Below, piece after piece: positions 1-64,000 of a stretch of 64,000 nucleotides of DNA. Every line of letters begins with the position of its first letter. Within the stretch, counting starts at the first letter, position 1. Source of the stretch: Candidatus Obscuribacteraceae bacterium (GTDB lineage Bacteria > Cyanobacteriota > Vampirovibrionia > Obscuribacterales > Obscuribacteraceae); the NCBI GenBank assembly GCA_044226015.1, contig JBGAHS010000002.1, positions 64,001-128,000 of the forward strand, written 5' to 3'. The position numbers and the translations under genes were made by a program. The notes below the pieces were generated by a model. That model ran no database searches. It was not told where the DNA came from and worked only from the letters and a program-made list of their open reading frames with translations.

Positions 1-174
1 AAACCAGCACTGTCATGGCAGGTTGCCTGGCTCAGTCAGAGAAAAATCTTCTATAGCTCTGACAAAGCTATTGCTGAACTGGGCTTGAACCAAACGCCAT
101 TCATCGAAACGTTACGAAGAACTGCGCCATACTACCTGGGACAAAATTCCCAAGTACTTAGCACAGCACATTGA
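1..174 (+). CDS. C-terminal fragment of an ORF running off the left edge; probably NAD-dependent epimerase/dehydratase (extended SDR)
   Basis: Frame 1 is open from base 1 to TGA at 172-174 (KPALSWQVAWLSQRKIFYSSDKAIAELGLNQTPFIETLRRT...); YSSDKAxxELG..TPF resembles the tail of extended SDR epimerases. Confidence 0.5.
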   Translation, partial: KPALSWQVAWLSQRKIFYSSDKAIAELGLNQTPFIETLRRTAPYYLGQNSQVLSTAH

Positions 175-201
175 ACAGGAAGGCAAACAACAGGAACTAA
201 C

Positions 202-1107
202 ATGCATAAATTGCTACAACATTTATTTCTTGTTGCCAGCTTACTCATCATCGCTGCAACTCCAGGTCTGGCACAAAACAAGGCCACGGAATTGTCGGTG
301 GGACCAAACGCCAAACTAAAAACCCGTTTTAGCGTGCCGTTAAATTTGCCAACCCTGTTCAACTACAAAACACGGGCCGAAATTCTAGCGATGCGGAAAA
401 GGGAAATCGACAAGATTCCAGGACTTTTGAAATCACCTTATGAGCCTTACACACCAATATGGAGTGCAATTGAAGACGGCAAACCCTGGTGGGGATTAGC
501 CGGTGCTGGCATCTTCGACTCTGGAAAAAGGAGCATGACCGGCCCAGCGGAAGAATCACGCTTCGTCATGAATCCCTATCTATTGGTTGCGGCAAACCCA
601 GGAGCTGGTGGTATTTGGAACCCCGCAGCATTTACGCCCAAGGAAATGAATGACCCGGCTTTTCCATTTTTCTGGCTGCCAGAATCATTGGAAATTGATC
701 CGACGCGCCCACTTGGAGTAGTGAAATACGACATTACAAAATGGCACCAGGACTGCATCGCAACCGGAAAACTCCGAGGAAGAGTTTCCATAAAGCGCTT
801 CAGCCTCGTTGCTTATAACGCCAGAGATTTTGGCTACAACTATATTTACTTCAACCCTGAAAAATCCATCAACGTAATCAATGACATACCTACTCACGAT
901 GCGGCTTTCATAAAACAGTTCATTCACTGCGGTGGCACATGTGGATGCCCAACGTCATGTTGCAACAACATGAGTCCATTCATGGATGAAATCGATCGAC
1001 TCAGAATTACACGCCTGCCAGCAAGAGCTGTTGTCTATTTATGGAAAGAGAGTCCAGCTGATGTGCAAAAATCGCCCGACATGGTTTTCCTGATCGAGTT
1101 CCACTAA
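202..1107 (+). CDS. Exported hypothetical protein with Cys-rich motif
   Basis: 301 aa; signal peptide (..TPGLA/Q); motif HCGGTCGCPTSCCNNMSP. Confidence 0.8.
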   Translation: MHKLLQHLFLVASLLIIAATPGLAQNKATELSVGPNAKLKTRFSVPLNLPTLFNYKTRAEILAMRKREIDKIPGLLKSPYEPYTPIWSAIEDGKPWWGLAGAGIFDSGKRSMTGPAEESRFVMNPYLLVAANPGAGGIWNPAAFTPKEMNDPAFPFFWLPESLEIDPTRPLGVVKYDITKWHQDCIATGKLRGRVSIKRFSLVAYNARDFGYNYIYFNPEKSINVINDIPTHDAAFIKQFIHCGGTCGCPTSCCNNMSPFMDEIDRLRITRLPARAVVYLWKESPADVQKSPDMVFLIEFH

Positions 1108-1262
1108 GATGACACCAAATATGGTGCGCTATCATTCGGTTCGCTTACGCCGATAATTAGTTACGAATAGTTCTTTGCAATCATTAAAGCTTAGCTGGAA
1201 GTTTTGGCGCATATAGCCAACAGGTGAGACAATAGATATTCGGGGATATGCAGGCATGATGC

Positions 1263-2462
1263 ATGTTTTGCAAAGGCAAGCTGAAAAGTCATCAATATAT
1301 TAGAAGAGCTGAAGCAAGCTCTTTTCTTAGCGCCTTCTTGGCGATAGCGCTTGTATTGCAGGTGGTTTCGCTGCCAATGGCGTTAGCTGCCGACAAAGCG
1401 GGTAGTTCGCCCCTGGATACAGCCAGCGCTTCAGTCGACGGTACTGAGCCTGACAAGTCGATGCTGGGCGAAATACCAGCAACAGATTCCCCAAAAGCAA
1501 AAGACGGCATGGTCGAGCAATCCGGCGACAGCAGTCCTGACTCCCCAAATTCTGCAACAAGCTCATCAGGCGACTCTGAATCATCTGCAAAAGCAGATGC
1601 GAGAAAGAAAAAGAAGAAAGTAGAGTTCGCAGACGTTCTTCCGACTCTCACCTGGATTGACCCAGATGTCGAACCTAAGGCTATCCTTCTCTGCGTACAC
1701 GGGCTAGGGCTGCATAACGATGCCTATGATGCATTCGGCAAAACTATGGCCAAACATGGCTACCTGGTCTATGCGGTGGATGTGCCGGGCTTCGGCAGCT
1801 TCAAAGCTGCAGAGGGTCGCGAGAGAATCGATTTCGACTACTGCCTCCGTGGAATTGAGCACACCTTACATTTCGTTCACAAAGTAAACCCTAAGATGCC
1901 CGTCTTCATTCTTGGCGAATCGATGGGTGGCGCTATTGCATTACGGGTGACTTCACAGCATCCAGAGTTGGTTGCAGGACTGGTAAGCTCCGTTCCATCA
2001 GGAGACAGATTTAATCAAGGCAAAGAAACTTTCAGAGTCGGGCTAAAACTGCTCACAGCTCCGAACAAGGAGTTTGACATTGGATCGAGCGTAATCAGCA
2101 GAGCCACGAGCAAAGACGACCTCAAAGAGCGCTGGGAAAAAGATCCCTTAAATAGGATGGCGCTTACACCGAAGGAACTCGTAAGGTTTCAAGATTTCAT
2201 GAATGAGAATCATGAAAGTGCTAAAAGCATTACCAATACACCAGTTTTGTTTGTTCAAGGCTGCAAGGATACTCTTGTCCGCCCGGAAGGCACAATGGAG
2301 CTCTACAACCAAATTTCCAGTCCAGATAGAGAGCTGGAATTAATTCATGATGGCGAGCACCTAATTTTCGAAGAGAATCAGTTTAATGATGAGGTGATCA
2401 AGAAACTAGATAAATGGCTAACTAGCCATCTCACCACAAGCAAACAACTAGGCAGCAAATAA
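1263..2462 (+). CDS. Alpha/beta hydrolase, lysophospholipase/monoglyceride lipase family, exported
   Basis: HGLG oxyanion motif, DVPGFG, GESMGG nucleophile elbow, QGCKD acid, GEHL His; signal-like N-terminus and Ser-rich linker. Confidence 0.9.
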   Translation: MFCKGKLKSHQYIRRAEASSFLSAFLAIALVLQVVSLPMALAADKAGSSPLDTASASVDGTEPDKSMLGEIPATDSPKAKDGMVEQSGDSSPDSPNSATSSSGDSESSAKADARKKKKKVEFADVLPTLTWIDPDVEPKAILLCVHGLGLHNDAYDAFGKTMAKHGYLVYAVDVPGFGSFKAAEGRERIDFDYCLRGIEHTLHFVHKVNPKMPVFILGESMGGAIALRVTSQHPELVAGLVSSVPSGDRFNQGKETFRVGLKLLTAPNKEFDIGSSVISRATSKDDLKERWEKDPLNRMALTPKELVRFQDFMNENHESAKSITNTPVLFVQGCKDTLVRPEGTMELYNQISSPDRELELIHDGEHLIFEENQFNDEVIKKLDKWLTSHLTTSKQLGSK

Positions 2463-2488
2463 AAGAGAAGAAACTCAAGGGGAGTAAA

Positions 2489-3247
2489 ATGAATTCCGAA
2501 AAACAGATGAAGCTCAAACGTGTGCTGGGAGCGTTGATTCTAACAGCCACTATTGGTGGGCCTCTCGCGTCGATTGCTGCTCCAGCTCCTACAACTCCGA
2601 TGACATTGGGCAAGGCAGCGCTGGTTCAGAAAAATTATGCAAAAGCAGTGACAATATACGAGCAGGCAGCGAAAACCGACCAATACAAAAACAGCTGCGA
2701 ATGCCGTCTTGGACTGGGCAAATCGCTATGCTTGTTGGGCACAGCACAAAAGGGTGAGCTTCAATCAGCCACCTACAAGAAGGCTGCAAAAGAATTGCGC
2801 ACCGCCATTAGACTTGGCAGAGGCGGCGCTAATTCGCTTGAAGCCAACAAGATTTTGCTTACACAGCTTCCAAAATCAGCAACTGCTCCAAAAATGGGCG
2901 CTGACACTCCGATGATCGCAATGGCGCACGGAATCAGAGGTAGAGACCGCGGAACAGGCGAGGCCAAGCCAAAAATTCTTGAGTTCACTGCTAAATGGTG
3001 TGAGCCATGCAAACAGTTGAAACCTATCATCGATAAGGCTAAAGCTGATTACGGCGATAAAGTCGAATTCATTACTTACGATATTGATGATCCGAAATCG
3101 GAAAAAATCATCGAAGATTACGAAGTAAGCCCAATTCCAACCCTCATTTTCCTTGATGGAAGCAACCAGGTGATAACTTACTCGGTTGGATATTCTGGAG
3201 AAAACGGATTGAAGGCTGGCATCAAGAAGATTGTGCCGCAATCTTAG
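2489..3247 (+). CDS. Exported TPR + thioredoxin-domain protein
   Basis: Signal peptide, TPR-like helices, C-terminal thioredoxin with WCEPC and the IPT cis-Pro motif. Confidence 0.88.
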   Translation: MNSEKQMKLKRVLGALILTATIGGPLASIAAPAPTTPMTLGKAALVQKNYAKAVTIYEQAAKTDQYKNSCECRLGLGKSLCLLGTAQKGELQSATYKKAAKELRTAIRLGRGGANSLEANKILLTQLPKSATAPKMGADTPMIAMAHGIRGRDRGTGEAKPKILEFTAKWCEPCKQLKPIIDKAKADYGDKVEFITYDIDDPKSEKIIEDYEVSPIPTLIFLDGSNQVITYSVGYSGENGLKAGIKKIVPQS

Positions 3248-3271
3248 TCCGAAACTAAAGACTCGATCCCG

Positions 3272-3306
3272 AAGCGAGAGCGCGAGCTCTCGCTTTTGCC
3301 CTTTTT
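3272..3306 (+). terminator. Rho-independent terminator
   Basis: AAGCGAGAGC-GCGA-GCTCTCGCTT: perfect 10-bp stem with GNRA loop followed by a T-rich tract, 25 nt after the stop codon. Confidence 0.8.
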
Positions 3307-3378
3307 GAAGCGGAACTAATTCACAGATCTTGGCTTGTGATAAGCTTTGACCATTGTTTATTGTGCAGGTGACTATTA

Positions 3379-4383
3379 ATGCTGAACCAACGCCAAAACG
3401 CATTAGCATTGCTGATTTCATTTTTGTGTGCGACACCTTCGGCATGGTCGACTCCAGCGTTTGAACTCCCACCATGTCCAACGGAAGACAACAAAGAGAC
3501 TAAAAAGTTACCGGTAGTAAATTTTGAATCCGATCAACGACAAGAAACAACACCAGCTCTTGAGAAAACAGAAACAAAAGACAAGCGCTCTAACGCGCCA
3601 CTTAGCACACTGGATAAAGCGGCAAAAGCAAATTTGATGCCACTAGCTTTAATACCATCAAAAAACGAGGCTGAAAAAGCAGAACAGATTTCACTCGAAC
3701 GACACAAAGAACAACTAAAGAACCTGTGGTCCGCCACTATTGAGCAGTCACCTGACATACAATTTGTGATTTCAGCTCTTCAACCAAATAGCAACGCGAA
3801 ACACGCCACAGCGGCGGCAATGAATCTTGTAGGCAGTACCTTGTTCAATGTCGGCGGAGCCTTGGCGCCAAATGGACCAGCGAAGATTGGCGTAAACATG
3901 GTTGGACCAGGATTAATCAAGAAGCTGTTCAGCGAAAACAGTACAGCACAAGTTTCAGTCGGAGAGACACTCGTTTTATACAAAATGGTTCGCGATATCG
4001 CTGATAACCTTGTTGATTCTTATTGGAATTATCGAAGAGCTCTGGCCGAGCGAGATACTGCGCAGGTCGACCTCGACGACTTAAAAAGACTAGAAGAGCA
4101 ATTGATGGAAGGCTCCAGCAATTTAGAAATCAGCAAATATGAGTACCTGTTACATAAGGCTGAGAGAGAGCTTCGCTCTAAATCCGAAGCATTGGCAATA
4201 TACCAACAACATCTTGCTGATTTGTGCGGAGTAGAGGCCCTAGCAAAACTAAATACAGAGATTATCGAAGAGAAGCAAACATTGGTAGAACTCATCGGAA
4301 GACCGGACATCAAAGAGCCTTTGTCTGCACCGAAATCAGAATCAGCGTTTACTATAGATGCAAATCTGAGGAAGAAGAATTAG
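3379..4383 (+). CDS. Exported helical/coiled-coil hypothetical protein
   Basis: 334 aa, signal peptide (..PSAWS), long amphipathic helices in the C-terminal half. Confidence 0.75.
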   Translation: MLNQRQNALALLISFLCATPSAWSTPAFELPPCPTEDNKETKKLPVVNFESDQRQETTPALEKTETKDKRSNAPLSTLDKAAKANLMPLALIPSKNEAEKAEQISLERHKEQLKNLWSATIEQSPDIQFVISALQPNSNAKHATAAAMNLVGSTLFNVGGALAPNGPAKIGVNMVGPGLIKKLFSENSTAQVSVGETLVLYKMVRDIADNLVDSYWNYRRALAERDTAQVDLDDLKRLEEQLMEGSSNLEISKYEYLLHKAERELRSKSEALAIYQQHLADLCGVEALAKLNTEIIEEKQTLVELIGRPDIKEPLSAPKSESAFTIDANLRKKN

Positions 4384-4801
4384 GCGAACGCTCTATAAAA
4401 GAAATGGAAAAGCCCGAAGGCGTTTTCCGATTTTCAGATTGTGCCCAAAACTCCTGCCCATTCTTTCGCCGCTGCCAACCTGCAGTTGCATATGACCCTC
4501 TGGTTGAGGCAGCGAGCAACTCATAAACAGCTCGACCATGCTTGAGGTCGTCAGCGCAATACACCAGAGCGATGTGTTTTCCGATGGCCTCTCCTGGCTC
4601 ATATCCAAAAATGCGCTCAGCGCCCTGCGTCCACACCGTTATGAACCCGCATTCGTCACATTCCAGGTTAGCCAACTCAGCGGCTCCAGCGCGAACAAAT
4701 TCTGTTGTCCGACGCTTCGAATCGGCAGTGCATGGAGCCAGCGCGGCAAGACGATCACGGTCGGTCTTGTGCTCACCACTGCGGTTATATGGCAATTTCA
4801 T
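4352..4801 (-). CDS. Stand-alone PAS domain protein
   Basis: WTQGAERIFGYEPGEAIGKHI...GWQRRKNGQEFWA, the PAS S-box/PAC signature; no kinase domain attached. Confidence 0.8.
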   Translation of the reverse strand: MKLPYNRSGEHKTDRDRLAALAPCTADSKRRTTEFVRAGAAELANLECDECGFITVWTQGAERIFGYEPGEAIGKHIALVYCADDLKHGRAVYELLAASTRGSYATAGWQRRKNGQEFWAQSENRKTPSGFSISFIERSPNSSSSDLHL

Positions 4802-4933
4802 TGGGCTGATACCTTACGCCAAAACTAACTTATTATGCTGACGAACTATCTACAAAACATCCTATATATTTAGGTTGAAGAATCTGTGAAGAACAAACAT
4901 TTTTGTTTACATTGCAATTTAATCTTCGATTTT

Positions 4934-4961
4934 TGAACTATCTCAAGCAAAAAGACGTCTA
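4934..4961 (+). promoter_or_regulatory. Putative ECF-sigma promoter (copy 1)
   Basis: TGAACT-N16-CGTCTA, same architecture as the motif upstream of the ECF sigma gene at 54245. Confidence 0.6.
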
Positions 4962-5143
4962 TTAAGTATTCGACGCAGAAAAACCTTGAGATTTATCACC
5001 GACTGACCAGGCGGAGGCAGACCTTTGCCCTGCGCCAGCTACTTTTGCGCCAGGGTCAAAAAAAGTTCAGATACAAGCTAAAAGATACCAAGCAAAGCCC
5101 CTTTGCTGGCACCGTATTCAGTACCACCGGAGATTCAGCTCTG

Positions 5144-5995
5144 ATGCGCAAACTCATTACTTTTTGTGTTGTAACCCTATTGCTGAGTCTTGTAGCTTTA
5201 ATGCTCGATCATTCCATGAATTCACTTAGCACCTGGATAAAGCCCGCTAAATTTGCTCTATCCATTTTGCTCTACGCAGTCAGCCTCCAATTCATCCAGC
5301 GATTCATAAACAGCCAACACGCCATTCTTCCAACCGTAGTTCAAGCAAGCCTTGTAGGTGGATTTATTGAACTCATCAGTACGCTTACTCAATCTGTTTT
5401 GATAAGCAGTGGACTCTCAAACCAAGTGAGCGATGGCATACTTTTGATTGTCGGGCGACTCGCAATAATGCCACTGGCTTTGCTTGATCTTCTGATGCTG
5501 GTCCTTCTTATGAAAGAAGAGAATCTGCCCCCGTTGCTCGGAAGTGCATTGAAGTGGGGGCTTGTCTTAACTGCAGTTGGCTTCATACCCGGACTTCTTC
5601 TGATCGCGCCGGAACCAGTACAAGCGTGCTTGTCGAGCAACACATTTTGCTCAGGCGGAAATCTGCGAATTGCTCATTTCACAGGTATACATGCACTCCA
5701 AGTTCTTCCATTGCTGGCTATCTATTTAGAGCGCTTTGACGGCAAGTTGTCACAGAACGAGCAGCTAAACATTTTGAGAATATCTGGGTTTTCTTACTTT
5801 GCTCTGATTCAAATTTTGACCTGGCAGGCGTTGTGTGATGAGATGGTTCTTTTCCCAGGAACCCAAACAAAGCAAATTTTTGAAATCTGGTTGCTCGCCA
5901 CTTCCGTTGCTATCAGCTCAAGCATCTTGTGGTCAAAGCTTTTGAGCCGTTGTTGGAAACAAGTCACTAATGAAGGTTCGTGCTACATAGGTTAA
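5144..5995 (+). CDS. Multi-pass membrane hypothetical protein
   Basis: Likely ATG at 5144 with GGAG upstream (ORF track starts at TTG 5045); several TM segments; motifs WIKPAKFALS and GGNLRIAHFTGIHALQ. Confidence 0.75.
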   Translation: MRKLITFCVVTLLLSLVALMLDHSMNSLSTWIKPAKFALSILLYAVSLQFIQRFINSQHAILPTVVQASLVGGFIELISTLTQSVLISSGLSNQVSDGILLIVGRLAIMPLALLDLLMLVLLMKEENLPPLLGSALKWGLVLTAVGFIPGLLLIAPEPVQACLSSNTFCSGGNLRIAHFTGIHALQVLPLLAIYLERFDGKLSQNEQLNILRISGFSYFALIQILTWQALCDEMVLFPGTQTKQIFEIWLLATSVAISSSILWSKLLSRCWKQVTNEGSCYIG

Positions 5996-6014
5996 ACTAT
6001 CACCTGAATACGAG

Positions 6015-7202
6015 GTGACAGAAATGAAATGGGCAACTTCATTAGCCCGAAATTCGTCTTTGGAGAAAGCTTTCACAAGCGCAGCTGAAGAAATCAAAGA
6101 GGCTCTTGGCTCTGCCCCTGACCTCCTTATTTGTTTCATTTCACCAAGCTTCAAAAACAATTACAGCGATGTGACAGAACTCGCAAAAAATTGTCTATCA
6201 CCGCAGCATTTTATTGCTTGCACAGCAGGCGGAATTATTGGTGGTGGGCTGGAACTAGAGAGAGAACCAGCCATTGCGCTCGCCGCCGCATTGCTTCCCG
6301 ATGTAAAGGTCACAACTTTCCATATAGACGATAAAGACATGCCAGATGGCGATGCGCCTCAAACCGCATGGGAGAAGCTGGTATCCGTTACATTCCGAGA
6401 CAGCCCGCATTTTGTTCTCCTGCCTGATCCTTTTTCTTTTCGCATCGATGTCTTAGCGGAAGGGCTAGACTTCGCGTTTCCGGGCTCGGTGAAAATCGGT
6501 GGGCTTGCCAGTGGCGCACACCAACCCAACCAAAATGCATTGTTTCTGAATGAGAAAATGTACCGAACGGGTGCCGTCGGCATCGCGCTTTCCGGCAACA
6601 TCGAAGTCGACAGCATCGTCGCGCAGGGCTGCCGCCCGGTGGGTCCAACGTTTCGCGTCACTGAGTGTCAAAATAATGTACTGCTAGAACTAGACGGACA
6701 ACCCGCCGTGAATGCGCTTTACAGCGTGCTGGAAAAAATGAGTGAAAAGGATCAGAAACTGGCAAAGTACTCGCTTTTCCTTGGTGTTGTAATGGATGAG
6801 TTCAAAGATAGTTTCCAGCATGGAGACTTTCTCATTAGAAATATCTTGGGATTAGAGCCGAATTCCGGGGCGTTGATTGTTGGCGAATTGTTGCGAAACG
6901 AACGAACAGTCCAGTTCCATTTGAGAGATGCAGAGACCTCTTCCGACGATTTGAGTAAAATGCTCAAAAGATACAAAGAGACTCAGCCGGCGCCGCCAGA
7001 AGGCGCACTGCTCTTTTCCTGCCTGGGTAGAGGTGAGCACCTATACGGCATACCAAATCATGATAGTGATATGTTCACCGAATCCATTGGCGAAATCCCG
7101 CTGGCGGGCTTCTTCTGCAACGGCGAGATAGGTCCTGTGGGCGGAACGACGTTCCTGCACGGGTATACTTCATCCTTTGCAATTTTTAGACCTCGAAGCT
7201 GA
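6015..7202 (+). CDS. FIST N + FIST C domain signal-transduction protein
   Basis: ACTAGGIIG, KIGGLASG, VAQGCRPVG, FSCLGRG, GFFCNGEIGPVGGTTFLHGYT. Confidence 0.92.
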   Translation: MTEMKWATSLARNSSLEKAFTSAAEEIKEALGSAPDLLICFISPSFKNNYSDVTELAKNCLSPQHFIACTAGGIIGGGLELEREPAIALAAALLPDVKVTTFHIDDKDMPDGDAPQTAWEKLVSVTFRDSPHFVLLPDPFSFRIDVLAEGLDFAFPGSVKIGGLASGAHQPNQNALFLNEKMYRTGAVGIALSGNIEVDSIVAQGCRPVGPTFRVTECQNNVLLELDGQPAVNALYSVLEKMSEKDQKLAKYSLFLGVVMDEFKDSFQHGDFLIRNILGLEPNSGALIVGELLRNERTVQFHLRDAETSSDDLSKMLKRYKETQPAPPEGALLFSCLGRGEHLYGIPNHDSDMFTESIGEIPLAGFFCNGEIGPVGGTTFLHGYTSSFAIFRPRS

Positions 7203-7262
7203 AGGCTACTTGTCTTTTGTCATGCTAAACTTAGCTCAGCCGCGCTTACTCGGGGGTTAAGA

Positions 7263-7799
7263 GTGATATTCACTAAACATACTGCCACGTTTTTAATGGC
7301 AATCTCGTTTCTGTACGCAAATTCAGCTTCGGCAGCTCCAGCAAAACCAGCAGCAAAGAAGGCTACACCTGCTGCAAAATCTGCCGCCCCGAAAGCAGGG
7401 GCAGGGTCAGCATCAGGCGCTCCCAGCGCAGCTCTCAATTCGTATGCGGACCAGATGCGCAATAAGATGGGCGGAAAATGGGATTATCCCAGCGGCAACA
7501 ACAGCGTCACGTTAGTCGTTAAAGTGTCGCAAGATGGCAGCGTGTCAGACCTCTCATTGAGCAGCTCACCGAAAAATACAGAAGCAGAACAAAAGGCAAA
7601 TGATGCTTTCAATTCGGCTCAACCTCTTCAACCGCTTCCGGGCGGCACGGCGTCAGCAGTCATAACTTGTAAGTTTGACTCTCAAGCAGACCAGTGGAAT
7701 TCGAAAGCCAATATTGCTGTTCGAATTGACCCACAAAAAGCAGCAGAACCAGCTGCCACCACAGACGGTGGCAGCACTCCGTCAACCCCAACTCCGTAA
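7263..7799 (+). CDS. TonB/TolA C-terminal domain protein
   Basis: Signal peptide, Ala/Lys/Pro linker, YADQMRNKMGGKW..VKVSQDGSV..SS..AQPLQPLP pattern of TonB_2/TolA C-domains. Confidence 0.7.
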   Translation: MIFTKHTATFLMAISFLYANSASAAPAKPAAKKATPAAKSAAPKAGAGSASGAPSAALNSYADQMRNKMGGKWDYPSGNNSVTLVVKVSQDGSVSDLSLSSSPKNTEAEQKANDAFNSAQPLQPLPGGTASAVITCKFDSQADQWNSKANIAVRIDPQKAAEPAATTDGGSTPSTPTP

Positions 7800-7810
7800 G
7801 AACACCGAAA

Positions 7811-9346
7811 TTGAAACAAGCAACAATGTCACCATTCTGGGCAACCGAAAAAATCAGAAAAACTCAATACGCCGGCTCCTGGTACGAAAAAAATCCGGAC
7901 AAACTAAAATCGGAGCTAGACCAGTACATTGAGTCAGCAAAGACCACTCCGGATGAAAGCAGCGCGGAGTTGCTAAAGACCAATAGCGAACCAATAACCG
8001 ACGATTTGCTTGCAATCATTGTGCCTCACGCAGGATATATGTTCTCTGGTGCGACAGCTGCCTTCGCTTATAAGTCAGCCACTAAACGAGAAATCAAACG
8101 AGTTTTCTTACTCGGTCCATCACATCACATCGGGTTTCGCGGAGCAGCAGTGCCTGATGCTGAAGTGTTCGCGACACCACTGGGAGATCTGAAGGTCGAC
8201 ACTGAACTGGTTAATGAGCTGAAGACATACCCAATGTTTTCCACTCAGCCTGAGGTTCACCGCGTTGAACACTCACTAGAATTGCAATTGCCATTCATCA
8301 GACATTGTTTTGAAGGCGCAAAAATTGTACCCATCGTAATCGGTCAACTCAATGGAGAAGCAGACTCCAGACTCATCGGTGAAGTCCTAAAGCGCTTCAT
8401 TAAGAAGGACGACTTAGTCGTAGTAAGTTCTGATTTTACACATTATGGACCACGCTATGGCTATACCCCGTTCGGGCTCAATGAAGATGTGCCAACACGT
8501 GTCAGCGACATGGACGGCATCGCCTTCCGCCTTCTGAGCGACCTGGATCTTGAAGGCTTTGTCGATTTTCTCGACCGCACGGGTGACACCATATGTGGTA
8601 TGTATCCCTGCCAGGTTTTGTTGACCATGTTGCCGACAGCAACCCACGGTACCTTACTTAAGTATGCAACATCCAGAGACTCGCACGTCGAAGACGAAAG
8701 CAATTCAGTCAGCTATCTGGCAATTGCATTTTCTGGAGCGGAATGGGCATCAGAAGGTGAATCTGAAAACAGCACACCTCAATTTAGTGATGCTGAAAGA
8801 GAGAATCTTCTCAAACTGGCGAAGGGCACCATCAGCACATTCGTCAAAGAGAAGCGCTGCCCTACGCCAGTTGAACTCGGCGTAGACCTCACACCCAACA
8901 TGAAATCTTGCCGAGGAGTTTTCGTAACTCTCAACAAGGCTGCTCTTGATGGAGGCGAACACAAGCGTTTGAGAGGTTGCATAGGAAGCATTTATCCAAC
9001 GCGCGCCCTTCATAAAGCAGTTCAAGAAAATGCTATTGCAGCATGTTCAAGAGACCCAAGATTTGGACCGGTGTCCGTTAGAGAACTCGATGAATTGATG
9101 ATTGACGTCAATGTTCTGACTCCGCCGAGAAGAATCGCCGATTACAATGACATTGTTATTGGACGAGATGGTGTCATCTTGAGCAAGGGCGACTATCAGG
9201 CAGTCTTTTTGCCGCAAGTTGCAGTCGAATGGGGCTGGACGCTTGAACAAATGCTTACTGAACTGGCACTCAAAGCTGGGCTTGGACGTGACGATTGGCG
9301 CTCAGGTTGCCACTTCGATGTGTTCCAATCAGAAGAGATTCACTAA
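7811..9346 (+). CDS. amrB: AmmeMemoRadiSam protein B (MEMO1)-protein A (AMMECR1) fusion
   Basis: MEMO motifs AGSWY, PHAGYMFSG, GPSHH, EHSLELQLPF, SSDFTHYG, TICG; AMMECR1 motifs GVFVTL, LRGCIG, DPRF, FLPQV, KAGL. Confidence 0.93.
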   Translation: MKQATMSPFWATEKIRKTQYAGSWYEKNPDKLKSELDQYIESAKTTPDESSAELLKTNSEPITDDLLAIIVPHAGYMFSGATAAFAYKSATKREIKRVFLLGPSHHIGFRGAAVPDAEVFATPLGDLKVDTELVNELKTYPMFSTQPEVHRVEHSLELQLPFIRHCFEGAKIVPIVIGQLNGEADSRLIGEVLKRFIKKDDLVVVSSDFTHYGPRYGYTPFGLNEDVPTRVSDMDGIAFRLLSDLDLEGFVDFLDRTGDTICGMYPCQVLLTMLPTATHGTLLKYATSRDSHVEDESNSVSYLAIAFSGAEWASEGESENSTPQFSDAERENLLKLAKGTISTFVKEKRCPTPVELGVDLTPNMKSCRGVFVTLNKAALDGGEHKRLRGCIGSIYPTRALHKAVQENAIAACSRDPRFGPVSVRELDELMIDVNVLTPPRRIADYNDIVIGRDGVILSKGDYQAVFLPQVAVEWGWTLEQMLTELALKAGLGRDDWRSGCHFDVFQSEEIH

Positions 9347-9480
9347 GCTCTCGAACCACAGGTGTTTCAACCTTTGAACGAAGGCTTAGAGCAAAACAGA
9401 AAGCGCATATCCTGCGCGCCCCGCTTGGCGCATGTAATTGCACGTGTCATTCGGCGTTAACAAAACGGCAAAGTTGCTAG

Positions 9481-10008
9481 CTAAATCATGTGGATAGCAA
9501 TTTGCTCAAGAACAATTTGCAGGAACATGAACATCAGAAAATAGAGGCTGATTTCCTGTTTTACAAATCGATTCAGCTCGTTCTCAATACTCGGAATAGC
9601 TTTATTCATTTCTTCAGCTGATAGCATTGAGCTAGATACGATTACACGAGGGTTGTAGCGCAACAAGCCATAGCTGAAGGTTTCTTCGTTAGAATCAACA
9701 ACCGCAAGCTTTATCTTTGATACAGAAAGCTTCTGGCATTGTTGGTCAAGGTAAGCTTTTAATTCAGGGTTATCCTTTGCGACATCTTCGATTTGAATGA
9801 ACCTTGCTTTCAGATACTTTTGCTCACTCCAATCGAGCACCAGCGGTAGTATCAACGCAAATAGCACATTCCAGGAAACAGGCATTAGCATCGCGGCATT
9901 TGGACCAATTTCGCCTGACTTCAGCAAGCAAACAGCCAGCGCAGTAAGAAGAATGCCAATTCCGCAGCTTGTGAGCAGATATATTCGCAGAATCTTTGAC
10001 GGCTTCAT
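9481..10008 (-). CDS. Membrane protein with degenerate M48/M56-like peptidase fold
   Basis: Two N-terminal TM helices, PELKAYL..KLAVVDS..FSYG..RVIVSSSML pattern, but ENELNR where HExxH is expected. Confidence 0.55.
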   Translation of the reverse strand: MKPSKILRIYLLTSCGIGILLTALAVCLLKSGEIGPNAAMLMPVSWNVLFALILPLVLDWSEQKYLKARFIQIEDVAKDNPELKAYLDQQCQKLSVSKIKLAVVDSNEETFSYGLLRYNPRVIVSSSMLSAEEMNKAIPSIENELNRFVKQEISLYFLMFMFLQIVLEQIAIHMI

Positions 10009-10425
10009 TCCTGTGGCTCTCAGACCAGTGAAAGTTTTTCTCTAGGTTTATCTTTCCCAATAGACAGGAATCCAAACCCAACGCCAGTTTTCAAGCGAAA
10101 AGCCCTGCTTTATAAGTCGCCGCGAAACATATGCGATACACCCACAAACAGAACCTCCGCGGACAGAATTCGTCAAAATTAAATGTGGTTTTCAAGCGAA
10201 GCAACTCATCAGGATTTTTCGTTTCGCCCAAAAAGTTGTTAGCTGAAAAATTTAAGCCAAAAGGGAAGTCCTCGCCCCTCCATAATATCGATTCAATTCA
10301 CAGCCATAAAGCTGATAAAAACAATCGATTGCGTCGATGGCACAAAACTGACTTAAACAATCGGGCGTTGTAGCTGCCAGACTGCATCGCACACAGCCCG
10401 GGGATGGAATGGGTCCGAAAGCTTG

Positions 10426-11019
10426 CTATTTAGCCGGCTCAGCGCCGCCGCCACCGGACATCTTCGACTTGATTTTTTCCATCATACTGGGGTCATTCAT
10501 AATTCGCTCTTTTATGGAATCAGGAATGTTGTCCAGCTTTCCACCGAGCTTATTTTTCAACTTGTCAATCATGTCGCCTGAGCCGCCACCCTCAATTGCA
10601 GCTGGACTTCCAGGCTTGCTTGCAGTCGGAGCCGAAATGGTCGAATCGCTGCCGGTAATCTGTGAACCCTGCGGGGGCAAAGGTTTTTGAGTCTTGAGAA
10701 TCTTCGCATTGTCAACTTGCTTGTTTAGCGCTGCATTAATCGATTCAATTCGAGGACTTATTTTTTCGGCAGCATCACCGGCTTTAACCTGTTCTTCAAT
10801 TGCTTTAAATGCCATCATGTAGGCACTTATGCCTATTCCTTGCGCTTTCGCCTGTAAGATGCGCTCATACAATTTCTGGCGAGCATCTTGCGCAGGCCCG
10901 GGGGTGACTCCATCTTCCGCAAATGAGGGGGATACAAAAGACAGTGCGATCAAGGTACCAAACAAAAGCTTGCTTCCCAGCTCGAATACTCTGCTCATCT
11001 CAATCTCTCCAATTCCCAT
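10426..11019 (-). CDS. Exported hypothetical protein
   Basis: Signal peptide ..SPSFA/ED, helical body; 197 aa ORF. Confidence 0.75.
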   Translation of the reverse strand: MGIGEIEMSRVFELGSKLLFGTLIALSFVSPSFAEDGVTPGPAQDARQKLYERILQAKAQGIGISAYMMAFKAIEEQVKAGDAAEKISPRIESINAALNKQVDNAKILKTQKPLPPQGSQITGSDSTISAPTASKPGSPAAIEGGGSGDMIDKLKNKLGGKLDNIPDSIKERIMNDPSMMEKIKSKMSGGGGAEPAK

Positions 11020-11162
11020 TTCTCATGCTACTTCAGTTCAGCACTTTCAGCCTCAAATAAGCTGCACATCGCTGAATTAATCCTACCCATATTGACGCAT
11101 TTTTATAGCAGTTACGCTTTATTGGACGCCTGCATGTAAAATACTGCATGAATCAGCTCTGA

Positions 11163-11513
11163 ATGAGACAAGAATTGAGCCAGGGATTTTCAATCGACAA
11201 ATATTTGAAAGAGGTTGCCGGGCGGCTGAGACAAGCAGAAGCTGAGCGTGCACGAGGCGACCTGGCGCGCCTCGAAGAGCTAGAGCACACCTCGGACATG
11301 ACTCTAGTAAAAAAGTGGGGCTGGATAAGCGTTATTGTTGGCGCTGCATTCAGTTTTGTTGTGCTTCCTTTCATCGTAGGGATTGCGCAGCATTACGTTC
11401 CTGATTGGATTGGAACTTTGCTCTGGTCTGTAATCAAAGTTTCAATGGGAATGACTCTTTTAATGTTAGGTGTGACAATATACTTCACCATAGGTCCAAA
11501 TTCGGACCGTTGA
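11163..11513 (+). CDS. Small two-TM membrane protein
   Basis: 116 aa, two hydrophobic helices, 19 nt upstream of the GS-like gene. Confidence 0.7.
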   Translation: MRQELSQGFSIDKYLKEVAGRLRQAEAERARGDLARLEELEHTSDMTLVKKWGWISVIVGAAFSFVVLPFIVGIAQHYVPDWIGTLLWSVIKVSMGMTLLMLGVTIYFTIGPNSDR

Positions 11514-11532
11514 AAAGGAAGAAGGACTTGGC

Positions 11533-12873
11533 ATGGATCTGGAAACAATAACAGCGCAAATCGAAGAAAATAACATTCAGCTGGTGCGATTTCTCTACTG
11601 CGACACAAGCAATTTAATTCGCGGGAAAGCTACCCATGTGTCCAGCTTCGAGGCGCGAGTACAATCAGGCATCGGTTTGGTGAAGGGCATGATGGCCATG
11701 AACCAGATGGATGAAATGCAAACCGACACCGGATATGGTGCCACAGGTGAAATCAGACTGGTACCAGATCTTTCAACATTCCGAGTTTTGCCATACGCAC
11801 CGTCTTCAGCACTCGTTCTTTGTGACATGCTTGAGTTAGATAAAAGCCCGTGGCTGCTTTGCCCCAGGTCGATTCTCAAACGACAGATTGATCAGTACAA
11901 GCAGCTTGGCATCAGCTTTCAGGCGGCTTTCGAACCCGAGTTTTTTGTAGCAAAACAAGATGGCGACAAACTCATACCAATAGACCAGAGCAATTGCTTC
12001 TCCACTGATGGTATGAATAAAGCCGCTACATTCATCGATGATTTTGTCAAAGCTTTAACTGTTCAAAATTTGTCGGTAGAACAATATTATCCGGAACTAG
12101 GACACGGTCAGCACGAGCTCAGTATCAAACATTCAGAGGCGTTAGAAGCCGCTGACAATCAGATTCTCTATAGAGAAACTCTGCGCGGCGTTGCCGCATT
12201 GCACGGACTCGTCGCAAGCCTTGCCCCGAAACCTGGTGAGAATCTACCGGGTAACGGTTGCCACCTCCACATATCTGCATGGGACAGTGATACCAACAGC
12301 AATCTGTTCTATTCCGATGATGGGCTGAGCAACTTTGGCAAGTGCTTTGTCGCTGGTGTGTTGCGCCATCTTCCAGCACTGGTGGCGATCACATGTCCCT
12401 CAGTCAATTCCTATCGCCGCTTGAAACCAAAATCGTGGGCATCAGCATACACATGCTGGGGTTATGAAAACAGAGAAGCTGCGGTACGAGTGCCATCGCT
12501 TTACTGGGAGAAAGAACTGGAGTCATCGAACATTGAAATAAAGTGCGTAGATTCTAGCGCTAACCCTTATCTGGTTTTAGCAGTAATTATTGCTGCTGGC
12601 ATGGATGGAGTAAAGAGAAAAATGACGCCACCAGAACCGGTATCAACAGACCCCAGCTCAATCAGCCCCGCCGAAGCCAGCGAGAAGAAGGTAGAAAGAC
12701 TTCCGGCTTCGCTGAAAGATTCTTTGAAAAAACTGTTTATGGATCAAACAGTAAAAGAAGCTCTCGGGGAAGAATTTGCAAGAGTCTATCTAAAAGTAAA
12801 AACATCAGAAGACAATTACTTTGCTAATTTGACTCCTGAAGAAGAGATAAAAGCCCACCTCACCCGCTTCTAA
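11533..12873 (+). CDS. Glutamine synthetase-like (gamma-glutamyl ligase) protein
   Basis: IRGK, EPEFF, ELGHGQHE, GNGCHLHIS, NSYRRL, WGYENREAAVRVP, DSSANPYL. Confidence 0.92.
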   Translation: MDLETITAQIEENNIQLVRFLYCDTSNLIRGKATHVSSFEARVQSGIGLVKGMMAMNQMDEMQTDTGYGATGEIRLVPDLSTFRVLPYAPSSALVLCDMLELDKSPWLLCPRSILKRQIDQYKQLGISFQAAFEPEFFVAKQDGDKLIPIDQSNCFSTDGMNKAATFIDDFVKALTVQNLSVEQYYPELGHGQHELSIKHSEALEAADNQILYRETLRGVAALHGLVASLAPKPGENLPGNGCHLHISAWDSDTNSNLFYSDDGLSNFGKCFVAGVLRHLPALVAITCPSVNSYRRLKPKSWASAYTCWGYENREAAVRVPSLYWEKELESSNIEIKCVDSSANPYLVLAVIIAAGMDGVKRKMTPPEPVSTDPSSISPAEASEKKVERLPASLKDSLKKLFMDQTVKEALGEEFARVYLKVKTSEDNYFANLTPEEEIKAHLTRF

Positions 12874-12875
12874 TC

Positions 12876-14021
12876 ATGAGCTTTGAAGTAGAGAAATTCA
12901 TTTTCATCGACAATCACGCCCATTCGCTTTTGAAAAAGTACAATGAGCTCGATGAAATAGGTTTTCGTCAATCATTTAGCGAAAGTAACTCGCTGACTGT
13001 TCTCACTGAACATGTGCCGAACTCAATCCACTATATGGATTTGATGGACCAACTACATCGATATCTGGACATAAAAACCGAGCAGGAATTTATGTCGTTC
13101 AGAATGTCGCAACGTCCTGTAGATTACATTCAAATGCTCTGGGATGACGCATCAATCGGCGCCCTGATAATTGATGACGGATTTGCTTCCGGCGAAACAA
13201 TGAGCCTCGACGAACTCAGCAATTTAAGTCAGCGCCCTGTTTTCCATTGCAAGCGCATCGAGCCCTTAATGGAAGCTTGCTTTCAAGAGACTGATTCCTT
13301 TGAAGAACTGAGAAGAGAATTCGAGAAAAGACTTTTTCCAGCGACGACAAAGCGAAAGAGTGTAAGCCTGAAAACTATTTGCGGCTACCGTGGCGGACTT
13401 GAGCTGATGCGCCCCAGCGTAGCTGAAGCGGAATTAGACTTTATGCAAAGCAAGAAAAAAATTGCTGAAAGCAAAAGGAAATTTCGAATTTCAGCCAGCC
13501 CTCTATATCATTTCTTACTCTTGCAAGCATTTGAGATAGCGGCTCAAGAGGAGGTGCCGGTGCAGGTTCACACGGGCATCGGAGATGACGATGCAGACCT
13601 GGTTAAGTGCAACCCTGCGCTGATGCAAGGTATATTCAGGTCCAGAGCATATTCCAAAACGAAATTCGTTTTACTGCATTGCTATCCCTACATAAGAGAA
13701 GCTGCATTCATGTGCTCACTCTACAGTAACGTGTTCATGGACCTCTCACTATCCATTTCATTAGCTTCGCCGCGAGCAGCGAAAATGGTTTCAGAAGCAC
13801 TTGCCCTGGCACCAGCGAGTAAACTACTTGCAGGCAGCGATGGACATAGCAATCCTGAAAGTCACTGGTACGGGGCTCTCTGCTGGAAGCGAGGACTGAA
13901 ATTCAGTCTCTATGACGTGATCAATCAAGGAGTAATCACGCAGAGAGAAGCAGAAAATATTGCAGGACTGGTGCTACACAAAAATGCCATTAACCTGTAT
14001 AAACTCGAAGGTTTGGTTTGA
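12876..14021 (+). CDS. Amidohydrolase, FluG/NodGS N-terminal-domain type
   Basis: IDNHAH, LKTICGYRGGL, QVHTGIGD, VLLHCYPY, GSDGH; 2 nt after the GS-like stop. Confidence 0.88.
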   Translation: MSFEVEKFIFIDNHAHSLLKKYNELDEIGFRQSFSESNSLTVLTEHVPNSIHYMDLMDQLHRYLDIKTEQEFMSFRMSQRPVDYIQMLWDDASIGALIIDDGFASGETMSLDELSNLSQRPVFHCKRIEPLMEACFQETDSFEELRREFEKRLFPATTKRKSVSLKTICGYRGGLELMRPSVAEAELDFMQSKKKIAESKRKFRISASPLYHFLLLQAFEIAAQEEVPVQVHTGIGDDDADLVKCNPALMQGIFRSRAYSKTKFVLLHCYPYIREAAFMCSLYSNVFMDLSLSISLASPRAAKMVSEALALAPASKLLAGSDGHSNPESHWYGALCWKRGLKFSLYDVINQGVITQREAENIAGLVLHKNAINLYKLEGLV

Positions 14022-14142
14022 GCTAAGCGAATACTTTTTCTTGCATCCAAGGAGGGCTGAGAGCAATCAGAGCTTGTTGCAATCTGACTGGTGCGGATCT
14101 CGGCTGGGGGCGCTGGCTTCGGGCTGGCTTAGAATCGGGGAT

Positions 14143-14898
14143 CTATTCAGCGGGTATATATAGATTCAAACCGTGATCACCAAAGGGATCGAAGTCGTCG
14201 ACGTGAGCCACAAGTTCCTCACCCACTTTCACGTGCAAATGAGTAGCACGACCCGGCGGAATAAAATACCCCTGATGTTCGGGTGAGTAAAAGCCAAGCA
14301 TCTCTGCTCTTACATCCATTGTCTGTCCATGAAATTTCTGCGACTGATGCTTTTGCGGCGTAAGTGGCTTACCGTCATCCTTTACGTTCACCACATGCCA
14401 GGCAATTCTTCCAAAATGTCCTTTAATCAAAAAAGGGAATTGCCTTCGCAAAGGAAAATCATCGCCACCGACCATTGAACTCATCCACTGCTCAAACATG
14501 GCCGGGCTGCGGACAGAGTCAGGAACCATGAGCTTCTTCCACTTTTTGACAGAAGCCCACACTAGAAAAGCCGCGGACTCATTCCAATCGTGTTTGACTT
14601 GAATCTCACCTTTATTAGCACGAGATTCAGATGGAATAGAGTCCCAAATAAGTATTTCGCCTCTCAGCCCAGAGAGGGGACCTAACGCATAAAGGTGTTC
14701 TTTCGACTGCAAATCTTTTAGTGAAACCTTTGCCGCCGCATTGTCCTTATAGATTTCTTGCATAGAGCCGCGGTCATATAACACTATCTGCGGTGCTCTA
14801 AAATGTTTCGCCCAAACAGCAGCGCTGTCCTTCAGGAAGGGGGAAAAGAACCCCAGAACCAAAAGAACAGCGCTAATAACTGCTGAGCGAGGTCGCAT
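14143..14898 (-). CDS. Acetolactate decarboxylase-like protein with N-terminal signal/anchor
   Basis: YALGPLSGLRGEI, GFYS..HQG, THLHV..AHVDD (HxH..H metal triad); hydrophobic N-terminus. Confidence 0.7.
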   Translation of the reverse strand: MRPRSAVISAVLLVLGFFSPFLKDSAAVWAKHFRAPQIVLYDRGSMQEIYKDNAAAKVSLKDLQSKEHLYALGPLSGLRGEILIWDSIPSESRANKGEIQVKHDWNESAAFLVWASVKKWKKLMVPDSVRSPAMFEQWMSSMVGGDDFPLRRQFPFLIKGHFGRIAWHVVNVKDDGKPLTPQKHQSQKFHGQTMDVRAEMLGFYSPEHQGYFIPPGRATHLHVKVGEELVAHVDDFDPFGDHGLNLYIPAE

Positions 14899-14901
14899 CG
14901 A

Positions 14902-15936
14902 TTACATCAAGGACTTCATGATTTCATCGAGAGCAGACTTCGGAGGACGAGTCACTGACTGTGGAAGTGTTGCCAGGGCTTGATCACCCAGGCTCATCAC
15001 TTCGGAGAATGGCTCGTTTTCTTCATTAACATAGAGCAACCCGGTCAAGAAATGTCTATCTTGCGCAGCTTTGTGCAACGTAGCGATTGCTTGTGCACGA
15101 TCCTTAGGATTGTAATCGTGCCCGGTCTTCTTCAATGTGATTTTTGAACCGTCATGCATTTCAACTTCTTGAACTGCACCTGGTTCATAGTCAACGGTGA
15201 TTTGCTCGTAGAAGCCAACATAACCGAGTTCATGCAATGGCTCTTCGTGCTCTTTGGCGTACTTATAGCCTTTTGTGGAGCCTTCGTGGTTATTGAAGGT
15301 GACACATGGGCTTACTACATCAAGAACAGCAGTTCCATTGTGTGACATAGCGGCTTTCATCAAAGCAACCAACTGTTTCGGGTCGCCGGCGAAAGAGCGT
15401 CCAACAAATCCGCAACCTAACTCAATTGCAAGACTGCAAAGGTCAATCGATTGCAACTCGTTTTGTGCTCCTGATTTCAACTTAGCGCCTTTCTCAGCAG
15501 TCGCGGAGAACTGTCCTTTTGTCAAACCATAAACGCCGTTGTTTTCAACGATGTATAGCATCGGAACATTACGTCTAACGATATGACAGAACTGACCTAA
15601 GCCGATGCTTGCCGTGTCGCCGTCTCCGCTCACAGCAATGAGCTTGAGATTTTTGTTAGCGAGTGAAGCGCCGGTAGCAACTGATGGCATACGGCCGTGC
15701 ACGGCGTTGAATCCGTGAGAGCGGCTCAGGAAGTAAGCTGGAGTTTTGCTCGAGCAGCCGATTCCACTGAGTTTTGCCACCATGTGAGGGTTAACGCCAA
15801 CTTCAAAGCAAGCTTTGATAATCTGCGCAGTGATAGCATCGTGTCCACAACCGTCGCAGAGAGTAGATGCTGAACCTTTGTAATCGGCTTGGGTTAAGCC
15901 AATTCGATTAGTTTTCGGTGCTGGTGCTGTAACCAT
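14902..15936 (-). CDS. 2-oxoacid:ferredoxin oxidoreductase beta subunit
   Basis: LCDGCGH, SGIGCSS, HGRMP, GDGD...NN TPP motif, SPCVTFN. Confidence 0.95.
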   Translation of the reverse strand: MVTAPAPKTNRIGLTQADYKGSASTLCDGCGHDAITAQIIKACFEVGVNPHMVAKLSGIGCSSKTPAYFLSRSHGFNAVHGRMPSVATGASLANKNLKLIAVSGDGDTASIGLGQFCHIVRRNVPMLYIVENNGVYGLTKGQFSATAEKGAKLKSGAQNELQSIDLCSLAIELGCGFVGRSFAGDPKQLVALMKAAMSHNGTAVLDVVSPCVTFNNHEGSTKGYKYAKEHEEPLHELGYVGFYEQITVDYEPGAVQEVEMHDGSKITLKKTGHDYNPKDRAQAIATLHKAAQDRHFLTGLLYVNEENEPFSEVMSLGDQALATLPQSVTRPPKSALDEIMKSLM

Positions 15937-15939
15937 TTT

Positions 15940-17760
15940 CTATTTCTCCTGCTCGAGTATAGCGTCAGTAATCGATCTTGCATCGATTGGCAGACCGTCA
16001 TAGTTGCGCACTGAACGCAGCTTCATTGAGAATTGCGGCAATTCCAATCTGATCAAATCGCGCATCTGAGCGTCGCGGTTTTGCTCGACAACATAAACAT
16101 GGTCGTACTTCTCAACGAACTTGTGCAGTTCTTCAGTGAAAGGTACAGCCTTAAGTCGCAAGTAGCTAGCTTCGAGGTTTGACGCCTTAAGCTGCTCAAG
16201 CGATTCTTTGATCGCTGGGTCGGAAGAGCCGAATGCGATGATGCCGACTTTGGCGTTCTTCGCTTCAATTAATTCCGGTTTTGGAACATAGCTGCGAGCA
16301 GTTTGATACTTCTTGTTCAAACGATCCATCAAATTGACGTAATCATCTGGACGCTCGGTATAGAGAGCTTTCTCGTTGTGACCACTTCCACGTGTGAAGT
16401 AGGCAGCCAACGGATGATCGGTACCAGGAATGGTGCGATAAGGAATACCATCACCATCAACATCGCGATAACGCTCGAATTTGCCCAGTTTTTCCAACTG
16501 CTCAGCATCGAGAACCTTGCCTCTATCGATTGGAGACTCAGGATACTTGAACTGGTCGGACATCCAGTTGTTCATTCCGAGGTCGAGGTCGCTCAAAACA
16601 AACACTGGTGTTTGGAAACGCTCAGCAAGGTCGAAGGCGGTAAGGGCATGCGTATAGCACTCTTCGACGGACCCCGGCAACAAGATAATGTGCTTGGTGT
16701 CACCATGCGACAACTGATAAGTGCTCATCAAGTCTGCCTGGTGAGTACGTGTAGGCATACCGGTTGAAGGACCAACACGCTGAACGTCAAAAATAACGGT
16801 CGGCAACTCAGCAAAATAACCAAGTCCGGTGAATTCACCCATGAGCGAAATTCCAGGACCGCTGGTTGAGGTCATGCTGCGTGCGCCGGCCCAGCCAGCG
16901 CCCAGAGCCATACCGATTGCAGCGATTTCATCTTCTGCCTGAACAATTGCAAAGCTTGGGTTGCCATCTTTGTCCACGCGGTATTCATGCATGTATTCAG
17001 CGAGGCTTTCGCAGAGGCTCGATGAAGGAGTGATGGGGTACCAGGTGACAACAGTCACACCAGCAAACATACAACCCAGAGCAGCGGCGGAGTTACCATC
17101 GATGATGATTTTGCCAGCTGTCTTGTCCATCTTCTCTACAAAGAAAGGATCTTCTTTCTTCAAGTTCTCTTTGGCCCACTGACGGCCTTTATTCGAGGCG
17201 GTCAGGTTCAAATCGATAGCCTTTGTCTTACCTTCGAACTGTTTAGCAATAGCCGCGTCTATTTCCTTCTGGTCAATATTTAGCAATTCGGCAACCACAC
17301 CAACGTAAATCATGTTGGTGAGCAGCTTCTTCATTTTTATATTGTCAGATGTTTCGCTGGCCAATTGAGCAAACGGAACCAGGTAATGGCGAACATCGCT
17401 TCTTACTTTGTCAAGATTCAGCTCACTTGGACTGATGCAAACTGCACCTGGTCTCAATGACCTGACATCCTCGACAGCTGTTTGCGGGTTCATCGCAACC
17501 AGAATGTCGATTTCTTTCTTTCTAGCAATCCATCCGTCCTTGTTCACACGAATTGTGAACCAGGTTGGAAGTCCTGCAATATTTGACGGGAAGAGGTTTT
17601 TGCCGCTTACCGGAATACCCATCTGGAAGATGGAGCGCATCAATACGTTGTTGGAAGATTGGCTTCCAGACCCGTTTACTGTTGCGACTTGAATCGAAAA
17701 ATCATTAATCACTTTGCCCTGTTCTGTTTTTTGGGCGCTGTCTGCTGCTAGGGTCTTCAC
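15940..17760 (-). CDS. 2-oxoacid:acceptor oxidoreductase alpha subunit (gamma-alpha fusion)
   Basis: NGSGSQS, YPITPSS, QAEDEIAA, TSGPGISLM, QRVGPSTGMPT. Confidence 0.95.
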   Translation of the reverse strand: MKTLAADSAQKTEQGKVINDFSIQVATVNGSGSQSSNNVLMRSIFQMGIPVSGKNLFPSNIAGLPTWFTIRVNKDGWIARKKEIDILVAMNPQTAVEDVRSLRPGAVCISPSELNLDKVRSDVRHYLVPFAQLASETSDNIKMKKLLTNMIYVGVVAELLNIDQKEIDAAIAKQFEGKTKAIDLNLTASNKGRQWAKENLKKEDPFFVEKMDKTAGKIIIDGNSAAALGCMFAGVTVVTWYPITPSSSLCESLAEYMHEYRVDKDGNPSFAIVQAEDEIAAIGMALGAGWAGARSMTSTSGPGISLMGEFTGLGYFAELPTVIFDVQRVGPSTGMPTRTHQADLMSTYQLSHGDTKHIILLPGSVEECYTHALTAFDLAERFQTPVFVLSDLDLGMNNWMSDQFKYPESPIDRGKVLDAEQLEKLGKFERYRDVDGDGIPYRTIPGTDHPLAAYFTRGSGHNEKALYTERPDDYVNLMDRLNKKYQTARSYVPKPELIEAKNAKVGIIAFGSSDPAIKESLEQLKASNLEASYLRLKAVPFTEELHKFVEKYDHVYVVEQNRDAQMRDLIRLELPQFSMKLRSVRNYDGLPIDARSITDAILEQEK

Positions 17761-17938
17761 TGAGTTAGTACCTTAAATATGTGATGACGTAGGTCAAGTT
17801 TATCAAGGTACGGCGGGCATCTGGCCAAGCTACAAGATATGCTAATGATTTTCGGCAGTCAGATTGAAACACTTCAAAACATTTGTTCAGATAAGCAGCC
17901 AATCGTTAGCAAAAGAATGCAAAGGCGGCTGTCAAGAG

Positions 17939-19180
17939 TCAACAATAATGCTTTAGCTCTGCGAGGGTGAACGCTAACTGGTCTTCTTTGTGAACATAAG
18001 ACAAAACCAGGTGCTTGCCTTCTATCTCATAATAATGACCAGGATGCACAAGAATGTTCTTGCGCTCAAGCAAGTCCAGGGCTATATCTTCCTCATCGCC
18101 GCTAACAGGCAAAGTCAAATAGAACCCAGCTCTGGGCCGCACGAGCTTGCAGCCCGATAAAGCAGTCATAGCTATCTGCCTCTGACTCCGAATTCTGGCT
18201 TTCAACTCTGCCAAGAATGGCTTACCCAGCTCAAAGATATTGGGTAGGGCGAACTGCATAATCTCATTCACGGGAAGATAGGTGTCCGAAATCATTTCCA
18301 GAGCGGCTCTGGCACGCTTAACCTGCGCCCTGTCGCCACTCATCAAAATCCAGCCAACTTTGACGCCAGGCAAGGCGAATGATTTCGAGAGCCCATTCAA
18401 TGTAAACACAAGAGGAGCATTTAAGCTCAACAGGCGCGGCAACTTATGCTCGCCAAGCACAGAAGATTCCTGAATGTCCGCGCAGTTCTGTGAATCTTCG
18501 AGCACCGAGGACAGCGTTGTGGTGTTCTTGTGCGCCGGTGGCTCAAAAAGAAATTCAGAAAAGACTTCATCAGAAATAATTGCGAGCTTATATTTGCGAG
18601 CGATTCTTGCAAGCTCATTAAGCTCTTCTACGCCAGCATACATTCCTGTCGGATTATGTGGTGAGATCAAAACAATAGCGCGAGTGCGCTCGGAAATATT
18701 GGCTTCAAGGGCATCAAAATCAATACACCACTGACGGTGCTCAAGCAATTGATATGGAACCAACTTCACGTGACTCATCATAGCGATGTAGTCGAGCAGC
18801 GGATAAGAAGGGCTTGGACAGAGTATTTCGTCACCGGGGTTCGCCAACAATTTGAAGCAATAGAGAAAGGAGATACTTGTGCCGGGTGTAAGCAAGATGT
18901 TTTCAGCGTCAATCAATTCACCCTGCTGTGCGTAAAAATTAGAGACCGCAGCCCTGGCGATGGGCTGACCAAAGGTATCAGGTTTGTAGTGGGCGGCTTT
19001 GTCCAGCGATTCAGCGATAATCCGTGAAAGCAAGTTCTGAGGAAAGAGAATTCCAGCCTCGCTCAAATTAGCCCGAACCAGGTCAGTTAGGGGCTCTTTA
19101 GCAGCCTCTTTCTGCGCCTTAAGCTCATAGAGCGGATTCTTCTCCGCAACAAAATCAAATGCCAGGTCAGAAAATTTCAT
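17939..19180 (-). CDS. PLP-dependent aminotransferase class I/II
   Basis: TPGTS, PSPSYP, SPHNPTG, SDEVF, NGLSKSFALPG (PLP lysine). Confidence 0.92.
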   Translation of the reverse strand: MKFSDLAFDFVAEKNPLYELKAQKEAAKEPLTDLVRANLSEAGILFPQNLLSRIIAESLDKAAHYKPDTFGQPIARAAVSNFYAQQGELIDAENILLTPGTSISFLYCFKLLANPGDEILCPSPSYPLLDYIAMMSHVKLVPYQLLEHRQWCIDFDALEANISERTRAIVLISPHNPTGMYAGVEELNELARIARKYKLAIISDEVFSEFLFEPPAHKNTTTLSSVLEDSQNCADIQESSVLGEHKLPRLLSLNAPLVFTLNGLSKSFALPGVKVGWILMSGDRAQVKRARAALEMISDTYLPVNEIMQFALPNIFELGKPFLAELKARIRSQRQIAMTALSGCKLVRPRAGFYLTLPVSGDEEDIALDLLERKNILVHPGHYYEIEGKHLVLSYVHKEDQLAFTLAELKHYC

Positions 19181-19384
19181 GGCAGTAATATAGCATCAAG
19201 AGAATCCGCCATTTAGTCTTCTTCTAGATTTTGGTATCGATAACGTTTGGTTCACAGTGCAGCCCAATACTTCGCCCCATCGAGATTCACTATCGGAAAC
19301 TAGTCTTCGCATATTAGCCAAAATTATGGGAATATTGACTGCGATTATTGCTAATCAGATTACCGTTCATTTGAGAAAATTACA

Positions 19385-20428
19385 GTGCTGAAATCGGCTC
19401 GAACAAACAGCATTAATAAGGCCGTATTCAGATTCTCACTCTTGCTCGCGTTGATTAGCATCGCGCCTTTCGCTATCACAGGCTGCAGCACCAGAACAGA
19501 GAATGATGAACCCGAGCCCGATGATACACCTGTGCCGGCTAACGTTGAGACTTTGGTAAAAAAACGCGGCGACTACCTGAGCTTTTCAGTAGATGAACAC
19601 ACTAATGTTCCTATTAAATGGACTAAGAAAGGTCCTTTGACAGTTTACTTTCATCCGGTTTCGAACGATGTCGAAAGCTACCGCCCCAAGATGCAATTGA
19701 TTATGCACACAGCTCTGGCGAGTTGGACGAAAAAGACAAATGGTGCTGTACGATTTCAAATTGTGAAACAGCTTCCGGCTGACATCGAGATAAAGTATTT
19801 GGATTTCCCACCCGATGAGTCACACTCTCCGGGCTGCACAGACCATGCGCTTGGAGTTACATATGGGCGTCACAACGACAAGAGAATCAAAAGCAAAGAA
19901 ATCGTAATTTGTTTGCCACCGAACTCGACCGACCATCAGGTTCTACATGTCAGCGAACATGAACTAGGTCACGCGCTAGGACTGGGACACAGTCCAATAG
20001 AAACAGACGTCATGGCTACACACATGAATAACTCAGAACCAACCATAACTGACGAAGACGCGCGAACGGTTAAGCGCCTTTATAAATCGAGCACAGGGAA
20101 GCACGATGACGATCCGAAGTTTAACAAAAAGCGCTATATTCAAGATTGGAACGAGTTTGTAAAAGAGAAGATTTGCATACACTCGCACTCAGTTCACGAC
20201 ACCTGCACGCTGCGCATCGCAATTAATAACACCGGAAGAATGTTCAAACATCAGGTTCTTGCCGGGGAAGACTATGGCGAAACTATTCTAGATGCCCTCA
20301 AGCGCATCAACTTTTTTCCGGCACCAGACCTTGCGCCTGGTGATTGGCTGAGCCTCAAGATTAATGCATCGAAAGACCACGAAGTGACAATTAGTCAGAT
20401 CGACCTGATGCACGAACAGATTCCATGA
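19385..20428 (+). CDS. Matrixin (M10-like) metalloprotease, lipoprotein
   Basis: Lipobox AITGC; HELGHALGLGHS with Met-turn DVM; C-terminal TonB-like domain. Confidence 0.88.
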   Translation: MLKSARTNSINKAVFRFSLLLALISIAPFAITGCSTRTENDEPEPDDTPVPANVETLVKKRGDYLSFSVDEHTNVPIKWTKKGPLTVYFHPVSNDVESYRPKMQLIMHTALASWTKKTNGAVRFQIVKQLPADIEIKYLDFPPDESHSPGCTDHALGVTYGRHNDKRIKSKEIVICLPPNSTDHQVLHVSEHELGHALGLGHSPIETDVMATHMNNSEPTITDEDARTVKRLYKSSTGKHDDDPKFNKKRYIQDWNEFVKEKICIHSHSVHDTCTLRIAINNTGRMFKHQVLAGEDYGETILDALKRINFFPAPDLAPGDWLSLKINASKDHEVTISQIDLMHEQIP

Positions 20429-20439
20429 GGGCTACTCGA

Positions 20440-20477
20440 TCGTTCCAGCAATTGGGGCTCGCTCCAGCAATTAGGGC
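20440..20477. repeat. 19-bp imperfect tandem duplication
   Basis: TCGTTCCAGCAATTGGGGC / TCGCTCCAGCAATTAGGGC (17/19 identical); AGGGCTAC also occurs at 20428 and 20473. Confidence 0.7.
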
Positions 20478-20733
20478 TACATTGCTTAAAGTAGGCTCTG
20501 TCTCAATTCCTTCTCCCCAGCTCACCACATATGATACCAAACGGATCCGTTAATAATCCAGAAGCCGCCAGGATGGCAGCACTACCAGAGCTTGTTGAAT
20601 GGACCCTACCGGAAGTAGACTTCCTCCTCCGAGCTTTGAATTAAATAATTCCTCCAGCTGAATCATAATGTGAAGGATCTGGGTAGATAGTAAATGACAA
20701 TGTAGTTTAAGCAGACTATTTGGGGATGATTTT

Positions 20734-21534
20734 ATGCAATTTGACAAAGCTGAAGGGCAAAATCCTGAGAAACAAGAAGCCCCCCAACCGAATTTTGATG
20801 TGGTGAAGAGCTTCCAGGAAGATCAACTCAGTAAAAACACCGAGAAAAGCATAAGTTCAACCGACAAGGCAAATTCCTCTACTGACACCGCTAAGGACTC
20901 GTTGAAAGAGTTGAACGCGTCACAAATTGCCGATTTGATAATAAAGAACAAAGGCTTCGGAGCTAAAGGTAGCGAAGACAGAGACAAAATTGACAGCGCA
21001 CTCGGAAAAGCTTTCGATAAAAGCATGAAGAACCCCGATACGGGAAACCTTAGCAAAGATGAAAACAAAGACTTGGCAAAGAAGGTCAACGAAGAGTTAG
21101 CGAAAAAGAACTCCGACTTACGTGTGGATTTCGACAGCAAAGGCGGTGGCGGTGGCGGTGGTCGACGCAGTGATGGGCTGAGTGAAAAACACCAGGAAAA
21201 AGATGGCAGCTTCAGTGTTACTGAAAAAGGTAAGCCCGTTGACGAAATTTCCATGCACGGCACAAAAGACACCGTTTATGACAAGAATGGAAAGGTTGTT
21301 GGAGAAAGAAGCTCAAGAGAAAGCGAAAACGGTGGCAGCGGTGGCGGCTGGGGTAAAGGTCCAGAGCACAATTCTAATTCCGACAAATCCGACAAATCTG
21401 GAAAAGATGAATTCAAGCTCGATGACTTCATTATAGAAGATGGCGGCAAAGGCGGCGGCGGTGGCGGTGGCGGCGGCAAAGGTGGCGGTGGTGGCGGCAA
21501 AGGCGGCGGCAAAAGCTTCCCCAAGAACGGTTAA
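20734..21534 (+). CDS. Hydrophilic low-complexity protein with poly-Gly tracts
   Basis: 266 aa, no signal peptide, K/D/S/E-rich, GGKGGGGG repeats at the C-terminus. Confidence 0.75.
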   Translation: MQFDKAEGQNPEKQEAPQPNFDVVKSFQEDQLSKNTEKSISSTDKANSSTDTAKDSLKELNASQIADLIIKNKGFGAKGSEDRDKIDSALGKAFDKSMKNPDTGNLSKDENKDLAKKVNEELAKKNSDLRVDFDSKGGGGGGGRRSDGLSEKHQEKDGSFSVTEKGKPVDEISMHGTKDTVYDKNGKVVGERSSRESENGGSGGGWGKGPEHNSNSDKSDKSGKDEFKLDDFIIEDGGKGGGGGGGGGKGGGGGGKGGGKSFPKNG

Positions 21535-21583
21535 CCATTATTTGCCGACTCTTTGTTTCAGAACGGCTTGAAGCAAAACGGGT

Positions 21584-23302
21584 ATGATCAGTACAGGCTC
21601 TATCTCCGGAGGGGGTGCGTCAATGCGTATTGGGGATTTACTGATCCAGGCAGGTTTTGTCACGCAACAGCAGGTCGATGCAGCACTCAAGCAGCAAAGT
21701 TCCGCTCGAAAGACTCCACTGGGCAAGCATTTACTCCTGCTCGATTACCTAACCGATGCAGAACTTGAGCTGGTACTACAGGCTCAGCGAAAAATTGCGT
21801 TTACAACCATGACCGACCAGCTTGCCATCGCTAGCTTGAAATACGCAAAGTTACATAGAGTAGATTTTGAAACCGCAAGCCGCATTGTTTTGAGCTCATT
21901 CGCTCAGGACTCCAGCAAGAAGATCACACAGCCACTGCCAAAGCCTGAGCAGCCACAAACACCGAAAGCAGATTCATCTATCGGTACAACAAAGATAACA
22001 GGCTCAACGGCGCGCTTTTCATCAAACCCCGACCAGCTTCTCAAGCTTAGCGAAACAGCATACGCTGAAAAACGCTTCGAAGAGTCAGCTAAAGCGCTTG
22101 AAGAAGTCAGAACGATTTACGAACGCAGCGATGGTTTCTCTACAGACCTTTTGATTCCTGTATATTCCAGACTGGCAGAAATATACTCATCACTGGGCAA
22201 AAATTCACTTGCAGAAGACCGCGTTTTGAAATTGATCCAGGTCTTGAAACAGGAAACGAAGCTGCTACCTGGCTCGATAACAGCAATTGCACAGGTTGCC
22301 CATAATTGCTCAAGACAGGGGCTCAACGAGCAAGCAGACAAGGTCTACAAGGTGATTCTTCCGCTATGGGCAAAACTTTTACCGTTTGAACAATCACAGT
22401 TTCCGTTTTACTTGCGAGATGCAATCTCATCTTCAAGAACCTGTCACAAAGCGACAAACAGAAATATAAGAATTGGCGAACTTCTCGTTGAAAGCAAGAT
22501 TTTAGAAGCGGTGCAATTTCAAGAAGCACTGCAAAAGAGCAAACGACTCAGACAGCCACTGGGCAAGGTTCTATCAGAATCAGGGCTAGTAAGAGTGCAA
22601 GACCTACGCAATGCAATGCGCGTTCAATTGATGTGCAGAGCCGCAGTAATTCCAGTGGAATACGCAGCACTTACAGTCATTGCAGCATCTTGCGCCAAGG
22701 AATCAGTTGACATATTTTTCAAATCATTCTACACATCGTTTGAAAACCCTGCTGCGCTGCTGTTACCGGAACTCATTGAAAAAATGGATAAACTTCTTGT
22801 TCTCGAAGAGAAATTGGGAATCAAGAACCCGGAAGTTGCATCACTCGCAGTAGAAGTTGCGGACATCTGTCTTCGCCGAAATGAAACAGAAGAGGCAGAG
22901 CTGATGCTGCGCCGCGCGCACGCAGTCTTCGCAGTGGAGTCTGAAACATACAGACTTGATTTGGCAAATACGTGTTACAAAATTGCTCGACTGCTTCAAG
23001 CAAAAAACAAATACGAAGAAGCAGAATTGCTTTTGATGCAATCAATGGAAATCAGGAACCGTTTGCTTGGCGACAAAGACCCTGAACTCGCGGAAGTATT
23101 AATCGAGCTGGGTTCATTGTATATCGGGCAGGGCAATTACCTTCCAGCAGCAGGTTTCCTGAAGTCAGCTTGGGCTATCATCGCCGGCAAGTGCGAAGCT
23201 GAGAAATCGCAATTTGTGCTCAAACTGCTCATCAAATGCTACGAGCAGATGGGAATTGAAAGTGAATGTAATATCTATCGCCAGCAGCTGCCAAACTATT
23301 AG
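21584..23302 (+). CDS. MshEN-domain + TPR protein (putative c-di-GMP receptor)
   Basis: RIGDLLIQAGFVTQQQVDAALKQQ and three further RLG/PLG 24-aa motifs in two pairs, each pair followed by TPRs. Confidence 0.8.
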   Translation: MISTGSISGGGASMRIGDLLIQAGFVTQQQVDAALKQQSSARKTPLGKHLLLLDYLTDAELELVLQAQRKIAFTTMTDQLAIASLKYAKLHRVDFETASRIVLSSFAQDSSKKITQPLPKPEQPQTPKADSSIGTTKITGSTARFSSNPDQLLKLSETAYAEKRFEESAKALEEVRTIYERSDGFSTDLLIPVYSRLAEIYSSLGKNSLAEDRVLKLIQVLKQETKLLPGSITAIAQVAHNCSRQGLNEQADKVYKVILPLWAKLLPFEQSQFPFYLRDAISSSRTCHKATNRNIRIGELLVESKILEAVQFQEALQKSKRLRQPLGKVLSESGLVRVQDLRNAMRVQLMCRAAVIPVEYAALTVIAASCAKESVDIFFKSFYTSFENPAALLLPELIEKMDKLLVLEEKLGIKNPEVASLAVEVADICLRRNETEEAELMLRRAHAVFAVESETYRLDLANTCYKIARLLQAKNKYEEAELLLMQSMEIRNRLLGDKDPELAEVLIELGSLYIGQGNYLPAAGFLKSAWAIIAGKCEAEKSQFVLKLLIKCYEQMGIESECNIYRQQLPNY

Positions 23303-24301
23303 TCAAAAATGATCTAGTTCAAGCATCATTGCGGGAAATTCTTCCGTCCATTCGAACATGAGTTCATCGTACTCTGGCTTCAGTGAGCGAATCATGGGGA
23401 AGGACCAGTCTCTCTCAACATGAGCAAGCCCACTCAGGGGCGGCTCCATGACGTTCCAGCCGCGCACATAGCTAGCCTCATACCTGGCCGCCAGTCTAAA
23501 AATCTCAGCCCAAATTGAACAGAACATCTGTGGGCTCGCGATTACTTCAAGAACACGAAGATAAGGACCTGACTGCTCAATCAGCGCATACCCGCTCTCA
23601 AATTTACCGTAATTGTCAGAGAGCAAACTCAACTTTGGCCAATTCAGCTTTGAGTGCTGAAATAAGAAAGCTTCTCTCCCCGTCTTATAACGCCAGTAAT
23701 CCTCATCTCTGGACATGCCGTAAGGCTGTCGCCGCAGCCACCGCCTATGGTGCCGAACCATTTCGGGAATATCTTCTGCTCTCATAGACCTGACGTTGAA
23801 TACTTCGTCCAAGTCCGGTGCTGACAGTTCATCAAGCTTACGAATTGAATACCGCAGCCAATCCGAATTGAGCTTGATTGAAAAAGAGGAATAATCGCAA
23901 AGGTCAAACCCGAACCTTTCATAAAACGCCGGGTCTATATCTGAATTGAGAACCATACCATCGAAGCCATCTTGCACGCAGGACGCAATGAGTTCATCAA
24001 ACATTTGTCCAGCGTATCCCTTGCCTCGATTCTCATCAGCGACAAAGACAGCGCCTACGCCAGCCATTTTGAATTCGCGACCTTTCGAGCAAAAAACAAA
24101 ATTGTATAACTTGCAGCTTGCCAGCACTTTTCCATCTTGGGAAACAAGTCCAAGATAATGGAGATTGCGTCGCCCCCAAGCAGAATGCATCTGCCACCAC
24201 TGGTAGTTCCTATAAGTGCTGCGGTCTAATCCGGGTGACCAGATTTCGAAATTCTCAGCGAGCACTTGATTAATTTCGCGATCTTCAAGCCGCCGGAGCA
24301 C
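23303..24301 (-). CDS. GNAT family N-acetyltransferase
   Basis: GVGAVFVADENRGKGYA motif A; FYERFGF. Confidence 0.88.
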   Translation of the reverse strand: MLRRLEDREINQVLAENFEIWSPGLDRSTYRNYQWWQMHSAWGRRNLHYLGLVSQDGKVLASCKLYNFVFCSKGREFKMAGVGAVFVADENRGKGYAGQMFDELIASCVQDGFDGMVLNSDIDPAFYERFGFDLCDYSSFSIKLNSDWLRYSIRKLDELSAPDLDEVFNVRSMRAEDIPEMVRHHRRWLRRQPYGMSRDEDYWRYKTGREAFLFQHSKLNWPKLSLLSDNYGKFESGYALIEQSGPYLRVLEVIASPQMFCSIWAEIFRLAARYEASYVRGWNVMEPPLSGLAHVERDWSFPMIRSLKPEYDELMFEWTEEFPAMMLELDHF

Positions 24302-24389
24302 ATTACCCTCTTGATCATTCTCGCCAAACAGCGTTCAATTCTATCTTCAAGGCTTACAATAAGTCCAGAATAGTTTAGAATATTGGCAC

Positions 24390-25724
24390 ATGAGTGAAAA
24401 GAATCAATTTACAGCGTTCCGCGGGCACATCATCAGCCCGATAGATTTCAACAGTTACGAAGACTACGCTGACGGCTGCCTTCTGGTCGATAAAGACGGA
24501 AAAATTGCCGATGTTGGAAACTGGCAAGATTTAGTCAAGCTCCATGGAACGCCAGCTCAAGTCGTTGACTACGGCAAGCGAGTAATCTTGCCGGGTTTCA
24601 TCGATTTACATATACATCTGGTACAAATTGCACAAACCGGACGGTCAGGTGACACACTTTTGGGCTGGCTCAATAAGTACATTTTTCCTGCAGAAGTAAA
24701 ATTTGCACGGAAAGAACATGCCACCAAACTCGCTGATTGGTTCTTCAGAGAGCTAGCGAAAAATGGCACCACATTGTCCTCGGTGTTCACTAGCATTCAC
24801 AAAGAAGCAGCAGATATTGCATTCACCAACGCAGCTGAGCGCGGCTGTCGAGTCATCATGGGCAAAACTCTGATGGACAGAAATGCACCGGACAATTTGA
24901 GCGAAGACTCTGAGCGTTCACTTGCAGAGTCGGAAGAGCTATGTTCAAAATGGCACAACTACGATAATGGGCGACTTCTTTACGCTGTCACTCCCCGATT
25001 TGCACCTACGTCGACAAGTAAGCAACTTTCTGGTGCAGCCGAGTTGTGGAAAAGGTTTCCAGGCTCATACATGCAAACACATCTTTCAGAAAATATTGAT
25101 GAGATCGCCTGGGTAAAAGAGCTATTTCCGGGCTGCAAAAACTACCTTGATGTTTACGCGAGCCATGGTCTCATTGGAAGAAACAGCCTGTTTGCGCACA
25201 GCATCCACCTGAGTGACCACGAAATGGAAAAGTTAGTCCAGTCTGAGTCAGCAGTTGTGCATTGCCCAAGCTCAAATTTGTTCCTTAAGAGTGGTGTCTT
25301 TCCATATCAAAGGGCGAAAACAAAAGGACTCAAAATGGGGCTTGGCTCTGACGTTGCAGCAGGACCAGAGATGTCTTTATTCAAAGTAATGAAGGACGCT
25401 GCATACGTTCAAACCGAATTGTGGCTTGGGGCTCGCGAATTGATGTATTTAGCGACTCTATCAGGAGCAAAAGCTGTAGGACTTGACGATAAAGTCGGTA
25501 GCTTGAGCAAAGGAAAAGAAGCTGACTTCGTCGTCATTGATCCCAACCTCAAGACCTCAGTACCGAGAGATATTCTGGAGCAGCCTGCCGACGAGATTCT
25601 CTCAAGCCTGGTTTATGTTGGAGATGACCGCATGGTTGCGGCCACTTATGTCAGAGGCAAAGCCATTTTCAAAAATGACGAAGTTTACGAACACAAGAAA
25701 GAAAGCCTTGCCCGCTCAGTCTGA
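24390..25724 (+). CDS. guaD: Guanine deaminase
   Basis: PGFIDLHIH, WLNKYIFPAE, TPRFAPTS, QTHLSEN, HCPSSNLFLKSG, GLGSDV. Confidence 0.92.
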   Translation: MSEKNQFTAFRGHIISPIDFNSYEDYADGCLLVDKDGKIADVGNWQDLVKLHGTPAQVVDYGKRVILPGFIDLHIHLVQIAQTGRSGDTLLGWLNKYIFPAEVKFARKEHATKLADWFFRELAKNGTTLSSVFTSIHKEAADIAFTNAAERGCRVIMGKTLMDRNAPDNLSEDSERSLAESEELCSKWHNYDNGRLLYAVTPRFAPTSTSKQLSGAAELWKRFPGSYMQTHLSENIDEIAWVKELFPGCKNYLDVYASHGLIGRNSLFAHSIHLSDHEMEKLVQSESAVVHCPSSNLFLKSGVFPYQRAKTKGLKMGLGSDVAAGPEMSLFKVMKDAAYVQTELWLGARELMYLATLSGAKAVGLDDKVGSLSKGKEADFVVIDPNLKTSVPRDILEQPADEILSSLVYVGDDRMVAATYVRGKAIFKNDEVYEHKKESLARSV

Positions 25725-25853
25725 GATTCACATTTGTAAATATAAACCGCCGCCATCTGGGCTTGTTAGCTAATTAATCTTACTTAGCTTCAATGAAAAC
25801 CGGTTCCTCCAAGATTTGCGCTACCATATTGGCTCACTTCAGAGGGAAACATC

Positions 25854-26438
25854 ATGCCAGTGGACCTGTCCAGACGTGTTTATAAAGACAAGCAACAAGC
25901 CACAGCGAATATTCGCGAAGTCTACTCTGGAGCCCAGGTCAGAGCGCGCATCGCCGAGATGGGAAAACAAATTAGCGAAGACTACCGCGACCTTGAAAGA
26001 CCAGTTGTAATCGGTGTCATGAAAGGAGCCATCTTCTTCCTCTCCGATTTAATGCGCGAAATTCAAACTAATGACCCTCTGCAGCTCGAGTTTGTGCGCC
26101 TTGCGAGCTACGGTTCTGCAACCGAAAGTTCCGGCACAGTTCAAACACCTTATTTGGATCTTCCCAACATAGCCCATCGACACATTCTCGTGGTCGAAGA
26201 CATTATCGATTCAGGAAGAACAGCGAAATTCTTTCTCGACTATTTAAAAGGCCAATTCGCTCCGAAGACTCTCAAGATGGCAGCATTGCTAGACAAACCA
26301 TCACGAAGAGTTGTTGAAATGGAAGCTGATTATGTTGGCTTCAAAATTGATGATTTCTTTGTCGTTGGGTATGGGCTAGATTATGCCGAGCAATTCAGAG
26401 AACTGCCGTTCCTTGGAGAAGTCACTGATTTCAACTAA
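25854..26438 (+). CDS. hpt: Hypoxanthine phosphoribosyltransferase
   Basis: GVMKGA, ASYG, VVEDIIDSGRT PRPP loop, LLDKP, FVVGYGLDY. Confidence 0.95.
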   Translation: MPVDLSRRVYKDKQQATANIREVYSGAQVRARIAEMGKQISEDYRDLERPVVIGVMKGAIFFLSDLMREIQTNDPLQLEFVRLASYGSATESSGTVQTPYLDLPNIAHRHILVVEDIIDSGRTAKFFLDYLKGQFAPKTLKMAALLDKPSRRVVEMEADYVGFKIDDFFVVGYGLDYAEQFRELPFLGEVTDFN

Positions 26439-26492
26439 GTCCGGAATCTTGTTTAACGTTGCAGCGGGCGATGGAATTTTGCTGCATTGCGA

Positions 26493-26768
26493 CTAGCACA
26501 AACGAATTCCATTTGAATTTTCAGAATGGATTTTTGGGCGAACCGTTTCAGTTGCCTCGACAAACTTTGGTCTGAACATGAAACAAAAGAATGCCGATAA
26601 AGCTTTAGCAAAGCCAGTGACAGCATTGCAGTCGTTGGCACGAGCTTTTGCCAGCGATTTAAGCGTCGAGATGTCCTGGCGAGTAATTCTGCCATTTTCA
26701 GAGGGGCTCTGAGTATAGAGGAGTTCCAGGTTTTTGTGTTGATACATCGACATCTCAGCGTCCCCCAT
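26493..26768 (-). CDS. Small hypothetical protein (uncertain)
   Basis: 91-aa ORF filling the gap downstream of moeB; no recognisable motif. Confidence 0.35.
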   Translation of the reverse strand: MGDAEMSMYQHKNLELLYTQSPSENGRITRQDISTLKSLAKARANDCNAVTGFAKALSAFFCFMFRPKFVEATETVRPKIHSENSNGIRLC

Positions 26769-26851
26769 CAGTTGATGATTAGATATTAGGGAGCAAATCT
26801 GAAAACGATCTGAGAATGCGCGAAGCTTTTGCTTTAATGCTCTGGCCGAAC

Positions 26852-28000
26852 CTAGTATTGCGGCAAAGACGGGTCGACATCGCGCGACCAGGCTAAGACA
26901 CCGCCTGTCAGATTTCTGATTTTGGAATAACCGCGATCAACCAGGTAGTGCAAAGCTCTCATGGAGCGCCCGCCGCTCTTGCAGTAGACAACAATATCTG
27001 CGGATTTGTCCAATTCTTTTTCTCGTTCTACCAACTCGGAAAGCGGAATGTGTTTTGCGTTTGGAAGAATTCCCAGAGCTACTTCCTCGTAATTGCGAAC
27101 ATCGAGAAGAATAAGGTCCTTACCCTCTTTCAGTTCTTTGTCTAGCTCGATAGGATTTATTACTCGTGTCATTTCAGCCTCCTCTGTGCTGCATTGAATT
27201 TCCAAGTCTTTTAGCGAACGAATTGTCGCGTCCTTTGAACAAACCGGACACGAAGAACTTTTCAAAATTGGAACTGTATCGAAAGTCATCGATAAAGCGT
27301 CGTAAATCAAAAGCTTGCCCGAGAGTATTTCACCTACACCCAGCAAGATTTTTATGGCTTCACTGGCTTGAATACAACCAATCAACCCAGCCATCACACC
27401 GAACACACCACCTTCAGCACAGTTTGGAACAGCGTCAGATGGTGGAGGGTCGGGAAACAAGCACCTGTAACATGGACCGTTATTGTGAGAGAACACACTT
27501 GCCTGCCCATCCCAACGATAGATTGCTCCATGTACGTTTGTTTTGCCAGACAAGACACAGGCATCATTTACCAGATATCTCGTAGGGAAATTGTCGCTTC
27601 CATCTAAGACCAAATCGAACTCTGAGATGATTTCCAGAGCATTAGAAGCATCAAGCCTGACGGGGTACTCTACGACCTCAATTTCCGGGTTGAGGCTTTT
27701 GATTCTCTTCGCCGCTGAGCTTGCTTTGGATGCTCCAACCTCAAGGTCTGCATAAAGAATTTGTCTCTGCAAATTTGATCGATCAACTCGATCAAAATCA
27801 ACAATGCCAATTTTTCCAACACCAGCTGCAGCAAGGTAAAGTAGGGCAGGGGACCCCAAGCCACCAGCACCAACGACCAGCACGCTCGCAGTTTTCAGTC
27901 GTTGCTGACCGTCTGTGCCCACTTCAGGAAGCAAAAGGTGACGGCTGTAGCGAACAAGCTCTGATTGACTGAAAGACGATGACACCATAGATTTAGCCAC
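26852..28000 (-). CDS. moeB: MoeB/MoeZ-type E1-like adenylyltransferase with C-terminal rhodanese
   Basis: RYSRHLLL, GAGGLGSP, SNLQRQ, DGSDNFPTRY, CYRC, NCAEGGV, CPVC; rhodanese DVR..YCKSGGRS. Confidence 0.93.
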   Translation of the reverse strand: MAKSMVSSSFSQSELVRYSRHLLLPEVGTDGQQRLKTASVLVVGAGGLGSPALLYLAAAGVGKIGIVDFDRVDRSNLQRQILYADLEVGASKASSAAKRIKSLNPEIEVVEYPVRLDASNALEIISEFDLVLDGSDNFPTRYLVNDACVLSGKTNVHGAIYRWDGQASVFSHNNGPCYRCLFPDPPPSDAVPNCAEGGVFGVMAGLIGCIQASEAIKILLGVGEILSGKLLIYDALSMTFDTVPILKSSSCPVCSKDATIRSLKDLEIQCSTEEAEMTRVINPIELDKELKEGKDLILLDVRNYEEVALGILPNAKHIPLSELVEREKELDKSADIVVYCKSGGRSMRALHYLVDRGYSKIRNLTGGVLAWSRDVDPSLPQY

Positions 28001-28256
28001 CGCTCAAAGCACAAACTATCTGTATTCGCTCTTGTCCGCTCAATGTATGCGATAAATCAGCAGCCAGGGTTTTGTCCACGTAGATTTTTATGTGTTGGCG
28101 AATGGCATCTTGCTCATCAATCATTCTGAAACGAATTCCCGGATGAGCTTGTTCAAGGTTGTGCAGCGCGTCAAATAACGTGTTGGCAGCCTTGATTTCA
28201 ACCTGATTTTTGTTTGCTGTGTAAGAGCGCAACGGACTTGGAATAAGTACTAACAT
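27993..28256 (-). CDS. MoaD/ThiS family ubiquitin-like protein
   Basis: ATG at 28256 gives 87 aa MLVLIPSPLRSYT...ALSGG with C-terminal di-glycine; overlaps the moeB start. Confidence 0.9.
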   Translation of the reverse strand: MLVLIPSPLRSYTANKNQVEIKAANTLFDALHNLEQAHPGIRFRMIDEQDAIRQHIKIYVDKTLAADLSHTLSGQERIQIVCALSGG

Positions 28257-28266
28257 ATCGGAAGTC

Positions 28267-29385
28267 TCAGTTAAGTACAGTGACGGAGTAAATCTCTGGA
28301 AGGTGCTTAACGAGGCATTTCCAGTTCTCGCCTTCATCAGTGCTTCCCCAGATTTCACCCTGACTGGTACCGTAATAAAGCCCAAGTGGTTTTCTCGTGT
28401 CACAGGTCATCGCTTGTCTTTTGACAGTGAAATATGCGTTTTTTCTTGGCATACCTTTATCTTGCCGCTGCCATTTCTTGCCACCATCCTTGGTGACATA
28501 GACAGCAGGCTTTGCATCAGGACTTGTTCGTGGCCAAACTGTGCTGCCATCCATCGGGAATACCCACGCCCAATCGACTTTACGGGGATGCGCTACTATC
28601 GGAAAGCCAATGTCTCCAATTTCTGGAGGCATGTTCTTGCCGATGCGAACCCACTCATTTGATGGGCGGTCAATACGATAAATTCCGCAGTGATTCTGAT
28701 GGTATAGACGATCTGGGTTTAGTGGATGCAGTATCACACAATGAGGGTCATGCCCATATTCAACGGTCGGGTCGGGAAGGAACTCAGCTTCGACCCCTTT
28801 GTTCAGAGGAGTCCAGTGTAGCCCTTTGTCCTTTGATTCAAAAATTCCGCCAACAGAAATACCAATGTACATGTGATTAGCATCTCGAGGGTCAATCAAA
28901 ATCGAATGCACAAGGACGCCAGCAGGAGTCGGTCCGGTAGCAGTCCAATTTTCGTAGTTTGGATTGTCGTTAAATCCCGAAACAGGCTCCCAGGTATTTC
29001 CAGCATCTTCGCTGCGGAAAATTCCAGCAGGGGAAGTACCTGCATACCAAACGTTTGGTTCGCTCTCATGCCCAGGGCTAATCCAAAAAACAGTCTCTAC
29101 CGAACGTCCTTTTTCGCCCTCTGCAACCTTTGGGAAAGCAGGAGGGTGCTTAGCCTCCGTCCAAGTTACTCCAGCATCATTCGAAAAATATACAGTCGGT
29201 CCTAAATGCCCTGTCTTCGCAGCCATGACAACATTCTTAGTGTTTCGAGGATCACTCACTATGTGATAAATAATGTGACCTAAAAACAATGCGGGCGAAA
29301 TCGTCCACTTTTCCCGTTCTTTGTCGCTTGAGAGTACAAAAGCTCCCTTTCGTGTACCGACTAAGAGCGACACCTCTTTAGGCAT
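28267..29385 (-). CDS. BNR/Asp-box repeat beta-propeller protein
   Basis: LVGTRKGAF start; repeated SxDxGxTW Asp-boxes (SNDAGVTW, SEDAGNTW, SKDKGLHW, TKDGGKKW, STDEGENW); HQNHCG; no signal peptide. Confidence 0.9.
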   Translation of the reverse strand: MPKEVSLLVGTRKGAFVLSSDKEREKWTISPALFLGHIIYHIVSDPRNTKNVVMAAKTGHLGPTVYFSNDAGVTWTEAKHPPAFPKVAEGEKGRSVETVFWISPGHESEPNVWYAGTSPAGIFRSEDAGNTWEPVSGFNDNPNYENWTATGPTPAGVLVHSILIDPRDANHMYIGISVGGIFESKDKGLHWTPLNKGVEAEFLPDPTVEYGHDPHCVILHPLNPDRLYHQNHCGIYRIDRPSNEWVRIGKNMPPEIGDIGFPIVAHPRKVDWAWVFPMDGSTVWPRTSPDAKPAVYVTKDGGKKWQRQDKGMPRKNAYFTVKRQAMTCDTRKPLGLYYGTSQGEIWGSTDEGENWKCLVKHLPEIYSVTVLN

Positions 29386-29564
29386 GGTTTTCCTCCCTCA
29401 GATTCAGGATTGCTAGTTTACAAGAAAACCAGACTTGCAAGGCAAAGCGTTAACAAATGCTTGCCGGATAAGATTTCCCCGGAAACTGAAGCGGTACCAG
29501 GCATCGTCACAGAATCCACCCGAATTTAGGGTAGACTTAGTTCAGACAGTCAGGTAGAGAAAAT

Positions 29565-30296
29565 ATGATCCGAATAAAATCCATTCTCGTTATGGCAACA
29601 CTATTGTGCACTGTTTCCGTTGACGTTATTGCTTCTGCAGAAGATGAATCTGTCAATAAAACAAGCACTGAATCAAGCGAAGCAAAAGAGACAGCTGAGA
29701 CAAAAGATGCCCCCGAGTCACTTCCTTCGCCATCTCAGGTTTTGAAAGGTGGTGTCAGAGGTTCGGCAATCAAGCTTGAAGAGGGGCTGGATATGATCGA
29801 ACAGAGTGCAAGAATGGTCAAGGACCCCGCCCTTGAGATAGCAAAAGAGTGCACCAGAAAAGAAACTGCTGTCGCAAGAGGTCCGAATTACATTGGAAAT
29901 GGCATTGTGATTCCAGCGATAGGCAATCCAAACGGTACCTTTCAGGTGGGAGAACTTCCCGCAAGAAAGGATCGCGTTGAGAACTTCATCGCATCAGCGG
30001 CCGATGCGGTAAAAGCTCTGAGAACTCATGTCGATGGTTTGATTATTCCTGAAGGCTCCCCTGAAGAGATGACAAACCTCTGGAAAGGAATGCAAAGCAC
30101 AATGCAAGCCGCAGAGAATAACATCGCGAGCATGAAAAGCCTACTCGATGAAACGCCGGTGAAAAAAGGCGAAATCAAGCAGAAAGATGCAAAGCCTCTC
30201 GGACGAGCTGCTATGAAAATCTATGATTCTATGACAGCACTTGAAAAAATCAGAGCGCAGCTAGACGATATGGTGAAGCCCGAATTGAAGAAATAG
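29565..30296 (+). CDS. Exported helical hypothetical protein
   Basis: Signal peptide ..VIASA/ED; 243 aa. Confidence 0.75.
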   Translation: MIRIKSILVMATLLCTVSVDVIASAEDESVNKTSTESSEAKETAETKDAPESLPSPSQVLKGGVRGSAIKLEEGLDMIEQSARMVKDPALEIAKECTRKETAVARGPNYIGNGIVIPAIGNPNGTFQVGELPARKDRVENFIASAADAVKALRTHVDGLIIPEGSPEEMTNLWKGMQSTMQAAENNIASMKSLLDETPVKKGEIKQKDAKPLGRAAMKIYDSMTALEKIRAQLDDMVKPELKK

Positions 30297-30346
30297 GATT
30301 GATTCGTTCCCGCAAAGTCTCCCCAGATTTACGGGACGAATCAATC
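30297..30346. terminator. Long hairpin between convergent genes (probable bidirectional terminator)
   Basis: GATTGATTCG..CGAATCAATC 10-bp arms plus inner TCCCG/CGGGA pairing, directly after the TAG stop. Confidence 0.65.
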
Positions 30347-30360
30347 GAGGACCAGATCTG

Positions 30361-30855
30361 CTAGCGAATAACCTCCTTCACGGTTCCGGTACCTCCCAAA
30401 ACGTGACCATTGGATAGTGCACCAAACTCACAGGCGCCTCTAGCACGCAGCACTTTCAGTCTCACTGACTCATGCCCACTTAATTCAAGCCTCTTGAGAC
30501 TTTCAACGGCAGTGTTCTTCTGAGACTTGCCAGGTCCAGTCGCAATTTTAGAATAGACAGCTTCTTCAGAATCTGTGGACTCTACGCTGCCACCTTTTGA
30601 CTCGGATGGCTCAGAGCTAGCTCCAAGCGAGTCGCTTCCGAAATCTACTTCAGCGGGCTCAATAAACATCACCTGACGACCCTTGCTTTCGCGCGCTCTT
30701 CCAAAATAATTTCTGCCCGAAGAAATCGGAACCCTCACCAGTAACAAGCGCGGTTGCGGACACAACCATGCCACCGAATACGGTATCGCACTAAATATGC
30801 CAAAAACGCGAGCAAGCAGATCTTTTGTGGAATTACCTTTTGGGCGTTTTTCCAT
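30361..30855 (-). CDS. Hypothetical protein, putative ECF-regulon member
   Basis: ATG at 30855 with AGGAGG RBS at 30860-30865; one hydrophobic segment then a Ser/Glu-rich region. Confidence 0.65.
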   Translation of the reverse strand: MEKRPKGNSTKDLLARVFGIFSAIPYSVAWLCPQPRLLLVRVPISSGRNYFGRARESKGRQVMFIEPAEVDFGSDSLGASSEPSESKGGSVESTDSEEAVYSKIATGPGKSQKNTAVESLKRLELSGHESVRLKVLRARGACEFGALSNGHVLGGTGTVKEVIR

Positions 30856-30914
30856 ATGACCTCCTATACAACACCTGATATCTAGAAGCACAACACAATC
30901 TTGCTCCTATCTCT

Positions 30915-30942
30915 AAAACGTAATCGGACCCAAAAAAGTTCA
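30915..30942 (-). promoter_or_regulatory. Putative ECF-sigma promoter (copy 2)
   Basis: Minus strand TTGAACTTTTTTGGGTCCGATTACGTTTT = TGAACT-N16-CGTTTT; also shares TTTT and ATTA spacer bases with the 54245 copy. Confidence 0.65.
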
Positions 30943-31234
30943 ATCAAAAAGCAGCTTGAGATCTTGATTTAATTTAGATAGAAATTCACAGCGTTTTTCT
31001 GTTCTCAGGCAGCTTTTTCAAGGGACAAAGTTACTCCTGCTCTCAGTGAGTTGTTGTTGCTTCATTTGCTGTGCATGCATTCTTACTTCAAGAAAAATGG
31101 AATTGCATGATTCTAAGTTGCAATGATTTGCTTTCAGTTCTGTTAGTGCCTGCACCTTCCTGTAAATGCATTCGCTTACCTCAATACAGCCACTAAAATG
31201 TACGGTCTTATTTTCAATATCCAGCAACTGAAAT

Positions 31235-31906
31235 TTGCGGAGCAAAAAAGGGCATAAACCATGCATAAAAGGTATCGCTGTGAACACTAAGAAAAAAAGG
31301 CGCAAAAAGAAGCAACTGCCTCCTGTATTGCAGGATTGGCTGGATGAAATTCAAGATTGGTCTACCGGGCGAATCTGGTGGCCCAGATTGATTCTTCTGT
31401 TCTTTTTCCTGCACTTGCTGGTCTCACACATTAAAGACCCGATGTATAGCGACATCTTTAAGGGGCTAAACCTTGGAATTCACGAGATAGGGCACATGGT
31501 TTTCAATCCCTTCGGCGAATTCATGACTATTGCTGGAGGTTCACTGCTACAGTGCCTTGTGCCGCTTCTTTCAACCTTTATGTTCTTTCGCCAGCGCGAC
31601 TATTTTGGAATAACGGTTTGTTTTGCCTGGCTGTCCACAAATCTCTTCGACGTCGCGGTATATGCCGATGACGCACGCGCCCTCGCGCTGCCGCTGGTTA
31701 CGCCATTTAAGGGCGATGAGACAATCCACGACTGGAATTTCATGCTCGATAAGCTCGACCTGATGGCTTATGACCATAACATCGCCGGTATTTTGCGCCT
31801 TGCGGCAATTGTCTCCATGCTTTTCTCCATCGCCAGCGGATTTTATCTGGTCCTTCTAATGATGCAAAATCCAAAAACCAATACCGCAGCCGAGCAAGAG
31901 CCTTAA
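31235..31906 (+). CDS. Membrane protein with HExGH motif (M50B-like putative intramembrane metallopeptidase)
   Basis: IHEIGH, AGGSLLQ, HDWNFML, four TM segments; exact start uncertain. Confidence 0.7.
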   Translation: MRSKKGHKPCIKGIAVNTKKKRRKKKQLPPVLQDWLDEIQDWSTGRIWWPRLILLFFFLHLLVSHIKDPMYSDIFKGLNLGIHEIGHMVFNPFGEFMTIAGGSLLQCLVPLLSTFMFFRQRDYFGITVCFAWLSTNLFDVAVYADDARALALPLVTPFKGDETIHDWNFMLDKLDLMAYDHNIAGILRLAAIVSMLFSIASGFYLVLLMMQNPKTNTAAEQEP

Positions 31907-32008
31907 CGCCTAAATTAAACGGAAGGCTTTCAATGGGAGATCTACGGTAGACCGCCTTAGAAATCTTACATATACTTTTGCCAGGATGGGAATCGGGAGC
32001 CCTCGCTG

Positions 32009-33187
32009 GTGAATACGCACATAGAACATTTTTCGTCTGGCGCGGCATCACATGATGCCTCAGATGCATTACGCGCAGATTTTTTCAGTTCAGTAATCGA
32101 AAAGGCAATGGCACCATCAGATGCGCCAGCAGCACCGGCAGCACCTGCAGGCATGGATGCCGGCGCATGGTCGCAAATCAATGCCATGGTCGCAGCTGGA
32201 AAACAGGTCAATTTCACAACTGCTGGAGACAACGTAGTACCTGATTTCATCATGGGTGCAGACGGCAAACTCGCTCCAAACCCTGCAAAAACAACACCGA
32301 ATGCTGACGGCTCGGTCTCAATTCAAGTTGAAAATTCTCAAGGCAAAGAAGCAGCGATGAAAGCTGCAAAAGACTACCAGGTGTCAGTAATTCAAAGCCA
32401 GATTGCATACTGGCAGGCAGCACATCCTGGCGAAAAGGACATTCCAAATCATTTGAAGGGCGCACTTCACGCAGCGCAGACAGCAGCGTCAGCTCCTCCA
32501 GAGCAAGCACAACTGCAACCGCAACAACAAGCTCCGAAAGCAGTCGATGCGCCAGCACCAGTCAGTTCACCCGTAAATTATGGTGCACCAGGCTCGCAAA
32601 GCATTGGCGACAGAAACATTGGACCTGCGCCTAGCGGCGGGTACAGACCAGGTAGCTTCGAACCAAACGGTCCTATCGACAGAAGTGTAGTACCACCACC
32701 GGTGGCAGGCGACCTCAACATCAAAGGACCGCCCTCCTGCAACGTCGAACAAATCCAGAATTTCTTAGACCGCATTGGCTCACCAGCTGCGAAAGAACAA
32801 GGCTTCTCTCAAGCCCTTTATGATGCGTGCACCCAGCGCGGCATTGACCCAGCAGTCGCAGTAGGTTTCTTCTTGCAAGAATCAACCTGCGGAAGATATG
32901 GACGGGCACACGAAAACCACAGTTTCGGCAACATCAAAGGTGTTTCGCCTGAGTCGCACCAAACAGATGGAACGTTCCGTCGTTATGAATCATGGGCAGA
33001 AGGAGCTCGCGATTGGGCTCGCTTGATTGACGAATCTTACGTTCAAAAACGTGGCTTACAAACAATGTCTCAGGTCATTAGTGTATACGCTCCTGGCAGT
33101 GACGGAAATAACGAGCGTGGTTATGTTGCTACAGTTAAGGGCGTTGTCGAGAACTTCAAGAAGCAGAACAACGTCGCTACCGCATAG
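32009..33187 (+). CDS. Glucosaminidase (GH73/lysozyme-like) domain protein without signal peptide
   Basis: C-terminal GIDPAVAVGFFLQES..NHSFGNIKG..FRRYESWAEG..YAP..N..Y; long Ala/Pro/Gln-rich N-terminal region. Confidence 0.8.
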   Translation: MNTHIEHFSSGAASHDASDALRADFFSSVIEKAMAPSDAPAAPAAPAGMDAGAWSQINAMVAAGKQVNFTTAGDNVVPDFIMGADGKLAPNPAKTTPNADGSVSIQVENSQGKEAAMKAAKDYQVSVIQSQIAYWQAAHPGEKDIPNHLKGALHAAQTAASAPPEQAQLQPQQQAPKAVDAPAPVSSPVNYGAPGSQSIGDRNIGPAPSGGYRPGSFEPNGPIDRSVVPPPVAGDLNIKGPPSCNVEQIQNFLDRIGSPAAKEQGFSQALYDACTQRGIDPAVAVGFFLQESTCGRYGRAHENHSFGNIKGVSPESHQTDGTFRRYESWAEGARDWARLIDESYVQKRGLQTMSQVISVYAPGSDGNNERGYVATVKGVVENFKKQNNVATA

Positions 33188-33352
33188 AATTCAAGAGATA
33201 AAGGCAAATAAAACATCTACTACTTTTCCAGTAGTAAGTACCTGTTCACGGCGCTTTCGGGCATTTCCTGGCAAATGATTGAACAGTTTTTAAGCGGAAC
33301 ACTAACCTTTGCATCCATAATATAGACGTTCGTTTTTGGAGACAGACGCATT

Positions 33353-33796
33353 ATGGACGGTTCACGCCCAATTTCCCGCAAAAGATTAGCTATGCTTCTG
33401 GCACTTATTGCCACTGTCGGCATTGTCGTGTGCGCATCAGTTTTCTACATCAATCAGTCAACCAAAAAACAACTAGCTGACTCAGCTGAGACCACTGAGT
33501 TAAAACCAGCAACTGCAACCGAAGCCGCCGCTCCAACCGTAGCTGCGTCACCCGAACCTGCAGAAGAGAACAAAGAGATTTTTATTGACCATGCACAAGT
33601 GCAAGAGTCGCCAAAGAAGGTCACTCCGAAGCGCTTTAAGAATCGTCGTAACAGCATAGCGATGAAGTTTCCAGCACCACCTGTAACACCATCAGCTTCA
33701 AATATGACTTCTGCAAATGGTGGAGAAGTTGAGATGTGGGCAGGGGACAAACGCACTTTTGTGTCTGTTCCACCCGGCACCAAATTCGAAGACTAA
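33353..33796 (+). CDS. Single-pass membrane-anchored hypothetical protein
   Basis: N-terminal TM helix, Ala/Thr/Pro-rich linker. Confidence 0.65.
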   Translation: MDGSRPISRKRLAMLLALIATVGIVVCASVFYINQSTKKQLADSAETTELKPATATEAAAPTVAASPEPAEENKEIFIDHAQVQESPKKVTPKRFKNRRNSIAMKFPAPPVTPSASNMTSANGGEVEMWAGDKRTFVSVPPGTKFED

Positions 33797-33943
33797 CCCA
33801 ATCAAATAAACCGGAAACGAGGCAGTCACTGAATGCTTGCGAATCCTCTTTGTACACTAAATTGAGGAAGCCTTAGAATCAAACGTGTAAGTAATTCTAA
33901 AGGCTCAATCAGAGTCCGTCCATGTATTGAAGAGTAAACCGAG

Positions 33944-36442
33944 CTACTCTTCTTTCTTTTCTTCTTCAGTTTCATTCAAATCAAAATCAAGACGAACTTT
34001 GAATTCGGCGTTGAGTACCAGCCGTGCATCATATGTTCCATCTCCAGATTTCTTCTTGAATCCTTTGATTACAGATGTTCTTTTCTTCTGAACAAGTTCT
34101 TTCATCTGTGCTTCCGAAATTGTTTTTCCATACATTTCGTTCCAGAGACCGAACTTGCAACCTTCGCGCCAGCGCGTGCATCCGGCACCCTTCGGTGTCG
34201 CGCGCACTACACCTTCCTGACACTGCGGACAGGGGCCAAGCCCAGCGTCATCAATATCAAATCTAACTTTAAAGTCTTCCGTCAGTACCAACTGCGCATC
34301 AAAAGTGCCTTCGCCCGACTTCTTTTTGAAGCCTTTAATGACTTTTGTTTTTCCGTTTTTGATCAGCTCTTTTATTTGAGCTTCACTGAGAGTTTTGCCG
34401 CTCACTTCGCCCCATACGGAGAAGTTGCATCCCTCTCTCCAACGATTGCATCCAGCACCTTTTGGAGTTGGTCTGACAATGCCAGAACGACACTGCGGGC
34501 AAGACGCTATACCGTCAGGAAGGTCTTTGGGGTTTGATTTTTTCGCATTTGGATCAGGCACAAAAGCTGGTCGTTTCGACGTTGTGACATCGGGAAGCAA
34601 GCCAGAAACAAAAGTAGCTATGTCTCCTTCAAACTTGTTGAGTTGAAGTTTGCCATCCTGCATATCTGCTAACTGTTGCTCCCAAGACGCAGTTAAGGCA
34701 ACGTCCTTCAAGTCTTTATGCACCTGCGAAATAAGGGCTCTTCCTTTTTCAGTCGGAACAAGCCACTTCTTGTTTCGCTCAATATAGTTTGAGGCAAGAA
34801 GTCTCTCGATTATCGCTGCACGAGTTGCTGGAGTTCCTAACCCCTTTTGCTTCATGTAGCTGGCAAGGTCTTCATCGTCAAGTTCCTGGCCAGCATTCTT
34901 CATAGCAGTAAGCAAACTGGCATCATCATAAGGTTTCGGTGGGGTGGTCTTTCCTTCCTTTAGCTCAGATTTTCGCTTTGGAACAAGCTGGTCTTTCGCG
35001 AGTGCAGGAAGCTGCTGGCTCTCTTCACCATCTTTGTCCTTCTCTTTTTTCGCCTTGCCTTTACCTTTTTCCTCTTTGTCCTCTGACTTAGGCTCAACAA
35101 TAGTCCAACCAACATCCTTTATCACGATGCCTTTAGCGCGGAACGAATGCTCAGCAAGTTTGATGATAACGGTCGTTTCGTCACGAATTTCAGGAGGCAA
35201 GAAAATAGCCAAAAATCTGGTGGCAACAAGCTGATATACGTTGCGTTGCTTCTCCGGAAGATTGTTAGGCGGCGAGTTATAGGTTGGAATAATAGCGTGG
35301 TGATCAGTTAGCTTAGTGTCGTCGACATAAGCTTTTCCGAGTTTCGGGCGAATAAGATCTCCGGTGATTTTTCCGGGCTCTAATGATTCATTCTTGAATG
35401 CTTCACGAACCTCTTTGCTGGTGCTGGAAATATTCAAAACCGTAGTCAAAATGCGTGGCAACTCATCGACCATGTCGTTTGAAATATGACGTGACTCAGT
35501 TCTCGGATAACTGATTAGTTTGTACTCTTCATACAAACTCTGTGCAATATTCAACGTTTCCTGGGCAGTGTATCCAAAGCGCTTGTTGGCGTCTTTTTGT
35601 AGAGTCAACAAATCGTACAGCGCTGGTGCCTTAGTTCGTTTCTCAGAAGTAATGACAGAACTGACTTGCCCCTCTTTGATCGGATTAACCGCAGCAAGAA
35701 TAGCTTCAGCTGCAGCTTTGTCGTTGAGTCGAGTCTGCGGCTCTGCTCCAGGTGTTATAAACCGAGCAACGAACCCTGGCTCAAAAGTAGCCAGAATTTC
35801 GTAGAACTGATTTGACTTGAAATTGTCGATAGCAGCCTGTCTTTCTACGATAAGAGAAAGCGTAGGAGTTTGAACTCTACCTATCGTGCATAACGAACGA
35901 TTAATGCTTGTGTAAGCACGGGTAAAATTCAGCCCCACAATCCAGTCAGCATGAGCACGGGCGGTCGCTGCATTTGCAAGATTGTCGAACTCTTTGGATG
36001 ACTTCAGCTTCCGCAAGCCATCTTTAATTGCATCTGGTGTCAACGAACTTATCCAGAGTCGCTCAACACTTTTACTTGAACCACTCAATTTATAGATGAG
36101 TCGAAAAATGTGCTCACCTTCTCGCCCCGCGTCAGTCGCGCATATGATCGAAGTAGTGGCAGGGTCAGAAAATAGCTTTTTGATTACGTTGAACTGCGCA
36201 GATGCTTTATCTGCGATCCGGTATTTCCAGTTATCAGGAATCATCGGGAGTTGATCTATTCGCCATGGCTTTCCCCAGCCAGGGTTCATTTCCTCTGGCT
36301 CTGCGATCGTCACAAGGTGCCCGAACGCGTAAGTCACGGCAAAATTATTGCCTTCAAAATAGCCGTCTTTCTTCGTGTTCGCACCTACGACAGAAGCGAT
36401 ATCACGAGCAACCGACGGTTTTTCTGCAAGAACAACTTTCAT
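33944..36442 (-). CDS. topB: DNA topoisomerase III (type IA)
   Basis: ATG at 36442: LAEKPSVA, ATDAGREGE, RLWISS, GRVQTPTL, LISYPRTES (catalytic Tyr), DHHAIIPT, GLGTPATRA. Confidence 0.95.
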   Translation of the reverse strand: MKVVLAEKPSVARDIASVVGANTKKDGYFEGNNFAVTYAFGHLVTIAEPEEMNPGWGKPWRIDQLPMIPDNWKYRIADKASAQFNVIKKLFSDPATTSIICATDAGREGEHIFRLIYKLSGSSKSVERLWISSLTPDAIKDGLRKLKSSKEFDNLANAATARAHADWIVGLNFTRAYTSINRSLCTIGRVQTPTLSLIVERQAAIDNFKSNQFYEILATFEPGFVARFITPGAEPQTRLNDKAAAEAILAAVNPIKEGQVSSVITSEKRTKAPALYDLLTLQKDANKRFGYTAQETLNIAQSLYEEYKLISYPRTESRHISNDMVDELPRILTTVLNISSTSKEVREAFKNESLEPGKITGDLIRPKLGKAYVDDTKLTDHHAIIPTYNSPPNNLPEKQRNVYQLVATRFLAIFLPPEIRDETTVIIKLAEHSFRAKGIVIKDVGWTIVEPKSEDKEEKGKGKAKKEKDKDGEESQQLPALAKDQLVPKRKSELKEGKTTPPKPYDDASLLTAMKNAGQELDDEDLASYMKQKGLGTPATRAAIIERLLASNYIERNKKWLVPTEKGRALISQVHKDLKDVALTASWEQQLADMQDGKLQLNKFEGDIATFVSGLLPDVTTSKRPAFVPDPNAKKSNPKDLPDGIASCPQCRSGIVRPTPKGAGCNRWREGCNFSVWGEVSGKTLSEAQIKELIKNGKTKVIKGFKKKSGEGTFDAQLVLTEDFKVRFDIDDAGLGPCPQCQEGVVRATPKGAGCTRWREGCKFGLWNEMYGKTISEAQMKELVQKKRTSVIKGFKKKSGDGTYDARLVLNAEFKVRLDFDLNETEEEKKEE
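33962..34501 (-). repeat. Tandem 90-codon duplication (Zn ribbon + Topo C-terminal repeat) in topB
   Basis: CPQC..TPKGAGC.RWREGC.F..GKT.SEAQ.KEL..IKGFKKKSG.GT.DA.LVL..FKVR.D occurs twice, period 270 nt. Confidence 0.85.
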
Positions 36443-36778
36443 TGTGTTCTCCCCGGTTGATTTTGCGTCAGTAAAGATAACCGAACAAACCAAGTTAGGC
36501 TACTCCACTCGATCGATATATCACAGATAGAGATCAGGCAGCCACAGAAAAACAAGAAATTGAGGGGCGAAAGTCCTTGTACACACAGGGTTTACAGCAG
36601 CAAAATTCGCACGCATATTTAAGCTTTCCCTCCTTAGATTTAGTTGAAGGAAAGCGCGAAAAATTCTTCTAACTTGCATTAAAGGGCGGGTTGATCGTCC
36701 CTATCCATGAATACAAGCAGGAACAGACAAGCCACAGCTTGGAAATATACACTTCAAGTTGCAGTATTAAAGAGCGGA

Positions 36779-37090
36779 CTAAAGAATGCCTAATTCCATA
36801 CGAGCGTCTTCTGTAGCCATAGTCTTTGGATCCCAACGGGGAGTCCAAACTAGTTCGACTTTGACTTCTTTTGCCCAGGGCAATTTTTTCACAGCTTGAT
36901 GTACTTGCGCTTGAATTACCGGACCCACTGGGCAAGCTGGGCTAGTAAGAGTCATGCGAACATGCACATCACTTTCGTTGCTGACTTCGACACCATAAAT
37001 CAAACCAAGCTCAACAATGCTGACCCCAATTTCAGGGTCGAGAATCGTTCTGATGGTTTCCATTACGAGATCTTCTTTTAGTGAGGACAT
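36779..37090 (-). CDS. sufT: DUF59/SufT metal-sulfur cluster assembly factor
   Basis: DPEIGVSIVELGLIY, MTLTSPACP, VWTPRW. Confidence 0.9.
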   Translation of the reverse strand: MSSLKEDLVMETIRTILDPEIGVSIVELGLIYGVEVSNESDVHVRMTLTSPACPVGPVIQAQVHQAVKKLPWAKEVKVELVWTPRWDPKTMATEDARMELGIL

Positions 37091-37103
37091 ATCCCTTCTC
37101 CAC

Positions 37104-37586
37104 TTACTCAGTACTTACGGTTTTTGGACCTTCTTTAACACCCTTTACCTGCGCTTCAGCACAGCGCAATCCTTCAATTAGCGTATTCCATGGCAATAGA
37201 GCGCATTTAATTCGCACAGGGTACTTCTTAACGCCCTGGAGAGCTTCGATTTCCTCAAACTCTTCTGGAAGCTCAATTGCTTCCTGCTTCATCATCATGC
37301 TTTTGAAATTCTCAATCAGCTCCGAAACATGCTCAACAGGCTGACCTTTAACCGCTTCTGTCATCATAGAGCAGGATGCAGTATTTATAGAGCAGCCGCG
37401 GGACTTGATTGAAACATCTTGGACCTTGCCGTCTTTCACATCTAGATAGAGAACAAGCTCATCACCGCACAGGGGATTCACGCCCTCAATAGAGAGAACC
37501 GAATCTCCCTCTAAAACGCCATTATTGCGAGGATTGTGATAATGATCGAGAATCGTCTCTCGATATAACTCATCTGAAAGCGACAT
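37104..37586 (-). CDS. sufU: SUF system NifU-family protein
   Basis: LYRETILDHYHNPRN, NPLCGDE, GCSI, RIKCALLPW; ATG at 37586. Confidence 0.92.
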   Translation of the reverse strand: MSLSDELYRETILDHYHNPRNNGVLEGDSVLSIEGVNPLCGDELVLYLDVKDGKVQDVSIKSRGCSINTASCSMMTEAVKGQPVEHVSELIENFKSMMMKQEAIELPEEFEEIEALQGVKKYPVRIKCALLPWNTLIEGLRCAEAQVKGVKEGPKTVSTE

Positions 37587-38814
37587 GACCAAATACCTTT
37601 TGAACTTTTTTGAGTGATTCAATCAACATATCTACTTCTTCTTTCAGAGTGTAGATATAGAAGCTTGCACGTGCCGTACCCATCACATCAAGATCGCGCA
37701 TTAGCGGCTGGCAGCAATGATGCCCAACCCTTATAGCCACGCCATCTTCATTGACGATTTGCCCTACGTCGTGAGGGTGCAGTCCTTTCAAATTGAACGA
37801 AATAACTCCGCCGCGGTCAGCCGCATTTTTGGGACCATATACGGTGGCATCTTCCAGTTCTGCAAATTTGCTGAGCGCATACTGCGTCAGCTCAATTTCA
37901 TGAGCGCGAACGTTCTCCATTCCTATTGATTTCAAATAATCGATAGCAACACCAGACGCTATCACGTCGGCGATGTTTGGTGTTCCAGCCTCAAACTTCC
38001 ATGGCAGTTGATTTGGAGTGAAACGATCTCTCCAGACCATGCTTATCATGTCACCGCCACCCATTACTGGCGGCATAGCGTCGAGAAGATCGAACTTCCC
38101 GTACAACACACCGACACCTGTTGGACCACACATTTTGTGCATCGAAAGCACTAAGAAGTCGCAATCGATTTCTTTGACGTTTGTTGGAATGTGCGGCACA
38201 CCCTGAGCACCATCAACAAGAACCTTAGTTCCGTTTGCGTGTGCTAGCCTGCAAACTTCAGAAAGCGGAACAATAGTTCCCAAAACGTTCGACATCTGAG
38301 TAATCGCCAGCAACTTGCTACGCGAGTTTAATATGGATTTGAGTGAGCCCAGGTCAAGCAATCCATCTTCAGTCAAACTCAAGAATACAAGTTTGGCACC
38401 CTTTTCTTTTGCCAACATCTGCCAGGGCACCAGATTTGAATGGTGCTCAAGCGGGCTAAGAACGATCTCGTCGCCCTCTTTGATATTTTCTCGTCCCCAG
38501 CTCTGAGCAACAAGATTGATTGCTTCAGTGGCGTTACGAGTAAAAATAACTTCTCTAGTATCAGTGATGCCGATGAAATCAGCCACTTTCTTACGGACAT
38601 TCTCGAACGCCTCAGTAGCTTCTTCAGAAAGCGTGTGGATGCCGCGATGAATATTGGCATTGTAGTGCGAATAATATTGCGTAAGCGCATCGATAACAAT
38701 CTGAGGCTTCTGAGAAGTCGCAGCGCTATCAAGATAAACAAGGGGCTTCCCGTCAATCACTCTTTCCAAGATAGGAAAGTCTTTTCTGATCTTTATAAAA
38801 TCAACTTTTTCCAT
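37570..38814 (-). CDS. sufS: Cysteine desulfurase, SufS type
   Basis: YLDSAATSQKP, NIHRG, EHHSN, HKMCGPTG, FEAGTP, RVGHHCCQPL; ATG at 38814. Confidence 0.95.
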   Translation of the reverse strand: MEKVDFIKIRKDFPILERVIDGKPLVYLDSAATSQKPQIVIDALTQYYSHYNANIHRGIHTLSEEATEAFENVRKKVADFIGITDTREVIFTRNATEAINLVAQSWGRENIKEGDEIVLSPLEHHSNLVPWQMLAKEKGAKLVFLSLTEDGLLDLGSLKSILNSRSKLLAITQMSNVLGTIVPLSEVCRLAHANGTKVLVDGAQGVPHIPTNVKEIDCDFLVLSMHKMCGPTGVGVLYGKFDLLDAMPPVMGGGDMISMVWRDRFTPNQLPWKFEAGTPNIADVIASGVAIDYLKSIGMENVRAHEIELTQYALSKFAELEDATVYGPKNAADRGGVISFNLKGLHPHDVGQIVNEDGVAIRVGHHCCQPLMRDLDVMGTARASFYIYTLKEEVDMLIESLKKVQKVFGHVAFR

Positions 38815-39145
38815 GGGTGGGCAAACCAACATAAATTTCTCCATCTCTTACTTCAACACTGTAAGCGCAAACGCTTCCAACTGCAGGCAAGCAGAGCGCT
38901 TTTCCAGTAGTCACATCAAACTTAGCACCATGTCGAGGACACTCGATTTCACCGTCTGAGAATTCACCATCTCCAAGGGGTCCATCATCATGCGTACATC
39001 GATCATCAATAGCGTGGACTTGTCCTTCCCATCTAGCTACCAGGATGCGACGCTTTCCTGCGGTGAATACTTTAGTACCAGGCTCGGGAATTTCGTCTAC
39101 CTTTCCCAGCTTGTAAAAACGTCGAGTATCATCATTAAGGGTCAT
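38801..39145 (-). CDS. Rieske [2Fe-2S] ferredoxin
   Basis: CTHDD...IECPRHGAKFD (CxH..CxxH). Confidence 0.93.
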   Translation of the reverse strand: MTLNDDTRRFYKLGKVDEIPEPGTKVFTAGKRRILVARWEGQVHAIDDRCTHDDGPLGDGEFSDGEIECPRHGAKFDVTTGKALCLPAVGSVCAYSVEVRDGEIYVGLPTHGKS

Positions 39146-39158
39146 TTCCCCTCCGAAC

Positions 39159-40553
39159 TCAAGTCAACTCCGAAAAGAAATCAGATGCGGCGGCATCGAG
39201 CTTGCCACCATGAATCTTCTTTGAAATCACTTCGCTCAGCCAATCGAGAGCAACTCCGAATGGTGACCGTTCCAGAGTCTGCCTGAAGAATCCTAAAACT
39301 ATCAGCTGCTCGGCTACGGTTCGGGATACTCCGCGACTCATCAAATAGAAGATTTGCTCGCGATCTACAGGTCCTACAGTGGCACCATGTGCGCACTTCA
39401 CATCATCTGCAAGAATTTCGAGCTTCGGAATGGAGTCTGCTGTCGCTGTTCCATCAAGCAAAAGATTCTTGTTTGACTGGTATGCGTCAGTGCGCTGAGC
39501 GACTTTAGCCACACGCACGATCCCCTGATAAACAGAAGACGATTTTTCACGCAATGCTACCCGGAAGGTGATATCAGATTTGGTATCAGCTGCGGAGTGA
39601 TCTTGTATCGTATTGAAGCTGAACTTCTCTTCGCCCGCACCGAAAACTACACCGAGCACTTCGCTTGAAGCACCTGGTGCTCGCAAAATAGTAGCCATAT
39701 CAGACTTTGTTTGGCAGCCGCCCATAGCAAGTGTCAAAGATTCATAACGTCCATCACGATCAACCAGGCAATTAGACCTGTTAACCATAAAAACGGAATC
39801 ATTTTGCTGCTGCACTTCAAGGAAAGACAATTTCGCACCTGGCTTGACGTGCATTTCAACGAATTGAGAAAGCAGCGAAACAGGGCTATTGGCAGTCGAC
39901 TCTTCAGAAGAGTGAATAACATAAGACAGCTTGCATGAACTCATGTCTTCTGCAACGACAACGGTTCTCGGCATCACAGCGTAAGCAGACTTGTCCAGTT
40001 CGACTGCATAGAAAATCGGGGCGCTGATTTCTACACCTTTTGGAATGTATAGAAACAGCCCGCAATTAAAGAGTGCTTTGGAAAGAAGTCCAAATTTTCC
40101 ATCTTCTTCTGCGTCAACAGTGCTGGACAAATAAGGCTTTATCAAATCAGCGTGCTTCTCAACAGCTGTAGCAATATCACAAAGAATGACGCCCTTGCTC
40201 TGAAGCTCTTTGCTCAACGAATAGAAGCCTGGCTTTGAGGTGCTCTGATAGAGCAAACCAGCAGGCGCTTCTTTGAAGTGACTCAGGATGCCAGACAGCC
40301 ATTTAGGACTCTGCTCGAGGGAATCAACTGAATTAGCTGTCGGCAGATTTGCTGTTTGCAGTTCACCAAGATCCAACGAAGAAATTTTGCTGCGCTTCCA
40401 GCCTTCTTCTCTTTCGCTCGGCATGGGGGTCTTAAAATAGGCTTCCCATGCGGCTAATCTGTTGTCTAACAACCATGCTGGTTCAGCAAGTCTTGATGCC
40501 ATTTCTTCTACAGTTTGTTTGGCGATCGTACTCGCCTTTGCTAATTCAGCCAT
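39159..40553 (-). CDS. sufD: Fe-S cluster assembly protein SufD
   Basis: EGWKRS, YQSNKNLLL, PKLEILADDVKCAHGATVG, FYLMSRG. Confidence 0.93.
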   Translation of the reverse strand: MAELAKASTIAKQTVEEMASRLAEPAWLLDNRLAAWEAYFKTPMPSEREEGWKRSKISSLDLGELQTANLPTANSVDSLEQSPKWLSGILSHFKEAPAGLLYQSTSKPGFYSLSKELQSKGVILCDIATAVEKHADLIKPYLSSTVDAEEDGKFGLLSKALFNCGLFLYIPKGVEISAPIFYAVELDKSAYAVMPRTVVVAEDMSSCKLSYVIHSSEESTANSPVSLLSQFVEMHVKPGAKLSFLEVQQQNDSVFMVNRSNCLVDRDGRYESLTLAMGGCQTKSDMATILRAPGASSEVLGVVFGAGEEKFSFNTIQDHSAADTKSDITFRVALREKSSSVYQGIVRVAKVAQRTDAYQSNKNLLLDGTATADSIPKLEILADDVKCAHGATVGPVDREQIFYLMSRGVSRTVAEQLIVLGFFRQTLERSPFGVALDWLSEVISKKIHGGKLDAAASDFFSELT

Positions 40554-40604
40554 TGCTCCTGTCTCGTTCTTCTCTTGTTTTGTTCTGGTTCTATCGAGTT
40601 AGTT

Positions 40605-42032
40605 CTAGCCTACTGAGCCTTCCATGTTCAGTGCAATCAAACGATTAAGCTCAACTGCATATTCCAGCGGAAGTTCCTTCGTGAATGGTTCAAAGAATCC
40701 GTTCACGATCATAGTAGTAGCCTGTTCTTGCGTGAGACCTCTGCTCATCAGATAGAAGAGCTGATCTTCACCAACTTTGGACACGGTTGCTTCGTGCTCA
40801 ATGGTGACATCTTTTTCGTCGATTTCCATTGTCGGATAGGTGTCAGAGCGCGACTCTTCATCCATCAACAAAGCATCGCACTTCACTGATGATTTAACGT
40901 TTTCAGCACCTGGATAAACCTTCACCAGTCCGCGGTAAGAAGTTCTGCCACCATCTTTCGAAATTGACTTCGACACGATAATCGAAGAAGTATCTTTTGC
41001 GAAGTGAACCATTTTGGCACCAGCATCCTGATGTTGTCCTTCGCCCGCGAATGCGATAGAAAGCACCTCACCGTGAGCTTTTGGTCCCATCAAATAGATA
41101 GCTGGATATTTCATGGTCAACTTCGAACCAAGATTGCCATCTACCCACTCAACCTTAGCGCCTTCTTCGGCAACCGCACGTTTGGTCACAAGGTTGTATA
41201 CATTGTTAGACCAGTTTTGAATTGTCGTGTAGCGAATGTGAGCGCCCGGCTTGGCAATCAGTTCAACTACTGCAGAGTGAAGCGAATCAGAGGAATAGGT
41301 CGGAGCTGTACATCCTTCAATGTAGTGAACGTAGCTTCCTGGCTCAGCGATAATCAATGTGCGCTCGAACTGCCCCATATTCTCAGTGTTGATGCGGAAA
41401 TAAGCCTGGAGAGGAATTTCCACTTTGACACCAGCTGGAACCCAAACGAAGCTGCCACCAGACCAAACTGCTGAGTTCAATGCAGAGAACTTGTTATCTG
41501 CCGATGGAATTACTGTTCCAAAATGCTTGCGAACAACTTCTTCGTGTTCTCTCAAACCTGTGTCCATGTCCATGAACACAACACCTTGCTTTTCGAGGTC
41601 TTCTCTAATTGAGTGGTAGACAACTTCCGACTCGTACTGAGCAGTGACGCCAGCAAGAAACTTTCTTTCAGCCTCTGGAATACCCAGACGGTCGAAGGTC
41701 TTCTTAATTGAATCTGGAACTTCTTCCCAATCACGCCCCTGTCTTTCGGTGGCACGAACAAAGTAGTGAATGTTTGCAAAGTCGATATCATCCAACATTT
41801 TGGAGTTGCCCCAGCGAGGCATCGGCTTCTTCAAGAAGATTTCGAGCGCTTTCAAACGAAACTTGAGCATCCACTCAGGCTCATTTTTCATCTTCGAAAT
41901 CTGAGTCACTATTTCTTTTGTGAGTCCTTTTCCGGATTTGAAAGCATAATCGTCTTCAGCCATGTGGAAGCCGTACTTGTAGTCGGCTTTCACACTATGA
42001 AGCATTTCGTCTCTGGATAATTCAGCCACCAT
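40605..42032 (-). CDS. sufB: Fe-S cluster assembly protein SufB
   Basis: [51 protein letters not shown]. Confidence 0.97.
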
Positions 42033-42054
42033 TATTGCCTCCCAGGCTCACTGC

Positions 42055-42825
42055 TTAGTTTGCACCGCTAGATGCGAATTCTTTTGCGACCCAATCGTAA
42101 CCTTGAGCTTCGAGCTCTTTTGCCAACTCGCTATCGCCAGACTTGACGATTTGACCGGACTGCATCACGTGCACAAATTGCGGTGTGACGTAATCGAGAA
42201 GACGTTGATAGTGCGTTATGAGAAGCACGGCATTTTCTGTAGTCTGCAGAGCGTTGATGCCTTCAGCTACTGTGCGCAAGGCGTCGATGTCGAGCCCTGA
42301 ATCGGTCTCATCGAGCAGCGCCATATCTGGCTTAAGCAAAGCCATTTGAAGAATTTCTAGACGTTTCTTCTCACCACCGGAGAAGCCATCATTGACGTAG
42401 CGCGAGAGGAATTCGTCCTTGACTCCCAACTTCGCCATGTTTTCTTTGAGCTCTTTTCTGAACTCTTTGACTGGAATGTCTTTACCGCGGCGAGCTTTCA
42501 CAGTCGCTCGCAGGAAGTTCGAGACAGACACACCCGGAATTGCAACAGGATACTGGAACGCGAGATAGAGACCTGCTCTAGAGCGCTCATCAGCACTCAT
42601 CGCCAGAAGATCTTGCCCCTTGTACTCGACGCTGCCTTTAGTGATCGTGTACTTGGGATGCCCCATGAGCACGTACGATAGCGTCGACTTGCCAGAACCA
42701 TTGCGCCCCATCAGAGCGTGGACTTCGCCCGCATTGATAGTGAGATTCACACCTTTGAGAATCTCTTTTCCTTCCACTTCCACGTGAAGGTCTTTTATCC
42801 GTAATATCGGTGTTTTCGCTGTCAT
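42055..42825 (-). CDS. sufC: Fe-S cluster assembly ATPase SufC
   Basis: [42 protein letters not shown]. Confidence 0.97.
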
Positions 42826-42871
42826 TTTTTCCTACGCCTGCCCCTGTGAGGCTTTTATGCTGTTTTGCTCA

Positions 42872-42927
42872 TCAGTAAACTGAGTTATGATGGACTTTAC
42901 AGATATAATAGTATCAAAAATATATCT
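42872..42927. promoter_or_regulatory. Inverted repeats in the sufC-sufR divergent region (candidate SufR operators)
   Basis: TCAGT-AA-ACTGA (42872-42883) and AGATATA-N13-TATATCT (42901-42927). Confidence 0.4.
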
Positions 42928-43033
42928 ACTGGCGCTTTCCGTTAAGGATTTATTCGCCGCCTGGGGCTAGCCCGAGGGTGTAGAGTGAAAGAGTAACATT
43001 TATCAAGCGGTACAAAAGGAAGAAAGGCTTCAC

Positions 43034-43744
43034 ATGTTGAATCCGCCCCTCAGCGAAAATCCCGAAAACACTCATCAGGCTGTTCTTTTCTACCTGAAGC
43101 GTTGTAATGAAATGACTGTTGCTGATCTTTGCGAAGCGCTTGGGATAACGTCCATGGCGGTTCGCAGACACCTCTCCGGGCTTCAAAAGGACGGACTGGT
43201 GGACTGTCGGCTGGTCAAGCAGACAAAGGGACGACCAACATACAAGTTTCGTTTGACGGCTAAAGGTGAATCGCTATTTCCATCAGCGATAAACAATCTG
43301 GCATTCGAGCTGCTTGATGCTGTGTTCGAAAGCAAGGGCCACGCAGGAGTTATGGAACTCCTGCAGATCAGAAATGATGCTCTGGTTAAAAAAGTTTTGC
43401 CTCAATTAGAAAAACTGAGTTTGCCCGAGCGAGTCAAAGAAGTTGTAAAAATATTTTCAGAAAACGGCTACATGTCTGAGTTCGAGAAGCTTCCAGATGG
43501 GAATTTCTTTATCTATCAGAGGCACTGCGCAGTTCACAATCTCGCATCTCAGTACCGTCAAATTTGTGTTTTAGAGTCAAAATTGCTTGAGCGATTGCTT
43601 GGATTCAAAACAACAAGACAGAAATACATGATGAAGGACGACCCAGTTTGTGGCTACCTCGTTGATGCAAACGAAACTTTCGAACACAGCGCAGAAGTTC
43701 AAGATACAGCTGCCGAGCCACAACTAAGACTAGCAAAAGAATAG
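43034..43744 (+). CDS. sufR: SufR-type Fe-S sensing transcriptional regulator
   Basis: HTH (LGITSMAVRRHL..GRP), C-terminal HC-X12-C...C ligand pattern; divergent from the suf operon. Confidence 0.88.
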   Translation: MLNPPLSENPENTHQAVLFYLKRCNEMTVADLCEALGITSMAVRRHLSGLQKDGLVDCRLVKQTKGRPTYKFRLTAKGESLFPSAINNLAFELLDAVFESKGHAGVMELLQIRNDALVKKVLPQLEKLSLPERVKEVVKIFSENGYMSEFEKLPDGNFFIYQRHCAVHNLASQYRQICVLESKLLERLLGFKTTRQKYMMKDDPVCGYLVDANETFEHSAEVQDTAAEPQLRLAKE

Positions 43745-43787
43745 ATTGACGGCGGATGCCCCCCCGTAAGCAGTGGATTCGGAAATC

Positions 43788-44264
43788 CTATTCTTCTATA
43801 GGAATGCAAATATCAATTTCGCCGTCGAGCATTTCTGGGTCAAAACGCTGATCGTACAACTCGAAATCAGGAGCATCGCGCAGTTTCAATTTGCCCGCAG
43901 AAGCCCATTCGCCCCAAATACGGTCGAGGGTTTCTGGGAGATTTCGAAGTGGTCCCTTATGCGTGAAGACGGCGTATTTCCCTGCCGCAAGTGTTGTTTC
44001 AACCATACCGTTTGGCAACGAATCAATCTTCTCAACAGGAAGTGCAGCGATATAGATGATAGAACCATCGTCTGCTGCTTCCAATATTGGATGCTTCTTG
44101 CAACAAATACCGAATGCAATGCCACTTTTTGAATGACCTATTTCAGTGGTTCGTTGCATGAACTTGTTCCAGAGCTTATTTATTGGAACAATGCTCTTGG
44201 GCTGAAATGCAGCCCCCATGCCGACAGTCTTTTGCTCAGGCAGCTCAATAATTTTTGGTTCCAT
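43788..44264 (-). CDS. GyrI-like small-molecule-binding domain protein
   Basis: INKLW..F, GKYAVFTHKG, IWGEW, PDFELYD, IDICIPI. Confidence 0.9.
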   Translation of the reverse strand: MEPKIIELPEQKTVGMGAAFQPKSIVPINKLWNKFMQRTTEIGHSKSGIAFGICCKKHPILEAADDGSIIYIAALPVEKIDSLPNGMVETTLAAGKYAVFTHKGPLRNLPETLDRIWGEWASAGKLKLRDAPDFELYDQRFDPEMLDGEIDICIPIEE

Positions 44265-44396
44265 ATTTCACGCTCCAGATTTGAACAGATCATATACAGC
44301 AAGTCGAATTCTGTCTCAATCTTGTTTGCTCATTTTTTTCACTCGCGCTAAGTCGTGAAAACCCCATTCAGATTGAGAAGAATCGAAAATTACGTC

Positions 44397-44425
44397 TTGC
44401 AAAGAACTGATTAAGTGCGCATAAT
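44397..44425 (+). promoter_or_regulatory. Sigma70-type promoter with no obvious protein gene downstream
   Basis: TTGCAA-N17-CATAAT on + strand between two minus-strand genes. Confidence 0.55.
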
Positions 44426-44431
44426 GTTTCT

Positions 44432-44613
44432 CGGTTAGCAAACCCCGTGTCCCGAAAGCCCTCAAGCAATTGAGTCTTGAGAGACATGGTTGTCCATGGC
44501 TTGTCCATGGCAAGTTTCTTGGTGCACCCGCGATCTTTCAGAAGTCTGGACAGATCGCGAGCTCCAGGGCGCCACCGCCCCTGGTGTCTTTGAGACACCC
44601 ATTTTCATAACCG
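44432..44613 (+). ncRNA. Candidate structured ncRNA (~180 nt; possibly 6S RNA)
   Basis: Begins 6 nt after the -10 box; nested pairings CGGTTA/TAACCG, GTGTC/GACAC, TGTCCA/TGGACA; alternative local hairpins also possible. Confidence 0.35.
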
Positions 44614-44881
44614 CGTTTGCCAGTGGCAACTGTTTCTCTCGGAGGCTGATTCAATGTGCCAATCAAAACTGAAATCATTCCTCGCCTTTCCAGAATTGTT
44701 TCAGCACATTTCCTATCGCAGAGAACGCGGCTTTTCCAACGGCTTGCCGAGCACAGCATCCTCGTGGGCTCGTCACTACAATACATTGCGAAGTGTTTGC
44801 GCGTTTGCACTCGTTTCGGAAAAGAAATTGAAAAACAATCAACAGGCTCCAGGGGCTACTGGTGCCAATACTCGACGAAAG

Positions 44882-46327
44882 CTAAATGCCTTTTTGCTGA
44901 CTGTAGCGCCCGCTAGACTTGAGCGGAATAGTCGAAAGTTTCACAAAATTTGCTGGTCCGCGGGCTGCAATTGGTAAGCCCCCGGTAATAATCATCGAAT
45001 CACCAGGTCCGACAAAACCTTGCTTTTGCAACGTGTCTTCAACGAGCGCTAAAGTTGCTTCAGAGTCACGAACCTCTGTCAGCATTATTGGTATCACTCC
45101 CCAACACAAGGCAATCTGCCTGTACACATGTTGATGTTGAGTCAAAGCGATGATTGGAGTTGGTGGTCTAAATTGAGATATCAATCTGGCGGTCGAACCA
45201 GTTTTGGTGAAAGCTGCAATTGCCTTTGCTTTCATATCTACAGCCATCGCACAAGCTGCGTGCGCTATCGCGTGAGCAGACGATGGAGTATGATGCTTGT
45301 GAAGAACATCGTAGTCAACACTGCCTTCAGCAGCGGTGGCAATACGCCCCATCATTTTGACTGACTCGATAGGATATTTCCCTGAAGCAGACTCACCAGA
45401 AAGCATGATTGCGTCGGTGCCATCAAAAATAGCATTCGCCACGTCGGAGGCTTCCGCTCGAGTCGGCCTGGGGTTCTCGATCATAGACTCCAGCATCTGA
45501 GTAGCCGTGATTACGGGCTTACCAATTGCATTAGCCTTTTTGGTAATCAGCTTTTGTGCAGCCGGAACTTTTTCTGGTGGCAACTCCACACCAAGGTCGC
45601 CTCTGGCGATCATGACACCATCGGCGGCATCAAGAATTTCATCAAGATGCTCAAGGGCTTCAGGTTTTTCCAGCTTCGCAATAATTGAAACTGGTGGCCA
45701 GTGATTGCCAATTAAGCGGCGCAGGTAGTGGACATCATCGGGGTCTCTCACGAATGAAAGAGCCACAAAATCGACTTCATTTCGCAAACCGAATTCAAGA
45801 TCAACCTTATCTTTTTCAGTTATGGCAGGAATAGATAGGCGAACCCCAGGAAGGTTGATGCCCTTCTTATTCTTTAGTATGCCACCATTTACTACTTCGC
45901 AGACCACATCTGTTTCGGTGGTGTCCAAAACCATCAGCTCAATTAGACCATCATCAAGCAAGATAGTGTCAGTGACTCGTACTTCAAGTGCCAGCTTCGT
46001 GTAGTTGGTGCTTACGCAATGCGCGTTGCCTTCAACTTTGCGACTGGTCAAAACAAACTTCTGCCCGGTAAAGAGCCTTACGGGAATTCCATCTTTCATC
46101 ATTCCCGTTCTGATTTTCGGACCAGAAAGATCAAGCAAGATCCCTACAGGCTTGCCAACATCATCTGAGATGCTGCGCAGATCTTCAATCACACGTTGCA
46201 CAGTTGCATGCTCAGCATGAGAGCAATTAATTCTGGCTATATCCATGCCAGCTTCAACAAGCAGTTCGAGCATATCCCGATCGTTAGTAGCTGGACCTAC
46301 TGTCGCGACAATTTTTGTTCGGCGCAT
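44882..46327 (-). CDS. pyk: Pyruvate kinase
   Basis: RTKIVATVGP, ARINCSH, DLSGPKIR, IAKLEK, MIARGDLGVE, ATQMLESM, PTRAEASDVANA. Confidence 0.97.
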   Translation of the reverse strand: MRRTKIVATVGPATNDRDMLELLVEAGMDIARINCSHAEHATVQRVIEDLRSISDDVGKPVGILLDLSGPKIRTGMMKDGIPVRLFTGQKFVLTSRKVEGNAHCVSTNYTKLALEVRVTDTILLDDGLIELMVLDTTETDVVCEVVNGGILKNKKGINLPGVRLSIPAITEKDKVDLEFGLRNEVDFVALSFVRDPDDVHYLRRLIGNHWPPVSIIAKLEKPEALEHLDEILDAADGVMIARGDLGVELPPEKVPAAQKLITKKANAIGKPVITATQMLESMIENPRPTRAEASDVANAIFDGTDAIMLSGESASGKYPIESVKMMGRIATAAEGSVDYDVLHKHHTPSSAHAIAHAACAMAVDMKAKAIAAFTKTGSTARLISQFRPPTPIIALTQHQHVYRQIALCWGVIPIMLTEVRDSEATLALVEDTLQKQGFVGPGDSMIITGGLPIAARGPANFVKLSTIPLKSSGRYSQQKGI

Positions 46328-46336
46328 AAACCTGTC

Positions 46337-47992
46337 TTAGTTCACAGTTTGAGTTTCACGGTCTTGATAAAGCAAATTGTCCGGGTCTATGTCCGGGAAG
46401 CAGTTATCGATTTCCTCAATTTCTGCAACGCGCGCTTCATTGACCGAATTGTTCTTGATCATTTCCACGATTTCGTCGAAACGTTCGTGATGTTCGTTGA
46501 ATCGCTGCACAGCATACTGTTTCGCCTGACCGGTCGTGATCAAGAAGGGCCAGTCGCTAGACTGAAGCAGTACTAGTTCTCTGGCAGCTTGCTTGAGCGC
46601 ACGCTCTAGCGCACCACTTGCATGCGGATGCTGCTTGGCTAACCCTTCAAGTGCCTTCTCTGCATTATTGATGATCGGCCACATCCATTCAGTCTCGTTG
46701 TTGTACCAGACTTGATAATGTCCGCCAGCACCCCAGGAAGACTCGGGCAATTCAATAATTCTTGTAGGTTGATTTTGTTCAACGTACTCACCAGCAGTGC
46801 ACATATTTACTGCGGTATAGGTTTTCAGCTTCTTAATCACTTCTTTGATGAACGTAATGCCTTCAAACCACCAGTGCCCAAACAACTCAGTGTCGAAGCT
46901 AACCATTACCAGACCAGGTGTTCCGGTCTTTCGCAAATGTTCTGTTAATGAGTGCTGAACTAAACCAACATAATGGTCAGAATTCTCATGAATTCGTTCC
47001 AGAGCTACATCTGGATTATAGATTTCCTTGTAACCAAGGTCAGTATCTTTCGAAGTCAGCCGCCAATAGTGCAAACCAGAGCGGTCATCTTTCTTGTGGA
47101 ATTCACGGAAATTTCCGTCGCCAGGATAGCCAGCATCTGCGGACCAAACTTGATAGCCACATTCGTGGTGGCGTCCCATCACTGCGACGGGGTAATCCTT
47201 CAGCCAATAAGCTTCATACGTATCAAGCCCTGTTTCAGGTCTTGAAGCAGCTGGAATGTACTCAATATTTCCGTAAGCACCGAAAACGCGGCGCATTTCA
47301 TGGGTCTGACCGCCCTTGATTACATCAGACTCGGTGAAGAAATACTTCAAACCTGTTGCATGCAACCATTTATCTACACCAGCTCTTGAGTTTTGCGATG
47401 GACGATAAGCGCACTCAGGCAGCCAGCAACCTTTTGGATCTCTGTGGAACATGCGCTTGTACGCGTCCACACCGGTTTTGTACTGCAAATACAAAGAGGA
47501 GTCTGTTGCCAGCAATGGTGAGAAACAGTGGGTAGCAGCTGAAGTCGTGATTTCTACAGCACCGAGGTCCTGATACTTCTTGAAGCCACCGCAAATATCA
47601 CGGTTCCAAACATTCTGGAAATCGGAAAGAATTTTCTGAAACCAGTTCAAATAAAACTTCGCCAGTTGTAGGCGATTCATATCTGGTGTTTCGCCAAGAG
47701 GGTTATAACGCTCTTCGTCTTTTCTGGCAGCTTCAATGCGATCAGCCAACCACTTTTCAAAACCATTCTTAAGATAGCTGTCCGAGAGCTGCTCTCCGAG
47801 AATAGGGGTAATACCTATCGTTAGCTTCGCAAGGATTCCTTCGTCGTAAAGTTCAGCAATCATGTTGAGAAGTGGAATGTAGGTCTCTGCCATACATTCG
47901 TAAAGGCTCTCTTCTCCGAATGGCCACATACCCGCCTTGCGATAGAAGGGCAAATGGCTGTGTAGCATCAAAACGAAAGAACCTACGCTCAC
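46337..47992 (-). CDS. GH57 1,4-alpha-glucan branching enzyme (with DUF1957)
   Basis: LHSHLPF, ETYIPL, WLPECAY, FDTELFGHWWFEG, LLQSSDWPF. Confidence 0.93.
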   Translation of the reverse strand: MSVGSFVLMLHSHLPFYRKAGMWPFGEESLYECMAETYIPLLNMIAELYDEGILAKLTIGITPILGEQLSDSYLKNGFEKWLADRIEAARKDEERYNPLGETPDMNRLQLAKFYLNWFQKILSDFQNVWNRDICGGFKKYQDLGAVEITTSAATHCFSPLLATDSSLYLQYKTGVDAYKRMFHRDPKGCWLPECAYRPSQNSRAGVDKWLHATGLKYFFTESDVIKGGQTHEMRRVFGAYGNIEYIPAASRPETGLDTYEAYWLKDYPVAVMGRHHECGYQVWSADAGYPGDGNFREFHKKDDRSGLHYWRLTSKDTDLGYKEIYNPDVALERIHENSDHYVGLVQHSLTEHLRKTGTPGLVMVSFDTELFGHWWFEGITFIKEVIKKLKTYTAVNMCTAGEYVEQNQPTRIIELPESSWGAGGHYQVWYNNETEWMWPIINNAEKALEGLAKQHPHASGALERALKQAARELVLLQSSDWPFLITTGQAKQYAVQRFNEHHERFDEIVEMIKNNSVNEARVAEIEEIDNCFPDIDPDNLLYQDRETQTVN

Positions 47993-48244
47993 AAACTCTC
48001 CTTCAATAGGCTTTCAACTGGGTTGAAGACCTTTGGGTATATTTAGTGAAAAGAAGAATCACCGAACAGCCAGCAGGCTTGGGTGGGGGACGCGGAGTCC
48101 GCACTTTGAGCAGCACGTGCTCACAAGTACTCGGACTATATCAAGTGGGATAATCAATTGCTATCCGCCTGGGGCAATCCGTAACTATTCTTCAGTAAGG
48201 GTGTGTGAAGATTTTGGCATAGAATTTTTTCAGAAGAGGTACGC

Positions 48245-48571
48245 ATGTCGTCAGAGCCCGAAAACGAATTTTCAGACCTGGAAGAAACCGATGAGAACTC
48301 GGTAGCTCCAGTGAGAATGCAATTCGATAGTGATAGCGCTAAGAAAGACAAAGACGCACTGGGGAAGGAAAACAAAGTAATCAGGCTACTAGAAAAGAAC
48401 CCCCTTGGCATGACCCTGCCCGAAATGGCTGGCGGACCAAGACAGGTTAAGAAGATAAAGACGCTTCGGCCGCTGTTAGCAGAGGCAATTCGGCTGGGGC
48501 TGGTGATGCCAACCAGTCAGCGAGCTGGCAATACTGTTTACAGGCTAGTCAAGAACCTGGGTCCACGTTGA
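48245..48571 (+). CDS. Small hypothetical protein, possible winged helix
   Basis: GAGG RBS; acidic N-terminus, basic C-terminal helix-turn-helix-like part (GMTLPEM..GLV..YRL). Confidence 0.65.
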   Translation: MSSEPENEFSDLEETDENSVAPVRMQFDSDSAKKDKDALGKENKVIRLLEKNPLGMTLPEMAGGPRQVKKIKTLRPLLAEAIRLGLVMPTSQRAGNTVYRLVKNLGPR

Positions 48572-48602
48572 TCTAGCTGGCAAGAACCTGCGGTCAACAG
48601 AT

Positions 48603-48917
48603 TCACTCCAACAAATCGCCAAGTATCGCAAGCAACTTGGCTTCCAAGAGATTGACATCTCCCTGGAGAAATATTGTTTTTTTGCGTGAACTCTGACCCG
48701 AAATAATTTTTATTGAACTTTTGCTGAGCCCAAAAGTCTTTGCCAGAAAGGCGATGATTGCGCTGTTTGCAGCGCCCTCTTGTGCCTGTGCCGAGATGCG
48801 CAATTTCAAGGCTCCGTCATGGATTCCAGCAAAAGCGTCTTTTGATGCACCTGGCTGAGCATGAACGCTTATGCGCAAGCCATTTTCTTCTTTTTTGAAC
48901 AGAGTTGGCGGAAACAT
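48603..48917 (-). CDS. DUF167 (YggU/UPF0235) family protein
   Basis: VHAQPGAS, LKLRISA..EGAAN, ISGQSSRKK. Confidence 0.9.
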   Translation of the reverse strand: MFPPTLFKKEENGLRISVHAQPGASKDAFAGIHDGALKLRISAQAQEGAANSAIIAFLAKTFGLSKSSIKIISGQSSRKKTIFLQGDVNLLEAKLLAILGDLLE

Positions 48918-48979
48918 GACACTAATAAAAATTCCAGCTTGTTCAGCTATTGCTAGAATTGACGTGAATTAAACGAGAG

Positions 48980-49864
48980 GTGCTTATTTTGACAGTAAGA
49001 ATCGCAGACATGGAGATTGGTGGCAAGAATTCTCCTTTATTTCTAATCGCAGGTCCGTGTGTGATTGAATCGTGGGACCAGATTTACTCCACAGCGTCCG
49101 CGCTAAAAGATATCTGCAAAGAATTCAAAATAAATTACGTTTTCAAAGCATCCTTCGACAAAGCAAATCGTACCTCGTTCAATTCTTTTAGAGGACCCGG
49201 TCTGGAAAAGGGACTGGAAATGCTTGCTGAAATAAAGTCAAAACTCGGAGTGCCAGTATTGTCCGACGTTCACGAAGTCGCCCAGTGCGCACCAGCCGGC
49301 AAAGTTCTAGACATTATTCAAATACCAGCATTTCTCTGCAGACAAACTGACCTGGTTTGCGAAGCCGCTAAAACCGGCAAAGCAATAAACATAAAGAAAG
49401 GACAGTTTGTTGCACCGCTAGACATGGCTCATAGCGTCAACAAAGTAATTGAATGCGGAAACAAGAACGTCACAGTAACAGAGCGTGGTACTACATTTGG
49501 TTACAACAATCTTGTTGTCGACTACCGAGCAATTCCAATGATACAAGCATCTGGTGTGCCGCTCATATTCGATGCGACACACAGCGTGCAACTGCCAAGT
49601 GCAGGCGGAGGAGTCTCTGGTGGTGACAGACGTTACATTCCTAATTTAACTCGCGCAGCACTGGCAGCTGGTGCAGATGGCTTGTTCATGGAAGTGCATC
49701 CAAATCCCGACGAAGCAAAGAGTGATGCCTCTACTCAGATTCCACTCTGGCAGATAAGAGATTTGCTAAGCCAGTGCGTTCAGGTTTATGATCTGGTAAA
49801 GAAGCTGCCTGAAGTCAGCCTTCCTGATAAAGGACAATGCAACCAACCAGCGCTAGCCAGGTAA
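48980..49864 (+). CDS. kdsA: KDO 8-phosphate synthase
   Basis: IAGPCVIES, KASFDKANRTS, QIPAFLCRQT, KKGQF, ERGTTFGY, DATHSVQ. Confidence 0.97.
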   Translation: MLILTVRIADMEIGGKNSPLFLIAGPCVIESWDQIYSTASALKDICKEFKINYVFKASFDKANRTSFNSFRGPGLEKGLEMLAEIKSKLGVPVLSDVHEVAQCAPAGKVLDIIQIPAFLCRQTDLVCEAAKTGKAINIKKGQFVAPLDMAHSVNKVIECGNKNVTVTERGTTFGYNNLVVDYRAIPMIQASGVPLIFDATHSVQLPSAGGGVSGGDRRYIPNLTRAALAAGADGLFMEVHPNPDEAKSDASTQIPLWQIRDLLSQCVQVYDLVKKLPEVSLPDKGQCNQPALAR

Positions 49865-52221
49865 TGCAATCGATTACGCCGAGAAAAACGAAAACAGCTG
49901 TTTCACGCTATCGAATGATAGCGATGTACACGGCTGCTTTTTTGTTCTGCCTACAAACTACAAAGTTGCTGCCAGCATTGAGTCAGGGTCAAGCAACGAG
50001 CACTAGCGCCGAACCAGCGACAAAGAGTTCTCAATCTGAACCTGAATTGGAAACGATAATAAACAAGGTGTTTCTTGCATACGGTGGCAAAGAAGCGTTT
50101 TCAAAATTGTCCAGCAATAGCCTTTCCACAGGTGCTCAAAAAATTCTGAAGGATAGCTCGGGTCAGACTAAGACTAATCGCTACAGATCTGTTCGCAAAG
50201 GTCATGGTCTCAGGCTTGACGTCGAGTCAGAAGCAGGCTGGACAAGCACCGTATATGATGGCTTGCGTGCCTGGCGCATGGAAAATAAGGTTGTTCGTGA
50301 CCTCACTCCTGACGAAACCTCATTGTTGTCGAAAGAAGCGGATCGCGAGCCGGAAGTGCTCACACACTTCGGCGAAAGCAACTACACCTTTGTTTTACGA
50401 GGCAGCACTCTATACAAAGCCATTCCGGTTTATGCCATAGAAGTGTCACGGTCGGGCAACCCACCGACCACAATTTTCATTGACAAGAAAAATTACCTGG
50501 TCACTGCTATCAGCTACAAAGCAGTCGATCTCGAAAGCAAAACAAGTGCCACCATCACTATCGACTATGAGGAATATAGACCCTCTGGCGGCACTTTGAT
50601 AAGTTTCAAGAGAGTTGAATCAGTAAATGACGTTCCAAATGTAGAAACTGAAATTCAAACAGTTGAGCTTGGAAGCGTTAACGATGACGATGCCTTTCGC
50701 CGCCCTGACAGGCCAGATGAAGTTCGGCTAGACAAGGCAGTCAGCATACCTGTGCAATACACCCATAAAGAGTTGTTGGTCAAAGCAAGAATCAATGACG
50801 GCGAACCGATGGATTTTCTTTTCGACACTGGCGCCAATCAGACGCTAATCGACCGACGCGTGGCAGCAGAGAACCTGTTAGATAAGCAAGCCCCTATGGG
50901 AATGACGGCGGCTGCCGGAATGGTCTTCGGACAATCCACAGATCTACGACGATTGCAATTTGGTGACATGTCTGTACCTAATGTGCAAGCCGTCATTGTT
51001 GATCTTTCAGCTCATGCCCGACAGCTGGGAAAACCCATCGCTGGCGTGATCGGCACAAATGTATTGAACAAATTTGCAGTAACAATAGACTATGGCAAAT
51101 CAACAGTTACCTTCCGGGATTTCGCATCCTACAGAGCTCCGGCGAATTCCAACATTCTTCCATTTGTTGAGAAGAAAGGTCCGGTCATCACAATTCAGCT
51201 GAACGGAAAAGAGAATATACAATGCCTGGTAGATACCGGTGCAGCATTCAACAATCTGCCACCAGCTATTGGCAGAAAATACCAGACAGGACAATCTGTT
51301 CACTACACAGAAGGCGTGGGCGCCGACGGGCGTTCAGTGAAGCTCGGCACGGTGCAATTGAGTTCAGTCAAAGCCGGCACCTCGCTCGTCAAAGATGTTA
51401 GCTTCACTTATTCCGCTGACTTTGAACCGGCTAAAAAGGGCATCGTCACCGGCTCCAATATTGGCATTTTGGGCAACCCGTTCTGGCAGAATTTTTGCGT
51501 CACCCTCGACTATCGAATGCGCCAGATAATTCTTCAAGCCAATCCGACACTCGCATCTCGGCAACAGCTCGAACAGCTCGTTAGCACTGGCGATTCGAAG
51601 CTGAATATCTATCGCGACTTCAGAGCCGCCGAACAGGCTTACCAGGCTGCTCTAAATAAAGTGCAGTTCCTCGGAGACCCGAAGCAGCAAGCCAGATTAT
51701 GGGGTCGACTCGGAAACCTGCGCCGCGTCATGGCGAAAGACCTCGGACGACCGGAGCAATCGCGCGTTGCGTATGAATATTTTTCAAAGGCACAAGATCT
51801 CGCTCATAAAATGGAAGACCGAGAAATAGAAGGCCGCATACTTGGAGATTGGGCGCTTTTGTATATGGATAACAACCAGATGCAAGAGGCACAGCAATCA
51901 CTTGAAGGAGCCGCAAGTTACGCGCCGCAAGACCCACAAGTGATGGTAGATTTCGCAGTATTCTTGAACAAGAGTCGACGATATGGCGAAATGCGCTACT
52001 ACATCGACAAAGCTTTGTTTATGGAACCAGCAAACTGGCAAGCGCTGTGGTATCGGCTCAAACTTTGCGAGACATTCAATGATATTGGCGCTCAGAAGGA
52101 CACCTTGAAGGAAATTTTGAAATATTATCCCTGGTCCAAACTCGCTCAAGACAAGTACACCGCCTTGACGGCTCCAACACCTCCGTCAGCTATTCCGCCG
52201 AATGATCAGGCACCGCGCTAA
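49864..52221 (+). CDS. Exported aspartyl protease: LolA-like N-domain + two retropepsin domains + TPR
   Basis: FLFDTGA and CLVDTGA with GVIG/GILG partners; C-terminal TPRs; TAATG overlap with kdsA. Confidence 0.85.
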   Translation: MQSITPRKTKTAVSRYRMIAMYTAAFLFCLQTTKLLPALSQGQATSTSAEPATKSSQSEPELETIINKVFLAYGGKEAFSKLSSNSLSTGAQKILKDSSGQTKTNRYRSVRKGHGLRLDVESEAGWTSTVYDGLRAWRMENKVVRDLTPDETSLLSKEADREPEVLTHFGESNYTFVLRGSTLYKAIPVYAIEVSRSGNPPTTIFIDKKNYLVTAISYKAVDLESKTSATITIDYEEYRPSGGTLISFKRVESVNDVPNVETEIQTVELGSVNDDDAFRRPDRPDEVRLDKAVSIPVQYTHKELLVKARINDGEPMDFLFDTGANQTLIDRRVAAENLLDKQAPMGMTAAAGMVFGQSTDLRRLQFGDMSVPNVQAVIVDLSAHARQLGKPIAGVIGTNVLNKFAVTIDYGKSTVTFRDFASYRAPANSNILPFVEKKGPVITIQLNGKENIQCLVDTGAAFNNLPPAIGRKYQTGQSVHYTEGVGADGRSVKLGTVQLSSVKAGTSLVKDVSFTYSADFEPAKKGIVTGSNIGILGNPFWQNFCVTLDYRMRQIILQANPTLASRQQLEQLVSTGDSKLNIYRDFRAAEQAYQAALNKVQFLGDPKQQARLWGRLGNLRRVMAKDLGRPEQSRVAYEYFSKAQDLAHKMEDREIEGRILGDWALLYMDNNQMQEAQQSLEGAASYAPQDPQVMVDFAVFLNKSRRYGEMRYYIDKALFMEPANWQALWYRLKLCETFNDIGAQKDTLKEILKYYPWSKLAQDKYTALTAPTPPSAIPPNDQAPR

Positions 52222-52236
52222 GTGGATTAGCAAAAA

Positions 52237-53532
52237 TTGGGAATATACCGACTGGGTGGAAGATTGATGAACAGAATTTTTCTCAGTTGCGGTCTATTGC
52301 TGGTATTTTGCACTCAATGTGCAATCGGTCAGCAAAACTCGAATAGCGCCTACAATGAAGCCATTAAGTTAGCAAAATCTGGCCAGGCATTTGCAATAAA
52401 GCGAGACTGGCGAAATGCGTGCGCAGCTTATGAGCAGGCTTTGAAGATTTATCCGAACTATCCCGCCGTGAGAGTTGCACTGGCAAATGCATATGCAGAA
52501 TCTGCCAGCCTGCTCAAAGGTCAAGATGCAACTCCGTATTACAAAAGAGCTGCAGAACTAGACCCGAATAATACTCGCGCCAAAGACTGGCTAAATTCCA
52601 GCAGCAGTGGAAGTGCCGGTGCGAATGCCGGTCCAGGCACTAGTTCAAACTTGAGTGTTCAAGCAAATTCTGTCGCCAAGATTACAGACGGAAAGACAGA
52701 GTCACTGAGTCAATCAAACTCTGAACCATCTGATCTAGCCAGTCTGCCCGACGAAGATCGTGTTCCCATTAACAAGCGGCTTGGAAGGCTGATGGTAAAT
52801 GGTGAGGTTAATGGAAAGACAATAGAAATGCAATTCGACACTGGTGCAGAAGTCACCATGATTGGTGTCAATCACTTGAAAGAAATGGGGATTGACATCT
52901 CAAAGCTCAAGGGTGAAGCAGCTTACATCGGTGGCTCTGGTGGAAGTGCAATCAAAACACTGATTGTTCCACTAACGCTGCGCCTGGGAAAAACCAGCCG
53001 CAAAATCCCCTTCTTTGTGCATCCAAATTTGCCCTCACCACCTTTGGTAGGGCAGAGCTTCTTGCGAGGACTTCAATACGAAGTAAATAACCAGCTCTCA
53101 GTATTGATCTTACGAAAACCAAAAGCAGAACCAGTCGCCTCCAAACCTATTGATCCGAGAGACCGAAACGTAGTTGCTTTCACAATGCAAGGTAAGAGCA
53201 TCGTAGTAAATGTTGATGTTTGTGGCAAATCTGTCCCGATGATATTTGATACCGGTGCTGATGGCATAGCATTTCCACTGTCAGTCTGGAAACAACTGGA
53301 TTTAAAGGCAGCGCACCTCCTGGGAATGGGCACATCTACCGGTGTTGATGGAACTCGCCCCGTATTGGCTTATAGAGTGGAGAAGATTGACTTCGGCCCG
53401 GTAAATCTTCGCGATGTCACAGTAATGGTGAGTAACCCGGGTCCTCATATGCCTCTTTTGGGACAGAGGGTTCTGGGAGCCGAGAAGTACATTATTGACG
53501 AGAAAAGAAAGTTGATTATCTTTCACCGTTGA
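52237..53532 (+). CDS. Exported TPR + two retropepsin-domain aspartyl protease
   Basis: Signal peptide (likely ATG 52267), TPR, MQFDTGA and MIFDTGA, PLVGQ/PLLGQ. Confidence 0.88.
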   Translation: MGIYRLGGRLMNRIFLSCGLLLVFCTQCAIGQQNSNSAYNEAIKLAKSGQAFAIKRDWRNACAAYEQALKIYPNYPAVRVALANAYAESASLLKGQDATPYYKRAAELDPNNTRAKDWLNSSSSGSAGANAGPGTSSNLSVQANSVAKITDGKTESLSQSNSEPSDLASLPDEDRVPINKRLGRLMVNGEVNGKTIEMQFDTGAEVTMIGVNHLKEMGIDISKLKGEAAYIGGSGGSAIKTLIVPLTLRLGKTSRKIPFFVHPNLPSPPLVGQSFLRGLQYEVNNQLSVLILRKPKAEPVASKPIDPRDRNVVAFTMQGKSIVVNVDVCGKSVPMIFDTGADGIAFPLSVWKQLDLKAAHLLGMGTSTGVDGTRPVLAYRVEKIDFGPVNLRDVTVMVSNPGPHMPLLGQRVLGAEKYIIDEKRKLIIFHR

Positions 53533-53553
53533 GATTCAATCTATTTGCAGCAT

Positions 53554-54147
53554 TTATTTCTTGGCGCGTTGCTTTACTGCATCAGCTAGCCTTGTAAATT
53601 TCGGCGTAAACCAATACTTGCGCATTTCTTTATAGGTTTCATCGTAACCCCAGTCCTCTTGGGTTACTCGCCAAATACCGACCATGCATCCTGTCCTGTC
53701 AGAGCCGTGTGCGCAGTGCACCAGCACACTACCTTTTGATGGATCCTTCTGAGCCTCTTTGAGCGTGCTCAGCAACGTGTCGACCTGCTTCTCGGTCGGT
53801 GGTGCCGAAGTCATCGTCAACATTATGTACTTCAAGCCCAGCTCGTTAGCTACTTTCTCCTCATCGAACGCTCTTTCTGAGGGCGCGCGCAAATCAATTA
53901 CCGTACGAACCCCCATGTCTTTGAGCTTATGCATTCCTGCGACGCTAGGTTCACCACTTCTATATAGGAATGGATGAACCTCATGAAAATTCGGCAAATC
54001 CTCGACCTTTTTCTTTTCGCTCGCCGTCTTAGTCAGAGTTTCATGGTTTTTGGCGTCAGCCGCCCCGCTGTCTTGCTCCGCAAACGATGGGGACAAGCAA
54101 GAAAGCGACAGCAAAGCAGAAATTAGGACGAATCGAGAAAGAGTCAT
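53554..54147 (-). CDS. Exported tyrosine/dual-specificity phosphatase (Siw14-like)
   Basis: Signal peptide ..SPSFA; PNFHEV, LYRSG, VIDLR, HCAHGSDRTG (CX5R). Confidence 0.9.
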   Translation of the reverse strand: MTLSRFVLISALLSLSCLSPSFAEQDSGAADAKNHETLTKTASEKKKVEDLPNFHEVHPFLYRSGEPSVAGMHKLKDMGVRTVIDLRAPSERAFDEEKVANELGLKYIMLTMTSAPPTEKQVDTLLSTLKEAQKDPSKGSVLVHCAHGSDRTGCMVGIWRVTQEDWGYDETYKEMRKYWFTPKFTRLADAVKQRAKK

Positions 54148-54244
54148 TTTTTGTGAGCGCCTGCGGTAAGTATTGCAATTTAAGTTTAACGCAGAGGCGA
54201 TCTTAAGAGAAAGATTAAATCTCGCTCAAAGTTAATCAAAAAAT

Positions 54245-54272
54245 TGAACCTTTTCCCTCCGAATTACGTTTA
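54245..54272 (+). promoter_or_regulatory. Putative autoregulatory ECF promoter (copy 3)
   Basis: TGAACC-N16-CGTTTA, 40 nt upstream of the ECF sigma start; AAC/CGT core typical of ECF promoters. Confidence 0.7.
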
Positions 54273-54312
54273 TAGGGTAGAACCGAAACAAGCAGTTTAG
54301 GGGAATAGACAA

Positions 54313-54942
54313 GTGGACCCGAGTGACGAGGTTCTTTTAGAACAATATCGAAAAACAAGGGATCCCATGCTCTTCAAAACCTTGATTCGGCGATTCCAAA
54401 ATCGTCTCTTTAATTCGGCCTTCCGAATTTTAGGGAATCAGGAGGAGGCTGAAGAGGTTGTGCAAGAAACTTGCATAAGAATCCATCAAAGCATTGATCA
54501 GTTTGCGAAATCTTCGTCGCTGTCATTTGCCGCATGGATTTTTCGAATAGCGCATAACACCAGTTATGACATTGTTCGCAACCGTTCCAGAAAAAAAATG
54601 AGCAACACAGTCGTTTTCGATCCTACAGCTGAAGAAATTGGGGAAAACGGTGATGGAAAAACCATCACGCAACTTTCTGATCCCACTTCAGACCCAGCTT
54701 TGAAAGTCGACCATCACGAACAATCACAAATGATTGAGAAAATGCTGGAGCAACTTCCAGACTCACAGCGCGTGGTGCTCATACTTCATGATGTCGAAGG
54801 CTTTTCCTATGCGGAAATAGCAGAGATAATCGGAGAAAAACTAGGCACAGTTCGCTCTCGCCTCCATTACGGTCGGTCGAAATTAAAGGAGCTTCTCACT
54901 CCATATTATTCAGCCGGCACTTTATCTCAATCTCCAAGGTGA
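54313..54942 (+). CDS. ECF RNA polymerase sigma factor
   Basis: AEEVVQET, FAAWIFRIAHN (region 2); EGFSYAEIAEI..GTVRSRLHYGR (region 4). Confidence 0.95.
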   Translation: MDPSDEVLLEQYRKTRDPMLFKTLIRRFQNRLFNSAFRILGNQEEAEEVVQETCIRIHQSIDQFAKSSSLSFAAWIFRIAHNTSYDIVRNRSRKKMSNTVVFDPTAEEIGENGDGKTITQLSDPTSDPALKVDHHEQSQMIEKMLEQLPDSQRVVLILHDVEGFSYAEIAEIIGEKLGTVRSRLHYGRSKLKELLTPYYSAGTLSQSPR

Positions 54943-54948
54943 CAGCCC

Positions 54949-55869
54949 ATGTCTAATCCGGAAACTTGCCAGAAATATTCAGAATGCATGAGTGCATTCA
55001 TAGATGATGAACTTGCTGGTTCTGAACTCACAGAACTCCAAGAGCATTTGTCTAACTGCCCTTCTTGTGCTGAGGAACTTAGTGAGCTTGAGAAAGTAAA
55101 GAATGCGCTTGCCTCGTTGCCTAAGGCTCAAATGAAACGCGAGCTTGATTTTAGCTTTCTGGAAACTAATTCCAGTGCCAGCGATTGTGGGTCATTCACA
55201 GAGCTTCTTGATGCCTATCACGACAATGAGCTTGCCGCCGGTGAACGCTCTGATGTCGAAAAGCATCTAAGCGCATGCAACCCGTGCAGCCAAAAGCTCA
55301 GCGATATCGCAGCAGTGAGTTCAAGATTGAAATCACTACCTAAGATTGAACCATCTAGAGATATTGTTGGTGAAATGCAATTCGAAAACAAACAGAAGAA
55401 CAATGTCCTTCCGTTTAGGAAACACAGAATTGCTATTGCAACCGCTGCCGCAGCCGCTGTTGCAATTGTTTTTGCGATCAACTTCAAACCAGCAAATCAA
55501 CCTACGGTAGCAGTAAAACCGCAGACAGCACCAACATTGACAGCACAGCAAGCAATGCAAACAACAGCCCCTGCTAAACAGCCATCAAATGAAACTGAAC
55601 AAGCTTCAGCAACAGCACCTGAAATAGCGTCTAACACTGGAACGGAAGAGGCAACAACTGTTGGATTAGCAGCTCCAGAACCTGAACAAAAGCAGCCTAC
55701 CGCACAAAAACAAGTACCAGAGACTCAAGTTGCAGATTTAACGAAACCAAAAGCAGATGATTCAAAAGAGCAAAACGAAATTGCTTTGATGCCTGAAATC
55801 ACTGCCACAGGCGCAGATGCACTTGGAATTGCAACAGACGAGGACGGTCTATATGACATCAAGATCTAA
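54949..55869 (+). CDS. Membrane anti-sigma factor with two zf-HC2 (ZAS) domains
   Basis: HLSNCPSC and HLSACNPC motifs in duplicated units, then a TM helix and a low-complexity tail. Confidence 0.9.
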   Translation: MSNPETCQKYSECMSAFIDDELAGSELTELQEHLSNCPSCAEELSELEKVKNALASLPKAQMKRELDFSFLETNSSASDCGSFTELLDAYHDNELAAGERSDVEKHLSACNPCSQKLSDIAAVSSRLKSLPKIEPSRDIVGEMQFENKQKNNVLPFRKHRIAIATAAAAAVAIVFAINFKPANQPTVAVKPQTAPTLTAQQAMQTTAPAKQPSNETEQASATAPEIASNTGTEEATTVGLAAPEPEQKQPTAQKQVPETQVADLTKPKADDSKEQNEIALMPEITATGADALGIATDEDGLYDIKI

Positions 55870-57010
55870 AACAAACACAATTCGATTTTCTCTAATGATG
55901 TCATCACTCTTGGCGCTAAGTTCGGGTTTTGTTGCGCTTACGGCTGATGCTCAGAACACACAAGCAAAGAAAACGTCACTGGCGCAAGCGAACACAGGCA
56001 ATGAAGCTGACACCGCAAGCGATACTGCATCTGACGACGTTCGTGCTCGAAGAATGAAAAAGATTCGAGAGTATATGCAATCAAACGGCGGTGCAGGAAA
56101 TGATGGCGAAATGCCCAGCTCGCGCATGAAACAACGTTATCCAAATATGGGTAGGGGTAGAACGAATTACGCTGGACAGGGCGGCTTCCGAGGCTCATTT
56201 GAGGGATTTGGTGGTCCGGATGGACCTGCTGGTCCCAATGGACCTGGAGGTCCCGATGGACCAGGTCCTGGTGGACCCGGCGGACCTGGCGGACCCGGCG
56301 GACCTGGTGGTCCCGGTGGACCTGGTGGTCCTGGTAGTCCCGGCGCTGGTGGACCTGGTCCCGATAGTTTTGCGGCTCGCTTCGGCAATCGCGGCGGACA
56401 AGACTTCCGCAAGCGATTTCGCGAAGGAAGAGAACATGCCGGTGGAGGTGGCTTCGGTGGAAGACAGCTCGACCTCACACCGCTCGGTCTCAACGATGAG
56501 CAAAAAGAAAAAATCAGAGTTATGCGCGAGCAAACCAAAACAAAGGTCAAAGACATCAGGAAAGACTTGCTCACGAAGCAAGACGAGATGCGAAAACTGA
56601 TGTTTAATCCTGATGCTTCAGAAGCTCAGATCAGAGCAGCATCGACACAAGTAAGAAAACTCCAAACTCAAATGGATGATGCAAATATGAATGATTTGCT
56701 TGCCATTAGAGGAATGCTAACTCCCGAGCAACGCAAAAAACTACCCGACTGCGCCCCCGGCCGAAAGAACGGTGGTCCCGGAGGTCCCATGATCGGTGGC
56801 GGACCCGGCGGATTTGGTGGCAGAGGCGGTCCTGGTGGTCCAGGTGGGTTTGGCCCGCCAGGTGGTCCCGGTGGCTTCGGTCCTCCCGGCGGTCCAGGCC
56901 AAGGCAATTTCTCCCAGGGGCAGCAAGATGACCCACTAGAGGCACCATTCAGAGCACGAAAGAGCGGAAGAAGAGCGCTTAAAGCGGACAACAACTCAGA
57001 ATCAAAATAG
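55853..57010 (+). CDS. Spy/CpxP (LTXXQ) periplasmic protein with GPG repeats
   Basis: Signal peptide ..TADA/Q; LGLNDEQ and LTPEQ motifs; ATG 55853 with GAGGA RBS. Confidence 0.85.
   Translation: MTSRSKTNTIRFSLMMSSLLALSSGFVALTADAQNTQAKKTSLAQANTGNEADTASDTASDDVRARRMKKIREYMQSNGGAGNDGEMPSSRMKQRYPNMGRGRTNYAGQGGFRGSFEGFGGPDGPAGPNGPGGPDGPGPGGPGGPGGPGGPGGPGGPGGPGSPGAGGPGPDSFAARFGNRGGQDFRKRFREGREHAGGGGFGGRQLDLTPLGLNDEQKEKIRVMREQTKTKVKDIRKDLLTKQDEMRKLMFNPDASEAQIRAASTQVRKLQTQMDDANMNDLLAIRGMLTPEQRKKLPDCAPGRKNGGPGGPMIGGGPGGFGGRGGPGGPGGFGPPGGPGGFGPPGGPGQGNFSQGQQDDPLEAPFRARKSGRRALKADNNSESK
56210..56362 (+). repeat. Coding 9-bp tandem repeat (GPG)n
   Basis: GG(A/T)CC(C/T)GG(C/T) units encoding GPGGPGGPG; a second block at ~56771-56900. 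Confidence 0.9.
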
Positions 57011-57080
57011 TTTTAGTTCTTTTCTCCTTCAAGCAAACTGCAAGCACCATCCCGAACACAAATCCATACTGGAGGATCAC

Positions 57081-58292
57081 TTAGCCCAATTGTGGGTTCA
57101 CTATGAATTGTTCCAGTGCATCTTCGCGGGTGGTGAAGACAGTCGCTCTTTTACTTGATTCAATACCTAGCTTTCTGGCCGCTTCGCAGCACTCATGCAG
57201 GCGAATCTTCAGATTTTGATCAGGACTTTCCAGAGATTCAGAAAGAAGTTTGCGATCCACATTCCTTTCAGTGATTTTGTGATTTCGGTATGCACAAATC
57301 ATCAATCGAACAAGCGGAAACAAAACAAAAGCATTTCCATACATCCACAATGCCGTCAGGAAGCCGAAAGCTAAGGGCTTCGTAACAATGGACGGAAGCG
57401 TAGCAAAGGTGAAGTACATAAAGTTAGCACCAACAAAATTTAGAATTGCCAGAAACAAAACAGGCGACAAGTCACTGGATTTGATACCACTAAAATGCCA
57501 ATTCCTCTCTTGCAAATAGCCTGCCGTTTCAGAAGAATGAGAGGCAGAATCATTCTTCTCAAGGGATGGGAAATAATAGGCTATAGAACCACTCTCGGTC
57601 ACCACCGGCATTCCATCAAGACGGACTAAGACTTCGAGATCAAACTTCTCAAAATCCATATCTAGTGCCCAAACTCTTATTTGTTCAGGGACAACCATTC
57701 CATTATTGTCTCTGATGGTTCTTGCAGTGTTCACCCATCGCTCTTTTTCTAAGCCAGCATTCGGGTTGGCAGGTCCGAAAAGAAATGCGTAACAGTTTTC
57801 CAGAATCGGAGGAAGGCGCAAAAACTTTTTCTCGTCTTTTCCGTGACTATTTTTCACCATCTGAAGGAGTATCACGAAAAATTCGCGAAACATTTTTCTG
57901 GCAACAGCTTCCATATTGAAAAACACGGAAACGACCTCTAGAACTATAAAGCAAACTGAATAAACCAAAACGATCGACACAAATAAAGCAGCGCCAATTG
58001 CTAGCTTCAAGACAACAACCAATAGGTTTAAGAGCAAGCAGAAAAGAAATGAAAGTCCTCTGCTAAATGCGCTAGCTCTTGAGCGTAAGAGAATATTTGA
58101 AGGAAACCCGTAGGCAATTTTGCCATCTGACCTCACTTCTAGATGGGCAACACATTCAAATGCAAGTGCATTCAAACAGCGGTTAACACAGAGCACAGGT
58201 AGCCCAGTTCTTTCGACAACATCGGCAACAGTAACCATACCAGCGATTGAAGAAACCGCCCTGGCTACCGCGACCTTCTCTGCCTTATCCAA
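57081..58292 (-). CDS. Membrane protein resembling the cyanobacterial/plastid At5g03900 family
   Basis: VTVADV..GL..LA..HLEV..DGKIAYGFP; FLFGPANPNAGLEKERW..IRDNNGMVVPEQI; DGMPVVTESGSIAYYFP; YLQERNWHFS. Confidence 0.7.
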   Translation of the reverse strand: MDKAEKVAVARAVSSIAGMVTVADVVERTGLPVLCVNRCLNALAFECVAHLEVRSDGKIAYGFPSNILLRSRASAFSRGLSFLFCLLLNLLVVVLKLAIGAALFVSIVLVYSVCFIVLEVVSVFFNMEAVARKMFREFFVILLQMVKNSHGKDEKKFLRLPPILENCYAFLFGPANPNAGLEKERWVNTARTIRDNNGMVVPEQIRVWALDMDFEKFDLEVLVRLDGMPVVTESGSIAYYFPSLEKNDSASHSSETAGYLQERNWHFSGIKSSDLSPVLFLAILNFVGANFMYFTFATLPSIVTKPLAFGFLTALWMYGNAFVLFPLVRLMICAYRNHKITERNVDRKLLSESLESPDQNLKIRLHECCEAARKLGIESSKRATVFTTREDALEQFIVNPQLG

Positions 58293-58307
58293 TCAACAGC
58301 CTCCGGC

Positions 58308-58988
58308 TTATGCCTTTGAACTCAACTTCTTTAAATAGACGTCTGTTTTTGCCAATTCGATTTTGTTATGCATTTTGCCCAGTATTTCTCGATAATCCTG
58401 CAAGAGTAAGAGGTCGTTGTTGCCATTTTGCTTCGACAAATTCTGGCTTGCAAAATACCTGGAGTAGGCTTTTGCAGCATTCAGGTTGTTTCCACATTTG
58501 CGATGAGAAAATGCAAGGCTCTGTAAAACGCGTCCCAACTTTGGATCCTTAAGCCCGTGTGATTCATATATAGCAAGGGCATCGTTCAAGACTCGGCTTG
58601 CGTGAGTATACATCTGCAACTTGCAATAGCTTATTCCAAGGTCTTCCAACACTTCGGCATACTGAACTGTCATCAATTGATTTTTCTTTGCCAACAGATG
58701 TAGCACCTTTTCAAAGGAGCTTATTGCAGGAAGATGCTTTCCTTCCATTTGCTGACAGACACCAAGCGAACGTAATGCCAGAATGCGATCAGCATCTGAA
58801 ATAGCCTGATGGTTTGACTGCCGAACTGCCAGCGCAAGGGAGTTCTCAGCATCGGCAAATCGCTCTTGATCAAGCTCTGCAAGCCCATCCTTCAGGTAGC
58901 GGCTAAACATGGCGGAGTATTGAGCACCACAGGCGGTGCAAGATTGAACAATAAGCAAAAGCAGCAAAGTTGAAACGACAGTTCTCAT
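58308..58988 (-). CDS. Exported TPR protein
   Basis: Likely ATG 58988 with signal/lipoprotein-like leader; TPR helices (LRSLGVC, LEDLGISY, LQSLAFS). Confidence 0.75.
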   Translation of the reverse strand: MRTVVSTLLLLLIVQSCTACGAQYSAMFSRYLKDGLAELDQERFADAENSLALAVRQSNHQAISDADRILALRSLGVCQQMEGKHLPAISSFEKVLHLLAKKNQLMTVQYAEVLEDLGISYCKLQMYTHASRVLNDALAIYESHGLKDPKLGRVLQSLAFSHRKCGNNLNAAKAYSRYFASQNLSKQNGNNDLLLLQDYREILGKMHNKIELAKTDVYLKKLSSKA

Positions 58989-59106
58989 GGAAAGAGAGTC
59001 TCCGAATCGCTCAGGACAAAACGCAAACAAACGGTAGTAATCAACGTTTTAGTCTAAGCAAATTTCGTATAAAAGTCGTTAGGATGGCTTGCCTGATAGC
59101 TATCTG

Positions 59107-60429
59107 CTATTTTTTCTTCTTACCGGCGCCGCCCCAATCAAGCAGGAAATCATCATCTGGTTCCGGCTTATCTTCCTTAGCTGGAGCTGCTTCCTTAGGC
59201 TTCTCTTCTTTCTTCGGCGCTGCTGCTTTTGGCTTCGGCGCAGATTGAACGGGTGGAGGCGGCGCCATCATAGATGGGAACCCAATTATCGGAGGTGGCG
59301 GTGGAACCAAACCTGGTGCATGCTTGCCCGGCTTCGGTGCAGCAGGTGCTTTGGGCTCTGCTTTTTTGGGTTCAGCCTTCTTGGGTGGAGGAGTTTTGGG
59401 TCCTTCATCGATAGATTCATCAGGCTCAATCGAATTATTTACAGGTGCAGGTGCAGGTGTAGGCGGCTTTTTCTTAACAGGCGTGAGTAGAACGGCCTTT
59501 GAAGTCAGATTTGCCTTGAGACCTGTAGATGGAACCACTTCACCAGAACTTGCAGCCACCGCTGGCGAAGCTGGCTTCGGTTGAGCTTTCTTCTTCGCTT
59601 CAGCAGCTTTTGCTAATGCCTTCTTCCTTTCTGCCTCAGCCTTGGCTAAAGTTTTCTTCTTGTCTGCATCAGCCTTTTGCTGCGCCTTTTTCTTTTCTTG
59701 AGCCGCTAACTTTTCAGCATTTTCAGCTTGTTTGCGCTTCTCTTCTTCTGCCTTTTTCCTATCAGCATCAGCTTTGGCTTTAGCCTTTGCAGCATCAACC
59801 GAAGCCGTTGGTGGGTTCGTCAACTTCGGCGCTACATTCAGTTTGATTTGCGCTGGTGCAAAGCTAAGCCCCGGAAAGGTCCCCGGATTGCGCCCTTCAT
59901 AAACCGCCTTGTTTCGCTGAATTATTTGTTCAAGAGTTGAAAGCTCGTGATATGCGCGAATTGCATCATCATTACGTTCGTAATCTAGCGCCAATTCCTG
60001 ACGTGCAGCAATATCATCTCCGTGCTTTGAGAGAATAAGCGCCGCATGACGGGCAGCTTCCTCAGGCCGACCTTGCAATCGTTTCAGCTCGGCTAAACGA
60101 ATGTGGGCAGCAGTCGAATTTGGACTCAATTTTACGGTTTGGCTGAGATACTCTTCTGCCTTTGGAAACCGCGACACATTAAGGCAAAGCGAGCCCATAT
60201 CGAAATATATTTCTGCAAGAAACGGTGAGTCAGCACCGTAAGCACCGCGAGCCAGGTCAAGCGCCTGCTGATAACTGCTCAAAGCCGCATCTGTGTCACC
60301 GGCGAACTGCGCTTCGACGGCTCGGGTCCTCAACATGGTTATGCTTTTAGCCGTTTGCTCATCGGCGTGAGCTGGCAAAATCGTTAGAAAAGCGCTCAGA
60401 AGGCTGAAAATCAGAAATTGACGACGCAT
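59107..60429 (-). CDS. Exported TPR protein with Lys/Ala coiled coil and Pro-rich tail
   Basis: Signal peptide ..PAHA/D; TPRs; TolA-like KKAEE/KKAQ region. Confidence 0.8.
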   Translation of the reverse strand: MRRQFLIFSLLSAFLTILPAHADEQTAKSITMLRTRAVEAQFAGDTDAALSSYQQALDLARGAYGADSPFLAEIYFDMGSLCLNVSRFPKAEEYLSQTVKLSPNSTAAHIRLAELKRLQGRPEEAARHAALILSKHGDDIAARQELALDYERNDDAIRAYHELSTLEQIIQRNKAVYEGRNPGTFPGLSFAPAQIKLNVAPKLTNPPTASVDAAKAKAKADADRKKAEEEKRKQAENAEKLAAQEKKKAQQKADADKKKTLAKAEAERKKALAKAAEAKKKAQPKPASPAVAASSGEVVPSTGLKANLTSKAVLLTPVKKKPPTPAPAPVNNSIEPDESIDEGPKTPPPKKAEPKKAEPKAPAAPKPGKHAPGLVPPPPPIIGFPSMMAPPPPVQSAPKPKAAAPKKEEKPKEAAPAKEDKPEPDDDFLLDWGGAGKKKK

Positions 60430-60644
60430 TTATTGACATCCTCCATCAATCTATTCTAATCGCCCCCGAAAAAATGTGAAGTGGATAAACCCTGAGTTTC
60501 ATCTTTGCCTTGGAAAACGGTGGTTTCCTGTTACACTTATCAACGCTAACTCCGTTAAATTAGCCGGTCGATTTCTGGACCTTCGCAGCTTGGGTATAAA
60601 GCTAAGACGCAAAACGGAGATTTCCCCATTATACGGATTGAAAC

Positions 60645-61553
60645 ATGCGCCGACAAAGACATCGCACGCGCGGTAACAAAGAGTCTAATAATTCAAACAA
60701 TACTCAACAACCCGCACTGACTATTCCAGCAAGCACCGCCAGAGTCTACCAAACAGGTATTGACATTAACACCAACATTGGCGAAGGCTTCGGACCTTAT
60801 CGAATCGAAGGTGAAGACGAAATTCTTCCTTTCGTAACCTCGGCAAACATTGCCTGCGGAGCACATTCGGGCGACCCAGTTATCATGGAAGCAGCCCTTG
60901 AGGAAACAAGATATTTTGGCTTGACCCTGGGAGCCCACATTGGCTACCCTGACCTGGCAGGCTTTGGCAGACGCGAAATTCATTTGTCGCCAACAGAGCT
61001 GAGAGCATCCATTTTGTTTCAATTAGGAGCGCTCTCCGGATTGGCTCGAACTCTTGGCTTCGACATTTCACAAGTTCGTCCCCATGGCTTCCTGTACAGA
61101 CAGATGATGTCAGACCTCCGAGTTGCGTTAATCGTGGCTCGAGCTATTGCCGAATTCGACAAATGGCTGGTATTAATCGGACCCGCGGGTCAGACCCTTC
61201 TGCAAGCTGGTGAAAGAGCTGGTCTCAGAGTCGCTGGCGAAGCGTGGATAGACCGAATGTACGACGGAAACGGGCATCTTCTGCCTCACACTCACAGTCG
61301 TGCGCAACTCAAAAATCCACAAGAAATTTTGAAGCAAGCATCAATGCTTATCAACTACGGAACTGTCATGTCTTCAGAAGGAACACAGGTTCGTATCGAT
61401 TATCAAACACTCCATGTTCATGCAAAAATGCCTCAAGCGAAATTGGTTTGCGAGCAGTTGCGTAGCATCATTCCTTACGCCTGTTCATTGACCAGCGAAC
61501 CGTATGCAATCGACAACGAATCTGAACATATGTATCTCGCTTACAGCGAATAG
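60645..61553 (+). CDS. pxpA: LamB/YcsF family protein (5-oxoprolinase subunit A-like), divergent
   Basis: GEGFG, SANIACGAHSGD, GAHIGYPDLAGFGRR, PHG, DRMY. Confidence 0.85.
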   Translation: MRRQRHRTRGNKESNNSNNTQQPALTIPASTARVYQTGIDINTNIGEGFGPYRIEGEDEILPFVTSANIACGAHSGDPVIMEAALEETRYFGLTLGAHIGYPDLAGFGRREIHLSPTELRASILFQLGALSGLARTLGFDISQVRPHGFLYRQMMSDLRVALIVARAIAEFDKWLVLIGPAGQTLLQAGERAGLRVAGEAWIDRMYDGNGHLLPHTHSRAQLKNPQEILKQASMLINYGTVMSSEGTQVRIDYQTLHVHAKMPQAKLVCEQLRSIIPYACSLTSEPYAIDNESEHMYLAYSE

Positions 61554-61625
61554 TCCGTAGTCGCAGCCCTGGCTGCGCAAGAAAACTAAAATTCAGGCGC
61601 AACAAACGCGATATAGATTCAAATG

Positions 61626-61657
61626 AAAGAGGTGGACAAATTTGCCCACCTCTTTTT
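61626..61657. terminator. Bidirectional rho-independent terminator
   Basis: AAAGAGGTGG..CCACCTCTTT TT, between convergent pxpA and VOC genes. Confidence 0.8.
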
Positions 61658-61680
61658 AATAGCGAATCGAAGACTGCTTG

Positions 61681-62178
61681 TTAGTTGCCTGAGCAGCCAG
61701 GCATATTCTTGAATGCTTCCGCTGCTCTCTTCTGGATTTCAGATTCTGTCAAATCTTCTTTGTGTGTTCCGAGTTCCCAGACATAGCCAAATGGATCAAC
61801 AACCATGCCATAGCGATCGCCCCAGAACATGTCAGAAACAGGCATTCTGACGGTGCATCCGGCAGCAACAGCCTTTTCAAATGCAGCATCTACATTTTCA
61901 AAATAGAGCATCATAGAGCAAGCTGGTGCTTGACCAGTAGACTCAGGTGCGTGGCAGCCCATCTCGGGAAACTCATCTACAAGCATGAGCATTGAATCGC
62001 CAATCTGCACTTCGGCGTGCATGGTCTTGGCGCCGTCTGGTCCTTTGTTTACCATGCCTCTTTTAGCAGCGAATGCTTTTTCGTAGAACTCAATAGCCTT
62101 TACCGAATCTTTGAAAGTCAGTCTAGGTGTAAGTGTTGCGAAGCCCTGGCGCTTCCAATTTGCGGTTGCAGTAGACAT
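61681..62178 (-). CDS. VOC/glyoxalase (PhnB-like) family protein
   Basis: ATG 62178 with AGGAG RBS; AIEFYEKAF, MHAEVQIGDS, DMFWGDRYGMVVDPFG. Confidence 0.92.
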   Translation of the reverse strand: MSTATANWKRQGFATLTPRLTFKDSVKAIEFYEKAFAAKRGMVNKGPDGAKTMHAEVQIGDSMLMLVDEFPEMGCHAPESTGQAPACSMMLYFENVDAAFEKAVAAGCTVRMPVSDMFWGDRYGMVVDPFGYVWELGTHKEDLTESEIQKRAAEAFKNMPGCSGN

Positions 62179-62224
62179 ATTGTTCTCCTGATTTTTTCGA
62201 ACTGTAATTGGGGTTCCTGCGTCT

Positions 62225-63070
62225 TTAGAGTGAGACAAACTCTGGCGTAAACTTCTTGTCGATAACGCCTTTCTCGTAAGCCATTTCAAAAAATTTGATA
62301 AGTGCCTTTTTGCCTGACTCACCGAAATCTACGGTAAGTTCATTGACGTACATACCAACAAACTTATCAGCTTGCTCGTCTTTCAAACCACGAGCGAATT
62401 GGAGAGCATAAGCGAGCGCTTCTTCTCGGTTATCTAGTGCGCAACGAATTGAATCTTGCATCATTTTAGTTGCTTTCTTGACCATGTCTTCGCCCAGTGC
62501 TTTTCGCACAACACTTCCGCCAAGCGGCAATGGAAGCCCGGTTTGCTCGTACCACCATTCACCAAGGTCTATGATTTTTTTCAAGCCCATTTCGGCATAT
62601 GTTAGCTGTCCTTCGTGAATGATCAACCCGGCATCAACATGCTTATCACGCACTGCCTCCAAAATTTCATTGAACGGCATCTCAACGATATTCAAATTCT
62701 GCTCAATCAAACGAAGCGTCAAATATGCGGATGTCTGCTTGCCTGGAATAGCCAACTTCAGATTCTTCAAATCTGAGATTTTGATGTTGTCTCGCGCAAC
62801 TACCATCGGTCCGTATTTCAATCCCATGCTGGAGGCACAGGGCATTAAAGCGTAAGTCTCAGCTAGCTCAGGATATGCAGCAAAAGAAATTGCTGAAACA
62901 TCATACAAAGCATTTTTTGCTTCGACGTTGAGTGACTGAATGTCCTTCATCACCTGATGAACTTTCACTCCGTATGTCTCAACTTTGCCAGCAGCAAGTC
63001 CGTAAAACATGAATGCATCATCGGAATCTGGGCTGTGAGCGATAGTAATTTCTTTAACAGCTGTAACCAT
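62225..63070 (-). CDS. mqnD: 1,4-dihydroxy-6-naphthoate synthase (futalosine menaquinone pathway)
   Basis: AHSPDSDDAFMFY, YGPMVV, IPG..TSA, IIHEGQLTY, TGLPLPLGG; ATG 63070 with AGGAGG. Confidence 0.9.
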   Translation of the reverse strand: MVTAVKEITIAHSPDSDDAFMFYGLAAGKVETYGVKVHQVMKDIQSLNVEAKNALYDVSAISFAAYPELAETYALMPCASSMGLKYGPMVVARDNIKISDLKNLKLAIPGKQTSAYLTLRLIEQNLNIVEMPFNEILEAVRDKHVDAGLIIHEGQLTYAEMGLKKIIDLGEWWYEQTGLPLPLGGSVVRKALGEDMVKKATKMMQDSIRCALDNREEALAYALQFARGLKDEQADKFVGMYVNELTVDFGESGKKALIKFFEMAYEKGVIDKKFTPEFVSL

Positions 63071-63170
63071 TGCGAGTTGCCTCCTGACAGGTCTCTGTCT
63101 ACAGAAGTCGTATCTGCTTCTGCTATCTGGCAATTGTCGCGCTTATGGCTCTAATACTGTCAAAATGTGA

Positions 63171-64000
63171 TCAATTCTTTCGTTTTATACTCCATCCCAT
63201 CGGATGAGGACTCTGATAATTGGAAGGCAGTGATGGTGTTTCATAGACCCGGCGAAGCGTATTCAAGTCGCGAGGACTTATGGCACTATATTTGGTGGCA
63301 TTAGCCAAATTATCCATCGGGTACATCATGTCTGAGGCATCGTTGCTATGTCCAAAAATACCGATTGCATGCCCGACTTCATGTTCAGCTACCTTCTTGA
63401 GAGCTGTTTGCGGTGTGTCGGGCAAATAATAGCTTGGACGCAAGAGGTAAACAGTGACACGCATACGCCCATTGAAGACTTCTAGATTTGTTTGGCCGTG
63501 CGCATGCGGAGGCAAGTGGTTAATCCAGGCGATTTCGATGTCCGCAGCCTCCGAAACAGAGGCAACACGCACTGGAATATAGCGCCCCCAAGATTGCACG
63601 GCTTCTTCAAGAGCCTGATGCCACGGTGCCGGCGACCCCTGTGGCAAATGAATCAGTACAGGAAAATTTTTCCACCTTGCTACCGACCCACTGGGAAACT
63701 TGCTTACATTTGCGAAATAATCACCAACACCTGCTTTTTGCGGAATAGCTCTAACTACATTTTCTGCATCGAGTGCCGCAAGGTTATTTTGTGCTGCTGT
63801 CGCCCTGCCACCGCCATTGGTGCCCGGCATTTGCGTAAGAGGCGGCGTAGAGCTCCGATTGCCCACCTGATTCTGGTTGAAATTGCCTTGATTCTGATTA
63901 GCTAGATTGCCAGGGCGTGATTGATTTTGATTCACTCCCATTTGCTGATTGGAATTATTTTGAGCAGCTCCGAAGCCTGAGTTCATGCCGTTGCGAAATC
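63171..64000 (-). CDS. Matrixin-like metalloprotease with N/Q-rich linker (5' end beyond window)
   Basis: HEVGHAIGIFGHS..DMMY..RDLNTL; frame is open to the right edge. Confidence 0.88.
   Translation of the reverse strand, partial: FRNGMNSGFGAAQNNSNQQMGVNQNQSRPGNLANQNQGNFNQNQVGNRSSTPPLTQMPGTNGGGRATAAQNNLAALDAENVVRAIPQKAGVGDYFANVSKFPSGSVARWKNFPVLIHLPQGSPAPWHQALEEAVQSWGRYIPVRVASVSEAADIEIAWINHLPPHAHGQTNLEVFNGRMRVTVYLLRPSYYLPDTPQTALKKVAEHEVGHAIGIFGHSNDASDMMYPMDNLANATKYSAISPRDLNTLRRVYETPSLPSNYQSPHPMGWSIKRKN

Follow-up and report, generated by a model that had tools for sequence, protein, structure and literature searches.

A probable new structured noncoding RNA beside the pyruvate kinase gene of an Obscuribacteraceae bacterium, with a predicted long-range pairing of its conserved C-rich block

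Locus and promoter

The window analysed here is a stretch of 64,000 nucleotides (G000:C1:64001-128000, numbered below from its first letter) from a genome of 8.19 Mb that is 92 % complete. The element under study occupies a gap of 617 nt between a GyrI-like domain gene (43788 to 44264, minus strand) and the pyruvate kinase gene pyk (44882 to 46327, minus strand), the latter convergent with the RNA described below. The GyrI-like domain gene corresponds to the C-terminal half of an AraC-GyrI regulator; the genome G004 has this regulator intact (L356:1498-2406), and G007 has it in broken form (L352:10437-10820). Window positions 37570 to 43744 contain the complete suf operon, together with a SufR-like regulator in divergent orientation. 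In another genome (G013, locus L014), a REP-like repeat of about 30 nt, present in two copies with GC-rich inverted arms, lies about 200 nt downstream of pyk.

An initial annotation had described an orphan promoter, TTGCAA-N17-CATAAT, pointing on the plus strand into a gap of about 600 bp between two minus-strand genes, and had proposed that it drives a rod-like RNA of about 180 nt, either a divergent 6S RNA or a new, switchable noncoding RNA. The gap and its flanking genes were found as described, and so was the sigma70-type promoter (44397 to 44425, plus strand; -35 TTGCAA, spacer of 17 nt, -10 CATAAT). On its own the promoter match is weak, with 4 such sites per 1.5 kb versus 1.8 +/- 1.1 in shuffles. 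A 9-nt block around the -10 (GCATAATGT) is identical in the congener G006, where the -35 is weaker (ATGCAA, spacer of 16 nt). A GTGAA...CCCATT block upstream of the -35 (44355 to 44368) is also conserved in G006 and could be a regulator site or a promoter element of the divergent gene.

The full-length noncoding RNA is predicted to span 44432 to 44866 on the plus strand, a length of about 435 nt rather than 180 nt (about 300 nt in G006), with a fold z-score of -4.2; its start was placed from the -10 and its end from the last base of a long-range helix, P4. The element extends past 44613 because conserved pairing and RNA contigs reach about 44845 to 44866.

Homologue in a congener

Homologues were sought by following pyk into 41 genomes. 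In the congener G006 the corresponding gap beside pyk contains a related sequence, in the same orientation and on the same strand, and the gaps of G006 and of the window's genome (G000) align at z 6.7. A model (R1) derived solely from the window sequence placed G006 at the top of 104 genomes with an E-value of 1.3e-6, followed by 0.02 for the next match, and its four other matches (E 0.02 to 0.33) all lie within long ORFs. The conserved blocks are GCATAATGT at the -10, GUCC, the linker GUUUCUYGG, the core of hairpin P3, a 17-nt block at 44570 to 44586 and CAAUCAAAA, and they are not attributable to drift, as just 81 of 210 fourfold-degenerate sites of pyk (39 %) are identical between the two genomes. 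The comparison shows that the syntenic homologue is under purifying selection. This homologue folds at z -4.5 with the same P2 and P3 hairpins, and at z -3.0 in its long form.

Pairs were mapped between the two species by hand from invariant anchors, and since there are only two homologues the covariation amounts to one pairwise comparison. Compensatory changes are present in P2 and P4; the P3 core is invariant and is therefore silent on pairing. A model-fitted alignment (A7) has two-sided changes in 13 of 42 pairs and carries little weight, having been fitted to the assumed structure. Two trees did not discriminate between a sister and a non-sister relationship of G000 and G006, nor between gain and loss of the element.

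Fold of the 5' domain and relation to 6S RNA

The region 44430 to 44615 folds at -74.9 kcal/mol (z -4.79), far better than chance: none of 200 shuffles was as good, and z <= -4 was reached by none of 120 random 180-nt windows taken from the same stretch. The signal is strongest at 44440 to 44619 (z -5.0). All four complementary blocks of the proposed rod, and the local hairpins, are where the initial annotation had put them and are able to pair. The rod itself did not hold up, as forcing its helices gives -48.1 versus -74.9 kcal/mol, a cost of 26.8 kcal/mol. Three of its four helices, the inner ones, have pair probabilities of 0.002 or less, the outer CGGTTA/TAACCG helix forms in the short form only and is gone from the full-length fold, and neither the inner nor the outer helices have a counterpart in the G006 homologue. 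The local hairpins, initially regarded as a competing fold, do exist and are in fact the dominant one, a tandem array in both G000 and G006.

The 5' domain (44444 to 44614, plus strand) is delimited by RNA contigs that start at 44444, the base of the first stem, in two studies and end at 44613/44614 in two studies. It is possibly a discrete processed or terminated form of about 170 nt, and in this sense the proposed length of about 180 nt survives as a candidate sub-form, not as the whole element. Hairpin P1 (44445 to 44489) differs between the two species, both in its sequence and in its length. Hairpin P2 (44490 to 44513) has a conserved bulged U, and all 8 of its anchored pairs are kept, 4 of them with changes on both sides. 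The U-rich linker GUUUCUYGG (44514 to 44522) is conserved and largely single-stranded between P2 and P3, and hairpin P3 (44519 to 44567) has an invariant 7-bp core, GCGAUCU/AGAUCGC; a strain variant, C44551T, affects a bulged base of P3. A short hairpin with a pyrimidine tail (44617 to 44639), for which a clear equivalent is not evident in G006, may be a weak terminator or a processing site for the short form.

A rod with a central bulge defines 6S RNA (PMC8414754). The reading of the element as a second, divergent 6S RNA could draw on the 5' form of about 180 nt, the sigma70-type promoter and the 5'/3' pairing in the short form. Some bacteria are also said to have two 6S paralogues. It is largely refuted by the energetic cost of the rod, by the lack of any RF00013 match in 43500 to 45500 even at E <= 10, by the local nature of the conserved helices, and by the absence from both homologues of the 6S consensus motifs flanking the bulge (GGGAG / CCCACC, from the Rfam line). 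These motifs are present in the sole 6S candidate of the genome, at G000:C6:800550-800755 (L001:1501-1706, minus strand) upstream of a tsaE-like gene. That candidate scores 23 bits, under the Rfam gathering score of 46.4, and is 78 to 80 % conserved in 4 of 5 congeners, each of which scores as 6S at 27 to 37 bits; the 6S of this lineage is under-annotated. No 6S was found in G006, which is uninformative because the neighbouring tsaE is also unassembled there. Rfam scans (4227 families) of the element and of its G006 homologue gave nothing meaningful, and tmRNA, RNase P and SRP RNA all map to other places in the genome.

Long-range pairing of the C-rich block

The 17-nt block CGCCACCRCYCCUGGUG (44570 to 44586, plus strand), of which 15 positions are identical in G006, lies in the 5' arm of P4 (44568 to 44593). 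In the fold of 44430 to 44870 this arm pairs with a 3' arm, or lock, at 44839 to 44866. The partner segment is 254 nt downstream of the block in G000 and 115 nt in G006, and the variable domain enclosed by P4 contains the conserved A-rich motif CAAUCAAAA (44660 to 44668), a predicted hairpin loop in G006. The P4 duplex of G000 reaches about -37.5 kcal/mol, a value that 1 of 2000 shuffled versions of the downstream region equalled and that 7 of 3000 random genomic stretches matched; that of G006 reaches -26.9 kcal/mol, equalled by 10 of 2000 downstream-region shuffles. Sixteen of 17 anchored pairs are kept in both species, with four two-sided and two one-sided changes, and both substitutions inside the 17-nt block have compensating changes in the distant arm. 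Sequence is retained in the left arm, and the right arm retains only the ability to pair with it; this suggests a second role for the left arm, with the right arm serving to cover it. When prefixes of increasing length were folded, the block of either species paired only locally until the 3' end was present, and then entered P4. The initial suggestion of a switchable RNA stands as a predicted switch, between local and distant 3' pairing of the block and not between rod and hairpins. The 3' half folded alone is not unusually stable (z -0.7).

RNA-library contigs, strand and coding potential

Of 20 sequencing runs that contain part of 44300 to 44880, 4 are RNA libraries; they belong to 3 sludge and biofilm studies. 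The contigs considered come from these RNA libraries only; they are unstranded and give no expression level, and the runs were selected for holding this stretch. Among the matches listed, contigs cover 44444 to 44731 (run X5), 44444 to 44614 (X16), 44453 to 44613 and 44646 to 44840 (X6) and 44588 to 44845 (X10), differing from the window at 0 to 2 positions and sharing ends between studies at 44444, 44613/4 and 44840/5. In the same set of listed matches, none enters the promoter side, which was part of the query, the four runs have zero depth over 42804 to 44411 and 45015 to 45215, and the pyk coding region has no near-identical contig cover. X5 and X6 also have near-identical contigs at 47719 to 47955, in the 5' part of a GH57 branching-enzyme-like gene. 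Taken together the contigs span 44444 to 44845, and with the syntenic homologue and its compensatory changes they support the second of the initial options, a new noncoding RNA.

Transcription on the plus strand is inferred from the conserved -10 block, which sits at the 5' edge of the element. It is further favoured by those contigs that begin where the first stem closes, 12 nt past the predicted start, and in G000 by both the P4 duplex (-37.6 kcal/mol on the plus strand versus -30.4 on the minus) and the long-form fold (z -4.2 versus -2.2). The signal of G006 is neutral to slightly contrary (z -3.0 plus versus -3.65 minus). The structure might instead belong to the minus strand, as a long and stable extension at the 3' end of the pyk mRNA, or as the leader of the next minus-strand gene. 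The unstranded contigs, the minus-strand fold of G006, at least as good as that on the plus strand, and the position next to the pyk stop in both genomes are in keeping with such an origin, which is nevertheless judged decidedly improbable: the -10 block points the other way, P4 of G000 loses 7 kcal/mol when folded on the minus strand, pyk itself lacks near-identical contigs among the matches listed, and the downstream gene differs between the genomes (GyrI-like domain versus TonB-receptor-like) with no Rfam riboswitch found. A hairpin at 44845 to 44866, within the 3' arm of P4, could plausibly act as the pyk terminator when read on the minus strand.

A GGAGG motif stands 8 nt upstream of an ATG at 44654, which opens a frame of 107 codons, and in G006 a GGAG precedes an ORF of 23 codons. 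With the long-range lock, these motifs would fit a translation-locked mRNA for a small protein, comparable to type I toxin-antitoxin mRNAs silenced by long-range pairing. This is very unlikely, given that the small frames of G006 are unrelated to those of G000, that the frames are not hydrophobic, and that the 107-codon frame has neither a Pfam match nor a homologue in 40 relatives. No ORF conserved between G000 and G006 was found, which also led to the rejection of a type I toxin mRNA with a conserved small hydrophobic ORF. Both G000 frames pass 44866 without a stop, the 107-codon frame running beyond the predicted 3' end of the RNA into antisense pyk.

Distribution and origin

Clear homologues are limited to 2 of 104 genomes of the family, 2 of 151 of the class and 2 of 8 of the genus, and the element is single-copy in its genome. 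The large model searches scored the best 18 to 26 candidates per genome, so divergent copies may have been missed. A second model (R2) matched 2 genomes out of 40, 3 out of 104 and 3 out of 151, with the same coding locus of G087 as the additional match in both larger sets; in congeners it matched 1 of 5, at E 9.9, and unfiltered over the syntenic intervals of G001 to G004 and G007 it found nothing. BLASTN in 61 relatives returned two chance matches in coding DNA only and missed G006. Searched by itself, the 17-nt block lacks specificity, as 94 of 104 genomes contain it when 1 mismatch is allowed. Several candidates were examined and set aside. Of the 3 genomes among 104 that matched a three-part pattern, the third, G110, has nothing else in common with the element; searches of 5 congeners with looser patterns and with the G006 sequence yielded only coding matches or short ones due to chance; and a metagenome pattern scan gave 2 matches, both in unrelated GC-rich DNA. 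Pattern scans of GTDB and viral genomes gave chance matches, with R2 run on 120 of 120 GTDB and 80 of 120 viral loci among the matches listed. The GTDB locus L090 scored 33.8 bits and is antisense to a dihydrolipoamide-acyltransferase-like ORF with a fold z of -0.2, a case indicating that loci selected beforehand receive inflated E-values from the model. Phage and plasmid collections gave no match.

Since sufR and pyk are immediate neighbours in more distant genera, the gap between them in this genus is a hotspot of insertion. The interval of G004 is complete (sufR, a TonB-receptor-like gene, AraC-GyrI and pyk) and has no copy of the RNA, which makes the element dispensable or recently gained. 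The AraC half of the regulator is lost in G000 and the whole regulator in G006; G007 has the broken AraC-GyrI gene and other inserted genes. An origin of the element from the decayed AraC half was not supported (no tblastn match, DNA alignment z 1.4).

A domesticated or relic mobile element, either non-autonomous or a guide-type RNA without its protein, would have the arms of P4 as terminal inverted repeats. Such a relic would suit the patchy presence of the element, its position where G004 has the AraC N-terminal half, the other, unrelated genes carried by the interval in G001, G002, G003 and G007, and the P4 arms themselves, which are imperfect inverted repeats. It is held to be distinctly unlikely in view of the single copy, the lack of matches in phage or plasmid collections or in the 80 viral loci scored among the matches listed, and the position of the promoter and the conserved hairpins beyond the repeat pair. 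The retention of sequence in the left arm and of pairing alone in the right also fits selection on RNA structure over decay. A MITE was rejected in particular, the element being single-copy with a conserved part that extends outside the inverted repeats.

No account of this RNA, or of noncoding RNAs of the lineage, was found among the top-ranked literature matches. A survey of structures in 202 cyanobacterial genomes (PMC12873609) does not mention this lineage in its main text, and its supplements could list related motifs. The RNA is narrowly distributed and apparently uncatalogued, and is probably new.

Insights into function

The element combines non-random folding with a syntenic homologue, compensatory changes in P2 and P4 and RNA contigs over 44444 to 44845, and is very probably a real, selected and expressed noncoding RNA. 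The preferred reading, to which we give a probability of roughly 0.4, is that of a structured plus-strand regulatory RNA of about 435 nt with a conserved promoter, whose 17-nt block would be locked by the 3' end and freed in a shorter form. The lock-and-release mechanism is by itself advanced tentatively, at somewhat less than even odds. In this model, the 5' leader would be trimmed to 44444, and during transcription the block would pair locally until the last 25 nt or so were made, whereupon P4 would capture it. Release could follow from termination or cleavage near 44614 to 44640, or from a double-strand nuclease cutting P4. Most speculatively, the freed block and the GUUUCU linker might act in trans on another RNA or on an RNA-binding protein.

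Potential partners were sought in several ways. No target stood out: among 4011 start-codon regions (G000 only), two of three seeds paired no better than shuffled sequences and the block just modestly better, and pairing with 16S rRNA was equalled by 3 of 40 shuffles. An Hfq-like gene is present in 3 of 3 genomes, below the Pfam cut-off, and a CsrA gene was found in none of the 3. A CsrB/RsmZ-type sponge was rejected, with 3 GGA per RNA and CsrA in 0 of 3 genomes. A riboswitch or leader was also rejected: no Rfam aptamer matched, no plus-strand gene follows, and the minus-strand neighbours differ.

The element could also be a constitutively folded protein-binding RNA, for example one associated with RNA polymerase as are Ms1 and CoRP, in which P4 would be permanent and the fragments mere processing products. 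Its size of 300 to 435 nt, its detection in metatranscriptomes without flanking mRNA and its possible 5'/3' cleavage resemble CoRP, and the invariant P3 core and linker would suit protein contact. This alternative is unlikely, as the genome has no Ms1 match and does have a canonical 6S, only 2 of the genus's 8 genomes have the element, and PMC11077062 reports one type of abundant RNA polymerase-bound RNA per species. Searching the genome with the Ms1 model (RF02566) at E <= 1 gave 0 matches, and no genome of the control set passed the cut-off. The alternatives to the preferred reading are ranked in the order Ms1/CoRP-like RNA, mobile relic, minus-strand pyk extension, locked small-protein mRNA and 6S paralogue.

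With no match among 4227 Rfam families and three independent lines of support, the element represents an uncatalogued structured RNA family. Its presence in 2 of 8 congeners, at the position of a truncated regulator gene, also makes it relevant to the question of how regulatory RNAs emerge; it is limited to two species, both uncultured. A wider claim would be a long shot: that the element belongs to a new class of abundant self-locked RNA in non-photosynthetic cyanobacterial relatives, activated by removal of a 3' domain that exposes a C-rich block, and acting on the transcription or translation machinery alongside canonical 6S.

Comparison with known systems

With Ms1 (RF02566) and CoRP (PMC11077062) the element has in common a length of 300 to 500 nt, a lineage-restricted distribution, pronounced structure and an intergenic location. 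CoRP, of 516 nt, is cut into two stable pieces of 318 and 198 nt (PMC11077062), and the contigs found here may hint at the same. The element differs in having no sequence or model match to either RNA and in coexisting with 6S in this genome. Like 6S RNA (RF00013), it is a stand-alone intergenic RNA with a sigma70-type promoter and a short form of similar length; it lacks the rod with central bulge, the Rfam score and the consensus motifs, and the 6S of its host is at another locus.

Bacterial Y RNAs are recognized by a 5' GNCGAAN0-1G motif, tRNA-like arms and a Ro60 gene within 4 kb (PMC4201824). The genome has three Y-like RNAs with a common handle (L342:6400-7090), one of which matches YrlA (RF02553; L342:6454-6515, 42.9 bits), preceding a 585-aa Ro60-like gene (L342:7104-8861) in which a Pfam search for TROVE gave no detection. 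A ThiF-like gene lies upstream, and the segment L342:5990-6360, which precedes the Y-like RNAs, contains two imperfect repeats of about 95 nt that each end in CGCCACCA and have GAAGACGGYCCGA and CTCGGCTAAT in common. The Y RNA pathway is thus present in the same cell as the element. A Y RNA identity was nevertheless rejected: the element has neither the motif nor tRNA-like arms, does not match YrlA, lacks the handle of the genome's own Y RNAs, and lies about 700 kb from the Ro60-like gene (about C1:815 kb).

Base-pairing bacterial sRNAs include some with C-rich seeds. The element shares with them a putative promoter of its own, conserved short segments that are single-stranded or C-rich, and a genus-level distribution; it is much longer and more structured, its seed-like block is predicted to be locked, and it has no strong U-tailed terminator. 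In type I toxin mRNAs such as hok and aapA1, long-range 5'-3' locks hold the mRNA silent. For the element, neither a conserved or hydrophobic ORF nor an antisense partner was found. The likeness lies in a functional stretch that the distant 3' end keeps paired and whose release is predicted once that end is removed, and in the present case it is the locked stretch itself that is conserved.
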